A stretch of DNA of 64,000 bases from Gammaproteobacteria bacterium (GCA_965277405.1 OZ255726.1:1408001-1472000), one strand, 5' to 3'. Shown: positions 1 to 64,000, counted from the stretch's first letter. Notes: generated by a model not told the origin, from the letters alone. Program-made: numbers and translations.

Positions 1-1
1 A

Positions 2-433
2 CAACACGGTATTAACGCCGCATTGAATTATGGGTATACAGTATTGCGTGCAGCAACCGCCCGCTCAATTTTGGTGGCTGGACTGCATCCATCGCTTTCC
101 ATCCACCATCAAAGCCGTGGTGATGCGCTACGATTGGCTGATGACTTAATGGAACCATTTCGCCCATTTGTAGACTTGGTTGTGTTGGGGCTAGTAACAG
201 CACAGCAAACGGCGCAAGATATTGAACTAAACAAAGAGACAAAATCCAGACTGGTAGCAGTGTTATCGCTAGACTTGAAGAGTTGTAAAGGAACAAGCCC
301 GTTACAACTGTGCCTTGACCGCCTCGCACAATCACTGGTTGCTGTATTTATGGGGCAACAGACAAAGTTAGAACTACCACAAGCACCATTTGCCTTGCAT
401 AGTTTAATAAAAAGCAACCCAGAGCAGTTATAA
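2..433 (+). CDS. cas1: CRISPR-associated endonuclease Cas1, type II (5'-truncated by window edge)
   Basis: INAALNYGY..LRA and H......LADDLMEPFRPFVD motifs of the Cas1 C-terminal domain; directly upstream of cas2. Confidence 0.95.
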   Translation, partial: QHGINAALNYGYTVLRAATARSILVAGLHPSLSIHHQSRGDALRLADDLMEPFRPFVDLVVLGLVTAQQTAQDIELNKETKSRLVAVLSLDLKSCKGTSPLQLCLDRLAQSLVAVFMGQQTKLELPQAPFALHSLIKSNPEQL

Positions 434-434
434 T

Positions 435-779
435 ATGCACCAAGAAACGACACACTTAAATGGATATAGACTGATGTGGGTTATGGTTTTGTTTGATTTA
501 CCGACAACGACACCCGAAGAACGGCGGGCATATACTTTATTTCGCGCACATTTGCTAGATCAAGCATTCGAAATGGCACAATACTCAGTATACGTGCGCC
601 ATACATCAGGTAAAGATGCCGCGAAAGCTATCATACGCAGAATAACTGTATCTGTGCCGGCAGAAGGCAAGGTTGACATTTTGCAGTTCACCGACAAGCA
701 GTATGCAAACATAATCTGTCTAAGAGGAAAACGTAGAGCATATTCGCCAAAAAACCCCGAACAATTGGTGATGTTTTGA
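435..779 (+). CDS. cas2: CRISPR-associated Cas2, type II
   Basis: YRLMWVMVLFDLPT..E..AY..FR..L...F...QYSVY signature; no csn2 or cas4 between cas2 and the array, so subtype II-C. Confidence 0.95.
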   Translation: MHQETTHLNGYRLMWVMVLFDLPTTTPEERRAYTLFRAHLLDQAFEMAQYSVYVRHTSGKDAAKAIIRRITVSVPAEGKVDILQFTDKQYANIICLRGKRRAYSPKNPEQLVMF

Positions 780-783
780 TGAA

Positions 784-827
784 AACCGAGGATATTTTAA
801 TAAGAATTCTATTAAAAAACCTCGGTT
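784..827. terminator. Long inverted repeat in the cas2-array leader; possible terminator between convergent cas and crRNA transcripts
   Basis: AACCGAGG (784-791) ... CCTCGGTT (820-827) with an AT-rich inner stem TTTTAATA/TATTAAAA. Confidence 0.5.
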
Positions 828-851
828 ATTCAACGATATAGCTGCAAGCTA

Positions 852-3800
852 AGTATAGCACTCTGGAAAATGAAAGCCAACCGCAACACAAGGGTTGGCT
901 TATTGCTACACTTGTGTAGTATAGCACTCTGGAAAATGAAAGCCAACCGCAACATATGGGTAGCAGTTTAGCTTGATTTGGATAGTATAGCACTCTGGAA
1001 AATGAAAGCCAACCGCAACACACGCAGAGCTCTTGCGCACTTCTCACTTAGTATAGCACTCTGGAAAATGAAAGCCAACCGCAACGGAATGATAGGTAGT
1101 AATGTCCGCGGCATGAGTATAGCACTCTGGAAAATGAAAGCCAACCGCAACTTTCCACCTCTTTTAACCCCCTATATCTTGAGTATAGCACTCTGGAAAA
1201 TGAAAGCCAACCGCAACACATCATCCCATGCGTCCGTAAAACGATTTAGTATAGCACTCTGGAAAATGAAAGCCAACCGCAACACCCGTCGTCGCTATAA
1301 GTAGATTCTGGAAAGTATAGCACTCTGGAAAATGAAAGCCAACCGCAACAAAAATGAATGAACTCCCTTATAAACTATAAGTATAGCACTCTGGAAAATG
1401 AAAGCCAACCGCAACAACTTCTTTCATAGATAAAAGATATTCGTTAGTATAGCACTCTGGAAAATGAAAGCCAACCGCAACCTATATAAATTTTGCTGCC
1501 TTTTTTTATATAGTATAGCACTCTGGAAAATGAAAGCCAACCGCAACCCGATACACCAGCAGCACTTTTGGTGCATTAGTATAGCACTCTGGAAAATGAA
1601 AGCCAACCGCAACATGTGTTTTAAACTTACGTCCGCCAGTTTTAGTATAGCACTCTGGAAAATGAAAGCCAACCGCAACCTAATTTGTGCCCAACCATTG
1701 GCAGATGACAGTATAGCACTCTGGAAAATGAAAGCCAACCGCAACTGCTTTAAAACCCAACGATACACAACTTTAAGTATAGCACTCTGGAAAATGAAAG
1801 CCAACCGCAACCGAACGTGGCGCAATAAAATTAAAAAGCGGAGTATAGCACTCTGGAAAATGAAAGCCAACCGCAACTTTACCCCGCTTTCGGTGGTTAA
1901 AGGCTTAAGTATAGCACTCTGGAAAATGAAAGCCAACCGCAACGTGCACCACTGCCGCCGTGCCAAAATACGCAGTATAGCACTCTGGAAAATGAAAGCC
2001 AACCGCAACAGTGCTTTAGGGTTTTAAAACCAAATGGAAAGTATAGCACTCTGGAAAATGAAAGCCAACCGCAACCAACGCATCACGAGGGTTTGCATAT
2101 TCTAAAGTATAGCACTCTGGAAAATGAAAGCCAACCGCAACAGACCTTTATTAAAAACCTCTTGCTTGACAAGTATAGCACTCTGGAAAATGAAAGCCAA
2201 CCGCAACACTTGGCACCTCGATTTTAAATATTGAAAAGTATAGCACTCTGGAAAATGAAAGCCAACCGCAACAATGAGCAAGTGGAACATCACGCTAGCG
2301 TAGTATAGCACTCTGGAAAATGAAAGCCAACCGCAACCAAAAACAGCTATCTTCCCTAAGCGCGGAGAGTATAGCACTCTGGAAAATGAAAGCCAACCGC
2401 AACTCAAAACGAGTTTGGTAATCTGGTTCTTTGAGTATAGCACTCTGGAAAATGAAAGCCAACCGCAACATTCTGTGCAGTCTGCCACCCTAATGATTAA
2501 GTATAGCACTCTGGAAAATGAAAGCCAACCGCAACATGGGTTACGTCGCTGCCAATTTCTTGCGGAGTATAGCACTCTGGAAAATGAAAGCCAACCGCAA
2601 CTCACGGCGTTTTGTGTGATTTGCGATTGTGAGTATAGCACTCTGGAAAATGAAAGCCAACCGCAACTGAAACTCAGCAGACTTTCTGTCACCGCCCAGT
2701 ATAGCACTCTGGAAAATGAAAGCCAACCGCAACTGCCTGCGAGAAGAATATGAACCATTAAAAAGTATAGCACTCTGGAAAATGAAAGCCAACCGCAACT
2801 CCATCCGCCGCACAGGCTCATACACAGCTAGTATAGCACTCTGGAAAATGAAAGCCAACCGCAACAACCAAACCCCTGGTTGCTCATTCTCTATAAGTAT
2901 AGCACTCTGGAAAATGAAAGCCAACCGCAACTGCAACTAGTTCAGCCTTGTATTTTCTTTCAGTATAGCACTCTGGAAAATGAAAGCCAACCGCAACCAT
3001 CGCCTTAAACACCCCAGTTGCCAACGAAGTATAGCACTCTGGAAAATGAAAGCCAACCGCAACACTTTGGGACGAATGGAGCCAGACAAGCGCAGTATAG
3101 CACTCTGGAAAATGAAAGCCAACCGCAACCTACCAATGATTTCTTCGTGCGTCACGTCGAGTATAGCACTCTGGAAAATGAAAGCCAACCGCAACTGGAA
3201 TGTATGATTGTGATGTTCATGATGCAGTATAGCACTCTGGAAAATGAAAGCCAACCGCAACCCAACAACCTGCCATTGGGCGCTCCAATCGAGTATAGCA
3301 CTCTGGAAAATGAAAGCCAACCGCAACTTTGGCGTTCGCCGATATATCGCCATGAACAGTATAGCACTCTGGAAAATGAAAGCCAACCGCAACGCTATCG
3401 TGGGTTCTATTGCATTTGCTGCAAGTATAGCACTCTGGAAAATGAAAGCCAACCGCAACAGAAAACAATCTAACGTCGGTAAAAATATCAGTATAGCACT
3501 CTGGAAAATGAAAGCCAACCGCAACGCTTATACCACATGGCGGCCAAGCGCATGGAGTATAGCACTCTGGAAAATGAAAGCCAACCGCAACAAATGTCAA
3601 TTTGCGCCAATGTTCTCAATAAGTATAGCACTCTGGAAAATGAAAGCCAACCGCAACTGCCAATGATTTGTTTAAGCGCAATTGCCGAGTATAGCACTCT
3701 GGAAAATGAAAGCCAACCGCAACTTAAAAAATGAACGAACTCCCTTATAAACTAGTATAGCACTCTGGAAAATGAAAGCCAACCGCAACCTAAAATCCCT

Positions 3801-6800
3801 GCATTCATCAGGGTTATGCAGTATAGCACTCTGGAAAATGAAAGCCAACCGCAACCTCGAATTAGAACAAGCCACGGTTGAAGTCAGTATAGCACTCTGG
3901 AAAATGAAAGCCAACCGCAACCTAAAATCCCTGCATTCATCAGGGTTATGCAGTATAGCACTCTGGAAAATGAAAGCCAACCGCAACCTCGAATTAGAAC
4001 AAGTCACGGTTGAAGTCAGTATAGCACTCTGGAAAATGAAAGCCAACCGCAACTTCTGCTACCACGTCTTGCACGCAGTAGGCAGTATAGCACTCTGGAA
4101 AATGAAAGCCAACCGCAACAGAGCCATCTGTTAATCCATGGGCTAACGCAGTATAGCACTCTGGAAAATGAAAGCCAACCGCAACTGGCGTCGACCTTGA
4201 CGCCTTTGCCGTATTAGTATAGCACTCTGGAAAATGAAAGCCAACCGCAACCAAAGGATAGCTAACGTCATCCCCCTGATTAGTATAGCACTCTGGAAAA
4301 TGAAAGCCAACCGCAACGTTTATTAAGCGTATCAATAGCTGACGCGCAGTATAGCACTCTGGAAAATGAAAGCCAACCGCAACTTACAGTGAATTCGCAG
4401 CGGTCGGGAGATTAGTATAGCACTCTGGAAAATGAAAGCCAACCGCAACAGTTCTATAAAATGTACCATTTGTGGACGGAGTATAGCACTCTGGAAAATG
4501 AAAGCCAACCGCAACTTCTGCTACCACGTCTTGCACGCAGTAGGCAGTATAGCACTCTGGAAAATGAAAGCCAACCGCAACTGGCGTCGACCTTGACGCC
4601 TTTGCCGTATTAGTATAGCACTCTGGAAAATGAAAGCCAACCGCAACCAAAGGATAGCTAACGTCATCCCCCTGATTAGTATAGCACTCTGGAAAATGAA
4701 AGCCAACCGCAACGTTTATTAAGCGTATCAATAGCTGACGCGCAGTATAGCACTCTGGAAAATGAAAGCCAACCGCAACCTATGCTGCAAAATGCCGCTG
4801 CGCCTAGGCAGTATAGCACTCTGGAAAATGAAAGCCAACCGCAACCAACCGTTTTAATAGTGCCTAAAGCCATTTAGTATAGCACTCTGGAAAATGAAAG
4901 CCAACCGCAACCAACCGTTTTAATAGTGCCTAAAGCCATTTAGTATAGCACTCTGGAAAATGAAAGCCAACCGCAACAAAGGTCGTAAATAGGCTATCAG
5001 TTGCCCCAGTATAGCACTCTGGAAAATGAAAGCCAACCGCAACTATGAAAGGCGTTATTGCAATGTTTATTGCAGTATAGCACTCTGGAAAATGAAAGCC
5101 AACCGCAACCTAAACAGTTGTAAGTAGTCCACCCACCCCAGTATAGCACTCTGGAAAATGAAAGCCAACCGCAACCCGCCTGCGGCGGTGACCACATACC
5201 AATTAAGTATAGCACTCTGGAAAATGAAAGCCAACCGCAACTTTGCTTTGTAAGGTAATACGGATTCCAGCAGTATAGCACTCTGGAAAATGAAAGCCAA
5301 CCGCAACCAACCGTTTTAATAGTGCCTAAAGCCATTTAGTATAGCACTCTGGAAAATGAAAGCCAACCGCAACCAGGCGGCTGGTCGTTATTGGGTGGCG
5401 GATAGTATAGCACTCTGGAAAATGAAAGCCAACCGCAACTAACAAGCGACGTTTCCCACCAATGCATGGAGTATAGCACTCTGGAAAATGAAAGCCAACC
5501 GCAACAAAGGTCGTAAATAGGCTATCAGTTGCCCCAGTATAGCACTCTGGAAAATGAAAGCCAACCGCAACCTTCAGCTAACACGCGTTTAGCAATCGAA
5601 CAGTATAGCACTCTGGAAAATGAAAGCCAACCGCAACAACGGACACTGTCATGAGTAACCCTCCAAAAGTATAGCACTCTGGAAAATGAAAGCCAACCGC
5701 AACTAGCGAGGAGTAGGCTACTGTTTGCCGCCCAGTATAGCACTCTGGAAAATGAAAGCCAACCGCAACAAATGTCAATTTGCGCCAATGTTCTCAATAA
5801 GTATAGCACTCTGGAAAATGAAAGCCAACCGCAACATGCGGAGTGTCATAAAATCGCAGACGAATAGTATAGCACTCTGGAAAATGAAAGCCAACCGCAA
5901 CTGCCTACTGGTTCAATAATTTCAATGGCAAAGTATAGCACTCTGGAAAATGAAAGCCAACCGCAACTTCCACATGAAAATGCGTCGGTATGCATTAGTA
6001 TAGCACTCTGGAAAATGAAAGCCAACCGCAACAGTTTATGCCTTGTTATGTGTTTCATTTTAAGTATAGCACTCTGGAAAATGAAAGCTAACCGCAACCT
6101 CTCATTGATGATGTTGAATGTTTGCGGGAGTATAGCACTCTGGAAAATGAAAGCCAACCGCAACTTGTTGAGCAAATTACAATATATAATTACGAGTATA
6201 GCACTCTGGAAAATGAAAGCCAACCGCAACCTTTTTGACGCCATCGACCGAATCGCAGTAAGTATAGCACTCTGGAAAATGAAAGCCAACCGCAACTAAA
6301 TTGTTCAGTGGGGTGCTGGGGAATTCAGTATAGCACTCTGGAAAATGAAAGCCAACCGCAACCCATTCTCAAGAAGCTAATTGGCTGGGCTGAGTATAGC
6401 ACTCTGGAAAATGAAAGCCAACCGCAACTATCGCTCATATTTTCATTTGCCACATACCAGTATAGCACTCTGGAAAATGAAAGCCAACCGCAACCTGCGC
6501 CACGTTTAAGTTTTACGTATGCTTAGTATAGCACTCTGGAAAATGAAAGCCAACCGCAACTGATGGCCCGCACTACCAGCTTTCTTGGAAAGTATAGCAC
6601 TCTGGAAAATGAAAGCCAACCGCAACAACGCTTCATGAGGATTCGTGTATTCTAATAGTATAGCACTCTGGAAAATGAAAGCCAACCGCAACCCTTGGGT
6701 CTCAGAAGGATTTGGTACGTGTAGTATAGCATTCTGGAAAATGAAAGCCAACCGCAACCTGTCAAGTTAACGTGAGTCCTGCCTGCCAAGTATAGCACTC

Positions 6801-7712
6801 TGGAAAATGAAAGCCAACCGCAACCAGGCGTTTTAATAGTGCCTAAAGCCATTTAGTATAGCACTCTGGAAAATGAAAGCCAACCGCAACCTACGCTAAA
6901 TACGTTTTAAACATCGACAAGAGTATAGCACTCTGGAAAATGAAAGCCAACCGCAACATTTGCCACAAACGAAGGTGGCAATTATGGAGTATAGCACTCT
7001 GGAAAATGAAAGCCAACCGCAACTGAGGTTGGTGGTGTAGGTTGTGGCGATACAGTATAGCACTCTGGAAAATGAAAGCCAACCGCAACAAAACGCAACG
7101 CAGGGAGCACAGGCAATGCAGTATAGCACTCTGGAAAATGAAAGCCAACCGCAACAAAGCCACGGACGACGAAATAAGCTTGGTTAGTATAGCACTCTGG
7201 ATAATGAAAGCCAACCGCAACCGTGGTAGCTAAAGACAAATTAGCTACTGGAGTATAGCACTCTGGAAAATGAAAGCCAACCGCAACATGACGATAAAAG
7301 GCAAAGCACGTCTTGCCAAGTATAGCACTCTGGAAAATGAAAGCAAACCGCAACAGTTACAGCAGTCCGCACTAACTCGTTTACAGTATAGCACTCTGGA
7401 AAATGAAAGCCAACCGCAACACCAAAACATACGACAGAACACTTGATAAAGTATAGCACCCTGGAAAATGAAAGCCAACCGCAACCGATTATCTGTTGGG
7501 GCAACTGATAGCCTAAGTATAGCACTCTGGAAAATGAAAGCCAACCGCAACAGATTTACAGGCGTTCGGAGTGTTGGTATAAGTATAGCACTCTGGAAAA
7601 TGAAAGCCAACCGCAACCACTCTAACAAAACTAATAGATATTTTTGTAGTATAGAACTCTGGAAAATGAAAGCCAACCGCAACAGCCTGGGTGAATGAAA
7701 GCCAACCGCAAC
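852..7712 (-). CRISPR. Type II-C CRISPR array: ~104 full 36-bp repeats, mostly 30-bp spacers, plus a 19-bp partial terminal repeat
   Basis: Repeat AGTATAGCACTCTGGAAAATGAAAGCCAACCGCAAC (minus strand GTTGCGGTTGGCTTTCATTTTCCAGAGTGCTATACT) at a 66-bp period from 852 to 7648; count derived from the period; mutated repeats cluster at the cas-distal end. Confidence 0.99.
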
Positions 7713-7725
7713 TAAGTTTACTTAA

Positions 7726-8975
7726 GGAACCTCTGATTAAGTCCCAAACAACAGCAATATCAGCTAGAAAGATATACAATGGTGAATCTATTTGAATATT
7801 TGAATAAGCGGATAATCTTATGAAACAAAGAACTTTTGCCAGTGCTGCATACGACCACAAGAAAGTAACAACGAAACCAAAAAAAATTCTTGCAATTGAT
7901 GGACAAATTAGCTCCGTGTTAGGGTTAATAGCGGTTGTTAGCGTTAATTTAGCGTTAATAGAACCGCATTATCCCAAGAAAGGGAATGGCCAGGACTACC
8001 AATTAATATGCAGACCATGTTACGCGTTTATTGTTTACAGCAATGGTACAACTTATCAGACCCAGGGGTAGAAGAAGCACTATATGACATGGAAAGCATG
8101 CGGCGTTTTGCCCATATAGAGCTGATAGACGATGCCATCCCTGATGAAACCACCATCTTGAACTTGCCCGCAGGGTCATACAAAATCATCAACTCAGCGT
8201 CAAGATACTTGCTGTGGTGAATGAGTATTTTATGGAAAATAATATAACAATCTCACAAGGGACGATGGTTGATGCCACGACCATCAATGCGCCATCATCT
8301 ACGAAGAATAAAGAGAAAAAACGGGATCCTGAAATGCATCAAACCCGCAAAGGCAATCAGTGGTATTTTGGCATGAAGATTCATATAGGAACTGACGCTA
8401 ATAGCAATATGATGCATAGCGCGGCAATGCCTACCACCACAGCCGCGAATGAAGCGGACATCAATGAACTCCCCAAATTGCTGCGTGAAACAGATAAGGT
8501 TATCTTTGCCGATGCAGGATATACGAGCGACAGTTATAAACGCGGCTCGCGTCACCTTGGGATAGATTGGCGCGTGAATGATAAACGTAAACCAAAGCAG
8601 CAAATGAGCGGCTCGCAGCGCCAACGCAATACACAGAACTCTAATGCGCGCCCGGATTGAGCACTGTTTTCGGGTAATCAAATGTCAGTTTGGTTATAAG
8701 AAAGCTCGCTACAAAGGACTAGAAAAGAATCGAGTACAAGTATTTTCTTTGCTTGCATTGACGAACTTATACATGCTGCGCGGACGACTAACGGGATAGA
8801 ACCGCCCAAAATTCAAGAAAAACAGTAAAAAACAATAAAAACAGTAAAAAACAGTAAAACAGCAACACGAAGATCAGCGAAATGATCAAATATTGACCAT
8901 TGAAAATTATTGCTATTATTTTTTTGGAGTATATGCGAGTTATTGGAGTATATGAGCGTCTTAATCAGAGCTTCC
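7726..8975 (+). mobile_element. IS5-family insertion sequence, copy 1, frameshifted transposase
   Basis: TIRs GGAACCTCTGATTAAG / CTTAATCAGAGCTTCC; transposase split over ORFs at 7820, 8008 and 8214; flanks TTAA/TTAG. Confidence 0.95.
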
Positions 8976-9726
8976 TTAGTAAATCTCCCTGCTGAGGAAG
9001 GCTCTTCAGCAACCTGTCATCTTTCATGCTTGCAAAAACTTTTGCAAGGTTGGCTATGTTGGTTGATCTGCTCTTTGCTAACTTCAATGCTCCCAAATTC
9101 AATAGGAGCTGATTACCACGCGCATCCACAGACATGTCCTGATATTGAGCAACGTATAAAGGCAGGCCAGATTTCAGAGTTTCTTTTCCAGCATTTAATG
9201 TGCCGCCTTTTTCTCCTGCCTCAATGACAATCATCACCCGACTGAGCGCAATGATTAGTTGGTTGCGTCTCATAGCCCTAAATGCTTGCCACGGCGCGCC
9301 TAGCTCAAACTGGCTTACCACCAAAACCCGCTCCCAATTCCAAACAGGTTGAAGCATTCTTTTAATTTTGAAATGATTGATACCTTCAGGTAGGACAAAA
9401 ATGGTTTTGCCACCAGCTTTCAGGCAATTGTAGTGGGCCTTAAAATCAACGCCCGCGGCGTTCCCAGAAACCACAGACACATTGTTATGTGCTGCTTGAT
9501 CTGCACAATCCCGTGCTGTTTCCAACCCTTTCTGGCTTGATTTGCGTGACCCACAAAAACCCAGACCCGCCATATTCAGCAGGTCGCTGTTGCCGACCAT
9601 ATCCAGATGCTTAGGCGCTGTATTGCCCATGATAATCTTCACCCGTTGCGGATATAGCGCATCATCAAGCTCAACCCTGAACGGTCTCCTATCAATATTT
9701 TTGTTGTCAAAGGTCAAATCACTCAT
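8965..9726 (-). CDS. DprA/Smf-like Rossmann-fold protein (ShosA-like antitoxin or sensor)
   Basis: GFCGSRKSS..G, VVSGNAAGVD..AH, RRNQLIIALS..IVIEAGEKGGT DprA motifs; 253 aa, shorter than housekeeping DprA; stop codon lies inside the IS5 TIR. Confidence 0.9.
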   Translation of the reverse strand: MSDLTFDNKNIDRRPFRVELDDALYPQRVKIIMGNTAPKHLDMVGNSDLLNMAGLGFCGSRKSSQKGLETARDCADQAAHNNVSVVSGNAAGVDFKAHYNCLKAGGKTIFVLPEGINHFKIKRMLQPVWNWERVLVVSQFELGAPWQAFRAMRRNQLIIALSRVMIVIEAGEKGGTLNAGKETLKSGLPLYVAQYQDMSVDARGNQLLLNLGALKLAKSRSTNIANLAKVFASMKDDRLLKSLPQQGDLLRKL

Positions 9727-9729
9727 GCT

Positions 9730-10548
9730 CTATTCATTGTCCGTATCACGCAATGTTTTAACAAAGCTACACCCGTACACTTCCTTCGCCCCAGCTTGCT
9801 GTAGCTTCATTGCGATATATTGAATTGTCATTCCTGACTGGTATATGTCATCAATTAGGATTACCGTTTTATTATTCACATTGAATGCATGACTGTTATG
9901 AAAGGTGACTTTAGCGTCTTCCCAATTATTCCACTTCTCATCAAATTTAGAATCCTTCACAAATGATTTTTGCCCTGTAAAAACAAAGCCGCCTGTTACA
10001 TCTTGTTTAGCTGTTTTTGTGCTCACAAGTGACGTTACGCTACTAGGCAGGTCAAAGTCCTTAGCTGGACTTGCTGGCACTGAGCAAATTAAATCGGCAT
10101 CTTGGAAATAAGGTAGGTCTTGGATGACTTGTGAAACTGTATCTGCGAGCTCATTTATGGAATTTTGATCCATTTTGTGTTTGCCATCATCCACAAGGTC
10201 TCCCGTCTTAGTACGTTTGCGCGAAGAATTGTCAGTGAAGTTTGTGTCGAGAGCAACACTGAGCGATAAGCAGCCACGCAAATAAATCAGATTACCTTGC
10301 TTTGCTTCCCATTTTTCAACGGTTTTAATTTCCTTTTGGTTAAGATAACGCCAATAATTCTCATATTCTTGGCTTTCTTTGAGATCTAATCCTGTTTGCT
10401 CTTCAAAGACTTTTTTTGCAGATTCGATTGCCACAGAAAAAGTTGGCTTATCTTTATCTTTTTGAACCCCAGAATTACCTGCAAAGCATTTTCTTCGTGG
10501 CTTCAGCTTATGAGCGGCGAGAACGGCATCTTTTGTGATTTCTTTCAT
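9730..10548 (-). CDS. Type I phosphoribosyltransferase, ComF-like (ShosT-like effector)
   Basis: PRPP-binding motif VILIDDIYQSGMTI, CSVPAS, C-terminal LQQAGAKEVY; 3 bp upstream of the DprA-like gene. Confidence 0.85.
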   Translation of the reverse strand: MKEITKDAVLAAHKLKPRRKCFAGNSGVQKDKDKPTFSVAIESAKKVFEEQTGLDLKESQEYENYWRYLNQKEIKTVEKWEAKQGNLIYLRGCLSLSVALDTNFTDNSSRKRTKTGDLVDDGKHKMDQNSINELADTVSQVIQDLPYFQDADLICSVPASPAKDFDLPSSVTSLVSTKTAKQDVTGGFVFTGQKSFVKDSKFDEKWNNWEDAKVTFHNSHAFNVNNKTVILIDDIYQSGMTIQYIAMKLQQAGAKEVYGCSFVKTLRDTDNE

Positions 10549-10796
10549 CTTAAAAAACTTCCTTATGTTAACTTGATGCCTTTTTTTTCTCTTGCTGCGA
10601 TGTACAGCTAATTATTTCATTCTTCTGCAATCACCTTGTACGACCTACTTTGAAGCTAGGTACTTTACCATCAACTACAAAATCGATACCATCAACTGCA
10701 AATCAATAAGTAAGTTTTCTTACATTTTAAGATAATCGGCGAGTTCTGTCAAGGTCATAATGTCATTATTGGGCATGGCTTTAATATCCTTCTAGG

Positions 10797-10814
10797 GAAG
10801 CTCTGAACAATCCA
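10797..10814 (+). mobile_element. Orphan IS5-type terminal repeat relic
   Basis: CTAG|GGAAGCTCTGAACAATCC resembles the family TIR and is preceded by a YTAR target; no partner end found. Confidence 0.4.
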
Positions 10815-11165
10815 CTACATTTGATTTTCTTGACGCAGCAATGCTCAAGAACAATAAACTCAAAAACTAACAAACTGAGAAGCTGAGCTGAGCTGAGAAG
10901 CTATTTTTAAAGGAGGGTAATATGATGCACGCAAAAGATGCAATGCGACTGAGACCAAACAACATGAAAAAAGTATTTCTGGCCCTAGTAGTGATCTCCG
11001 GCTCTGGCAAGTTGCAGATGGAAAACTAATTGTACCTTTTGAGGTATGTGACTTCTTGTTTGTTTCTGCTATCATGCAGCAGCAATTTTTCTATTTTCAT
11101 AACAGCCTTGAAACCTGGGTAATCTTGTGCGGGTCGCAGGGCAGTGAATATGTTGGAGATGTAAC

Positions 11166-11603
11166 ATGATAGCTATTCACGCTTTAACAGATTGTCATAA
11201 AGATTCATGGTCTCGGTTATGGAAGCAATACCTAGCCTTCTACAAGGTGGCAAGGAGCAACACTGTTTTTGATTTGACTTTTTCGCGACTAATTGACGAA
11301 GATGCAGAATGTGAAGGGTATATCGCATACATTGACGGCAATGCAGTGGGAATTGTCCACTGTATTTATCACCTACACCTCTGGCAGCAGGAAAAGATCT
11401 GCTATTTGCAGGATTTATTCGTGGATAAAAATTACAGGAAACACGGTGTTGCCAGCAAATTAATATCACAAATTTATGCGCGTGCAGACGAGAAAAACGC
11501 GAAAGGTGTGTATTGGCTGACACAGGACTTCAATATAGCAGCCCGAAATTTATACGACAAGATAGGGTATAAAACGCCTTTTATAAAATATGCACGCACA
11601 TGA
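11166..11603 (+). CDS. GNAT acetyltransferase (Hpa2/Hpa3-like)
   Basis: WSRLWKQYLAFY, YLQDLFVD..YRKHGVA, VYWLTQ..N..AR.LYDK motifs. Confidence 0.9.
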   Translation: MIAIHALTDCHKDSWSRLWKQYLAFYKVARSNTVFDLTFSRLIDEDAECEGYIAYIDGNAVGIVHCIYHLHLWQQEKICYLQDLFVDKNYRKHGVASKLISQIYARADEKNAKGVYWLTQDFNIAARNLYDKIGYKTPFIKYART

Positions 11604-11669
11604 AAAAGAATATAGTTATCATTGGCACTGGTATAAACGGGTTGATGTGCGCTTACCATTTGGTGAAGC

Positions 11670-11940
11670 CTCGCTGATGGAGCGAGTTTGCCTGCAATTG
11701 CTGATGATTGCAAGGCGCAAACCGCTAAGCGCATGCCGTAGCATATACGCCAAGGGATGCAACACAGCAAGTACCGCTTGTAGGCAAACCATCATATATT
11801 CAATAGAAGGCCGGGAAAAAACGCTGCGCTAACGTCGTTGCAGCACTTGATAATACCACCAGTATTATCTGCGCACTGCGTCTAGCTATCATCAGCGTTT
11901 TTTCTCCGTCTCGCCCATCATGGACTTAATCAGAGCTTCC
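11670..11940 (-). mobile_element. IS5-TIR MITE, one end truncated
   Basis: Reverse complement of the repeat at 35654 and 54285; ends CCCATCATGGACTTAATCAGAGCTTCC; 4 bp from IS5 copy 2. Confidence 0.9.
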
Positions 11941-11944
11941 TTAA

Positions 11945-13163
11945 GGAATCTCTGATTAAGTCCCAAACAACAGCAATATCAGCTACAAAGATATACAATG
12001 GTGAATCTATTTGAATATTTGAATAAGCGGATAATCTTATGAAACAAAGAACTTTTGCCAGTGCTGCATACGACCACAAGAAAGTAACAACAAAACGTGA
12101 AAAATTCTTGCAGTTAATGGACAAATTAGCTCCATGGCAACAGTTGTTAGCGTTAATAGAACCGCATTATCCCAAGAAAGGGAATGGCCGCCCACCGATT
12201 AATATGCAGACCATGTTACGCATTTATTTTTTACAGCAATGGTACAACTTATCAGACCCAGGGGTAGAAGAAGCACTATATGACATGGAAAGCATGCGGC
12301 GTTTTGCCCATATAGAGCTGATAGACGATGCCATCCCTGCTGAAACTACCATCTTGAACTTGCCCGCAGGATCATAGAAAAACATCAACTCAGCGTCAAG
12401 ATACTTGCTGGGGTGAATGACTATTGTATGGAAAATAATATAACAATCTCACCAGGGACGATGGTTGATGCCACGATCATCCATGCACCGTCGTCTACGA
12501 AGAATAAAGAGAAAGCCCGTGATCCTGAAATGCATCAAACCCGCAAAGGCAATCAGTGGTATTTTGGCATGAAGATTCATATAGGAACTGACGCTAATAG
12601 CAATATGATGCATAGCGCGGCAATGCCTACCACCACAGCTGCGAATGAAGCTGACATCAATGAACTCCCAAAATTGCTGCGTGAAACAGATAAGGTTATC
12701 TTTGCCGATGCAGGATATACGAGCGACAGTTATAAACGCGGCTCGCGTCATCTTGGGATAGATTGGCGTGTGAATGATAAACGCAAGCCACAGCAGCAAA
12801 TGAGCGGCTCGCAGCGCCAACGCAATACACAGAACTCTAAGGTGCGCGCACGGATTGAGCACTGTTTTCGGGTAATCAAATGTCAGTTTGGTTATAAGAA
12901 AGCTCGCTACAAAGGACTAGAAAAGAACCGAGTACAAGTATTTTCTTTGCTTGCATTGACGAACTTGTACATGCTTCGAGGACGGCTAACAGGATAGAAC
13001 CGCCAAAAATTCAAGAAAAACAGTAAAAAACAGTAAAAAACAGTAAAACAGCAACAGAAGATCAGCGAAATCGTCAAATATTGACCATTGAAAATTATTG
13101 CTATTACTTTTTTGGAGTATATGCGAGTTCTTGGAGTATATGCGAGTCTTAATCAGAGCTTCC
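11945..13163 (+). mobile_element. IS5-family insertion sequence, copy 2, frameshifted transposase
   Basis: Both TIRs present; transposase split into 12039-12377 and 12413-12997. Confidence 0.95.
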
Positions 13164-13167
13164 TTAG

Positions 13168-14395
13168 GGAATCTCTGATTAAGTCCCAAACAACAGCAAT
13201 ATCAGCTACAAAGATATACAATGGTGAATCTATTTGAATATTTGAATAAGCGGATAATCTTATGAAACAAACAACTTTTGCCAGTGCTGCATACGACCAC
13301 AAGAAAGTAACAACAAAACGTGAAAAATTCTTGCAGTCGATGGACAAATTAGCTCCATGGCAACGGTTGTTAGCGTTAATAGAACCGCATTATCCCAAGA
13401 AAGGGAATGGCCGCCCACCAATTAATATGCAGACCATGTTACGCGTTTATTGTTTACAGCAATGGTACAACTTATCAGACCCAGGGGTAGAAGAAGCACT
13501 ATATGACATGGAAAGCATGCGGCGTTTTGCCCATATAGAGCTGATAGACGATGCCATCCCTGATGAAACTACCATCTTGAACTTCCGCAGGATCATAGAA
13601 AAGCATCAACTCAGCGTCAAGATACTTGCTGTGGTGAATGAGTATTGTATGGAAAATAATATAACAATCTCACAAGGGTCGATGGTTGATGCCACGATCA
13701 TCCATGCACCATCATCTACGAAGAATAAAGAGAAAGCCCGTGATCCTGAAATGCATCAAACAAGGAAAGGCAATCAGTGGTATTTTGGCATGAAGATTCA
13801 TATAGGAACTGACGCTAATAGCAATATGATTCATAGCGCGACAGTGACAGCCGCGAATGAAGCTGACATCAATGAACTCCCCAAATTGCTGCGTGAAACA
13901 GATAAGGTTATCTTTGCCGATGCAGGATATACGAGCGACAGTTATAAACGCGGCTCGCGTCACCTTGGGATAGATTGGCGTGTGAATGATAAACGTAAAC
14001 CAAAGCAGCAAATGAGCACCTCGCAGCGCAAACGCAATAGACAGAACTCTAAGGTGCGCGCCCGGATTGAGCACTGTTTTCGGGTAATCAAATGTCAGTT
14101 TGGTTATAAGAAAGCTCGCTACAAAGGACTAGAAAAGAATCGAGTACAAGTATTTTCTTTGCTTGCATTGACGAACTTATACATGCTGCGAGGACGACTA
14201 ACAGGATAGAACCGCCCAAAATTCAAGAAAAACAGTAAAAAACAATAAAAACAGTAAAAAACAGTAAAAAACAGTAAAACAGCAACACGAAGATCAGCGA
14301 AATGATCAAATATTGACCATTGAAAATTATTGCTATTATTTTTTTGGAGTATATGCGAGTTATTGGAATATATGCGAGTCTTAATCAGAGCTTCC
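13168..14395 (+). mobile_element. IS5-family insertion sequence, copy 3, intact
   Basis: Both TIRs, TTAG on both sides, uninterrupted 315-aa transposase. Confidence 0.97.
13262..14209 (+). CDS. IS5-family DDE transposase
   Basis: MVDATII, FADAGY and [10 protein letters not shown] catalytic motifs; N-terminal HYPK..GRPP..LQQWYNLSD. Confidence 0.97.
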   Translation: MKQTTFASAAYDHKKVTTKREKFLQSMDKLAPWQRLLALIEPHYPKKGNGRPPINMQTMLRVYCLQQWYNLSDPGVEEALYDMESMRRFAHIELIDDAIPDETTILNFRRIIEKHQLSVKILAVVNEYCMENNITISQGSMVDATIIHAPSSTKNKEKARDPEMHQTRKGNQWYFGMKIHIGTDANSNMIHSATVTAANEADINELPKLLRETDKVIFADAGYTSDSYKRGSRHLGIDWRVNDKRKPKQQMSTSQRKRNRQNSKVRARIEHCFRVIKCQFGYKKARYKGLEKNRVQVFSLLALTNLYMLRGRLTG

Positions 14396-14399
14396 TTAG

Positions 14400-15607
14400 G
14401 GAATCTCTGATTAAGTCCCAAACAACAGCAATATCAGCTACAAAGATATAGAATGGTGAATCTATTTGAATATTTGAATAAGCGGATAATCTTATGAAAC
14501 AAACAACTTTTGCCAGTGCTGCATACGACCACAAGAAAGTAACAACAAAACGTGAGAAATTCTTGCAGTCGATGGACAAATTAGCTCCATGGCAACGGTT
14601 GTTAGCGTTAATAGAACCGCATTATCCCAAGAAAGGGAATGGCCGCCCACCAATTAATATGCAGACCATGTTACGCGTTTATTGTTTACAGCAATGGTAC
14701 AACTTATCAGACCCAGGGGTAGAAGAAGCACTATATGACATGGAAAGCATGCGGCGTTTTGCCCATATAGAGCTGATAGACGATGCCATCCCTGATGAAA
14801 CCACCATCTTGAACTTCCGCAGGATCATAGAAAAACATCAACTCAGCGTCAAGATACTTGCTGTGGTGAATGAGTGTTGTATGGAAAATAATATAATAAT
14901 CTCACAAGGGTCGATGGTTGATGCCACGATCATCCACGCACCATCATCTACGAAGAATAAAGAGAAAGCCCGTGATCCTGAAATGCATCAAACAAGGAAA
15001 GGCAATCAGTGGTATTTTGGCATGAAGATTCATATAGGAACTGACGCTAATAGCAATATGATTCATAGCGCGACAGTGACAGCCGCGAATGAAGCGGACA
15101 TCAATGAACTCCCCAAATTGCTGCGTGAAACAGATAAGGTTATCTTTGCCGATGCAGGATATACGAGCGACAGTTATAAACGCGGCTCGCGTCATCTTGG
15201 GATAGATTGGCGTGTGAATGATAAACGCAAGCCAAAGCAGCAAATGAGCACCTCGCAGCGCAAACGCAATAGACAGAACTCTAAGGTGCGCGCCCGGATT
15301 GAGCACTGTTTTCGGGTAATCAAATGTCAGTTTGGTTATAAGAAAGCTCGCTACAAAGGACTAGAAAAGAATCGAGTACAAGTATTTTCTTTGCTTGCAT
15401 TGACGAACTTATACATGCTGCGCGGACGACTAACAGGATAGAACCGCCCAAAATTCAAGAAAAACAATAAAAAACAGTAAAAAACAGTAAAACAGCAACA
15501 GAAGATCTGCGAAATGGTCAAATATTGACCATTGAAAATTATTGCTATTACTTTTTTGGAGTATATGCGAGTTATTGGAATATATGCGAGTCTTAATCAG
15601 AGCTTCC
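14400..15607 (+). mobile_element. IS5-family insertion sequence, copy 4, intact
   Basis: Both TIRs; flanks TTAG/TTAA; uninterrupted transposase. Confidence 0.97.
14494..15441 (+). CDS. IS5-family DDE transposase
   Basis: Near-identical to 13262-14209 (differs at NEYC/NECC and ITIS/IIIS). Confidence 0.97.
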   Translation: MKQTTFASAAYDHKKVTTKREKFLQSMDKLAPWQRLLALIEPHYPKKGNGRPPINMQTMLRVYCLQQWYNLSDPGVEEALYDMESMRRFAHIELIDDAIPDETTILNFRRIIEKHQLSVKILAVVNECCMENNIIISQGSMVDATIIHAPSSTKNKEKARDPEMHQTRKGNQWYFGMKIHIGTDANSNMIHSATVTAANEADINELPKLLRETDKVIFADAGYTSDSYKRGSRHLGIDWRVNDKRKPKQQMSTSQRKRNRQNSKVRARIEHCFRVIKCQFGYKKARYKGLEKNRVQVFSLLALTNLYMLRGRLTG

Positions 15608-15641
15608 TTAAGGAAGGGGTGTGTTTTTCAACAGCCTGTTA

Positions 15642-16309
15642 AAGGAGCACAAAACCCGCTCCTGGGATGACATCACCATTAACAATCTGGTCAGTACCAT
15701 CGCGGCTGAACATCAACTGGAATCAAGTGTCGGAAAATTGATAGTGCGACCAACCTTCCCCATCTGGATCAAACCGAAGAGTCCGATCTGCATCTGTTGA
15801 CACGGCTAGCCAAGCAATATGACGCCGTAGCTAAGCCTGTCGGAGGCTTTTTGCTGTTTGTCCAGAAAGGTGAAGCTAAAAGCGCTACTGGCAAGACAAT
15901 TCCAGCAGTGGTCATCAGCCGCAACCAAACCAGCGACCATCGAATAACCATGGCTGATCGAGGTAAATATGCAACCGTGCTGGCTCACTGGCACAACACA
16001 GCAACAGGTACCCGTACACCAGTGCGAGTGGGAGACAGCAAACCAGTTTATACCCTGCGCCATAACTACTAGGATGCTGAAACTGCCAGAGCTGCCGCGC
16101 AAGGCAAGCTGGATGCTCTCAACCGTGGTCTGGCCACCGCCAGTGTGACATTGAAACAGGGAAACCCACTCTTAGCAGCAGAAGCCAAGGTGACATTATC
16201 AGGATTCAGAACCGGCGTGGCGGGTGACTGGGTAGTGACTCAAGTCAATCACGAATTCAGCGACAGCGGGTACAGCACCAGCGTGGAGGCAGAAACACCG
16301 AAACGCTAA
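15642..16309 (+). pseudogene. P2-like phage late control / tail protein D remnant
   Basis: KTRSWDDITI..IAAEH, HLDQTEESDLHLLTRLA, G.PLLAAE, W.VTQVNHEF...GYST; 5' end missing, frameshift near 15740, in-frame stop at 16070-16072. Confidence 0.8.
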
Positions 16310-16449
16310 GAGAAAAAAAAGAAAGCGACCACCAAAGGTACAGCAGCACCTAAAGTGGTCGTCAAGCCACGGTAGCAAAAGTACCGTGAACCAACCAAGT
16401 ATTCCCCACCGTGAACACGGCATGGGTGAGCTTATCAAAAATATTAAGG

Positions 16450-17221
16450 ATGTTCACGTTGAGACCACAACCAATTATCCCCTTGATGGGCGGCAAAAGA
16501 CGCCTAGCCAAGGAAATACTACCTCTATTTAAGGTGCACAAAACCAATGTGGAACCGTTCTGTGGCGGAGCTGCCATATTCTTTTACAAACTGGAATCAT
16601 CCGTCGCGGTTCTGAACGACTGCAACGGCGGACTGGTGAACCTTTATAGGGTCGTTAAACACCATTTAGAGGAGTTTTTAAGGCCTTGCAAATGGGCTCT
16701 GGTCAGCCGTTGGGAGTTCCTCTGGCAGAAGACATCCAACCCTGGAAACCCTGACCGATATCCAACGCGCTAGCCGCTTCTACTACCACCAGAAGATGGC
16801 GTTTGGTGGTAAAGTATCCAGTCAGACTTTCGGCACCTCGGCAGTCAGTCCTCCCAAGCTCAACCTGCTGCGGATTGAGGAAGATCTGTTCACCGCGCAC
16901 CTGCGGGTGGACAGAGTCTATATCGAGCATCTTGACTGGCCCGATTGTGTGAAGAAATATGATCGGGAGGGTACACTGTTTCACCTTGATCCCCCTTACT
17001 GGGGCACAGCCAGTTATGGCATGGACTTTGGGCTGGAACAATACAAACTGATGGCAGAGCTGGCCCGAATTGTTCAAGGCAGAATGATTATATCGGTCAA
17101 CGATATTCCAGAGATGAGAGCTGCTTGCGAGGGTCTGTCCATGCGTTCTCTTGGCATTAGATACACAATGGGTGGGCGCAAGGGCAGCCAAGCCAAAGGG
17201 CTACTGATCTGGAATTGGTAG
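16450..17221 (+). pseudogene. Phage-type Dam/D12-class N6-adenine DNA methyltransferase, frameshifted
   Basis: GGKRRLA, EPFCGGAAIFF (motif I) and LDPPY (motif IV); frame break near 16740. Confidence 0.85.
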
Positions 17222-17319
17222 TAAAAACGGAAAAAACGTCGCCATGGTGCGTCGGACACGTTAAAACCGTTTCCGCAAACCAGTACAGAAAGTTCGTAAA
17301 CCAAATGCGCTGCTACATG

Positions 17320-17545
17320 ATAAGCACATTGATGATGGAATTATGCGGAAAAAGCCACGCGGTCAGGCACACGTTAGCAAAAGGCTGGTAACAAGTTGAT
17401 ATCATCAACACGCTTTGTGGTCGAGAGAACTTTCGCCACAATGACAAGGGTGTATGGTCTCCAGCGCACGATATCTTGGCATAGCCAAAGTCGATGCTGA
17501 GGTTGAAGGCAATGGCGTATAACTTGAAAAGGGATCGCAACTTAT
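17320..17545 (+). pseudogene. C-terminal relic of a different IS5-family (IS1106-like) transposase
   Basis: Fragments across frames read DDGIMRKKPRG, TRFVVERTFATM, ARYLGIAKV and LKAMAYNLKR. Confidence 0.7.
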
Positions 17546-17659
17546 ATCAACAACAGCAGCAGTATTGCTCTTAAATGGTGGGAAATAGGACCAAAAAAGA
17601 CCGGATAAATGGGCATATATGCACCATTTTCGGAGCATTCTATGTTTTTTTTCAGTAAA

Positions 17660-17788
17660 AATCTCCAATCTCCAATCTCCAATCTCCAATCTCCAATCTC
17701 CAATCTCCAATCTCCAATCTCCAATCTCCAATCTCCAATCTCCAATCTCCAATCTCCAATCTCCAATCTCCAATCTCCAATCTCCAAT
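17660..17788. repeat. Perfect heptamer tandem repeat (AATCTCC) x ~18
   Basis: Directly visible; followed by degenerate units TTACAAT/TTCC. Confidence 0.98.
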
Positions 17789-17928
17789 TTACAATTTCCC
17801 ACGCAGCAAAGCAAAAAATGAGGTCTTATTGTAGTTGTCTTCATTCATGCAGCGCTTGCAAGCCAACAAAACGCATCTGCATCAGCAACGTAATCTGAAC
17901 TTGCCGATGCAGAGCTACAATTGAGTTA

Positions 17929-18426
17929 TCAGTCAAGAAACAAATCATCAAAATTTTTGTCTTGATGCTGTGCCAAATGCTTGACCATCGTGGTGCTGAT
18001 AACCGCATGAATATCTATGTGATTTTCATGGTGGATAAGGTTTTTGACAAGAAAGTCACGAACACGGTTAATCTGTTCGATTTCATCAACTTGGACATGC
18101 AACAACACATCAAAAAATCCACTGACATGATAAATCGCATACACTTCGCTTATATCAAGCAATTTGCGCTTAAATGTATCAAACTCTAATCCACCGAGCT
18201 TAAAGGTAATGAAGGCATCGATGGTACGAACAACATTGGTATTGCCAAAAATTGTATGATAGCCACGGATAACCCTTAAATCTTCTAGCTTACTTAACCG
18301 TTGATTGACAGCACTTCTTGAAAGCCCAATGCTGCGTGAAATATGCGCAATAGGGATTCTGGCGTTGTCTTTAAGGTGGGCGAGAATTCTGCGATCATAA
18401 CGATCTAATACTAATTTATTACTCAT
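17929..18426 (-). CDS. Lrp/AsnC family transcriptional regulator
   Basis: LDRYDRRIL..L..NARI.I..I...IGLS..AV..R...LE...VI.GY HTH plus a RAM domain (VSG.FD.LL.V). Confidence 0.9.
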   Translation of the reverse strand: MSNKLVLDRYDRRILAHLKDNARIPIAHISRSIGLSRSAVNQRLSKLEDLRVIRGYHTIFGNTNVVRTIDAFITFKLGGLEFDTFKRKLLDISEVYAIYHVSGFFDVLLHVQVDEIEQINRVRDFLVKNLIHHENHIDIHAVISTTMVKHLAQHQDKNFDDLFLD

Positions 18427-19127
18427 GATTTACTCCATTCTCCTCGCATATACAGCGAAGTTTGTAAAGCAACAATATCAATGATAGTCACATTCTTGTT
18501 GCTATAATTACTAGGAATACCCAGTATTTGAATAAATGAATAACTACAACACATCACATAGTGAGTTTTGTATTGTTGTTACACACTATCCGTATATTAT
18601 ATACAACAAAACTATTTTGTATATACAATCGGTGTTGTGTTATATCGTCGCCAAGGGTGCCATACCTGCCTGCTGGTCTGGTATACTTGTTGCGATTTAG
18701 AGCAACCACTACGTATAGGTACCGCTATTTTATGAGTGTTTTCAACTCCTTGTAGTTAATAGCAACCCGTTTGCAGCCCGCAATGGCAGGAAATTTGACC
18801 GACTGTTATGTAGTTTTGCTTGCAAATTGAGACATTTAGTATTCATCATACGCTCTTTAGCGCTTCATCAGTGCCGCATTTGATTTGCGTCTTAGCTCTG
18901 AACGTTGTGCCCCTGTATTCCCTGTTTTTTTTATACGGGACATTAATACTGTATAGAGGAGATGGATACAGTCGCGGTTTCTGTCGTAACATCACACAAA
19001 ACACCACATTTGTAGCTGCAGCTCTTCATCATGTTTTTGCTCTTGACTAGGATTGAAAAGCTGTTTTTATTCATTTTTTATTGTCTTTCATGCGTTTTTG
19101 CTAAATTTCCTATGTTTTGGACGCACT

Positions 19128-19420
19128 AATAGGGGGGATGGGAATAAATGAGACTGTAAGTTGTAAATAAATGAGACTCTACAGTTGAGCAAATTTGTTG
19201 ATTTTATGCGGGTTGTAGCGTGAATCCCTTATGGCGCTTAGGTTGTAGGATGGTAGGGGAATTATTACCGTTTGCTTCCGTTTTGTGCACTCCTCGGCAA
19301 TAATTGTAGCGTTTATCGAGGTTTTACGGGGATTACTGCTTTGCAAAAACGTGAAATTTAACGTAAAAAAGCGTGTTTAAAAAGCAATTATTTTACGTTA
19401 AAAACGTGTTAAATAAATGG
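19128..19420 (-). mobile_element. Probable terminus of a Mu-like transposable prophage
   Basis: Two direct repeats AATAAATGAGACT (19143, 19166), an inverted repeat TTAACGTAAAA/TTTTACGTTAA and A/T tracts, immediately downstream of the MuF cassette. Confidence 0.4.
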
Positions 19421-19461
19421 TGTTTTTTAGGAGTGATTCGCAACAATGATGTGGCCGCGAT

Positions 19462-19764
19462 TTAATAGATAATGTCGCCACTGCGTACCGCAGCTGCGTA
19501 TTCGTCATCTGGTAATAATTGACCAAACACATCCCAGCGCGACTCAAAAAACACACCTAAGTCTGCTTCAGTAACTTTTTTATGAAAAAAATAAAAATTT
19601 ACTGGAGGTCTTGTAGCAAAACCTTTATTTAATATAGCTTTATTAAGTATGTCTTGCAACATTGATGCATCTTTACCAGAAAAGAGTTGGGTTCTATAAT
19701 TAAAGGTGAACTCTACGTCTGGATAATCTTCGTCTATAGACTTGAGGCTGTATGATTTTTTCAT
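19462..19764 (-). CDS. Small hypothetical protein, candidate immunity partner of the MuF-linked peptidase
   Basis: 100-aa AT-rich ORF overlapping the MuF stop codon by 4 bp (ATGA). Confidence 0.6.
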   Translation of the reverse strand: MKKSYSLKSIDEDYPDVEFTFNYRTQLFSGKDASMLQDILNKAILNKGFATRPPVNFYFFHKKVTEADLGVFFESRWDVFGQLLPDDEYAAAVRSGDIIY

Positions 19765-21504
19765 GTTTTGTATTTAAATAGTATACCTAGTGCAGTGTCA
19801 AATAGCGATTGGTCGATGCGGATAAAATCAAAAAACATCTTGGTATCTGACCAAGCATGCCGCTCTGACTTCCACGTTGTGCCCTTGTCGATTCTACCAA
19901 GAAGTTTATCAAAAGACATTGTCATTATTTCTAGAGCAGGTGCATTTGGAGTATGATTATATTCACGGCCAACATAGGGGTGATAATAACTGTCTTTGCG
20001 AGTAACCTCACTCCTATCATATCCTGAATGTGCTACATCACGCAAACGCTCTAATGAGTCGCCTTTGGTACGTTGGTCATGAACGTTTTGAAATACGGCA
20101 TCGAGTTTTGGAAGTCCTCGCTGCAAGTGGTGTGCATATTCATGCACAGTAGAATGATGGTTGTCAGTGGCTATATGTTTATCATAACTTCGATAGAACG
20201 CTCTTCCGTGCGTTAATACCGCACTCACTTCACCCAGCTCATTGGTCTTATCCGTCCAGTCATCTGGATAACGTTGCGAGGCTTCTCGCACCAATTTCGC
20301 GCCTTTGCCGTTACCTTTCACCAGTGCCACGTTGTTAATGCCACGCACTGCCGCTAATCGCGCCAACAACTGCTCTTGAAATTCGCCGATATATAGCTGT
20401 CCTGATTTAGCAAAATCCTGTGAGTTTTGCACATCGACAAGCCCATCAAGGAACGTTTTACCGTTGCGCATTTTGCTGTTGAAAATGCCCTCGCGCACCT
20501 TTGTACCTTCACGCTCGTAGAGCTTTGGATCACTGCTGTTTGTAAAGCTCGCAACAGGGTTTGTAGCCGCTGTTGTCGTCTGTTCTGGCTGCCAATGCCC
20601 ACCACCTGTTGGCTGATACGCAACCGTGATGGTGCGGCAATTAAAATGATACGGTGGTGAACCTGCGCTGTGATCGACAGGAGTTGTGGTACTAAACATT
20701 TTCCAAGCTGATTTTGCAGCATCGGCATCTTTGTTATTAGTAGCAGCTAAATATCTATGGCGTTGTTGTGTTAATTGGGTGACTGGGATAATGGTACCGT
20801 GCAATTCACGGCACACCGCAGACGTTTTATCGTCTAGATACGCCTGTACTTTTACATATTGAATCCCAGCGCGTTAATAGCCTGTCACTCGACCCATCTC
20901 ACGGGTTTTTGTCGCAGTATGATCTGCCAGCATATGCCAATACGCACTGCTTTTATCAACGACATCAGCTAAGCCGTGCGCTAGAGCCTTGGCCAATTGC
21001 GGTTGAGTCATGCCGTCGGTAAATAAAGCATCTAACTTGCTGTTAATAATTTTGCTGGTATGACTGTCCCAATGCTGCCCAACCCAAAACAGATTGCTAG
21101 TATGGATTTGCTCTAGCGCATCAAAATCGACAGTTTGAAAACCAATATCAACCGCTACTTCTTTGGCGCCTATTTTTATACAACGCACCACCCAGATTGA
21201 TAATTGGTTTGCGCAATGCCGCAACCATTGCATCGCCACCTAAATCATTGGCCAATACCTTATAGATAACATCAATATCCTCCTTGGCGATTGTCGTCCC
21301 CAAATCACGACTTACATCAAGAGCTCTGGCAATCCCACTCTTGGCAGTATCACTCCACGCCCGCGTATACATATCTTTTAAGTCAGTCGTTAATCGCTCA
21401 AAAGCAGCATCGTATTTTAACAAGAAAATGGTGACACTACGACGTACTATCGCCCTACGGATGGTTTTTTCTATATACAGATTAACACTTTCACTTGGCA
21501 TCAA
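19761..21504 (-). pseudogene. MuF/SPP1-gp7 head morphogenesis protein with C-terminal HExxH metallopeptidase-like extension
   Basis: AYLDDKTSAVCRELHG and PPYHFNCRT MuF motifs; STVHEYAHHLQ; +1 frameshift in the A5 run at 21173-21177; in-frame TAA at 20874-20876. Confidence 0.8.
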
Positions 21505-21694
21505 ATAATCCTTGCTGCGTTGGCCGCGTGGATTGAGATTTACACGTATAACGTTTTACATCACCATGGGTTTCTTCCGCTGTTTTCCAGCGATGATCAC
21601 AGCTTAAGCATTTGCGCCACCGCTCCACAAATGCTTCATTTGGTCGAGTTCCATAAATGCGGATTGCGGAAGAACCGCATTTATGGCAGATCAC
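21491..21694 (-). CDS. Small zinc-ribbon protein (NrdR-N / Ogr-like phage regulator)
   Basis: CHKC...TR......RWRKCLSC.HRWKT.E pattern. Confidence 0.7.
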   Translation of the reverse strand: MICHKCGSSAIRIYGTRPNEAFVERWRKCLSCDHRWKTAEETHGDVKRYTCKSQSTRPTQQGLFDAK

Positions 21695-21723
21695 TAGGTG
21701 TAAATGCTACGGAGGTTGTTTAG

Positions 21724-22942
21724 GGAATCTCTGATTAAGTCCCAAACAACAGCAATATCAGCTACAAAGATATACAATGGTGAATCTATTTGAATATTTG
21801 AATATTTGAATAAGCGGATAATCTTATGAAACAAACAACTTTTGCCAGTGCTGCATACGACCACAAGAAAGTAACAACGAAACCAAAAAAAATTCTTGCA
21901 GTTAATGGACAAATTAGCTCCATGGCAACAGTTGTTAGAGTTAATAGAACCGCATTATCCCAAGAAAGGGAATGGCCGCCCACCGATTAATATGCAGACC
22001 ATGTTACGCATTTATTTTTTACAGCAATGGTACAACTTATCAGACCCAGGCGTAGCAGAAGCACTATATGACATGGAAAGCATGAGGCGTTTTGCCCAGA
22101 TAGAGCTGATAGACGATGCCATCCCTGCTGAAACTACCATCTTGAACTTGCCCGCAGGATCATAGAAAAACATCAACTCAGCGTCAAGATACTTGCTGTG
22201 GTGAATGAGTATTGTATGGAAAATAATATAACAATCTCACAAGGGTCGATGGTTGATGCCACGATCATCCACGCACCATCATCTACGAAGAATAAAGAGA
22301 AAGCCCGTGATCCTGAAATGCATCAAACAAGGAAAGGCAATCAGTGGTATTTTGGCATGAAGATTCATATAGGAACTGACGCTAATAGCAATATGATTCA
22401 TAGCGCGGCAATGCCTACCACCACAGCCGCGAATGAAGCTGACATCAATGAACTCCCCAAATTGCTGCGTGAAACAGATAAGGTTATCTTTGCCGATGCA
22501 GGATATACGAGCGACAGTTATAAACGCGGCTCGCGTCATCTTGGGATAGATTGGCGTGTGAATGATAAACGCAAGCCAAAGCAGCAAATGAGCACCTCGC
22601 AGCGCCAACGCAATACACAGAACTCTAAGGTGCGCGCCCGGATTGAGCACTGTTTTCGGGTAATCAAATGTCAGTTTGGTTATAAGAAAGCTCGCTACAA
22701 AGGACTAGAAAAGAATCGAGTACAAGTATTTTCTTTGCTGGCATTGACGAACTTATACATGCTGCGAGGACGACTAACAGGATAGAACCGCCCAAAATTC
22801 AAGAAAAACAGTAAAAAACAATAAAAACAGTAAAAAACAGTAAAACAGCAACACGAAGATCAGCGAAATGATCAAATATTGACCATTGAAAATTATTGCT
22901 ATTATTTTTTTGGAGTATATGAGCGTCTTAATCAGAGCTTCC
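21724..22942 (+). mobile_element. IS5-family insertion sequence, copy 5, frameshifted transposase
   Basis: Both TIRs; transposase broken at two sites. Confidence 0.95.
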
Positions 22943-22964
22943 CTTAGTGTAAATGCTACGGAGG

Positions 22965-23985
22965 TGTGTTCACACATCAGCTAACTTAAGAAGCTGGTAC
23001 TGTATTAGTTACTAAACAAAGGAGTACAGCAGGAACAACCCACATCATTGTGCCAAAACAACGTTTCATAGTCGAGAAGTTATGATTCACAGGGTTCTTG
23101 TCGACAAGCACCCTGTGAATCGCGTAGCCAACGATTTTTCCATTTCGCTACTATTCGCTACTAACTGTTTACAAGTGGCTCAGACGCTATACATCAGGTG
23201 GAACATCTGCACTGTACAATCTTTCCAGCAGGCCAATTTCAACCCCAGCTAAGCTCGCTGAGACCTTGGCTCAACGCATCCAAAAACTCTATTTAGAGTC
23301 ACAAATGAATGCACGGAGCATTGCCAAGTATTTGCAATTGGCATACTCCACTGTCACCAAAATTTTGAGACGGCTATGCCTTACAAAAAAGACCTTAAAA
23401 AGAGAAAAAGCGCATCGCTATGAGCATGAACACCCTGGTGACATGCTGCATCTGGACATCAACAAACTGCAACGTTTTACTCCACTGGGCATAAATTTGG
23501 TGCTCCTGCAACAGCAAATACAGGCCATGGTATTGAGGGTGCCCATGTTGGTATTGATGACCATAGTCGATGGGCGTTTGTGGCGGTGCTTCCTGATGGG
23601 AAAAAGGAAACGACTCAGGATTGTATACACCGATCATTGGAGCATTGTTCATCTTTGGGAATAGCGGTGCAACGGCTGATGACAGACAATGGACCTGCAT
23701 ATCGATCAAAGTTCGTAAATAGATATCTTGATGCTTGTCAAATCAAGCACGTTTTTACCAAACCATACAGGCCTCAGACCAACGGAAAAGCAGCAAGGTT
23801 TATACAAACGCTTAGCAAGGAATGGGCATTTTCGCAGCCATAGCAAACAAGTGATGAGCGCAACAAAGCTCTTCCAAAATATCTTAACCACTATAACCTC
23901 AGACGCACACATTCCGCTTTAGGGAGGCTACCACCAGCTGCTAGAATTGTTGGTTTTTGTAAACAACGTGTGTAGTTTTGACACA
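22965..23985 (+). mobile_element. IS481-family element, decayed transposase
   Basis: TGT...ACA ends; fragments HHCAKTT..SR, RYEHEHPGDMLHLDI, LMTDNGPAY, TKPYRPQTNGKA.RFIQT; several frameshifts including a 10-bp duplication near 23143. Confidence 0.88.
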
Positions 23986-23992
23986 TAAGGAA

Positions 23993-24243
23993 GGAAGCCC
24001 TGATTAAGTTCATGATGGGCGAGACGAAAAAAAACGCTGATGATAACTAGCCGCAGTGCGCAGATAATACTGGTGGGTCTTGTGGGTATTGCCAAGTGCT
24101 GCAACGACGCAGCGCAGCGTTTTTCCCCGTTGCTGTGTTGCATCCCTTGGCGTATAGCTAGGTCATGCGCTCTCGGTTTGCGCCTTGCAATCATCTGCAA
24201 TTGCAGGCAAACTCGCTCCATCAGCGAGTTAATCAGAGTTTCC
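23993..24243 (+). mobile_element. IS5-TIR MITE, internally shortened copy
   Basis: GGAAGCCCTGATTAAG ... TTAATCAGAGTTTCC; body homologous to 35654-35940. Confidence 0.92.
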
Positions 24244-24271
24244 ATAAGATGGTTATCCTAAGGTTCAACAA

Positions 24272-24925
24272 TTGAATAACAGCGCCGCGCTTGACCTATT
24301 GCATGGTGCTATCCAAGCGAGCAATGCCACTGTCAAGACAGGAGCTGATCAAAAAATAATCGACTTCCTGAATGTGCTAGCACAATGGAATGCCGTTCAT
24401 AGCTTAAGCGGCCGCTCTGGATTGCGCGCGTGGATTGCTATTGACGTTATCGACAGCCTACAATGCTTGTTCACCTTGCAACACACACCCGCAAGCAGCA
24501 ACGCCTGCAACGTGGTTGACCTTGGGTCTGGCAATGGGTTTCCGTCGATAATTCTGGCGTGTTGTAGCGACATGCAAATCTTCTGCATTGAACGCAGGCA
24601 GAAAAAAGCTGCATTCTTACGCCATATCATCATGGAGCTACAGCTTACCAACGCAAAAGTTTTTGCGATAGACTCCAGCCAGTTTCACCCCAACAGCAGA
24701 ATTGATGCACTCGTTACTCGTGCATTTGGCAACTTCAACGATATTATTGCTGCTAGCCAGCACTTCATGCAGCATGCCACGTATGTCTGCATAAAAAGCG
24801 ACTCAATACAAAACCAGCAACAACAACATATGGCACAACACCTTATGGCTACACACGTAGTCAACAACATACGTACACAGTCGCGCCACAACCTGCTGCA
24901 CACATTTCAGTTGCCAGTAGCGTGA
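24272..24925 (+). CDS. rsmG: 16S rRNA m7G527 methyltransferase RsmG (GidB)
   Basis: WN..H.L, DSL, DLGSGNGFP, E...KK.AFL, VTRAF. Confidence 0.92.
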   Translation: MNNSAALDLLHGAIQASNATVKTGADQKIIDFLNVLAQWNAVHSLSGRSGLRAWIAIDVIDSLQCLFTLQHTPASSNACNVVDLGSGNGFPSIILACCSDMQIFCIERRQKKAAFLRHIIMELQLTNAKVFAIDSSQFHPNSRIDALVTRAFGNFNDIIAASQHFMQHATYVCIKSDSIQNQQQQHMAQHLMATHVVNNIRTQSRHNLLHTFQLPVA

Positions 24926-25704
24926 GCGATTTTCACCGTTTTATTACTATTTCCAACCAAAAAGGTGGCGTTGGGAAAACCACAACTGCCATCAACCTCA
25001 GCGCATCGCTGGCAGCCGCAGGATATAAAGTATTGCTGATAGACATAGACCCGCAGGGCAATGCCACAATGGGTTCTGGGATTGAAAAAACCCAACTCAA
25101 AGTTGGTATAGATTCAGTACTGCTGAATAACTGCCCCCCAGAAAACGCCATCATCAGCAATACCGTTGGCGGCTATGATGTGCTGCCCACCAACAACAAC
25201 TTAGTTGCGCTAGAAGTTGAATTGCTTACCAAAAAAAACCGTGAATATACGCTACAAAATCAATTGAGCGGCATTGCCAAACACTATAACTTTATGATTG
25301 CCGACTGCCCGCCAGGACTAAATATTTTGACAGTCAACGCCTTGGTCGCCGCGGATAGTGTCTTGGTACCAATTCAATGCGAATACTATGCCCTCGAAGG
25401 ACTCAGCGACTTACTGCGCACCATCAAGCAACTCCAAGTACGCGCCAACCAAAAGCTAGAAGTCGAAGGGATGTTACGCACCATGTACGACCCGCGCACC
25501 GTCCTCTCACGAGATGTCTCACAACAACTCGTCAAACACTTTGGTGATCAGGTACTCAACACCGTGATTCACAGAAACATTCGTCTTGCAGAGTCACCCA
25601 GCCATGGAGTTCCAGCCATGGTATACGATAAATTTTCGAGCGGCGCAGTGCATTATCATGCACTTGCTGGCGAAATTCTACGCCGCCATAAACTGGTAGT
25701 GTAG
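24922..25704 (+). CDS. parA: Chromosome partitioning ATPase ParA/Soj
   Basis: NQKGGVGKTTTA, DIDPQGNAT, DCPP, QCEYYALEG, RLAESPSHG. Confidence 0.95.
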   Translation: MSDFHRFITISNQKGGVGKTTTAINLSASLAAAGYKVLLIDIDPQGNATMGSGIEKTQLKVGIDSVLLNNCPPENAIISNTVGGYDVLPTNNNLVALEVELLTKKNREYTLQNQLSGIAKHYNFMIADCPPGLNILTVNALVAADSVLVPIQCEYYALEGLSDLLRTIKQLQVRANQKLEVEGMLRTMYDPRTVLSRDVSQQLVKHFGDQVLNTVIHRNIRLAESPSHGVPAMVYDKFSSGAVHYHALAGEILRRHKLVV

Positions 25705-25895
25705 CAACAGTAAAAATTCAGCGGGCGGAATGTTGCGCAGCATTTGCAAATGCTCTTTTTTGGCAGCAACATGCAATGACAGCGTCTTGTTGCTAACACG
25801 ATCATCCAATGTCACCAGCCACCCAGTGTGGTTACTGCCAAGGACGGGGCTTATCAGATCACTATTCCACACACTGTAAGCTATGAGCCATACGC

Positions 25896-27164
25896 TTACA
25901 TGTATGGGAGATACATAGCTAGCCCTGGCAAAAACCACAGCAAAATTGCTGTGCCAAGCATAATAGCCACAAAAGGCCATACGCCTTGAATAACTTCTGG
26001 TAACTTTGCCTTGCCAACGGCTTGAACAACAAAGAGGTTCATGCCAACGGGCGGAGTTATCAAGGCACATTCGATCATGATAACAAATATAATCCCAAAC
26101 CAGATGGGATGAAGCCCCAGCAGCGCAAGAGGCTCAATAAGAACTGGCATCATAATCAACAGCATGCTCAAAGATTCAAGAAAGAGACCCATAACCAACA
26201 AAACGATACAAATAACCAGTATAAAGAGCCAAGGTTCAGTAAAAGCAGTTGCAACAAACGCTGTTATGGCTTGAGGAATTTGATAAATCGTAATGGATTT
26301 GCCAAAAAGTGCGGCAGCGGCCACAATCAATAAAATGGTTACCGTTGTTTTCATTGCAGCCATGGCTGCTGAGTGAATATCTGCAAAGGTATTTTTTCGT
26401 TTTGCCAGAACAATTGCCAGAGCAAGCACGAAACCGACACCCGCAGCTTCGCTTGGTGTAAACATCCCTCCATAGATACCACCAACAACCACAAAAGCGA
26501 TAAATACTACTGGTAATGCGGCTACTGTTGCTGCTAACCTTTCTTCTCTAGAGGCTTTTTCTGAACGAATATAACTATTGTTAAATTTGGCAAAAATAAA
26601 GCTATAAAAGATAAACATACTTGCCAAAAAAATCCCTGGACCAATGCCAGCAAGAAAAAGCTTGGGTATTGATGCCTCAGTAATCACACCATAAATAATC
26701 ATGGGGATGGAAGGAGGAATTAAAATACCAAGTGTTCCTCCGGCTGCAACCAAGCCTAGTACAAAGAATTTTGGATAACCTCTTTGAGTCATTTCAACTA
26801 TAACCACTGTGCCGACGGTTGCTGCAGTTGCAACAGATGATCCGGAAATTGCGGCAAAAAGCGCACATGTAATAACCGTCGCAACAGCCAATCCTCCCGG
26901 CCAATGACCAACCCAGGATTGCACCGCTCTAAAAAGGTCTGAGCCAATGCCACCAACTAACAATACATGAGACATTAACAAAAACAGAGGGACAGCGAGC
27001 AGTTCAAAGCTATCAATCCCAGAAATCATAAACTGACTTACCATGATCATAGGTAAGCCCTTAAGCCATAATAAAATAGTCCCAAGAGAAGCCATCGCAA
27101 TCGCCACAGGCACCCGCAGCAGCAACAAGCAGATTAGGGCGAGTAGAATAAATAGCGTATCGAT
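25896..27164 (-). CDS. dctM: TRAP transporter large permease DctM (start uncertain)
   Basis: LLAVPLF, FAAISGSSVAT, GILIPPSI, FTPSEA, ITPPVGMNLF; frame open up to the dctQ stop. Confidence 0.93.
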   Translation of the reverse strand: MDTLFILLALICLLLLRVPVAIAMASLGTILLWLKGLPMIMVSQFMISGIDSFELLAVPLFLLMSHVLLVGGIGSDLFRAVQSWVGHWPGGLAVATVITCALFAAISGSSVATAATVGTVVIVEMTQRGYPKFFVLGLVAAGGTLGILIPPSIPMIIYGVITEASIPKLFLAGIGPGIFLASMFIFYSFIFAKFNNSYIRSEKASREERLAATVAALPVVFIAFVVVGGIYGGMFTPSEAAGVGFVLALAIVLAKRKNTFADIHSAAMAAMKTTVTILLIVAAAALFGKSITIYQIPQAITAFVATAFTEPWLFILVICIVLLVMGLFLESLSMLLIMMPVLIEPLALLGLHPIWFGIIFVIMIECALITPPVGMNLFVVQAVGKAKLPEVIQGVWPFVAIMLGTAILLWFLPGLAMYLPYM

Positions 27165-27173
27165 AGTTTTTTC

Positions 27174-27695
27174 CTATTCTACAAGGTCTAATTCACTGGA
27201 TATTTCTTCCTCTCCTGTAAATGTTTTATAAACTTCAGAAATGCACTGGAGAAAAAGTAGTCCTAGACCTATAAGTAAGGAGATTTGAATAATCCACATG
27301 GGAATTGCGAGGACACTGTCCGTTGTCGCAGAGGTTTTAAGAGAATAACTAATATCCTTGAAACTATTTATGCTAACAAGAACACAAAATACAGCCGTAA
27401 GAGTAAGCGCAAACATATCCAAAATTTTACGGACGGTAACATTGATATTGTCACCGATAATATCCACAATAATTAAACTTTTTTTTTGTAAAGCAAAAGC
27501 CACACCCAGATAAACACACCATATCTGAGCAATTTGAGAGAATTCTTCTGTCCATTTTGTCGGCATGCCAAATTTACGCATCACCACTTCATACGTTACG
27601 CAAAACCCAACGAAAACAAATATCCATGCCGTAACAACACCAGAATACCATGAAGCTTTATCAATGGCTTTTGAGAGTAGTCTAAGTAATTTCAT
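27174..27695 (-). CDS. dctQ: TRAP transporter small permease DctQ
   Basis: YEVVMR..F..PT.WTEE, four hydrophobic segments, between dctP and dctM. Confidence 0.9.
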   Translation of the reverse strand: MKLLRLLSKAIDKASWYSGVVTAWIFVFVGFCVTYEVVMRKFGMPTKWTEEFSQIAQIWCVYLGVAFALQKKSLIIVDIIGDNINVTVRKILDMFALTLTAVFCVLVSINSFKDISYSLKTSATTDSVLAIPMWIIQISLLIGLGLLFLQCISEVYKTFTGEEEISSELDLVE

Positions 27696-27804
27696 GAAAA
27701 ACACAGAGATGAGATACGCGGCAAATTATCTTATCGCATGGAAATTAAATCGGGAATAACAACTGACATTACTGCTGACTGTGTTGAGTTAATCTCGGTG
27801 CTGA

Positions 27805-28797
27805 TTATAGCTTACCAGCTTCTGTAACGATAGCTTGACCCATTGCCCCTGCTCTTTTCACATAAGCATTAACAACAGACTCTGTGGCCTTTTTCCAGAC
27901 AGATCTTTGCTCGTCAGTCAGCTCGATAATTTTAATCTTATCCGCAAGGAACTCACGTGCTGCATTTTCTGTGTTGACAATTGAAGTTCGCAACTCTTGC
28001 TCAACACGCTTTCCAGCTTTGCTAACTACCGCGCGCTCTGAGTCAGTCAACGCTTTCCATACATCATTATTGATAACCACGATGAATTCAATATCCAAGT
28101 GATTGGTCAAAGTCAGGTAATCCATAACCTCATACAACTTACGCGATCGTACAGCAGTAATTCCTGTCATACCAGCATCAACAGTGCCATTTTGGTATGC
28201 CAGAAACTGTTTCGAGCCCGACATAATTGTCGGAGCGGCTCCAATCGCTGCAATTGTGTCAGAAATTGTCGCACCAAATGATCTGATTTTTAATCCTTTA
28301 GCATCTTCTGGAACAATAATTGGTTTATCACCTTTAGTTAAAATTACTGCTCCACCATATGCTTGATACCACAAAGGCTTAGCACCAGTTTTTTCAATTG
28401 CTGGATCAAGAATGTTGCGAATTGAACTTCCTGGAGCAGTAGCTGCTGTAATTTTGTCGGCATCATCAAACAGGAAAGGAACATAAAAAGCATCAACAGC
28501 AGGAACAGTACCGACAAAACGCGTTAAGGATGCCACCCCCATTTCGATTGCCCCAGATGCCACAGCCTGTGGAACTTCTTTATCTTTAAACAATTGAGCA
28601 GAAGGGTAGATTTCAATTTTAACTTCACCATTTGTCTCTCGCTCAACTTCTTCCTTGAAGCTCATAACATTTTGCCCAAGAGGGTGGGTCAAAGGTAGCT
28701 GAAGGGTTAGCCGTAACGTTGTCTCTCCTGCTTGCGCAAAACCAGAGAAAGAAGACAGAGTTATTCCAGCGAAAAGACCCAGAAATAATTTTTTCAT
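27805..28797 (-). CDS. dctP: TRAP transporter substrate-binding protein DctP
   Basis: Signal peptide, YPSAQL, KGLKIR, Q.GTVDA, W.ALT; GGAGG RBS upstream. Confidence 0.93.
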   Translation of the reverse strand: MKKLFLGLFAGITLSSFSGFAQAGETTLRLTLQLPLTHPLGQNVMSFKEEVERETNGEVKIEIYPSAQLFKDKEVPQAVASGAIEMGVASLTRFVGTVPAVDAFYVPFLFDDADKITAATAPGSSIRNILDPAIEKTGAKPLWYQAYGGAVILTKGDKPIIVPEDAKGLKIRSFGATISDTIAAIGAAPTIMSGSKQFLAYQNGTVDAGMTGITAVRSRKLYEVMDYLTLTNHLDIEFIVVINNDVWKALTDSERAVVSKAGKRVEQELRTSIVNTENAAREFLADKIKIIELTDEQRSVWKKATESVVNAYVKRAGAMGQAIVTEAGKL

Positions 28798-29212
28798 AAA
28801 TTAACCTCCCTGTATAAACTATAATTTTTGATATCTGCAAAGTTCTGTTGCAAAGTTGAATGCGATTGTATTCAAGGCTTTGTTTTATGGAACCTATGAT
28901 TAAAATATTTCTTAAGTTTGCAGCGGATCCTGCAATGTTGCGCGGTCCGCTTTCTAAATTAACTGTATGGGGCATTATGCTTACATAGAAAATATTTGAC
29001 ATCCTCTCCGTCTTGTTAATTGCAGGGACAATCAATACCCCCACCGCCAACACCGGTGGTGTTAATCAGACCGCCACTGATAATTCCTGTCTGCACACCA
29101 AGTCCATTGGTCTGCGTCAGCACCGCCATCAGTTGTTCTACAGTAAAATATGCCATCCAATCCATAAATTGTTTGCGAGAAAATTGAATCGACATGCCTC
29201 GTTGCGTAGTAT

Positions 29213-29944
29213 ATGGCAATGACAAACTTGCAAGCATCTCCAGCTACATATACGCGCCCTCTACTGCATACGCCAAACGGCAGTAAAGCTGTGGTGCTTC
29301 ACTCTTGCTGTGCGCCATGTTCTGGAGAAGTAATCGCAGCAATCGTAGCTAGCGATATTGCGCTTACTGTGTTTTTTTACAACCCCAATATTCACCCACG
29401 CCAAGAGTATGAAATTCGCAAGCAAGAAAATATCCGCTACTGCCACGACAACAACATCAATTTTGTCGATGGCGACTACGACGCCGAATATTGGTTTGAG
29501 CGCGTAAAAGGGCAGGAATTACTCCCAGAACGCGGCGAGCGCTGTACCACCTGTTTTGACATGCGTTTCGAAGTAACAGCAGCTTTCGCTCACAGCCGTG
29601 ATATCTGGGTATTTACTTCCTGTTTGGGTATTTCACGCTGGAAAGATATGAATCAAATCAACGCCAGCGGCATTCGTGCCAGCCAGCGTTTTGACGGTCT
29701 TGAATATTGGACATACAATTGGCGAAAAATGGGCGGGTCACAACGGATGATTGCGATATCAAAAACGGAGAATTTCTACCAACAAGAGTATTGTGGCTGT
29801 ATTTATAGTCTGCGTGATACCAATAAACATCGGCTATCGCGCGGTCGCGAGCGCATTACTCGCGGCGTGCGTTATTATGGAATTGCCCAGGATCACCCTG
29901 CTATCCAACAACAAATTGGCAACAACCGCGGTGTTGCCGAATAA
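29213..29944 (+). CDS. queH: Epoxyqueuosine reductase QueH (DUF208)
   Basis: [40 protein letters not shown]. Confidence 0.93.
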
Positions 29945-29962
29945 GGCGATGTTATGGCTTAT

Positions 29963-29997
29963 GAAACCTCTGATTAAGTCCATGATGGGCGAGACGA
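29963..29997 (+). mobile_element. MITE left-end fragment
   Basis: GAAACCTCTGATTAAGTCCATGATGGGCGAGACG between convergent queH and glnK. Confidence 0.85.
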
Positions 29998-30008
29998 AGC
30001 ATGCGTGT

Positions 30009-31492
<1,484 letters not shown>

Positions 31493-31499
<7 letters not shown>

Positions 31500-31960
31500 A
31501 TCAAGATCAGTATTGGATGGAACAGGCATTGCTGCAAGCCAAATGCGCCTATGCCAACCACGAAGTACCGATTGGTGCAATTATTATTGCAAATAATACG
31601 GTAATAGGCATTGGTGCCAATGCACCAATAGCCAATTGCGACCCCACCGCCCACGCAGAAATCATCGCCATTCGCGATGCAGCACAACGCATCAACAACT
31701 ACCGACTTAGCAACGCTACCTTGTATTCCACCATTGAGCCGTGCGCTATGTGTGTTGGCGCAATGATTCACGCACGGATTACCCGACTGGTATTTGGGGC
31801 ATTTGAGCCGAAAACTGGCGCTGTCTCCTCTGCATTTCAACTGCTTGATGGCTGCCGCCATAACCACACTATCGAATACCATGGCGGCGTCCTCCATGAC
31901 CGCGCCCAACAGCTATTACAATCATTTTTTTCTAAACGTCGCGGCAAGCATCCCGCATGA
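31493..31960 (+). CDS. tadA: tRNA adenosine(34) deaminase
   Basis: EVPIGA, DPTAHAEI, EPCAMC.GAMIHARI. Confidence 0.96.
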
Positions 31961-33957
31961 ATAATTCCATGCTCTGGCAACCAACTGCTGCTGCTATTGC
32001 TGCAAGCAATCTCAGCAAATTTACGGCACAACTGCGCGACAATCTCAATATCGACTTCAATCCAATTGATACAGCACTCGATACACAAGTCGCCCGTTAC
32101 CAAGCACTACACAGCTGGTCAATCAACAATATTGGCGAATTTTGGCAACAGGCATGGCAGTTTTGTGATGTCCATGCATCCCGCCAACCCAGTGCATTTT
32201 TTGTCGCTGGGACCACCATGCGTGATGCGCAATGGTGCCCTGATGCGTTACTGAACTATAGCGAAAATCTGCTGCGCCAATCAGCAACGCTAGCCATTGC
32301 ATTGATTGAAATCAAAGAAAATGGTCACTCGCGCAATATTTCAGGCAAACAATTAAATGACAGCGTATACGCATTTGCTGCGGGGCTGCAGCACCTTGGC
32401 ATCAAGCGTGGCGATTGCGTAGCGGCGGTATTACCCAACGGTGCTGATGCAGTCATCGGCATGTTGGCGACGGCAGCATTAGGTGCAATATGGACATCGT
32501 GCTCGCCAGACTTTGGCGTATGCGGGATGGTTGACCGGTTGCAATTAGTCCAACCCAAAGTGCTCATCAGCACAGATGGGTATTGGTATAACGGCAAGCA
32601 AATCGACACCCAAGCGACGATGCAGCAAGTCATTGACCACATCCCATCAATCGAAACAATTATTCAAAGTCGCTATGTCGGTAACAACCAACAATTACAA
32701 AGCGAGGCAACTATATTAGATTTCGCCAGCGTTGCAGAGTTAGCAACGCCACTGCATAGCTGTGTGCAAGTAGGCTTCACAGCGCCGTTATTCATCATGT
32801 TTTCCTCAGGCACTACAGGTACACCAAAATGCATCGTCCATTGCCATGGGGGTGTCTTGTTAAAACAGATAACCGAGCTACAACTCCATTGCGATATCAA
32901 AACTGGCGACCGGATGTGCTTTTACACCACAACCGGCTGGATGATGTGGAATTGGTCACTATCAACACTTGCATGTGGAGCAACGCTAGTGTGTTACGAC
33001 GGCTCACCAGCGTATGGCAACATCAACAAATTTTGGCAAATTATTAGCGACTACAACGTCAGCCACATGGGGACCAGCCCCAAATATTTAGCCAGTTGCC
33101 AAGCCAGTCAACAACCGTTGCCAGCTGCCCCCAACTTACGCTTAGTCATCACGAGTGCCGCACCGCTGGCATCAAACATATTTGAATGGTTGTATCAATC
33201 GAATGTTGCCCATGCACAACTCGCACCAATAGCAGGCGGAACAGATATCCTTGGCTGTTTTTTTGTACCATGCCCGTGGCTTGCTGTGATTACGGGAGAA
33301 ATGCAATGCGTTGCTTTGGCAACAGACGTCGTTGCCATGCAAGAAGACGGCAGCATTGTGTATGGCGCACACCAGCACGGTGAACTCATTTGCCGTCAAC
33401 CATTCCCCAGCATGCCTGTATATTTTTTGCACGATGTTAACAACCAACGCTACCACGACGCCTACTTTGCCCAAATACCACCGTATTGGGCGCATGGTGA
33501 CTACATCTCATTGCGCGGCAGCGCGCATGGCATCGTGATTTATGGTCGCAGTGACGCCACGCTGAATCCAGCCGGGGTGCGCATTGGCACCGCAGAACTA
33601 TATAACGTTGTTGAAGCGATGGACGAAATCACTGAAGCACTGGCAATAGGCTATGACCACGATAGCGACCAATCCATTGTATTATGCGTGATACTTGCCA
33701 GTAGGCAAACGCTCACGGATGACTTGCATCAAGTCATCCGTAACACTATCCGCACCGCACTCACCGTCCGCCATGTGCCACGTTGGGTCTTTGCCGTTAC
33801 TGATATTCCGCGAACCAGCAACGGTAAAAAGATGGAAAAAAACGCCAAGCAATGGCTGTGCGGACAAACCAGCAGCAACGACTCACTCACCGCAGCACAA
33901 CTCGTTAGCAGCTATCAGGCAATCGGTACGCAGATACGCAAGCAACTCGACGACTAA
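31957..33957 (+). CDS. Acetoacetate-CoA ligase
   Basis: FSSGTTGTPKCIVH, TTTGWMMWNW, GGTDI, WAHGD, GRSDATLNP.GVRIGTAELY. Confidence 0.93.
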   Translation: MNNSMLWQPTAAAIAASNLSKFTAQLRDNLNIDFNPIDTALDTQVARYQALHSWSINNIGEFWQQAWQFCDVHASRQPSAFFVAGTTMRDAQWCPDALLNYSENLLRQSATLAIALIEIKENGHSRNISGKQLNDSVYAFAAGLQHLGIKRGDCVAAVLPNGADAVIGMLATAALGAIWTSCSPDFGVCGMVDRLQLVQPKVLISTDGYWYNGKQIDTQATMQQVIDHIPSIETIIQSRYVGNNQQLQSEATILDFASVAELATPLHSCVQVGFTAPLFIMFSSGTTGTPKCIVHCHGGVLLKQITELQLHCDIKTGDRMCFYTTTGWMMWNWSLSTLACGATLVCYDGSPAYGNINKFWQIISDYNVSHMGTSPKYLASCQASQQPLPAAPNLRLVITSAAPLASNIFEWLYQSNVAHAQLAPIAGGTDILGCFFVPCPWLAVITGEMQCVALATDVVAMQEDGSIVYGAHQHGELICRQPFPSMPVYFLHDVNNQRYHDAYFAQIPPYWAHGDYISLRGSAHGIVIYGRSDATLNPAGVRIGTAELYNVVEAMDEITEALAIGYDHDSDQSIVLCVILASRQTLTDDLHQVIRNTIRTALTVRHVPRWVFAVTDIPRTSNGKKMEKNAKQWLCGQTSSNDSLTAAQLVSSYQAIGTQIRKQLDD

Positions 33958-34004
33958 TACCACCACGTTATGACTAATACGCAGCTGCGCGCTGCGGCAG
34001 ATAA

Positions 34005-35411
34005 TTACAGACTATAGTACATAGCAAATTCAGCTGGATGCGTTGACATGCGCACACGGTCAACATCTACTTGCTTGATTGCGATATATGCATCAATCAG
34101 GTCATCGCTAAATACCCCACCTTGCTTAAGAAAATCACGATCAGCAGCCAATGCCGCTAAGGCAACATCTAACCCTTGGGCAACAGTTGGCAGATTTTTC
34201 GCTTCTTCTGGTGGCAAATCGTACAAATCTTTATCTGCTGGATCACCTGGGTGGATTTTGTTGGTTATTCCATCAATACCGGCCATCATCATGGCAGCAA
34301 ACGCCAAGTAGGGATTCGCCGTGCAATCTGGGAAGCGGACTTCAATGCGGCGTCCTTTTGGATTGGCAATATACGGAATGCGAATTGATGCAGAGCGGTT
34401 ACGCGCAGAATATGCACAAATAACTGGTGCTTCAAAACCTGGCACTAAGCGCTTGTATGAGTTGGTAGATGCATTGGTGAATGCATTCAACGCTCGCGCG
34501 TGTTTAATAATGCCGCCGATATAATACAAGGCATCATCACTCAAGCCAGCATAGCTATCGCCAGAAAAAATATTGACACCATCTTTCATGATTGATTGGT
34601 GGCAATGCATCCCAGACCCATTATCACCAACCAACGGTTTTGGCATAAATGTTGCTGTTTTTCCATAGTTATGGGCAACATTATGCACACAATATTTATG
34701 AATTTGCAACTCGTCAGCCTTGCGCATCAATGAGTTAAACTTTGCGCCAATTTCGCATTGTCCGCCAGTTCCTACTTCATGGTGATGAACCTCTACCTCC
34801 AGCCCCATATCTGCCATTGCTTGACACATTTCAGCGCGTAAGTCGCTCAACGAATCCACAGGTGGTACTGGCAAATACCCGCCTTTAACTCCCGGGCGAT
34901 GTCCGGTGTTGCCGTCTGCAAACTTGCCGTTGCTACTCCACGCACCTTCTTCACTGTCAATTGAATATGCAGTGCTGTGCATATGCGTTTGCCAACGCAC
35001 AGAATCAAACACAAAGAATTCTGGTTCTGGTCCAAAATATGCGGTATCACCAAGGCCTGTTGACTTTAGATACATTTCTGCACGTTTTGCAGTCGCTCTT
35101 GGGTCTCTGCTGTATGATTGACCAGTCGCAGGCTCAATTATACAACAGCGCAATAATAATGTTGGGCGTTGGGCAAATGGATCCATGACTGCAGAGCTAT
35201 CGTCTGGCATCAAAATCATGTCAGATTCGTTAATCCCTTTCCAGCCTACAATTGATGACCCATCAAACATCCGTCCCGATTCAAATAAGTCTTCGTCAAT
35301 CGAATCGACGGGGTATGAAATATGTTGCTCTTTGCCGATGGTATCGGTGAAGCGAAAATCAACCCACTCAACTTTATGAGTTTCAATAAGTTCGAAAGTT
35401 TTTTCTGACAT
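34005..35411 (-). CDS. glnA: Glutamine synthetase type I
   Basis: [52 protein letters not shown]. Confidence 0.98.
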
Positions 35412-35554
35412 GGTATTCCTCAAGTAAGCGATACAATATTATATTAACTATTAATTAATTAATTATTAATTAATGTGCACAAACATAGCTACTGGCTTGT
35501 ACTGATTTTACAATGTTTTAACACACAATATGCTGTTTTTTTGTATGGCTTAAC

Positions 35555-35588
35555 GGAAACTCTGCTTAAAGTCATGATGGGCGAAAAC
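35555..35588 (+). mobile_element. Degenerate MITE left-end fragment
   Basis: GGAAACTCTGCTTAAAGTCATGATGGGCGA. Confidence 0.7.
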
Positions 35589-35653
35589 AATGTATAGAGG
35601 TGCACATATGGCTGTAACCGTGGTGTGTTAGGACATAATTAAAGTGGGCTTAT

Positions 35654-35940
35654 GGAAGCTCTGATTAATTCCATGATGGGCGAGACGGAGAAAAAACGCT
35701 GCTGAAACTTAAGCACAGTGCGCAGATAATACTGGTGGTCTTGTGGGTGTTGCCAAGTGCTGCAACGACGCAGCGCAGCGTTTTTTCCCGTCCTTCTGTT
35801 GAATATATATGATGGTTTGCTGCAATTGCTGTGTTGCATCCCTTGGCGTATATGCTACGGCATGCGCCTGCGGAATGCGCCTTGCAATCATCAGCAATTG
35901 CAGGCAAACTCGCTCCATCAGCGAGTTAATCAGAGGTTCC
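35654..35940 (+). mobile_element. Full-length IS5-TIR MITE (287 bp) with TTAT target duplication
   Basis: TTAT|GGAAGCTCTGATTAA ... TTAATCAGAGGTTCC|TTAT; the right-hand TTA is the folK stop codon. Confidence 0.95.
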
Positions 35941-36669
35941 TTATGTGAGGCTAGGTTGACTAAGCTCAGCAATAAATTTTTGTAAGAAAGGCCGCTCAAA
36001 TACATCGCCATTGACGATGGTGTTATTGTGGGTCAAAATATCCAAATCGATAATTCTTGGCGCAGTAGGCGCGGTGTTACGCCCCATAGCCACTTCTATC
36101 GCGCGCAGTTGTTGCTTGAGCAAAATAGGGTCTAACCACGAAATAATAGCGACAGCCGTATTAATGTAATCAGGTTGGTTTTCCACACCGACAGGAGCAG
36201 TTTGCAACTGCGCAGTTGCGCCTATGACGTTAAACTGTGTATGCAATAACCCTAGCGCTATGTTGATATTCTTGCTCGGGTCAATGTTCGACCCCAGCCC
36301 AATGACAAACTTTGACTTGTGGCGGGTGAGCGTCAGCGTAACCCCGGTACTGTGCGCATGGCGCAACGCCCTGCCTTTATCGATTGTTACCGTTGCCCGA
36401 GTAATGCGTGTATCAAAATCGAGCACCATTTTGGTAGCTTCAAGCACCAGCCGTTCGATTAGCCCAAAGTGCTGACTCGCGGCAAACGCGCGTATTGCGA
36501 CGCTGAGGGCTTTGTAATCGACTGTTGTCTCGATGTTGTCTGCAGCAAAACCATCATTCAGGTTGGCTTGCAACTCTATGGATAGCAGTAACCGCTGTTT
36601 GACGAGTTTTTCCCATGCATAAATGCCGACAGAGCAATCACAAGCGAGTTGTTTAATCCAAATTTGCAT
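35941..36669 (-). CDS. folK: Fused dihydroneopterin aldolase / HPPK (FolB-FolK)
   Basis: N-terminal GIY.WE...Q, TVDY, LIE.L (FolB); C-terminal IGLGSN, QPDY.N, IE..MGR, PRIIDLDIL (FolK). Confidence 0.88.
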   Translation of the reverse strand: MQIWIKQLACDCSVGIYAWEKLVKQRLLLSIELQANLNDGFAADNIETTVDYKALSVAIRAFAASQHFGLIERLVLEATKMVLDFDTRITRATVTIDKGRALRHAHSTGVTLTLTRHKSKFVIGLGSNIDPSKNINIALGLLHTQFNVIGATAQLQTAPVGVENQPDYINTAVAIISWLDPILLKQQLRAIEVAMGRNTAPTAPRIIDLDILTHNNTIVNGDVFERPFLQKFIAELSQPSLT

Positions 36670-37396
36670 GGTTTTGCATATGTTGTCCGTTATCAATAAA
36701 TAAAAGTTGCCCAGTAACCGCGGTGTTGCCGATTAAAAAATCAAGTCCGTTGCATATATCATCGATTACTACAGATTTTTTTAATGGGGTATTGATACAC
36801 ACTTGGGTAAACTGGCTAGGGTTATCAGCCGCAGCGAACACTGGCCCCGGGCAAAGCGCGTTGACACGAATTGTCGGCGCTAACGCCTGCGCTTGCATCA
36901 TGGTCGCAGCTGCCAGTGTTTGCTGGGTTAAAGTATAGCCAAAGTGGTCGCAACGCACTGCGGTAATCCGTGCGTCAATCATATGGATAATTGTAGGGCT
37001 GGATGGTGTATCTGTTTGCTCGGCATGAAATTGCGCGAATAATTTATTCAAAGCTATCGGAGTAAATATATTCAAGGCAAACTCTGCTGGTAACGTGGCA
37101 GCATCCAACTCAAAGAAAGAGACGTTTTCAAAGCTCGATGCATTATGAATTAGCACGTCACAACTGCCAAAATGGGTAATGACATCGGTAAACAACGCTA
37201 CCGCTGCATGTGGTTGGCGTAGATCCGCCTGAAAAACATGGCATCTATCAGGGCAAGCCGCCGCAATTACAGCGGCTTGCGCCGCGTTGCTGTGATAGTG
37301 CAACGCTACTTTATACCCTGCATTGGCAAAATATCTCGATAAGCCAGCCCCTACCCGCGTCGCCGCACCAGTGATCAATACAACAGGCATCCGCAT
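36653..37396 (-). CDS. folM: Pteridine / dihydromonapterin reductase, SDR family (FolM-like)
   Basis: ITGAATRVG, HYHS, HNAS.F, LAPTIRVN.L.PG, TGQ...ID.G.H; adjacent to folB-folK. Confidence 0.8.
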   Translation of the reverse strand: MRMPVVLITGAATRVGAGLSRYFANAGYKVALHYHSNAAQAAVIAAACPDRCHVFQADLRQPHAAVALFTDVITHFGSCDVLIHNASSFENVSFFELDAATLPAEFALNIFTPIALNKLFAQFHAEQTDTPSSPTIIHMIDARITAVRCDHFGYTLTQQTLAAATMMQAQALAPTIRVNALCPGPVFAAADNPSQFTQVCINTPLKKSVVIDDICNGLDFLIGNTAVTGQLLFIDNGQHMQNHANLD

Positions 37397-37528
37397 TCAC
37401 CGCTCCGAATATGCAAATAATGGATAATATACTCAATATACCTTGGATTAAGGTAATAAATCAATTGTCAAGCTGCTTGTTTTACTTACACTGCACGCCC
37501 TTTCTCTTTCTGAATTACAAATAAACAT

Positions 37529-37876
37529 ATGGTAGTTATACGACTCGCGCGTCGCGGCTCACATAAGCGTCCTTTTTATGCGATTACTGTTGCCGATAAA
37601 CGCGCTGCCCGCGATGGAAAATTTTTAGAACGAGTTGGTTATTTTAACCCGCTTGCCCGTGGACAAGAACAGCGACTGCATGTCGACCAAGCGCGTGTTG
37701 CCCATTGGATAGCGCAAGGCGCGCAGCCAAGCGACCGCGTGAAGCAATTAATCAGTGATGCCAACAAAGACCCCCAGCTGCTCGCAGAACAACGCCAAGT
37801 AAAACTGGATCGGCGTATAGCAAAACGCCAAGCAGCAAAACAAGCAGCGACGGCAACAGCAAGCGCAACATCATAA
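37529..37876 (+). CDS. rpsP: 30S ribosomal protein S16
   Basis: [36 protein letters not shown]. Confidence 0.98.
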
Positions 37877-37886
37877 TACCGTCAAT

Positions 37887-38438
37887 GTGGCTGACAAAAC
37901 GCTGATTCTTGTTGGTCAAGTTGGTAGGGCGTGGGGAATTACTGGGTGTAATAAATTTCAATCGTATACCCAACCGCAACAGCGTATCCGTGAGTACGCG
38001 CCGTGGTACTTGTTAGACAAAACCCACCTGCCTTTTGCAGATACACTGAGTGCAGCAGCTGTGCATGCAGAATTGATCGAAATCCAGCCGACGTGTACTG
38101 CAAATAATTCCATCCGTATCGCCCATTCTGATTCACCACATACGGCGCAACAATATGTTAACGCAGCTATTTACGTTGATTCAACCCAGTTACAAGCAAC
38201 TGACGCCGATGAGTTTTATTGGCATGAATTAATCGATAAACGCGTTATTCATCTCGACGATAGCGACTATGGTAGGGTTGATACATTACAAAGCGTTGGC
38301 AGCACCGATGTATTAGTCGTAGTTCCTGACCAGCAATCCTGCGATAACCAGCAACGCATGATTCCATTCATTATCGGTCGTTACATCCACCGCGTAGCGG
38401 CAACCGCAATCCACGTCGATTGGCCAGCAGACTACTAA
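37887..38438 (+). CDS. rimM: Ribosome maturation factor RimM
   Basis: VG....WGI.G, EFYWHELI, DVLVV, MIPF, VDW; follows rpsP. Confidence 0.92.
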   Translation: MADKTLILVGQVGRAWGITGCNKFQSYTQPQQRIREYAPWYLLDKTHLPFADTLSAAAVHAELIEIQPTCTANNSIRIAHSDSPHTAQQYVNAAIYVDSTQLQATDADEFYWHELIDKRVIHLDDSDYGRVDTLQSVGSTDVLVVVPDQQSCDNQQRMIPFIIGRYIHRVAATAIHVDWPADY

Positions 38439-38504
38439 CAACTTTGAACATGGAGAGGAGCAACGCGGTGGTGGGATGCACGGCGGGGTGGGCGGTGAAT
38501 TACC

Positions 38505-38550
38505 GCGTTTTTTCTCCGTCTCGCCCATCATGGACTTAATCAGAACTTCC
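38505..38550 (-). mobile_element. MITE end fragment
   Basis: GCGTTTTTTCTCCGTCTCGCCCATCATGGACTTAATCAGAACTTCC|CTAA. Confidence 0.88.
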
Positions 38551-38579
38551 CTAATAACCTCGTCTTGCTGTAGTATAGC

Positions 38580-38837
38580 TTAGCTAGTGTTGCGGTAATG
38601 TTCGATTATGCGGTTGATGAGCGGTTGCAATGATTGTTCTGCGGCAAGCCCACGTATCAGCCAGTCGAATAGCTGTGGGTCTTCGTGGGCAACAAGGCGT
38701 TGATATAGAGTAATTGCTGCTGGTGACATTGTGGCATAGTTATCGCGAATATACGTTGAAAGTAGTAAGTCTAGCTCGAGCATTCCCCGCGAACGGCTAT
38801 GCCAATACAACTGATTATAAAGTGAATGTGAGTCCAT
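38580..38837 (-). CDS. sdhE: FAD assembly factor SdhE (YgfY)
   Basis: RGMLELD motif, EDPQLFDWL; 85 aa. Confidence 0.92.
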   Translation of the reverse strand: MDSHSLYNQLYWHSRSRGMLELDLLLSTYIRDNYATMSPAAITLYQRLVAHEDPQLFDWLIRGLAAEQSLQPLINRIIEHYRNTS

Positions 38838-39645
38838 GAATCGAGTAACTTGTGTAGTATCAAATTGGTCTGCGCTGCGCATTGTTGGCGATACAGCTGC
38901 GGCGTTGCTGCAAGGGCAATTAACGTGTGATTGCACGCCGCTGCAGCAGCAAGGTTTTGGGGCTGCGTGTAATACCAAAGGTAGAATAGTTGCTAATTTT
39001 GTTATTGTTCTACAAAATATCGATGATTACTTGTTATTTCTGCCAAGCGATAGCGCGGCATTGTTGCTGGCACATTTGCGGGTGTACGCCCCATTTTATC
39101 GTGGGGTACAATTGCAAATAATGCCGCAACAAGTTGTGGTGTGTTGGTGCGCTGAACTCGCGGATACAACCGATGCCAAGCAGCGCATGCAATACGCGCT
39201 AGCAAATTGCAGCTGGCGTATAGCAGAGGCTGAATATAACAGTGAAGATACCGCAACCAATGAACGCGCTTGGCATGCCTGGTGTATCCAGCATTTGCTG
39301 TATTTTGTCGATGCAGCGACCAGTGGGGAAAAATTAGTCCACGAACTTGGACTGCATTTGCTGGCAGTATCTTTTGAGAAAGGTTGCTACACGGGACAAG
39401 AGATTGTCGCGAGGGTTCATTATCGAGGGAAAAGCAAAAAGATTATTGGTTTTGGTACACTCAGCAGCGCTATCCACTGCAACAATGCGGTAATCATCGC
39501 CGCTAATGAAGTTGCCGGGCATGTGTTGACGTATGTTGCAGGGGAAACTACCACATACGTGTGCGGACAAATTCAGCGCAAGCATACAGCGGCAGAGCTG
39601 TGTATTGGCAATGAAAAATTGCAACTCGATTGTTGGGCCGAGTAA
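38836..39645 (+). CDS. ygfZ: Folate-binding Fe-S repair protein YgfZ
   Basis: G.....LLQGQLTCD and SFEKGCYTGQEIVAR motifs. Confidence 0.93.
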   Translation: MNRVTCVVSNWSALRIVGDTAAALLQGQLTCDCTPLQQQGFGAACNTKGRIVANFVIVLQNIDDYLLFLPSDSAALLLAHLRVYAPFYRGVQLQIMPQQVVVCWCAELADTTDAKQRMQYALANCSWRIAEAEYNSEDTATNERAWHAWCIQHLLYFVDAATSGEKLVHELGLHLLAVSFEKGCYTGQEIVARVHYRGKSKKIIGFGTLSSAIHCNNAVIIAANEVAGHVLTYVAGETTTYVCGQIQRKHTAAELCIGNEKLQLDCWAE

Positions 39646-39755
39646 TCCAAGTTGGGTTGCGAAAATTTTATACGGTATATCGTTGCATGGCGCAATAAAT
39701 CTATACACTCATCGGCTACCATATCGCCCACCATATAACATGATAATTTAATACT

Positions 39756-40892
39756 ATGCAACCGATTGACCAAACTGGAGTGGTCCAGCAAAGACTGATT
39801 ATCCGCATCCTTAAACACGGCTCATTTCCTGCTGCATTATTATTTTTGTCAACATCATTATGGATGCTGTCAGGGCACAATGAAAAAGGCGACGATGTGT
39901 CAATCGTGCAAAGCGTTGCTGTCAGTGATTTTCGCGTACAGGTACAACAGTTTCCAAAACAGCAAGTAGTGCAATTGCTAACATTGAACGGCTTAACCGC
40001 GGCAATGAAATCCGTCGACCTCGTCAGCGAATATTCGGGCACAGCCACCAAAGTATTTGTCGCTAACGGGGCCTTAATTGCCGCTGCTGCTAAAATCATC
40101 CAACTCAATCAAAACGCGCTCCCTGCAGTATTGGCGGCCAAACGCGCAGCTGTCCAATCAACTAGTTTAAATTACAATTCAATATTAAATCTACACAAAA
40201 AAGGCTTGGTTGCTGATGCTGCGTTGAAGAGCCAACTGGTTGTGTTGCGCAATGCGCAGGCAAGCGTTGCGACTACAACCCAACAACTCAAGCGGACGTT
40301 AATAAAATCGCCATTTGCGGGAGTGTTGGAACGCTTTAATATTGAAGTAGGCCAATATGTGGACTCTGGAGATGTAATCGGAACGGTAAATGACTTTAGC
40401 CATCTTAAGGTCAATGCGGTACTAAGCGAAAAGGAAGTGTTTGCCATTCGCAACCGTGGTGTGTCTTACGTAGACATTGTGTTTGCAGCAGGCGTTACCC
40501 AGTCTGCTGTTATCAATCATATTAGCACAGTAGCGGATAACAATAATCGCGGTTTCGCGCTTGAGTTGCTGGTCAACAATCCACCAGAACGTTTAAAAAT
40601 AGCGGGAGTAAGTGTCGAAATTTCAATTGCTGTCAAGCAGATAGATGCAGCAATCCTATCGCCTGCGTTGTTCTCGTTAAACAATCTTGGAGAAATAGGG
40701 ATCAAATATGTTGATACAAATAACAAAGTTGCATTTTTGCGCATAACCGTGCTGGGGACTCAACCCCAAGGAGCCCAGGTAATTGGCGAAGGATTGTTTG
40801 ACAAAAGAATTATTACATCTGGGCAAGGGTTCGTCAAAGAAGGACAAACAGTCGTTGCTGTGGCTGTTGCAACAGCCACAGGAGCACAATAG
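39756..40892 (+). CDS. RND efflux periplasmic adaptor (MFP)
   Basis: Lipoyl-like halves, IKSPFAG, VGQYV..G, I.SGQGFV..G; upstream of RND permease. Confidence 0.9.
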   Translation: MQPIDQTGVVQQRLIIRILKHGSFPAALLFLSTSLWMLSGHNEKGDDVSIVQSVAVSDFRVQVQQFPKQQVVQLLTLNGLTAAMKSVDLVSEYSGTATKVFVANGALIAAAAKIIQLNQNALPAVLAAKRAAVQSTSLNYNSILNLHKKGLVADAALKSQLVVLRNAQASVATTTQQLKRTLIKSPFAGVLERFNIEVGQYVDSGDVIGTVNDFSHLKVNAVLSEKEVFAIRNRGVSYVDIVFAAGVTQSAVINHISTVADNNNRGFALELLVNNPPERLKIAGVSVEISIAVKQIDAAILSPALFSLNNLGEIGIKYVDTNNKVAFLRITVLGTQPQGAQVIGEGLFDKRIITSGQGFVKEGQTVVAVAVATATGAQ

Positions 40893-40895
40893 AGC

Positions 40896-43800
40896 ATGGG
40901 GATTACGCAAAACGCCACTGGCTGGATAGATACTTTAATACAATATAAGCGCAGTGTTTTGATAATCACTGGCTTGGTTTTGGTGAATGCTGCTGTTGCG
41001 TTAGTCACAATAACGAAGGAAAACTTTCCTGATATTAACATTCCTATCCTGTATATCAGCATTAAGTTGAGCGGGATTAGCCCAGATGATGCAGAAACTT
41101 TATTGATAAACACGATTGAAGGCGAATTATCGGATATCGACGGGTTAAAACACATCACCACGACTGCAAGCCAGGGGCATGGGTCTATCCACCTAAGATT
41201 TAACGCTGGCACTGATATGAAAAAGGCGAAGGAGGACACCCAAGAGCGGCTCGACTCTGTCGAAAAAAATTTACCAGCTGACGCTGATAAACCGACGTTG
41301 CACGAGATCAATGTAGCGCTGTTTCCAATCATGTCTGTTGCGCTTGTCGGTGATGTTGATGAGCAAGAGCTATTGCGTGTTGCCCGCTTATTGAGCGATA
41401 AGTTTGAGAGTGTTCCAGGGGTATTAGAAGCAAAAATTATCGGTGAGCGTGAGGAATTGATTGAAATTGTTGTTGATTTGCAAAAGGTAAATAACCTTGG
41501 CTTAAATTTGCTGAGTGTCGCCAACATGATTCGCCGCAATAACCAATTGATTGCTGCTGGTTCATTTGACCCTGGGGTAGGTCGCTACACCCTCAAGGTG
41601 CCTGGAAGAATCGACACCATCCAACAGTTCTATGACCTGCCCGTGGCAAAGTTAGGTGCTGAAATAATCAAGCTGAAAGATGCTGCTGAAGTGCAAAGGA
41701 CATTTAAAGATGCGACAACACTGTCACGGTTTGATGGGCAACAAGCATTGACGATTGATATTTCTAAACGGGTTGGGGCTAATATTTTAGCGACAGTTGA
41801 CGGGGTTAAAGACGTGTTGGCACAAGCGCAACCACACCTGCCAAAAAATATTCAGTATGAAATCGCCAGCGACACCTCTGTCCAAACCAGGACATCGCTG
41901 GCAAGCTTATTTAACAATGTAATATTTTCTACGCTGTTGGTAATCATTGTGATTATGTCTATTTTAGGCGTTCGCAATTCAGTGTTGGTTGGACTGACCA
42001 TCCCGTGTTCTTTTTTGATAGGAATACTGTTGTTGCAACTGCTTGGCTATACGTTGAACATGGTAGTGTTGTTTAGTTTAATAATGAGCGTAGGTATTTT
42101 AGTTGATAGCGCAATTGTGGTTGTCGAAAGTGCTGATCGTTATATGCTGCAAGGAATGTCGCGCGCGCGGGCTTTTGCCATGGCATCAAAGATTATGGGT
42201 CCGCCAATTATTGCCTCGAATGCGACGACACTGGTAGCTTTTGCACCGTTGCTGTTTTGGCCCGATACGATTGGTGAATTCATGAAGTTTCTGCCAATAA
42301 CTTTAATCGCTACCTTGTGTGCATCAATTGTATTTGCCTTAATTATTATTCCTGTGGTTGGCTCAGTCATTGGTAGGCCTGGAGGAACGCCAAAATCTGC
42401 GCATGAAATTGATGCATTCTTTACTACTGGTAATGTTGCGGTTTTATCTGGTTTCACCAGCTGGTATGTGCGCATTATGAACACATTGATTGTGCATCCA
42501 ATGAAGGTGATTATTGCGATCGTGTGGGTGTTTGTAGCCGTTGTAGCGCTGTATGGGATGTATGGCAAAGGGACTAATTTTTTTCCTGCTGACGAGCCAG
42601 AACGTGGGCAAGTGACTGTTCGAGCTCGCGGTGATTTATCGATTACTGAGCGCGATGCAATCGTGCGTAAGGTTGAAGCTGCGCTATTTAGCTTTGGTGA
42701 AATCAAGCATATCAGCACCAAGGTTTTTACTACTCCTGCCAGGAACGTTGCCGCTGATACGATTGGCGAGTTAAATGTTGATTTCAAGGATTGGCAGATT
42801 CGCCGACCAGCCAAAGAGATTTTTGCTGATATCCGCAAGGCAACGAATAATCTGATACCAGGAGTGGTTGTTAACACGATGCTTGAACAAGATGGTCCTC
42901 CAGCTGCAGCAGATGTGATGCTCGATATTCGCGGGTCTAACATTGCCAATGTTGCTGATGGCGTTGCAAAAATAAAGACACTCCTTGAATCAATCGGTGG
43001 TTTGTATCAGATACAAGATAGCCGGCCATTAACTGGGCTTGAATGGTCAATTATCGTCGATAAGGCCGAAGCAGCAAAATATGGGCTGACTGTCGGAGAT
43101 GTTGGTTCAATGATCAAGTTGGTGACCAGCGGGGTGTTTGTCACAGATTATATTTCCCATGTTGGCTCTAATGATAAAATTGACGTTGTGGTGCGCCTGC
43201 CCCATACGCAAAGATCAATTCAAATGCTCGAACAGCTGCGCATTGTTACAACCAATGGTGAAGTAGCATTATCAAATTTAATTAGCCGTCAACCAAAACA
43301 AAAACAAGGTGCACTCGTCAAAATTGATGGTGAGTATTCGTATAGCATTCAGGCAGATATTGAGGCAGGGGCTGACAAGCCCAGTAGCATAAATAAGGTG
43401 GTTAGCGCAGTTAAAAAAGTTGGCTTTTTGGGTGATACAACATACCGTTTCCGCGGCAATCAAGAAAATCAAGAAAATTCACAACGGTTTTTAATGCAAG
43501 CATTTGGGATTGCATTCGTGGTGATGCTGCTGGTGTTGGTAACCACATTTAATAGCATTTCGCAAGCATTGTTGATCTTGAGTGCCGTCATGTTTTCCGT
43601 AATCGGAGTGTTTATTGGCTTGATGATTAAGGGCGAGCCGTTTGGTATCGTGATGAGTGGTGTGGGTATTATCGCGTTATCAGGAATTGTTGTTAACAAC
43701 AACATTATTCTGGTGGAAACCTTTAACACTATTCGCCAATCGATGAATTGTACGATTAAAGATGCAATTCTTAGAACGTGTGCGCAGCGACTGCGCCCGG

Positions 43801-44075
43801 TCGTTGTCACCAGCTTGACCACGATTGTTGGCTTATTGCCGCTGGTATTCCAAATCAATATCAATCTGGCTGATAGGTTGTATGTGTATCAACACCCATC
43901 GTCGCTGTTTTGGGTGCAGTTAGCGACAACTATTGCTGGCGGACTTGCAGTGTCGACAGTAATCACCATGCTCATCACCCCGAGCATGCTGTATTTATTC
44001 GAGACCAGACGCGTCCAATTTAAACAGTGGCGAAACAAGTGGCGAGACAATAGGAATGCAAGCACAACCATGTAA
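40896..44075 (+). CDS. RND efflux permease (AcrB/AcrD/AcrF family)
   Basis: FPDINIP, GILVD.AIVVVE, TT..AF.P, GIVVNN.I.LV, RLRPV..T.LTT..GL.P; 1059 aa. Confidence 0.95.
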   Translation: MGITQNATGWIDTLIQYKRSVLIITGLVLVNAAVALVTITKENFPDINIPILYISIKLSGISPDDAETLLINTIEGELSDIDGLKHITTTASQGHGSIHLRFNAGTDMKKAKEDTQERLDSVEKNLPADADKPTLHEINVALFPIMSVALVGDVDEQELLRVARLLSDKFESVPGVLEAKIIGEREELIEIVVDLQKVNNLGLNLLSVANMIRRNNQLIAAGSFDPGVGRYTLKVPGRIDTIQQFYDLPVAKLGAEIIKLKDAAEVQRTFKDATTLSRFDGQQALTIDISKRVGANILATVDGVKDVLAQAQPHLPKNIQYEIASDTSVQTRTSLASLFNNVIFSTLLVIIVIMSILGVRNSVLVGLTIPCSFLIGILLLQLLGYTLNMVVLFSLIMSVGILVDSAIVVVESADRYMLQGMSRARAFAMASKIMGPPIIASNATTLVAFAPLLFWPDTIGEFMKFLPITLIATLCASIVFALIIIPVVGSVIGRPGGTPKSAHEIDAFFTTGNVAVLSGFTSWYVRIMNTLIVHPMKVIIAIVWVFVAVVALYGMYGKGTNFFPADEPERGQVTVRARGDLSITERDAIVRKVEAALFSFGEIKHISTKVFTTPARNVAADTIGELNVDFKDWQIRRPAKEIFADIRKATNNLIPGVVVNTMLEQDGPPAAADVMLDIRGSNIANVADGVAKIKTLLESIGGLYQIQDSRPLTGLEWSIIVDKAEAAKYGLTVGDVGSMIKLVTSGVFVTDYISHVGSNDKIDVVVRLPHTQRSIQMLEQLRIVTTNGEVALSNLISRQPKQKQGALVKIDGEYSYSIQADIEAGADKPSSINKVVSAVKKVGFLGDTTYRFRGNQENQENSQRFLMQAFGIAFVVMLLVLVTTFNSISQALLILSAVMFSVIGVFIGLMIKGEPFGIVMSGVGIIALSGIVVNNNIILVETFNTIRQSMNCTIKDAILRTCAQRLRPVVVTSLTTIVGLLPLVFQININLADRLYVYQHPSSLFWVQLATTIAGGLAVSTVITMLITPSMLYLFETRRVQFKQWRNKWRDNRNASTTM

Positions 44076-44099
44076 TTGGGGTTAGAGGTTCCTTAGAGA

Positions 44100-45164
44100 A
44101 TGAACATGTCAGCATATAGCGTTGTCTTTTCCCAAATAATAGACATTGAATCCCAAGCACCAATCACCGAGTTTGCCAAGCTTGCGAGTGTTGTTGTGCA
44201 CCCAGACCGCGTTGTGGCAGTGGTGCGGCTAGACATCCCGTGCCAGTCGCGTCACCAACAGTTGCAGCAGCAAATTAGTAGTGCATTCCAACCGCACAGC
44301 ACATCGCCGATTGTTATTCAGTTGATATTGCATGTGCAAACGCATGCGCACAGCCATAGCCAGCTCCAACACGTTAAGAATATTGTGTTGGTGTCTTCGG
44401 CAAAAGGCGGTGTTGGTAAATCTACAACAGCTGTCAATCTAGCGTTAGGTCTTTGCCAAGAAGGGGCATGCGTAGGGTTGCTCGATGCTGATATTTATGG
44501 GCCAAGCATTCCGACAATGCTTGGCGTAACTGGTAAACCAGAATCAAACGACGGCAAGACTTTGCAGCCATTCAAGGCACACGCGATCGAAGTGATGTCA
44601 ATTGGCTTATTTATTGAAGGTGACACAGCAATGATTTGGCGAGGTCCAATGGTCACCAATACATTGTTGCAACTGCTACAGCAGACGCAATGGGGCGCTT
44701 TGGATTATTTAGTGGTGGACTTGCCTCCAGGAACAGGAGACATTCAACTCACTATGGCGCAAAAAGCACCGGTTACTGGTGCTGTGGTGATTACAACCCC
44801 ACAAGATATTGCGTTACAAGATGCGATTCGCGGTATCAAAATGTTTACTAAGGTTAATATTCCTGTGCTGGGGTTAATTGAAAACATGAGTATGCATGTG
44901 TGCAGTCATTGTGGACATGTTGAGCATATTTTTGGCGCGGATGGAACACGGCGCATCGCCACACAACTGGACACACCGTTGCTTGGTCAAATTCCGTTAG
45001 ATGCCACGATTGGCAGCCACGTCGAAATTGGCCAGCCGACAGTTGTCGCCGCGCCAGGTAGTCCAATTGCCTGCGAATATCTGCGTTTGGCGCGCTGCAT
45101 TGCAACCCATCTGGCGGCATTGCCTGTTACCAGTGATGACAACATCATTGCAGTCGCGACATGA
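44100..45164 (+). CDS. apbC: Fe-S cluster carrier ApbC/Mrp
   Basis: S.KGGVGKST, DADIYGPS, WRGPM, DLPPGTGD, ENMS..C..CG. Confidence 0.95.
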   Translation: MNMSAYSVVFSQIIDIESQAPITEFAKLASVVVHPDRVVAVVRLDIPCQSRHQQLQQQISSAFQPHSTSPIVIQLILHVQTHAHSHSQLQHVKNIVLVSSAKGGVGKSTTAVNLALGLCQEGACVGLLDADIYGPSIPTMLGVTGKPESNDGKTLQPFKAHAIEVMSIGLFIEGDTAMIWRGPMVTNTLLQLLQQTQWGALDYLVVDLPPGTGDIQLTMAQKAPVTGAVVITTPQDIALQDAIRGIKMFTKVNIPVLGLIENMSMHVCSHCGHVEHIFGADGTRRIATQLDTPLLGQIPLDATIGSHVEIGQPTVVAAPGSPIACEYLRLARCIATHLAALPVTSDDNIIAVAT

Positions 45165-46036
45165 AGATTGTCATCGCCACCAACAACCAACAGCGCCAAT
45201 GGTATGAGCAAGTGATTTTGCAACTCCCAGAGTATACAGTGTCCTTTGATAGTGGTAACAAACAACAATGTGACTATGCCTTGGTGTGGCAGTATCCAAA
45301 TGATTTTTTTATACGGACGCAGGTTGACAAAGGTATTTTTGTCCTTGGCGCAGGGTTTGAACACCTGCAAACAGATTCGAGCGTCCCTAATGTGCCGCTG
45401 CATCGCTTGGTTGATTGTGGTATGGGGGCGTTGTTGGCGCAATATGTTGTGTGGGCAATCGTGAATGCCTCGCGCTGTATGGGTTTTTATACAGTGCAAC
45501 AACGCCAACAACGCTGGCATAGCTATCCATATTCAACAGATCAAATCACAGTTGCTATTGTGGGTTGCGGGGTGCTGGGATTAGCGATTGCAACATCTTT
45601 GCATACCTGTAACTATCGAGTGCTGGGGTATAGCCGTTCACTACAGCCAGCACCACATCTTGATGCGATATGTACCGATGTTGCCCAACTACCAACGATG
45701 CTCGCTGCAGCAGATGTAGTGGTAAATGTGCTTCCAGGTGGCGTGCAGACGCGGGGGTTTTTATCGACACAGTTGTTGCAATGTTGCAAAGCAGGGTGTC
45801 ATATCGTGCAAATTGGTCGTGGTGAAACGCTGAGCGAGGCGGGGTTATTGCAGGGATTAGAGCACAATATTGGGCACGCAACCCTCGATGTATTTGCGCA
45901 AGAGCCGTTACCAGCTGATCACCCATTTTGGCAGCATCCAAAAATAACCATGACGCCGCATATCGCCGCAATCACCCCAATTAAACAAGCCGTTGCATAT
46001 ATAGCCAGTATTATCCAATCATCAGAACCATCATGA
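45161..46036 (+). CDS. ghrA: 2-hydroxyacid dehydrogenase, glyoxylate/hydroxypyruvate reductase A-like
   Basis: LGAG, RLVD.GM, G.G.LG, GRG, LDVF..EPLP..HPFW.HP....TPHIA. Confidence 0.85.
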   Translation: MKIVIATNNQQRQWYEQVILQLPEYTVSFDSGNKQQCDYALVWQYPNDFFIRTQVDKGIFVLGAGFEHLQTDSSVPNVPLHRLVDCGMGALLAQYVVWAIVNASRCMGFYTVQQRQQRWHSYPYSTDQITVAIVGCGVLGLAIATSLHTCNYRVLGYSRSLQPAPHLDAICTDVAQLPTMLAAADVVVNVLPGGVQTRGFLSTQLLQCCKAGCHIVQIGRGETLSEAGLLQGLEHNIGHATLDVFAQEPLPADHPFWQHPKITMTPHIAAITPIKQAVAYIASIIQSSEPS

Positions 46037-47178
46037 GTCTACCTTTTAGTCAAGCGCAGTTTCACCATCAATTGCTTCACGCTAAACGTTGGTCGAAATA
46101 TCCAGACAAAGTAATTCCGTTATGGATTGCAGATATGGATTTAGGCCACCCACTGGCAATCACTGACGCACTCAATGATTTCGCCCAGCATGCTAATTTT
46201 GGATACAGCAGCCCGAGCAAAGCTGTGCTCTTAGCTATTGTAGCATGGATGCAAGAAAAACATGGTTGGCAAATCCAACCAGAATGGGTTGTTTTTACCC
46301 ATAATTTGCACTCTGGGCTGCGGACTGTTGTTCGCGCGATGAGCCGGCGCCAAGATCAGGTATTGATTCCTGATACTATCTACCCACCAATACGCGCAAC
46401 CGCTGCGGATTTTGGCAGAGAAGTTGTTGCAGTGCCAATGCTGGTTAATGGTGATCACGGTTTTACTGTTGATTGGCATATGTTGGAACAATGCAGCGCG
46501 CCTGCAGGAACACTGCTGCAATGGTGTAGTCCACATAACCCATCTGGTACAGTCTGGGCGCATGCAGATTTAGAACGGCTAGCCGCGCTTGTCGTTGAGA
46601 AAGATTGGTATATTTGCAGCGATGAAATACACGCTGATTTGGTGTTAAATAACACCGTAAAACACACACCGATTGCGCGCATAAACGCGAAGATTGCCCA
46701 ACGCTGCATCACCTTGATGTCACCAAACAAAACATTTAATATCGCCGGAATTGGCTTAGGATATGCGATTATTTGCAACGACACTATCCGCAAAGTCTTT
46801 AGCGATACCTTGCAAGGCTACGGTGGCATAAATGGCTTTAGCTTTGCGGCGGCGCATGCTGCGTATACTTACGGCGAGCCATGGCGGCAAACCACGTTGC
46901 AACAATTGCGCAATAACTTGCAACAACTGCGTCAAGTGCTGGTTCCGTATGCTGATAAAGTCAAATTGATCGGTGGCGATGCCACTTACTTAGCATGGTT
47001 ACACACCCCGCAGCATGATTGTGATTGGCATGAAGTTTTACTGCGGTATAACCTTGCGGTGTATGATGGCAGACATTTTGGCAAAGCTGGGTATATGCGG
47101 GTTAACTTTGGCACACGCCCAGATATATTGCGCGAAGCACTCAAACGGCTAGATCGAGCGTTTTCACAACAGCTATGA
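46033..47178 (+). CDS. PatB/MalY family C-S lyase (PLP)
   Basis: PLWIADMD, CSPHNPSG, SDEIHADL, SP.KTFN.AG, TYLAW, R.NFG. Confidence 0.92.
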   Translation: MSLPFSQAQFHHQLLHAKRWSKYPDKVIPLWIADMDLGHPLAITDALNDFAQHANFGYSSPSKAVLLAIVAWMQEKHGWQIQPEWVVFTHNLHSGLRTVVRAMSRRQDQVLIPDTIYPPIRATAADFGREVVAVPMLVNGDHGFTVDWHMLEQCSAPAGTLLQWCSPHNPSGTVWAHADLERLAALVVEKDWYICSDEIHADLVLNNTVKHTPIARINAKIAQRCITLMSPNKTFNIAGIGLGYAIICNDTIRKVFSDTLQGYGGINGFSFAAAHAAYTYGEPWRQTTLQQLRNNLQQLRQVLVPYADKVKLIGGDATYLAWLHTPQHDCDWHEVLLRYNLAVYDGRHFGKAGYMRVNFGTRPDILREALKRLDRAFSQQL

Positions 47179-47201
47179 GCGCTGCTGCCCGCTGTCTTTA
47201 A

Positions 47202-48080
47202 ATGCAGATTGAAGCATGGGTGTTGTTTACGTTGCTGGCTGCTGCTGCGCAAGTAATACGTACTGGATTGCAAAAAAAACTAGCTAAAGCTGCGAATATT
47301 GCGACTGCAACATATGCACGATATGTATTCGGTCTGCCATGGTTAATTGTATATGTGTTGCTGATGGTCGACACGGTGCCGACTATCAAGCCAATGTTTT
47401 ATCTGCTGGCTTTTGTGGGTGGGTTGGCGCAAATCACAGCAACAATTGCGATGTTGTACGTGATGGACCGCCGCAATTTCGCGGTCGGGTCACTGCTGGC
47501 GAAAACTGATGCTCTGGTGGTTGCGCTGGTGGGTACCTTCGTGTTTATGCAAGTGCTATCGCGCGGCGCTTGGCTGAGTATAGTGATGGGATTTGTCGGT
47601 GTTTTTGTGATGCAGCCGGTGTCATGGCAGGCACTGTGTAGCCATCGAGGCAGTTTACTATATGGGTTTGCCTCTGGAGTATTGTTCGCAGCGACAGCTT
47701 TCGTAATTTATTTTGCAAAAGATTACATCGACGCCCCTACCATCGAAGCCGCGGCGATTTTTCTGCTCGGGATGGTGTGTTTGCAAACATTGACGATGTA
47801 CGTATGGATCGTAACAACGAATAAAACCCTCAGGGTTGGCTGGCAAGGCCAGACCCCGCTGGCGCTGCGAATAGGTTTGTTTAGCGCAATCGGGTCAATT
47901 GGCTGGTTTACTGGAATGAGCCTCGTCAATCCAGCGTATGTCAAGGCGCTGGGTCAAATCGAAATAGTATTGGTTGTTTTGGTAACGTGGTTCGTGTTCA
48001 AAGAGCGAATATCAGCAAGAGAATTCGCGGGAATAATCTTGATTGGGACGAGTGTGCTATTCTTGGCAATTGTCAAATAA
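47202..48080 (+). CDS. EamA/DMT family transporter
   Basis: Ten hydrophobic segments; AYVKALGQIE, FKE motif. Confidence 0.88.
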   Translation: MQIEAWVLFTLLAAAAQVIRTGLQKKLAKAANIATATYARYVFGLPWLIVYVLLMVDTVPTIKPMFYLLAFVGGLAQITATIAMLYVMDRRNFAVGSLLAKTDALVVALVGTFVFMQVLSRGAWLSIVMGFVGVFVMQPVSWQALCSHRGSLLYGFASGVLFAATAFVIYFAKDYIDAPTIEAAAIFLLGMVCLQTLTMYVWIVTTNKTLRVGWQGQTPLALRIGLFSAIGSIGWFTGMSLVNPAYVKALGQIEIVLVVLVTWFVFKERISAREFAGIILIGTSVLFLAIVK

Positions 48081-48099
48081 TTATTATCGGAGAAATTTT

Positions 48100-48810
48100 A
48101 TGCTGGAAAGCGCAAATGTTGATACAGATGAAATTAGCAAGTTTGATGGTGCAGCCCACCAATGGTGGAATACCGACGGACCATTTAAGCCGTTGCACGA
48201 CATTAACCCAGTGCGCGCCGCGCTGTTAAGCGACTATACCAATTTTGTCGATACGTCGTTTCTGGATATTGGCTGTGGCGGTGGCTTATTTACCGAAGAA
48301 ATAGCGAAACGTGGCGGCACAGTAACTGGGATTGATATGTCTGCTGTGGCAATTAATGTTGCGCAACAACACGCGCAGCAGCAAGGTCTTGATGTAACGT
48401 ATCAACAATGCGCGGTTGAATCGCTACCACGCAAAAAATTTGATGTCATTAGTTGCTTAGAAGTGCTCGAGCATGTTCCAGACCCTGCTGATATTATTGC
48501 GCATATTGCGGCATTACTCGAACCAAACGGGGTTATGATGCTATCTACAATAAATCGTACGGCGCGTGCCTTTGCGCTTGCAATTGTTGGTGCTGAATAC
48601 ATTATGAAACTGTTACCCAAAGGGACGCATACGTACGATAAGTTGCTACGTCCAAGTGAGATTGTTGCTATGTGTCAACGGCAAGGACTTAGCGTCGAAG
48701 CTATTGAAGGGTTACAATATAACCCGTTGACGCGGCATGCGAAATTATCCCGTAATTGTGCAGTGAACTACTTTTTAATCGCCAAAAAATCTGATGAACA
48801 AAGACAGTGA
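48100..48810 (+). CDS. ubiG: Ubiquinone biosynthesis O-methyltransferase
   Basis: NVD..EI.KF..WW..G.FKPLH.INP.R, LDIGCGGG, LEHVPDP, STINR, LPKGTH. Confidence 0.96.
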   Translation: MLESANVDTDEISKFDGAAHQWWNTDGPFKPLHDINPVRAALLSDYTNFVDTSFLDIGCGGGLFTEEIAKRGGTVTGIDMSAVAINVAQQHAQQQGLDVTYQQCAVESLPRKKFDVISCLEVLEHVPDPADIIAHIAALLEPNGVMMLSTINRTARAFALAIVGAEYIMKLLPKGTHTYDKLLRPSEIVAMCQRQGLSVEAIEGLQYNPLTRHAKLSRNCAVNYFLIAKKSDEQRQ

Positions 48811-49771
48811 CTTGCGTTTTACCATGCACAGTAACATTCGTAAACATAATACTATACGTGAAAAAAACCCAGCCATGAATAGCGATAACCCCACTCCAAA
48901 ACCACTAACAAAGCAAGCAAAACCCGTAACTGATGCCAGCCCAAATGCAATGTTTGATGATGCGAGAAAAGTCAATTTGCGCAAGCGGGTCAAAGTATCA
49001 CAACAACAAACAATACATCAGAGTCTTAATAGCGATATTGCCGCTGAAAAAATGGACCCGCGGCAACGCCCCAAGCAACAGCGGCAACCAAAACAACCGC
49101 GAAAACCATTCGAAAACCCTTTTAAAAAATTGGCAAATACTGTTTTCATCCAACGCTTAATGCGCGTGCCGTTGATGAATTACCTCTGGCTTGGGCTATC
49201 GCTATGTATTGTTATTATAGATCAAGTTACCAAATATATTGCGGAACTTAAGCTACTCACAGATAATCAGTATCGATTGTTTTCATGGTTTAATTTTCAC
49301 TTATTCTATAATGAAGGAGCCGCCTTTAGTTTTCTTGCAGACATGGGTGGATGGCAAAAACCTATGCTTGCATTTATCTCTCTTGTGGTAAGTATCGTTA
49401 TTACTGTGATGCTCATACGCACACCACGCTATCAACGGTTGTATCCAATGGCGTTATCACTCGTGCTTGGCGGTGCGGTCGGTAATTTAATCGACCGGGC
49501 AACAACCGGGCGTGTTGTTGACTTTATTTCAGTGCATTATCAAGACATGTATTTCTTCCCAGCTTTTAACATTGCTGATAGTGCTATTTCTGTAGGTGCG
49601 GCATTGTTGATTATTGAATTGCTTTTTTATAAAAAGAAAGCGGCAATACCAGCGGCTAATACACCGACAGCAAGCGTTGCTAGCGAAGCAGATAAGGAAG
49701 ACCAATTTATCAACGACTTTAGTGAAATAGAAGACTTGTTTGACAAAGAATGGCAAGACGAGCAGCGCTAA
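48794..49771 (+). CDS. lspA: Lipoprotein signal peptidase II with long N- and C-terminal extensions (start uncertain)
   Basis: DQ.TK, N.GAAFSF, GGAVGNLIDR, VVDFI, PAFNIADSAI. Confidence 0.93.
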   Translation: MNKDSDLRFTMHSNIRKHNTIREKNPAMNSDNPTPKPLTKQAKPVTDASPNAMFDDARKVNLRKRVKVSQQQTIHQSLNSDIAAEKMDPRQRPKQQRQPKQPRKPFENPFKKLANTVFIQRLMRVPLMNYLWLGLSLCIVIIDQVTKYIAELKLLTDNQYRLFSWFNFHLFYNEGAAFSFLADMGGWQKPMLAFISLVVSIVITVMLIRTPRYQRLYPMALSLVLGGAVGNLIDRATTGRVVDFISVHYQDMYFFPAFNIADSAISVGAALLIIELLFYKKKAAIPAANTPTASVASEADKEDQFINDFSEIEDLFDKEWQDEQR

Positions 49772-49772
49772 T

Positions 49773-50750
49773 ATGCGACTGATTTTAGCGAACCCGCGCG
49801 GCTTTTGTGCTGGAGTCAACCGCGCGATTGACATCGTTGAACGCGTGCTATCGTTATACGCAGGCATCCCTGTATATGTGCGCCATCAAGTGGTGCATAA
49901 CGCGTATGTCGTCGAAACGTTGCGGCAGCGTGGTGCCATATTTGTTACAGAACTTGACGCTATCCCTGATAACAGCATTGTTATTTTTTCAGCACACGGC
50001 GTCGCGCAAGCGACGATGGACGCGGCAAAATCTCGGAGCATGCAAGTGTTTGATGCAACATGTCCTTTGGTAACCAAGGTCCATATTGAAGTAAGTACAT
50101 ATGCGCGCAAGGGGATGGACTGTGTTTTAATAGGACACCATGGTCATCCAGAAGTTGCAGGTACGATGGGGCGGTTTGACTCAAGTTACGGCGGGCAAAT
50201 TCATCTTGTTGAGAGTGTTGCTGACGTTGGCTTGCTCGATGTTGTTAACCCAAAAGGCGTTGGATATGTCAGCCAAACGACGTTATCGGTCGATGATACC
50301 GCTCAAATTATAGCAGCGTTACGCGATACTTATCCTGCAGTTGCTGCTCCACATAAAAACGATATTTGCTATGCAACACAGAATCGTCAAGACATCGTCA
50401 GAAAAATGGCGCAATATTGTGACGTGCTATTAGTTGTTGGTTCAACGAATAGCTCAAATTCAAATAGACTGAGTGAATTGGCAAGCCGTTGTGGTGCACG
50501 CGGTTATTTGATAGATTCTGCTGCAATGATTAACCCAGAGTGGTTTTACGACTGCAACAGTATTGGACTAACTGCTGGTGCATCTGCTCCAGATGTGTTG
50601 GTAGAACAAGTACAAAGTAGTATTATGCGCCAGTTTCCTAACATTACCGTTGAACAGGTAAATGGCGAACCAGAGCAAGTTGTTTTTAAAATTCCACATA
50701 TTTTGCAAAACGTTATAACGAAAGATTCATTGGTACAAGTTGCAGGGTAA
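49773..50750 (+). CDS. ispH: 4-hydroxy-3-methylbut-2-enyl diphosphate reductase
   Basis: PRGFCAGV, FSAHGV, DATCPLV.KVH, QTTLS, ICYATQNRQ, TAGASAP. Confidence 0.97.
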   Translation: MRLILANPRGFCAGVNRAIDIVERVLSLYAGIPVYVRHQVVHNAYVVETLRQRGAIFVTELDAIPDNSIVIFSAHGVAQATMDAAKSRSMQVFDATCPLVTKVHIEVSTYARKGMDCVLIGHHGHPEVAGTMGRFDSSYGGQIHLVESVADVGLLDVVNPKGVGYVSQTTLSVDDTAQIIAALRDTYPAVAAPHKNDICYATQNRQDIVRKMAQYCDVLLVVGSTNSSNSNRLSELASRCGARGYLIDSAAMINPEWFYDCNSIGLTAGASAPDVLVEQVQSSIMRQFPNITVEQVNGEPEQVVFKIPHILQNVITKDSLVQVAG

Positions 50751-50776
50751 TAACTGACATTTAACACAAGGAAAAA

Positions 50777-51202
50777 ATGGCTATACAACATACATTTTCG
50801 ATCATAAAACCCGATGCCGTAGCACTTGATGCAATTGGCAAAATCAATCAACGCTTTGAAGACGCCGGTCTAAAAATCATTGCGATGAAAATGACCCACC
50901 TCACCAGAGAACAAGCCGCAGGGTTTTACGCTGAGCACAAAGGCAAAGTTTTTTTTGAGAATTTAGTGGAATATGTTACGTCTGGGCCAATCGTCATTCA
51001 AGTTTTAAGTGGTGAAAATGCAATCACGATAAATCGTGATTTGATGGGGGCAACCAATCCGCAACAAGCAGAACCTGGGACGATTCGCGCAGACTTTGCT
51101 GAATCTATCGAGGCGAATGCTGTGCACGGTTCAGATTCGCCAGATTCAGCACGCCGCGAAATCGCGTATTTTTTTGCTGCCGACGAGATATTTGTTCGCT
51201 AA
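50777..51202 (+). CDS. ndk: Nucleoside diphosphate kinase
   Basis: [29 protein letters not shown]. Confidence 0.98.
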
Positions 51203-51208
51203 ATAACA

Positions 51209-52324
51209 ATGAAGAATTTATTGGGGTGTAATCGCAACGATCTGCAAACATTGGTGGCGTCACTGGGAGAGAAAGCGTATCGAGCGCAGCAATTGATGCA
51301 GTGGATATATCAAAAGCAATGCACATCGCTTGATCAAGCTAGCAATCTTCCAGTGCGATTTATGCAAGCATTGCAAGATGCGGGCTGGGATATTCTGCTT
51401 CCAGAGGTTGAACATGTGCAGCAAGACCCAGATGGCACGAGAAAATGGGTGCTCCGCAGCGATGAGGATAACGCTATTGAAATGGTGCTGATACCTGAAA
51501 ATAACCGCAATACGTTGTGCATTTCCAGCCAGATTGGCTGCCCGGTTGATTGTAGCTTTTGTGCAACTGGTAAAATGGGTTTTAATCGTAATTTAACCAC
51601 AGCAGAAATTGTTGGGCAAGTAGTGTTAGCAGCGCAATCGATTGCTGCGCAGCCAATGGTGAATAACGCGCCAATCTCCAATGTGGTTTTCATGGGGATG
51701 GGTGAGCCATTGTTAAACTATGCCAACGTGATGACAGCGGTTGACGTGTTCACCGATGACTTTGCATATGGCTTATCGAAACGGCGCGTAACTGTCAGCA
51801 CGTCTGGGGTTGTCCCGCAAATTTTGAAAATGATCGGGCGTGTCGATGTGGCGTTGGCGCTATCGTTGCACGCCCCGAATGATGCGTTGCGTAGTGAGTT
51901 GGTGCCGCTCAATAATAAACACCCAATTGCCGAAGTTTTAGCTGCGTGTCATCAATATGTGGGCGCACAATCTCATAAAATGTCTGTAACGATTGAATAT
52001 GCGCTGCTGGCAGGAATAAATGACAGCGATGCGCTGGCGCATCAGTTAGGTGTGCTGCTTGCCCAATACCCGTGCAAAGTCAACCTGATTCCTTTCAACC
52101 CGCATCCATATGCTGACTATCAAAAGCCATCAAATAATAGATTGCATCGTTTTCAACAAATTGTCCGTGGCTATGGCATTGTAACAACAATTCGCACTAC
52201 ACGCGGCGATAGTATCGATGCGGCGTGCGGGCAACTTGTTGGCACAGTACGTGATCGCACGCAGCGCTATAAACGCTATAATAATAAAGTAAGCCACGCA
52301 ACGATTATTGAGACTGTACAGTAA
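51209..52324 (+). CDS. rlmN: 23S rRNA / tRNA m2A methyltransferase RlmN
   Basis: CISSQIGCPVDCSFCATG, MGMGEPL, SLHAPND, IDAACGQL. Confidence 0.97.
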   Translation: MKNLLGCNRNDLQTLVASLGEKAYRAQQLMQWIYQKQCTSLDQASNLPVRFMQALQDAGWDILLPEVEHVQQDPDGTRKWVLRSDEDNAIEMVLIPENNRNTLCISSQIGCPVDCSFCATGKMGFNRNLTTAEIVGQVVLAAQSIAAQPMVNNAPISNVVFMGMGEPLLNYANVMTAVDVFTDDFAYGLSKRRVTVSTSGVVPQILKMIGRVDVALALSLHAPNDALRSELVPLNNKHPIAEVLAACHQYVGAQSHKMSVTIEYALLAGINDSDALAHQLGVLLAQYPCKVNLIPFNPHPYADYQKPSNNRLHRFQQIVRGYGIVTTIRTTRGDSIDAACGQLVGTVRDRTQRYKRYNNKVSHATIIETVQ

Positions 52325-52335
52325 TGCGCCACCAT

Positions 52336-52368
52336 ATATTACTTGATATTACTTGATATTACTTGATA
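52336..52368. repeat. 10-bp tandem repeat (ATATTACTTG) x3 in the rlmN-pilW intergenic region
   Basis: Directly visible. Confidence 0.9.
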
Positions 52369-52375
52369 CAACACG

Positions 52376-53134
52376 ATGCGATCACTAGTCAGCCAGCCGT
52401 TCACCATGCGCTTACGACAGCTCATTGGCTGTGCGCTAACTGTCGCCTGCTGTGCCAGTTGTGCAGTGTCATCAGCAAAGTTGCAACAATACGAGCAGCA
52501 ATTAGCGCTCGGCAAGGCATATCTAGACACTAAAGACATACAAAATGCCCGCATTGCGTTTACTCAAGCGCAAGATATCTTGGCAGATGATGCGCGGACG
52601 TATCATGCCTTGGCGTTGTTGGCACAATACAGTGGGCAAATGGATAAAGCTGACAATCTGTATACCAAAGCGCTAGAAAAAGACATCGATTTTGCGGCGG
52701 CGCATAATAATTACGGGGTACTGCTCTTTAATCAAAAGAAAAACAATGCAGCAATTGTTCATTTTCGTTTAGCCGCAGAAAATCCAGAGTACAACAACAA
52801 TTATGTCGCATGGATAAATCTATCCCGTGCTGCCTTTGATTTAGAAAAATTTAAGTTAGCAGCAGATGCCTTGCAACAAGCAGTAAAAATTCGTGATGAT
52901 GTTGCCGAATATAGATTGCAAATGGCGCAATTATATTTCAAAATTGGCGAGCCTCTTTTTGCAAACTTGGCGTTTCAGAAATATCTAGCATTGCTCGACT
53001 CGAAAGGAAAAGAGCCTACGGTTGTCGATTTGAATTTAGGAATGGGAATTGCCAAACAACGCTTCGACCAACCAACATTTGATTATTATATGTTGTTGAA
53101 AAAAAGAATACAAGCAACGCTACCAGCGCAGTAA
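52376..53134 (+). CDS. pilW: TPR lipoprotein, type IV pilus assembly PilW/PilF-like
   Basis: Lipobox-like CASC, TPR motifs (AHNNYG.LL, P.Y...AW.NL), conserved position between rlmN and rodZ. Confidence 0.8.
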   Translation: MRSLVSQPFTMRLRQLIGCALTVACCASCAVSSAKLQQYEQQLALGKAYLDTKDIQNARIAFTQAQDILADDARTYHALALLAQYSGQMDKADNLYTKALEKDIDFAAAHNNYGVLLFNQKKNNAAIVHFRLAAENPEYNNNYVAWINLSRAAFDLEKFKLAADALQQAVKIRDDVAEYRLQMAQLYFKIGEPLFANLAFQKYLALLDSKGKEPTVVDLNLGMGIAKQRFDQPTFDYYMLLKKRIQATLPAQ

Positions 53135-53140
53135 AATCAT

Positions 53141-54295
53141 ATGGAATACGAAAAAAAAAATAGTAAGTCGTCAGCAATACACATCGATGACGAATTAAAC
53201 GAATACCTTGTGGCGGAATTATCGGCAAAAGAAGAGCAGCGGGTAGACGATGATGCCATGAACGCAATAGGTGAACAACAAGTCGACGCTATTGCAACGA
53301 TCAATAGTAATGCAGCGTTGCGTGCCGCCAATGCACAATCACTAACAATGCCTGTGGCTGACACGATGACAATGCAGGCAACCGAAGCGAAAGAAAAGCA
53401 AGAAAAAATAAAAATAACTTTTGGTCAGTTTCTAGGAGACACTCGCAAAAACAGAAAACTCGACATATCGCTGGTAGCTCAAGAAACCAAAATAAACAAA
53501 CAGTATTTATTGGCACTTGAACAAGAAAAATTTTCCGCTATTCCCACCACGACGTTTTTGTATGGTTACGCGCGGGCATATGCTCGATTTTTGCACATCA
53601 ACGAAAGTGTTGTTATCAAGCTACTTGTAGTTGCTATTAACAATAATAAAGAGTATGTAGTGACCAAGCCAACAGCGAGCACAATCAATCGCAACAATGG
53701 ATACGGACCATCAATAGATTATTCAAAAACGCAATTTAATCTTAACGAACATAGCAATAAAAATTTGTTTGCGTTCGGGATAATCGTTATCATTATTCTT
53801 GGTATTATGGGGGTTGTATTGTATCAGATGTTGCAAATGCCAACGCCAAGCAATACCACTGCAGTCATCGAAATTCCGCAAATGCCAGCTGAACCTCCTG
53901 CAATACCTAGCGAGGAAACTGTTTTTCCAGTTATTGATGAAAACGCTGAATTTACAATATCCCCGCAGCAGCCTGCAACTGATGCATTTACAGCAGGCAT
54001 AGATGACATTAATACCATAGGCAGCACTGAGCCTATAATACCAGTAGCAATAACAAAGAAAGTTGAGTTGATACTTGATGGCGAACATTGGGTGCAAATT
54101 TTAGAAAAAAACAATAACTTGGTGATTTCACAAAATTTTTATGGGCAACAAACACTTACATATATGGTAACGCCGCCAATTCGTATTACTTACGGAAATG
54201 CTGCAAGTGTAAGGCTGTGGTATGATGGCAAATTCATTGATACGCGTCAGTATAACAAGCGAAATGTTGTGCGGATTACCTTGGGGAAGCTCTGA
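53141..54295 (+). CDS. rodZ: Cytoskeleton protein RodZ
   Basis: HTH (G..L...R..R...VA..TKI...L.ALE; F.YGY.R.YA), single TM, C-terminal WV.I...GNA..V domain. Confidence 0.88.
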   Translation: MEYEKKNSKSSAIHIDDELNEYLVAELSAKEEQRVDDDAMNAIGEQQVDAIATINSNAALRAANAQSLTMPVADTMTMQATEAKEKQEKIKITFGQFLGDTRKNRKLDISLVAQETKINKQYLLALEQEKFSAIPTTTFLYGYARAYARFLHINESVVIKLLVVAINNNKEYVVTKPTASTINRNNGYGPSIDYSKTQFNLNEHSNKNLFAFGIIVIIILGIMGVVLYQMLQMPTPSNTTAVIEIPQMPAEPPAIPSEETVFPVIDENAEFTISPQQPATDAFTAGIDDINTIGSTEPIIPVAITKKVELILDGEHWVQILEKNNNLVISQNFYGQQTLTYMVTPPIRITYGNAASVRLWYDGKFIDTRQYNKRNVVRITLGKL

Positions 54296-54576
54296 TTAAG
54301 TCCATGATGGGCGAGACGGAGAAAAAACGCTGATGAAATTTAAGCGCAGTACGCAGATAACACTGGTGGTCTTGTGGGTGTTGCCAAGTGCTGCAACGAC
54401 GCAGCGCAGCGTTTTTTCCCGGCCTTCTATTGAATATATGATGGTTTGCCTACAAGCGGTACTTGCTGTGTTGCATCCCTTGGCGTATATGCTATGGCAT
54501 GCGCCTGCGGAATGCGCCTTGCAATCATCAGCAATTTCCGCAAACTCGCTCCATCAGCGACTTAATCAGAGCTTCC
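54285..54576 (+). mobile_element. Full-length IS5-TIR MITE (292 bp) inserted in the last codons of rodZ
   Basis: TTGG|GGAAGCTCTGATTAAGTC ... GACTTAATCAGAGCTTCC|TTAG. Confidence 0.95.
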
Positions 54577-54686
54577 TTAGGGAAACTCTAATTAGGATAT
54601 GCTGACCGTAGCGGATAACACCATAACCAGCAATGTTATAGCATAGTGCGTTATTGTTCTGAACATTTAGTGGCGGGTATCCAAGC

Positions 54687-55769
54687 ATGATGATGCAACG
54701 GCGTCATTCATTAGTTGTTCGTGTTGGTTCCTGCGTTGTTGGCGGCGATGCGCCAGTGAGTGTGCAAAGCATGACGAATACCCCAACGTCTGATGTTGTT
54801 GCGACTGTTGCGCAAATCAAACAACTTGAGCAAGCTGGCGCAGATATTGTTAGAATTTCTGTGCCAGATAGTGCTTGTGTCGCTGCGTTTACCGCAATTC
54901 GCCAACAAGTAGATATTCCGCTGGTTGCCGATATTCATTTTGATCATTCTATTGCACTTGAAGTAGCAAAAGTTGGTGCGGATTGTTTGCGGATTAACCC
55001 TGGCAATATTGGCTCCGAACGTAAAATAACCGAAGTTATTCAATGCGCGAAACACCTTGATATTCCAATTCGTATTGGCGTGAATGCAGGTTCTTTAGAG
55101 AAGGATTTACAACGCAAATATGGTGAGCCGACAGCAGCAGCGTTGGTCGAGTCGGCAATGCGCCATGTGTCAATTTTACAGCGCCATAAGTTTGCACATT
55201 TTAAAGTCAGCGTTAAAGCCTCAGATGTGGCAATGTCGGTTGATGCGTATACGGCATTAGCAAAAGAAATCGAGCAACCGTTGCACCTTGGGATTACTGA
55301 ATCTGGAGGTATCCGCAATGGCGCAGTGCGCTCGGCAATTGGGATAGGCATGTTATTAGCTCGAGGGATTGGCGATACTATTAGGGTATCGTTGGCAGCA
55401 GACCCTGTAGAAGAAGTCAAAGTCGGTTGGGATATGTTAAAAGCGCTCAAGCTGCGTAGTCGCGGGGTAAACTTGATTGCCTGCCCGAGTTGTTCTAGAC
55501 AGAATTTTGACGTGATTGGCACGGTCAACGCATTGGAACAACGGTTTGAAGACATTGTCGACCCGATTGATATCGCCATCATTGGCTGTTATGTAAATGG
55601 CCCAGGTGAGTCGCGAGAAGTTGCGTTGGGTGTCACTGGCGGACCAAAAGATAATCTTATTTTTAGTGACGGCAAACCTGCTGATCGTGTTTCCAACGCA
55701 GCATTGCTCGATACATTCGAAGCCATGGTTCGAAAAAAAATTCACGGTGGCAGCGCTCCAAATGTGTAG
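54687..55769 (+). CDS. ispG: HMBPP synthase IspG
   Basis: [48 protein letters not shown]. Confidence 0.98.
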
Positions 55770-58032
55770 CGCCTTCATCACCACAGTTAAGCGTCAATAT
55801 CGCGGTACTATGTTGTCGCTATGTGCTGTATTTCTTGTTGGCTGTGCGACGCATGTAAGTAATGTTGAGTTTGAGGAAGCTAAGCAAACGCAACGCGTTG
55901 TTGAGGAAGCTAAGCAAACGCAACGCGTTGTTAAAGAAACTGCTATGGTGGAAATACACGCATGGAGTGATGATGAGCTGATATCTAGAGAAAACATTGA
56001 TAGCACAGAAAACTTTAGCGTTGCAACTGATATAGCAGAACTTGAGGGAGCAGCAGAGAATGTTGCAGCAAAATATACAGCAGCGCGATCGTTATATAAT
56101 TTGCAACTATACGCGCTGGCACTTTCAGAGTTACATAGCGCCCCACAGCCAGAATCACTCTATGACCAGCAGCATGTCGATTGGCGGCGACTTGAATTTA
56201 AGTTGTGTCAATTCATGTACGACACCCGGTGCATTATTGATAGTGCCGCGTCGTTATTTCTGTTGGTGAATAGCACAGAAAAACAACAAATCAATGATGC
56301 TGCCCTGCGAACATTGTTAGCAATCCCACCATTTGTTTTCAACCAACAATGGCGAGAATATCAAGCAGCACAGGCTGTCGGCGAGACATCAACAGCAGAT
56401 ATTATTGAAATTGGCGATGTGTCGAAAAAACTATTCATTGGCAATGAAGGGCAGATTCACATGCTCCCAGGCCAGATTGACAAGCGCGGGCTATTCGCTG
56501 GTTGGGCTGCATTATTACGCTTGCTGCGCTTTGACTTGCAACACAGTGATGAGCTATTTCAAGGGTTTTCACAATGGCAGGCTACACATCCATCACACCC
56601 ACTAGCCATTGTTCCACCATTACTATTACAACCACAGCTGGTAGCAATACAGCCAATCCGCAATGTAGCGGTAATGCTACCATTTAGCGGAGGATTGCAA
56701 GCCATTGGTAAAACGATCCAACAGGGTATGCAAACGACGGCGTCAACATTGTTGCAATACCAATTTTATAATGTCTACGATGCAGCATCGCTGCAACTAG
56801 CGATTGCTACGATAGAGCAGAGTCCTGTAGATATTATTCTTGGACCGATTCAATCACCGTTGATTAAAACACTGCTACAACAGCATTGTTGTACCCCAGT
56901 CATCGCTTTCAATACCGTTTCCGTCAATCCGAATTTTGTTACCAATCAGAATTATTGGCAATATGGATTATTTCAACGCGACGATATAGACAGAATCGCC
57001 TATGCAATCACCCAAACGGATCAATTACCCAAGCAAATAAACGCGTATGCACTGACAGCAAGTTCAACCGAGCCAAAAGATATTGATCGTTTATTATTAG
57101 ACTGGCAGTTGCTGAATCACAAAATTTTGCCGCAATCTTTTAAGAAGATTAGTCAATTAAATGAATATATTTCAAGACTTACTGGTGTCAGCGGGGTTGA
57201 TATAAAAAAATTAAAAGCACTGAATAGACAACATAAAAAATTGATGGAACGTGCTGCTCTGCTGCCCCCCCTTGTCAATATATTACAAGATGCAATCCGT
57301 GCAGACCGGCAATTGCGCATAGCAGAACAACAACAGCTGCAGGACTATTTAGATACCAGCGCGGATATTACATTACAGTCTACTGCAAAGACGATATTTG
57401 ATGAAGCTAATAGCGTAGCTCAAAATTTGCGGCGGATTAACATGCAGTTGGATAACATCCAGAAAAAAGTGTCGATAAACTTTCTTGTGTATTTGGGAAA
57501 TGCAACAGGCAGTAGGCAATTAAGACCTTCGCTTAATTTTTATCTGGCAGAGGATATTCCTGTATATATGACATCACGCGGTTTCAAGATTGGTAGTGAT
57601 GCAATTACCAAGCGTGATTTACACGGAGTTTTTTTTAGCGATATTCCCAAGGTGAATATACCAGTTGAATACTGGGGCTATCCACTCAAAAAACCAGTGG
57701 AACAGAGTTTAGTGCGGTTGTATGCAATGGGCTTGGATGCAGGACGGCTTGCCCAGCAGTTTCGGTTTCTTTCGCAACATTCTGGTGTTTTAGTCGCTGG
57801 AGACACAGGCAGAATCGGCTTTGATAACGACAAAAAGCAGATCATCCGCATTCCTGCGATGTTTATGGTGATGAATGAGAAAATCAAAGCGTATGACCCA
57901 GATGCCATTGCATGCTTACCACCTGCTATAGATAGCCTAACAAATGCTAAATTTCCAACGCAAACAACTGACACAGAAAAAGATATGGCGTTTACTCGGC
58001 GGCAAAACACGATTTATATCAACTGTAACTGA
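55762..58032 (+). CDS. lpoA: Penicillin-binding protein activator LpoA (LppC family lipoprotein)
   Basis: Lipobox LVGC, W...HP.HP, VA.MLP.SG, GP, P.LNFY....[23 protein letters not shown]; precedes yraN. Confidence 0.85.
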
Positions 58033-58393
58033 ATACATTGCGCGCTGGTATTTGCGGGCGCACGGGGTGTCGATTGTTGCCTGTAACTACGGTTTCTTGC
58101 AACCACCTATGGCAATAGCAACAACAAAGCCACGCTTTCGTGGCGGTGAGATCGATATTATCGGCAGCCACCATGGAGTGCTGGTGTTTATTGAGGTGCG
58201 TTTTCGCAGAAATACATTGTTTTCTACTCCACTTGAATCGATAAGCAAAAAAAAATTTTATACTATGCAGCGAACGGCGCAAAAGTATAGAAACCAGACC
58301 GCTACACAACACATGCCGTGCCGATTTGACTGTATAGCGCTGGTGCTGCATCCTCCATCGATAACATGGTTTAAGGGCATCGCAGCAAAGTAA
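57944..58393 (+). CDS. yraN: YraN (UPF0102) family nuclease-like protein
   Basis: GEIDII, LVFIEVRFR, ESI...K, CRFD. Confidence 0.88.
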   Translation: MLNFQRKQLTQKKIWRLLGGKTRFISTVTEYIARWYLRAHGVSIVACNYGFLQPPMAIATTKPRFRGGEIDIIGSHHGVLVFIEVRFRRNTLFSTPLESISKKKFYTMQRTAQKYRNQTATQHMPCRFDCIALVLHPPSITWFKGIAAK

Positions 58394-58422
58394 TATCTTA
58401 AAACTGCAAGATAGCACCACTT

Positions 58423-59514
58423 ATGAAGCCACAAATACCCACACATATTCAATCATTACCCGCCTACCAAGGCGGAAAACCTATTGAAGAGGTTAAACGA
58501 GATTATGGTGTAGCTATAATTTATAAACTCGCGAGTAATGAATCGCATTTGCCGCCAAGCCAGAGGGTAATGGCAGCAATGCGGCATTCATTAGCAACAG
58601 TTGCTCAGTATCCAGACGGCAATGGCTGGAATCTCAAACAAGCACTTGCTAAAAAACATAGCATTGAAATCTCACAAATCACCATCGGCAATGGCTCGAG
58701 TGAAATTTTTGATTTTATGCTCCGCGTATTTGCAACAACAGGCGATTCAATAGTAGTCAGCGAATATGCGTTCATCATGTATAAACTTGTGGCGCAATCG
58801 TTGGGGGTTCGCTGCATCGTTGCCCCAGCGCTTAAGTATGGGCATGACTTAGACGCGATGTTAGCCGCGATTGACGACAGCACCCGCATTGTGTTTGTAG
58901 CCAACCCCAACAACCCTACTGGTACCATGATTGATCGAGATGATGTTCATACGTTCTGTCATCAAGTTCCAGAGCACATCATGATAGTGATTGATGAGGC
59001 CTACATCGATTTTGAAGACGATAGCGATAATTCGTTACCATGGATCAGCCAGCTGCCAAATATCGTGGTCAGCCGAACATTTTCCAAGGCGTTTGCGCTC
59101 GCTGGGATGCGCGTCGGCTATGCAATAAGCTCGGCTGCAGTGGCAGAACTGATGAATAGAGTCCGACCGCCATTTAATGTCACCACGCCAGCACTTGCAG
59201 CCGCGACGGCTGCGTGTCAAGAAGACGCATGGCTGGTAAATAGTGTGGAGCAACGCCATGTTGGCTGCCAACTGCTGCGCAGTATAAGTGCAGCGCTTGA
59301 GCTTAAAACGCTTGGTGCTCATGGTAATTTTGTTACCATACAACTGCCTGAGAACACCACAGCAGGACAAGTAAGCCACGATTTACTCGAGCATGGCTAT
59401 ATCACCAGAGATCTGACGAATTATGGCATGCCAGCTTATCTGCGCGTCAGTCTTGCAGATAATGCTGTGCTCAACAGTTTTGCAGTAGCTTTTCGCTCAG
59501 TATTGGGACGATGA
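58423..59514 (+). CDS. hisC: Histidinol-phosphate aminotransferase
   Basis: YQGGKP, KLASNE, GNGS, NPNNPTG, DEAY, RTFSKA..LAG.R.GY. Confidence 0.95.
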   Translation: MKPQIPTHIQSLPAYQGGKPIEEVKRDYGVAIIYKLASNESHLPPSQRVMAAMRHSLATVAQYPDGNGWNLKQALAKKHSIEISQITIGNGSSEIFDFMLRVFATTGDSIVVSEYAFIMYKLVAQSLGVRCIVAPALKYGHDLDAMLAAIDDSTRIVFVANPNNPTGTMIDRDDVHTFCHQVPEHIMIVIDEAYIDFEDDSDNSLPWISQLPNIVVSRTFSKAFALAGMRVGYAISSAAVAELMNRVRPPFNVTTPALAAATAACQEDAWLVNSVEQRHVGCQLLRSISAALELKTLGAHGNFVTIQLPENTTAGQVSHDLLEHGYITRDLTNYGMPAYLRVSLADNAVLNSFAVAFRSVLGR

Positions 59515-61775
59515 ATACAGTCGTTTGCATTGTTGGTCTTGGCTTGATTGGCGGCTCGCTCGGCAAAGGGCTGCGCGCCAAAGGCTATGCCAGAGTTATT
59601 GGCGTCGACACCCATCTACCAAGTATCCAGCAGGCCAAAGCAGTTGGAGCGATTGATGAAATAGTTAGTTTAGCAGATGGATTAGCTCGCGCTGACATTG
59701 TTGTATTAGCCACCCCAGTACAAACATTTGCACAACTGGCACAGGCATGCGCGCAGCATTGTCAAAGCCATACCATCATCACCGATGTCGGCAGCACCAA
59801 GGTTAGCATGATTGCAGCATTCAAGCGCGCGTTTGCTGGGGTTCTCCCGCCACGGGTCATTCCAGCCCATCCCCTAGCAGGTGGCGAGCGGGTTGGCATC
59901 AATGCCGCGCAAGCCAGTTTATTTGAACATGCATTAGTGTTTTTAATCCGTGAAGAAGGCTGCGATTCACCAGCATTTCAAGCAGTGTTTGAAATGTGGA
60001 AAACCCTCGGCGCATCTCCTGTTGTGCTCAGCAGTGAATACCATGATCAAGTGCTCGCTGCGACCAGCCATTTACCCCATTTGCTTTCTTTTGCCTTGGT
60101 TGAGTTTTTAGCGAGTAAAAGTGAAAAATATGATATTTTTCGTTTCGCCAGTGGTGGATTTCGTGATTTCACCCGCATCGCATCGAGCAGCCCAGCGATG
60201 TGGCGCGACATTTTTTTAGCAAACAAACAACCAATACTTGAGCAAATTCGAGGGTTGCAACAAACACTCACTACCTTTGCGACAAAAATTGAGAACGAAG
60301 ATGCACAAGGGCTTGAACAATCATTACTGATAGCAAAAACAGCACGGGACTATTACGCACAAGGGCTTATGAAAAAACAACGTCGACCACAGCGCACTGC
60401 TGCAGCAATAACATGGAAATGCAGCGGCAAGCAACTCCAAGGTCAAATTGATATTCCTGGTGATAAATCTATTTCGCATCGTGCCATGATGCTTGGTGCT
60501 GTGGCAGAAGGTAGTACCAACATTCGCAATTTTTTAGAAAGCGAGGACTGCATGGCTACCTTGAATGCGTTTATTGATATGGGGGTTGCAATTGAAGGCC
60601 CGTTTCAAGGCAGTGTACACATTCATGGTGTCGGTCTGCGAGGTCTGCGCACTCCATTACGCCCGCTTGAAATGGGTAACTCTGGCACAGGGATGCGCTT
60701 GCTGGCAGGGCTGCTTGCTGGGCAAACATTTAGCAGTCAAATTCAAGGAGATGAGTCGTTAAATAGCAGACCAATGCAGCGGATTATTACCCCGCTGCGC
60801 CAGATGGCAGCCAACATTGCTGGTACACAAACAGGAACAGCTCCGTTGTTGATTGATGCAAGTGAACAGCTCCTAGGGATTCACTACGAGCTGCCTGTCG
60901 CCAGTGCTCAGGTAAAGTCAGCGCTATTGTTGGCGGGGATGTATGCTGATGCGGCTACGGTTATTCGCTCAAAACAAGTTACCAGAGACCATACCGAACG
61001 GATGATGCGCGCCTTTGATTGTCGTATTCAAGCTACATTTATCGATGGTATGTATACACAAACACTGCAAGGGCATGCACGACCACGTGGCTGTGACATT
61101 CGCGTCCCAGGCGATATTTCATCTGCTGCATTTTTTATTGGTGGCGCGTGTATCGCCCCGAATAGTTCATTAGTATTGCGTAATGTTGGGATAAACCCAA
61201 CGCGCGACGGGATACTAACAATCCTCAAAGCAATGGGTGCTCATATAACTTTTACAAATGCAACTGGAGACGATTTTGAGCCAGTAGCAGATATTGAAAT
61301 CGAACACCGCCGCCTGGTTGGTATCGATGTGCCTGCGGTGTTAGTGCCGCTGGCAATCGACGAGCTACCCTTGATTATGGCAGTTGCCGCGTGTGCCGAT
61401 GGGGTGACTACCATCCGCGGTGCCGCAGAATTGCGGGTGAAGGAATCAGACAGAATTGCGGCAATGGTGGATGGACTGCAAGTGCTGGGACTGACCGCAG
61501 AAGCGACTGCGGACGGTGCAATTATCCAAGGGGTTGGTCACGGTAATACCGTGTCTGGTGGCACGGTCAATAGTCAAGGAGACCATCGTATCGCTATGGC
61601 ATTTACGATGTTGGCGTTGCGCAGTTCTGCCCCAATCATAATTGAAGATTGCGCAAATGTTGCTACGTCGTTTCCGAATTTCGCGGTGCTGGCAAGACAA
61701 ACTGGTATTACCATTGAAGTTAAAGAGCCGTTGCAGCAATCTTGCAGCGGCGGGTCAGATGCACCGCTGCTGTAA
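59511..61775 (+). CDS. aroA: Bifunctional prephenate/cyclohexadienyl dehydrogenase - EPSP synthase (TyrA-AroA fusion)
   Basis: N-terminal GLGLIGGS, DVGSTK, HP.AG.E, SHLPH, RDFTRIA; C-terminal PGDKSISHR, GNSGT, SAQVKS, RVKESDR, DHRIAM. Confidence 0.96.
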   Translation: MNTVVCIVGLGLIGGSLGKGLRAKGYARVIGVDTHLPSIQQAKAVGAIDEIVSLADGLARADIVVLATPVQTFAQLAQACAQHCQSHTIITDVGSTKVSMIAAFKRAFAGVLPPRVIPAHPLAGGERVGINAAQASLFEHALVFLIREEGCDSPAFQAVFEMWKTLGASPVVLSSEYHDQVLAATSHLPHLLSFALVEFLASKSEKYDIFRFASGGFRDFTRIASSSPAMWRDIFLANKQPILEQIRGLQQTLTTFATKIENEDAQGLEQSLLIAKTARDYYAQGLMKKQRRPQRTAAAITWKCSGKQLQGQIDIPGDKSISHRAMMLGAVAEGSTNIRNFLESEDCMATLNAFIDMGVAIEGPFQGSVHIHGVGLRGLRTPLRPLEMGNSGTGMRLLAGLLAGQTFSSQIQGDESLNSRPMQRIITPLRQMAANIAGTQTGTAPLLIDASEQLLGIHYELPVASAQVKSALLLAGMYADAATVIRSKQVTRDHTERMMRAFDCRIQATFIDGMYTQTLQGHARPRGCDIRVPGDISSAAFFIGGACIAPNSSLVLRNVGINPTRDGILTILKAMGAHITFTNATGDDFEPVADIEIEHRRLVGIDVPAVLVPLAIDELPLIMAVAACADGVTTIRGAAELRVKESDRIAAMVDGLQVLGLTAEATADGAIIQGVGHGNTVSGGTVNSQGDHRIAMAFTMLALRSSAPIIIEDCANVATSFPNFAVLARQTGITIEVKEPLQQSCSGGSDAPLL

Positions 61776-61828
61776 AGAACCAGGCAATAGCTGTTGGCAA
61801 ACTCGATGGCAATTTTGAGATTTTTTTA

Positions 61829-62467
61829 ATGAAGGTACGCATCATCACCATAGATGGACCAAGCGGGGTTGGTAAAGGCACGCTTGCAAAAAAAATTGCC
61901 GCTGTCTATGGCTATCATGTATTAGCAAGCGGGATGTTATACCGCGCGGTTGCTTTGATCGCCCAACAACGGCAATGTTTTGATGTTGAGCAATTACTGC
62001 CGCATTTACACCAGCTAGATTTATGTTGGCAGCAGCAACGCTATATTCTCAATGGTGAAGATGTGCACGGCGCACTCACCACAGAACAAACAGCGAAAAA
62101 CGCGTCTAAGCTCTCGAGTGACAGGCGGATTCGTGCGGCATTAGTCCAACGGCAACGCGATTTTGCCAAGCCGCCTGGGCTTGTTGCTGAAGGGCGGGAT
62201 ATGGGAACAATAGTGTTTGCTGATGCACAGATTAAAATATATTTAACAGCGTCTGTTGCCTGCAGAGCACAACGCCGCGCCGCGCAATTACAAGATGGCG
62301 ATATTCAAGCGATTACCCAACTAATGATTGAACGCGACAGACGAGATACGCAGCGCAGCCAAGCACCACTCAAACCAGCAGGCGATGCTGTCATTATAAA
62401 TACCAGCGCGCTTTCGTTCCAACAAGTCTTTGAAAAAACGCAAGGAATTATTCAAGGTGAGTTGTAA
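61829..62467 (+). CDS. cmk: Cytidylate kinase
   Basis: ITIDGPSGVGKGT, EGRDMGT.VF.DA, RA.RR, RD.RD..R. Confidence 0.96.
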   Translation: MKVRIITIDGPSGVGKGTLAKKIAAVYGYHVLASGMLYRAVALIAQQRQCFDVEQLLPHLHQLDLCWQQQRYILNGEDVHGALTTEQTAKNASKLSSDRRIRAALVQRQRDFAKPPGLVAEGRDMGTIVFADAQIKIYLTASVACRAQRRAAQLQDGDIQAITQLMIERDRRDTQRSQAPLKPAGDAVIINTSALSFQQVFEKTQGIIQGEL

Positions 62468-63209
62468 CGACGCATTGTTTGCGCAAATACGGTTTGTGTT
62501 GGTCGAAACCAGCCATCCTGGCAATATTGGTGCCGCAGCCAGAGCTATGAAAGTGATGGGGTTTCACCACCTGGTGTTGGTGCGTCCAAAAAAATTTCCC
62601 CATCCACAAGCGTTTTGGCGGGCAAAACATGCTGAAGACATTGTCGAAAATGCTGTTGTTGTCGCCACGTTAGCACAAGCAGTGGCCGACTGCCATTTTG
62701 TATATGGCACCAGTGCACGGCAACGCAGCTTACCATGGCCACGACAAAGTGCTCGGGCCTGTGCGCGTGATGCATATGCCGCGTTGCAGAGCAACGCTAA
62801 GACATCAATTGCTTTTGTTTTTGGTCGTGAAGATAGCGGTTTGAATAATGAGGAGTTGCAGCGCTGCACCAAACATGCCACAATTCCTGCCAATCGGCGG
62901 TATTCGTCATTGAACTTGGCGCAAGCGGTGCAAATTATTGCATATGAGTTGTTTCAATTGGCTGAGGAATCGCCACCACAAGTACCTGGCTCAGAGGACT
63001 GGGACGCGCCTGTTGCTCCGCAACACCAAGTGGAATTACTCCTCAAACATCTGGAACAAGTGCTGACACAAATTGAATTTTTTGATCAAGATAATCCGCG
63101 CAAACTCATGCCGAGAATGCGCAGGTTTTTTCAACGAGCCGTGCTCGATACTAATGAAGTAGGTATCTGGCGTGGCATACTGACCAGCATGCAAAAAAAT
63201 TGTAAATAA
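62457..63209 (+). CDS. trmJ: tRNA C32/U32 2'-O-methyltransferase TrmJ
   Basis: VLVETSHPGNIGAAARAMK, GTSAR, FGRE.SGL.NEEL, SLNLAQAV. Confidence 0.94.
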   Translation: MSCNDALFAQIRFVLVETSHPGNIGAAARAMKVMGFHHLVLVRPKKFPHPQAFWRAKHAEDIVENAVVVATLAQAVADCHFVYGTSARQRSLPWPRQSARACARDAYAALQSNAKTSIAFVFGREDSGLNNEELQRCTKHATIPANRRYSSLNLAQAVQIIAYELFQLAEESPPQVPGSEDWDAPVAPQHQVELLLKHLEQVLTQIEFFDQDNPRKLMPRMRRFFQRAVLDTNEVGIWRGILTSMQKNCK

Positions 63210-63228
63210 TTGAACTGTTATAAATACA

Positions 63229-63867
63229 ATGATTCATTTGATAGAAGATATCCAAACGATTCGCAGGCTTGACCCTGCATCACCTAATTCAATTGAAATT
63301 GTTTTAACATATGGTGGTCTCCACGCCATCTGGCTGTATCGAATCGGCCATAGGCTATGCCGTTGGCGGTTGCGGGTGTTGGGGCTGATGTTGTCGTATC
63401 TTGCCAAAATGATTACTGGGATAGAAATCCATCCGTCAGCAACAATTGGGCGACGATTTTTTATCGATCACGGTAGCGGCATTGTGATTGGTGGTACGGC
63501 TGTCATTGGCGATAATTGCACGTTATATCAAGGTGTAACTCTGGGTGGAATTTCGCTTGACCCAACAAAAAAACGTCATCCAACCCTAGAGGACTTTGTT
63601 ACTGTAGGTGCAGGCGCAAAAATACTTGGTGATATTGTGGTTGGTGCACACGCACAGATAGGCTCAAATGCTGTGGTGACCAAGCCCGTACCTGCAGGGG
63701 CGACAGTGATTGGCGTGCCTGGGCAGGTTGCCAACAAAACCAAAAAAAGTACGGCATTTCACCAATATGCGCACGACCCAAAATGTATTGACCCAATGCT
63801 GCAGCGGCTCAACGCCTTAGAAAAAGAAATCAAAGCGTTACAAGCTCAGCTCAAGAACGAGGAATAA
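63229..63867 (+). CDS. cysE: Serine O-acetyltransferase
   Basis: DPA, GIEIHP.A.IG...FIDHG, QGVTLGG, KRHPT. Confidence 0.96.
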   Translation: MIHLIEDIQTIRRLDPASPNSIEIVLTYGGLHAIWLYRIGHRLCRWRLRVLGLMLSYLAKMITGIEIHPSATIGRRFFIDHGSGIVIGGTAVIGDNCTLYQGVTLGGISLDPTKKRHPTLEDFVTVGAGAKILGDIVVGAHAQIGSNAVVTKPVPAGATVIGVPGQVANKTKKSTAFHQYAHDPKCIDPMLQRLNALEKEIKALQAQLKNEE

Positions 63868-63868
63868 C

Positions 63869-64000
63869 GTGGCGGCCCCTGTTTCTTTGCGAAAACGTTG
63901 CTTGTTGCAAGCATTGTGGTGGTGGATGCAGACATGGCGCTACGATGCCTTTCAGCTTGATTGCGAGCCAGCCGTAGTTGTGTTATGGCACCGCGATATT
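63869..64000 (+). CDS. 5' part of a hypothetical gene, possibly DUF374/acyltransferase-like (runs off window)
   Basis: GTG 1 bp after the cysE stop, open to the window end; TWR...P.VV.LWH pattern only. Confidence 0.35.
   Translation, partial: MAAPVSLRKRCLLQALWWWMQTWRYDAFQLDCEPAVVVLWHRDI

What the first reader, a model, noticed from the sequence alone, without database searches (positions are those of the whole stretch)
11670..15620. IS5/MITE family appears to target its own ends, forming a head-to-tail concatemer
Seen: MITE-TTAA-IS-TTAG-IS-TTAG-IS-TTAA-GGAAG. Four elements are each separated by exactly one 4-bp target, forming near-perfect palindromic junctions (TTAATCAGAGCTTCC-TTAG-GGAATCTCTGATTAA). 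The copies are not identical (one frameshifted, two intact, different sub-terminal repeat counts), so this is not a simple recent amplification. The same geometry recurs at 54577-54595. Known: IS5-group elements duplicate YTAR-like targets; IR-IR junctions are reactive intermediates in the IS3, IS21 and IS30 families. Inference: transposase-guided insertion next to a pre-existing TIR, a self-made safe harbour in a gene-dense genome. I do not know this as a described behaviour of the IS5 group.
Basis: partly seen in the sequence, partly recalled or inferred. Interest (0 to 1): 0.72.

Follow-up and report, generated by a model that had tools for sequence, protein, structure and literature searches.

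The report
Insertion sequences chained end to end
A 1.2-kb jumping gene of the IS5 type in this small bacterial genome repeatedly sits exactly four bases from the end of another copy or of a related mini-element, forming chains that can themselves jump, a habit known for other jumping-gene families but apparently not yet described for this one.

Summary
Window 11671-15611 holds MITE-TTAA-IS-TTAG-IS-TTAG-IS-TTAA, with three distinct IS copies.

It is the local case of a genome-wide pattern. There are 28 end-to-end junctions, all with a 4-bp YTAR spacer. 23 of 34 full IS copies abut another terminal repeat; about 0.8 are expected from random use of CTAA/TTAG sites.

Selection alone does not explain it. 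IS ends face repeat termini 31 times and repeat interiors twice. The abutted repeats are unusually intact.

Best reading (about 0.6): a unit carrying the IS inserts into the 4-bp target duplication beside a resident terminal repeat. The resulting composites then move as units; one 1516-bp MITE+IS composite lies at three loci, each with its own duplication.

"Safe harbour" is untested. Long-read confirmation was not possible.

Similar junctions occur in metagenome contigs and in 8 of 400 other genomes of the class.

The closest known behaviour is IS30 targeting of its own inverted repeats. My literature searches found no IS5-group report.

This scan noted the MITE family before in other windows of this genome. 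None of the notes shown covers the junctions.

The parts
11671..11940 (-). MITE copy (about 90% identical to the reference MITE at 54285-54576, in reverse orientation). Its right TIR is intact and abuts the chain. Its outer 16-nt TIR is missing and it is fused to a 23-codon gene start.
   Evidence: (hit 1419671-1419940, MITE positions 1-276)
11941..11944 (.). 4-bp spacer TTAA between the MITE TIR and the IS1 left TIR
11945..13163 (+). IS1: 1219-bp IS5-group copy. Transposase frame broken (ORFs 12039-12377 and 12413-12997). The most diverged of the three copies.
13164..13167 (.). 4-bp spacer TTAG (IS1 right TIR to IS2 left TIR)
13168..14395 (+). IS2: 1228-bp copy with an intact 315-aa DDE transposase ORF at 13262-14209. 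It is flanked by TTAG on both sides and has a zero-length terminal branch on the IS tree.
14396..14399 (.). 4-bp spacer TTAG (IS2 right TIR to IS3 left TIR)
14400..15607 (+). IS3: 1208-bp copy with an intact 315-aa ORF at 14494-15441. Sister of IS2 on the tree (98.7% identical).
15608..15611 (.). 4-bp flank TTAA after IS3
15612..16375 (+). 5'-truncated, frame-broken phage tail protein gene (phrog_52 profile positions 282-534 of 677). It forms the right boundary of the chain. The same fragment lies beside an IS dimer at genome 858072-858835.
54285..54576 (+). Full-length reference MITE (292 bp)
54577..54596 (.). TTAG spacer plus a 16-nt TIR-like stub (GGAAACTCTAATTAGG, 13 of 16 matches). No element body follows it.
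7726..8975 (+). Solo IS copy in the same window with no abutting TIR, listed for comparison
21724..22942 (+). Solo IS copy closing the 6-kb prophage remnant that starts at the chain

Best explanation
The element is an IS5-group insertion sequence. It is about 1228 bp long, has one DDE transposase gene, 16-nt TIRs of the form GGAAKCTCTGATTAAG, and makes a 4-bp CTAA/TTAG target duplication. Besides ordinary CTAA/TTAG sites, it has a second and strongly preferred target: the 4-bp duplication lying immediately outside an intact terminal repeat of a resident copy or of a MITE with the same ends.

Insertion there re-duplicates those 4 bp and leaves two termini abutted across a YTAR spacer. The outermost pair of termini of such a pair still works as transposon ends. 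Composites (MITE+IS, IS+IS) therefore transpose as units into new sites, including other TIR-adjacent sites, and chains grow.

The window chain reads as an IS multimer next to a MITE inside a prophage tail gene. The middle copy, IS2, sits in a TTAG spacer.

Shown: the geometry, the enrichment, the controls and the mobility of composites. Inferred: that the transposase itself recognises the resident terminus. The likely route is transposase-TIR binding during target capture, as in IS30 IR-targeting.
For: 1. Spacing. There are 28 outward-facing TIR pairs with exactly 4 bp between them, against 3 at 3 or 5 bp. All 28 spacers are YTAR.
2. Enrichment. 23 of 34 full IS copies abut a TIR, against about 0.8 expected. 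For IS ends versus MITE ends the counts are 31 of 68 against 2 of 290, Fisher p = 2e-23.
3. Not an extended sequence target. 49 solo sites show no information beyond CTAA, at most 0.16 bit per position.
4. Not selection alone. IS ends face repeat termini 31 times and repeat interiors twice, although repeat interiors hold 390 CTAA/TTAG sites against 278 terminus-adjacent ones. P(at least 22 of 24 events) = 4e-7.
5. Targets are intact TIRs. 16 of 20 are perfect, against 193 of 549 elsewhere (p = 1e-4). IS-adjacent MITEs are the least diverged.
6. Re-use of the target duplication. Five chains have identical 4-mers at every position, including CTAA x4 at 2029032-2031773. In metagenome contigs the far-side flank equals the junction spacer in 20 of 27 resolved element sides, against 0.27 expected by chance (p = 5e-7).
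7. Composite mobility. An identical 1516-bp MITE-CTAA-IS unit lies at three loci with unrelated flanks, each with its own 4-bp duplication. 11 of 16 chains have equal outer flanks, against 0.165 expected by chance.
8. Independent events. Junction status needs 11 changes on the IS tree (shuffled mean 11.4), so it is not one inherited arrangement.
9. Not tandem duplication. 17 junction ends are IS-MITE. Tandem IS partners are non-sisters in 5 of 6 junctions. The window trimer shows no left/right hybrid pattern.
Against: 1. MITEs, presumably moved by the same transposase, almost never abut each other: 1 MITE-MITE and 1 MITE-stub among 304 ends. About 63 MITEs have nearest neighbours at 96% identity or more. 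A simple rule that the transposase targets any TIR predicts many such pairs.
2. Only 5 of the 11 chains with equal outer flanks have the same inner spacer. That is about what independence would give, so most chains may be secondary transpositions, or they may form by a route that keeps a donor-derived spacer.
3. Four other genomes with 50-85 IS5-group ends have no junction. The chance expectation there is 0.06 or less per genome, so this is weak evidence.
4. No read-level confirmation. The only runs found are short-read contigs, and none bridges a junction.
5. There is no biochemical evidence for TIR recognition at the target, and no promoter or other functional signal at the junctions.
Confidence: 0.6

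Rival explanations
1. An IS30/IS3-like junction pathway. The IS forms circles or tandem dimers with abutted IRR-4bp-IRL ends. [quoted passage not shown] That creates a new TIR-4bp-TIR junction whose spacer comes from the donor, while the resident element's own duplication ends up flanking the pair (x-MITE-y-IS-x).
For: Six of 11 chains with matching outer flanks have a different inner spacer, about the proportion expected if the spacer is independent. All 6 IS-IS junctions are IRR-IRL, as in IS30 IR-targeting (PMC9333248 passages). The spacer length equals the target-duplication length. This route would explain why the incoming partner is always the IS, if only the IS forms such intermediates.
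Against: No circle or junction intermediate is known to me for IS5-group elements (recalled), and none could be looked for here. The junctions are old, diverged and fixed, whereas IS30 junctions are reported as highly reactive (PMC9333248). Head-to-head IS pairs would be long palindromes and might simply not survive, so the 6 of 6 orientation count is weak. The identical composite at three loci needs composite transposition anyway. Metagenome junctions mostly share the spacer with the far flank (20 of 27).
Confidence: 0.2
2. Target choice follows DNA structure and not transposase-TIR recognition. The boundary of an inverted-repeat element, or the palindrome TIR-4bp-TIR, is bent or destabilised DNA that attracts insertion.
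For: E. coli IS5 target choice has been linked to DNA structural features (PMC5493358; only the search listing and the start of the abstract were seen). Perfect TIRs are preferred, which also fits better hairpin-forming potential.
Against: IS termini, which lie 1.2 kb apart, serve as targets about as often per end as MITE termini (6 junctions for 68 IS ends; 14 of 304 MITE ends). Incoming MITEs would be expected to respond to the same structure, but they do not.
Confidence: 0.08
3. Random insertion at CTAA/TTAG sites followed by purifying selection. Only IS copies that landed in already-dead DNA next to repeats survive, so the 'safe harbour' is survivorship.
For: The genome is compact, and MITEs fill much of the non-coding DNA (earlier notes of this scan). 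13 of 14 solo IS copies have broken ORFs, while 11 of the 12 intact copies sit in junctions.
Against: The exact 4-bp spacing is not explained. Repeat interiors offer 390 equally harmless CTAA/TTAG sites but face only 2 IS ends, against 31 at termini. MITEs, under the same selection, show no such adjacency.
Confidence: 0.05
4. Tandem amplification by unequal homologous recombination or slippage, or an assembly artefact of a collapsed or expanded repeat.
For: The paralogous locus at genome 858840-861292 has a dimer where the window has a trimer. Both B-locus copies are mosaics of IS1-like and IS2/3-like sequence, so recombination between tandem copies does occur and can change chain length. Metagenome arrays of identical 151-bp units (L101) could grow this way.
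Against: Most junctions join unrelated partners: IS with MITE, sharing only 16-19 bp. Tandem IS partners are mostly non-sisters, and there is no hybrid pattern in the window trimer. The copies differ by 1.3-3.8% and by indels, which an assembler would not invent. Twenty-eight junctions lie in unique flanks in a single 2.17-Mb contig.
Confidence: 0.05

Closest known systems
IS30 (E. coli) IR-targeting and (IS30)2 dimers
   Same: IS30 has dual target specificity: sequence hot spots, or insertion next to its own inverted repeat. That creates an abutted IR-IR junction with a spacer the length of the target duplication, and it gives IRL-IRR orientation (PMC9333248; abstract and passages read).
   Different: IS30 belongs to a different transposase family. 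Its mechanism is copy-out-paste-in through circles, its spacer is 2 bp, and its junctions are reactive and short-lived. Here the spacer is 4 bp. The junctions are fixed and diverged, they are mostly with non-autonomous MITEs, and they travel as composites.
IS911 (IS3 family) 'targeted' insertion next to IR-like sequences
   Same: The transposase directs insertion beside a sequence resembling its own end. I know this only through the IS30 paper's passage that cites it, and from recall.
   Different: It is an IS3-family element with a 3-bp duplication and a circle intermediate. I did not read the primary papers.
IS5 of E. coli and other IS5-group elements
   Same: The same transposase family (NF033581 transpos_IS5_4, 327 bits; DDE_Tnp_1 plus DUF772), about 1.2 kb, termini beginning GGAA, and a 4-bp YTAR duplication. 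The IS5 transposase is reported to act mainly in cis (PMC11677980, one Discussion passage read).
   Different: I found no report of end-adjacent insertion or of head-to-tail chains for IS5-group elements (the library lacks most subscription journals).
Plant MITE multimers (Tourist/Stowaway)
   Same: MITEs are found adjacent to or nested in other MITEs more often than expected. More than 10% of 6,600 rice MITEs were in multimers (review PMC5172404, passage read; the primary paper by Jiang and Wessler 2001 is not held). Tourist MITEs are moved by PIF/Harbinger transposases, which are relatives of IS5 (recalled).
   Different: These are eukaryotic elements. There the MITEs themselves are the inserting partners, whereas here the MITEs do not self-associate.
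IS26 targeted conservative reaction; IS4321/IS5075 targeting of Tn21-family TIRs
   Same: A mobile element uses a resident terminal repeat as its preferred target (IS26: abstract of PMC8477213 in a search listing; IS4321/IS5075: passage and reference in PMC5001619).
   Different: IS26 shares one IS copy between units and makes no duplication. IS4321/IS5075 are IS110-family elements that target another element's TIR, not their own.

Membership tests
IS5 family, IS5 group | DDE transposase of the IS5 type | tested here: met
   NCBIfam NF033581 transpos_IS5_4 at 327.5 bits (cut-off 140). Pfam DDE_Tnp_1 at 1e-29 plus DUF772 at 1e-18.
IS5 family, IS5 group | About 1.2 kb, a single transposase ORF, and short terminal inverted repeats | tested here: met
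   1208-1250 bp, one 315-aa ORF, 16-nt TIRs GGAAKCTCTGATTAAG. That a GGAA start is typical of the group is recalled. It was also seen in relatives from other genomes.
IS5 family, IS5 group | 4-bp target duplication of YTAR type | tested here: met
   82 of 217 paired elements have identical flanks; 68 of those are CTAA or TTAG.
MITE of that IS | Short, non-coding, same termini and same duplication as the IS, many copies | tested here: met
   292-bp reference element, 305 BLAST hits, 152 full-length copies. It shares only the terminal 16-19 bp with the IS and has CTAA/TTAG duplications.
IS30-type IR-targeting (as a behaviour) | Insertion next to the element's own terminal repeat at a frequency far above random | tested here: met
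   23 of 34 IS copies against about 0.8 expected. Interior-site control p = 4e-7. This is a genomic footprint, not an assay.
IS30-type IR-targeting (as a behaviour) | Exclusively IRL-IRR junctions | tested here: inconclusive
   All 6 IS-IS junctions are head-to-tail, but head-to-head pairs would be 1.2-kb palindromes and might be lost. MITE ends cannot be typed as left or right in a meaningful way.
IS30-type IR-targeting (as a behaviour) | Reactive, unstable IR-IR junction; circle or dimer intermediates (copy-out-paste-in) | not testable with these tools
   The junctions here are fixed and their partners have diverged, which argues against high reactivity. No reads suited to finding circles were available.
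IS30 family (membership) | IS30-type transposase | tested here: not met
   The transposase is IS5-type, and no IS30 model appears among the hits. The element resembles IS30 in behaviour only and is not a member of that family.
Compound (composite) transposon | Two elements moving as one unit bounded by the outer termini, with one target duplication | tested here: met
   An identical 1516-bp MITE-CTAA-IS unit lies at 53721, 1248041 and 1528045, flanked by ctaa/ctaa, ttag/ttag and ttag/ttag in unrelated DNA.

The most novel reading that the evidence does not exclude
IS5-group transposases have a second, protein-guided target mode: the 4 bp next to an intact copy of their own end. This mode is available only to the element that encodes the enzyme in cis. 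The IS therefore self-assembles with MITEs and with sister copies into mobile concatemers. That would be a general route by which IS5-type elements build compound transposons and drag MITEs along, and it would leave the scattered TIR-YTAR-TIR junctions seen in many environmental genomes.
Probability: 0.35. Interest if true: 0.7.

Novelty: new variant of a known kind. Interest (0 to 1): 0.6.

Why it matters
Target choice decides how much damage a transposon does and how it builds larger mobile units. Self-end targeting has been worked out for IS30 and IS911, which move through circles.

Finding its footprint in an IS5-group element would extend the behaviour to one of the largest IS families. 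Here the enrichment is about 30-fold, there is an internal control for selection, and the products are stable.

It would also give a simple origin for IS-MITE and IS-IS composites, and it explains why IS-dense reduced genomes can keep intact IS copies without further gene loss.

The contrast between IS and MITE (31 of 68 ends against 2 of 290) is a clean natural handle on cis- versus trans-action of the transposase.

It also matters for annotation: head-to-tail IS arrays in long-read assemblies need not be artefacts.

Tried and rejected
1. Read support. One study has three runs, kept only as short-read contigs. Flank contigs reach the outer ends of the chain (11500-11680; 15581-15800). No contig bridges a junction unambiguously, and the listed joints are explained by other copies. 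This neither confirms nor refutes the chain, and the runs may be the source sample.

2. Close relatives. None is held: all 40 'relatives' are only same-class genomes, and none has a junction.

3. Extended target motif resembling the TIR. Rejected; there is no signal in 49 solo sites.

4. Junction-made promoter. The consensus scan found none across any junction. It found 8 promoter-like sites against 10.5 expected. This was not pursued.

5. A derived transposase lineage that alone targets ends. Rejected; junction and solo copies are intermixed on the tree.

6. IS-adjacent MITEs as launch pads for solo MITEs. Not supported. The nearest neighbour of a solo MITE is an IS-adjacent MITE in 12 of 138 cases, against 9.3% expected (p = 0.63).

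7. Window trimer from unequal crossing-over between IS1 and IS3. There is no left/right hybrid pattern in IS2.

8. Gain versus loss of one IS between the window trimer and the paralogous dimer. Undecidable, because both B-locus copies are mosaics.

9. A fixed rule for which IS end meets which MITE end. None emerged from my hand tally: IRL 11, IRR 6, both MITE ends used.

10. Pfam on the tail-gene fragments gave nothing; PHROGs did.

11. Jiang and Wessler 2001 could not be read, because it is not held.

12. The chain script mis-paired a weak TIR 1.1 kb upstream with the window MITE's right end. That produced a spurious 'IS 1418796..1419940' row, and that row should be ignored.
Full report
WHAT IS THERE

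Reading the window and searching for the terminal repeat confirms the chain as described. It runs: a MITE body (11671-11940), TTAA, IS1 (11945-13163), TTAG, IS2 (13168-14395), TTAG, IS3 (14400-15607), TTAA. Every junction is the near-palindrome CTTAATCAGAGCTTCC-YTAR-GGAATCTCTGATTAAG.

The IS encodes a 315-aa transposase that matches NCBIfam transpos_IS5_4 (327 bits) and Pfam DDE_Tnp_1 plus DUF772.

The three copies are not identical. IS1 carries 47 private differences and a broken frame. IS2 and IS3 are intact and differ at 16 aligned positions and by indels. The subterminal 10-bp repeat has 3.3, 5.3 and 3.3 units.

The MITE has lost its outer 16-nt repeat and is fused to a 23-codon gene start. 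The 'same geometry' at 54577 is a full MITE, then TTAG, then only a 16-nt TIR-like stub followed by unique DNA.

To the right of the chain lies a 5'-truncated, frame-broken phage tail gene (phrog_52 positions 282-534).

GENOME-WIDE PATTERN

The window lies in a single 2,174,577-bp contig of 44.8% G+C. It holds 38 IS copies longer than 1 kb, and the MITE query gives 305 hits, of which 152 are full length. The MITE shares only the terminal 16-19 bp with the IS.

The target duplication is CTAA or TTAG in 68 of the 82 elements with identical flanks.

Of 639 TIR matches (reversed control: 5), outward-facing neighbours are separated by exactly 4 bp 28 times, by 3 bp twice and by 5 bp once. All 28 spacers are YTAR: 12 TTAG, 10 CTAA, 4 TTAA and 2 CTAG by my tally of the list.

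By script, 23 of 34 full IS copies have at least one abutting TIR. Thirty-one of 68 IS ends abut a TIR: 17 a MITE, 12 another IS (6 junctions) and 2 a stub.

TIR-adjacent CTAA/TTAG sites number 278 of 12,369 (2.2%). Random use of such sites predicts about 0.8 IS copies, so the enrichment is roughly 30-fold.

CONTROLS

- Forty-nine solo insertion sites show no information outside CTAA. The terminus is therefore not mimicking an extended sequence target.
- Selection for harmless sites cannot be the whole story. Repeat interiors hold 390 CTAA/TTAG sites against 278 at termini, yet IS ends face termini 31 times and interiors twice. P(at least 22 of 24 events) = 4e-7.
- The TIRs that an IS abuts are perfect in 16 of 20 cases, against 193 of 549 elsewhere. 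The MITEs concerned are the least diverged: median nearest-neighbour identity is 98.1% against 94.4%. Both fit recognition of an intact end, though both also fit recency.
- On a tree of the 38 copies, junction status needs 11 changes, the same as shuffled labels. Junctions therefore arose many times in different IS lineages.

HOW THE CHAINS FORM

Five chains carry one and the same 4-mer at every position, for example CTAA-MITE-CTAA-IS-CTAA-IS-CTAA at 2029032-2031773. That is the signature of insertion into, and re-duplication of, a resident element's target duplication.

Six further chains have equal outer flanks but a different inner spacer. This is explained at least in part by composite transposition. 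A 1516-bp MITE-CTAA-IS unit is identical at three loci with unrelated flanks, each with its own duplication. Overall, 11 of 16 chains have equal outer flanks, against 0.165 expected by chance. One of the 16 rows is a mis-parse of the window chain.

The window chain fits the same grammar. IS2 sits between two TTAG spacers, and the whole IS block sits between two TTAA.

A paralogous copy of the neighbouring prophage remnant, about 96-98% identical over its best-matching 6 kb, lies at genome 852-861 kb. It carries the same tail-gene break preceded by TTAA-[IS-TTAG-IS]-TTAA. The two loci therefore differ by one [IS+TTAG] unit. Either IS2 entered the spacer, or one copy was lost by recombination at the other locus. 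Both copies at that locus are mosaics, so I cannot tell which.

WHAT DOES NOT FIT

MITE ends abut another MITE or a stub in only 2 of 290 cases (Fisher p = 2e-23 against IS ends). This holds even though MITE termini outnumber IS termini several-fold and many MITEs are of similar age to the IS copies. The incoming partner is therefore an IS-carrying unit.

A cis-acting transposase is reported for E. coli IS5 (PMC11677980, one passage read) and is recalled for IS903. It is a possible reason but remains an inference. A test of the idea that IS-adjacent MITEs seed solo MITEs gave nothing.

The 5:6 split between matching and non-matching inner spacers is also what an IS30-like route with a donor-derived spacer would give. 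I keep that route as the main rival.

ELSEWHERE

Among the 83 matches in those 80 loci, the gap is 4 bp in 64, 6 bp in 11, and any other length in at most 3 each. Forty-seven of the 64 four-base spacers are YTAR.

Sixteen of the 80 loci encode a relative of the transposase, by my tally. These include two head-to-tail pairs and one tail-to-tail pair.

Where the far end of an abutting element could be found, its flank equals the junction spacer in 20 of 27 cases, against 0.27 expected by chance. Some of these loci are arrays of identical 151-bp units that could also grow by recombination. Without a denominator, these hits show occurrence and re-use of the target duplication. They do not show enrichment.

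In five named genomes with 50-133 IS5-type ends, junctions number 0, 0, 0, 0 and 3. The chance expectations are 0.02-0.19. The three are in Candidatus Endonucleobacter bathymodioli, whose IS is the closest relative found (75% aa identity), and two of them look like one composite.

In a sample of 400 other genomes of the class, 8 have one or two junctions, 10 in all. One of these comes from the unpublished genome G145. The control pattern gave 0 matches, and G000 has 24 exact matches. G000 is therefore an extreme case of something that occurs widely at low frequency.

COMPARISON AND NOVELTY

The behaviour matches IS30's dual target specificity: hot spots, or next to its own inverted repeat, giving IRL-IRR junctions (PMC9333248, abstract and passages). 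According to that paper it also matches IS911 targeted insertion.

Plant MITE multimers are a looser parallel (PMC5172404, passage read).

By transposase family the element is IS5, not IS30. It works like IS30 in this one respect and is not a member of that family.

Searches for tandem, abutted or end-adjacent IS5-group elements returned nothing relevant. The library lacks most subscription journals, so this is absence in what was searched.

I class the finding as a new variant of a known kind.

LIMITS

All evidence is a genomic footprint in one assembly. The only sequencing runs found are short-read contigs that do not bridge the repeats. No biochemical step has been shown.

Noticed in passing
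genome 53721-55236, 1248041-1249556 and 1528045-1529560 (outside the window): An identical 1516-bp MITE-CTAA-IS composite lies at three loci with unrelated flanks. Each copy has its own 4-bp duplication, so an IS+MITE pair moves as one transposon.
   Followed up: yes
window 15612-22942; genome 851545-861292: A roughly 6-kb degraded prophage segment (tail gene fragment onward) is duplicated at about 96-98% identity. In both copies it is bounded by IS copies in direct orientation, with the same TTAA break in the tail gene. No common outer duplication was found (TTAA against CTTA/TTAG).
   Followed up: partly
genome 1384549-1387597 (about 20 kb upstream of the window): A five-member chain: MITE-TTAG-IS-TTAG-MITE(degenerate TIR)-CTAA-IS-TTAG-13-nt TIR stub.
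   Followed up: partly
window 54581-54596; genome 1387582-1387594 and 1097177-1097210: Short TIR stubs (13-34 nt, no element body) sit exactly 4 bp from a full element. They are possibly remnants of partners removed by deletion.
   Followed up: partly
window 11603-11670: A 23-codon gene start (MKKNIVIIGTGINGL..., a dinucleotide-binding-fold-like motif by recall) runs straight into the MITE body at MITE position 17. The deletion endpoint therefore lies exactly at the inner edge of the 16-nt TIR.
   Followed up: no
window 13016-13048, 14228-14279 and 15460-15492: A subterminal 10-bp microsatellite (AAAAACAGTA) varies from 3.3 to 5.3 units between IS copies. Next to it are two 16-nt direct repeats (GGAGTATATGCGAGT-like) just inside the right TIR, which may be protein-binding sites.
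   Followed up: no
L101 (metagenome contig) 11824-12415: A head-to-tail array of at least four 151-bp MITE-like units, each separated by CTAA.
   Followed up: partly
L092 (metagenome contig) 193-2524: Two IS5-type elements of 1139 and 1179 bp lie tail-to-tail across CTAG, with CTAG on both outer sides. Inverted pairs therefore can persist when the partners differ.
   Followed up: no
genome-wide IS copies: Eleven of the 12 IS copies with an intact transposase ORF sit in junctions. Thirteen of the 14 solo copies are broken.
   Followed up: partly
window 11166-11603: An intact GNAT acetyltransferase gene lies immediately upstream of the truncated gene start.
   Followed up: no
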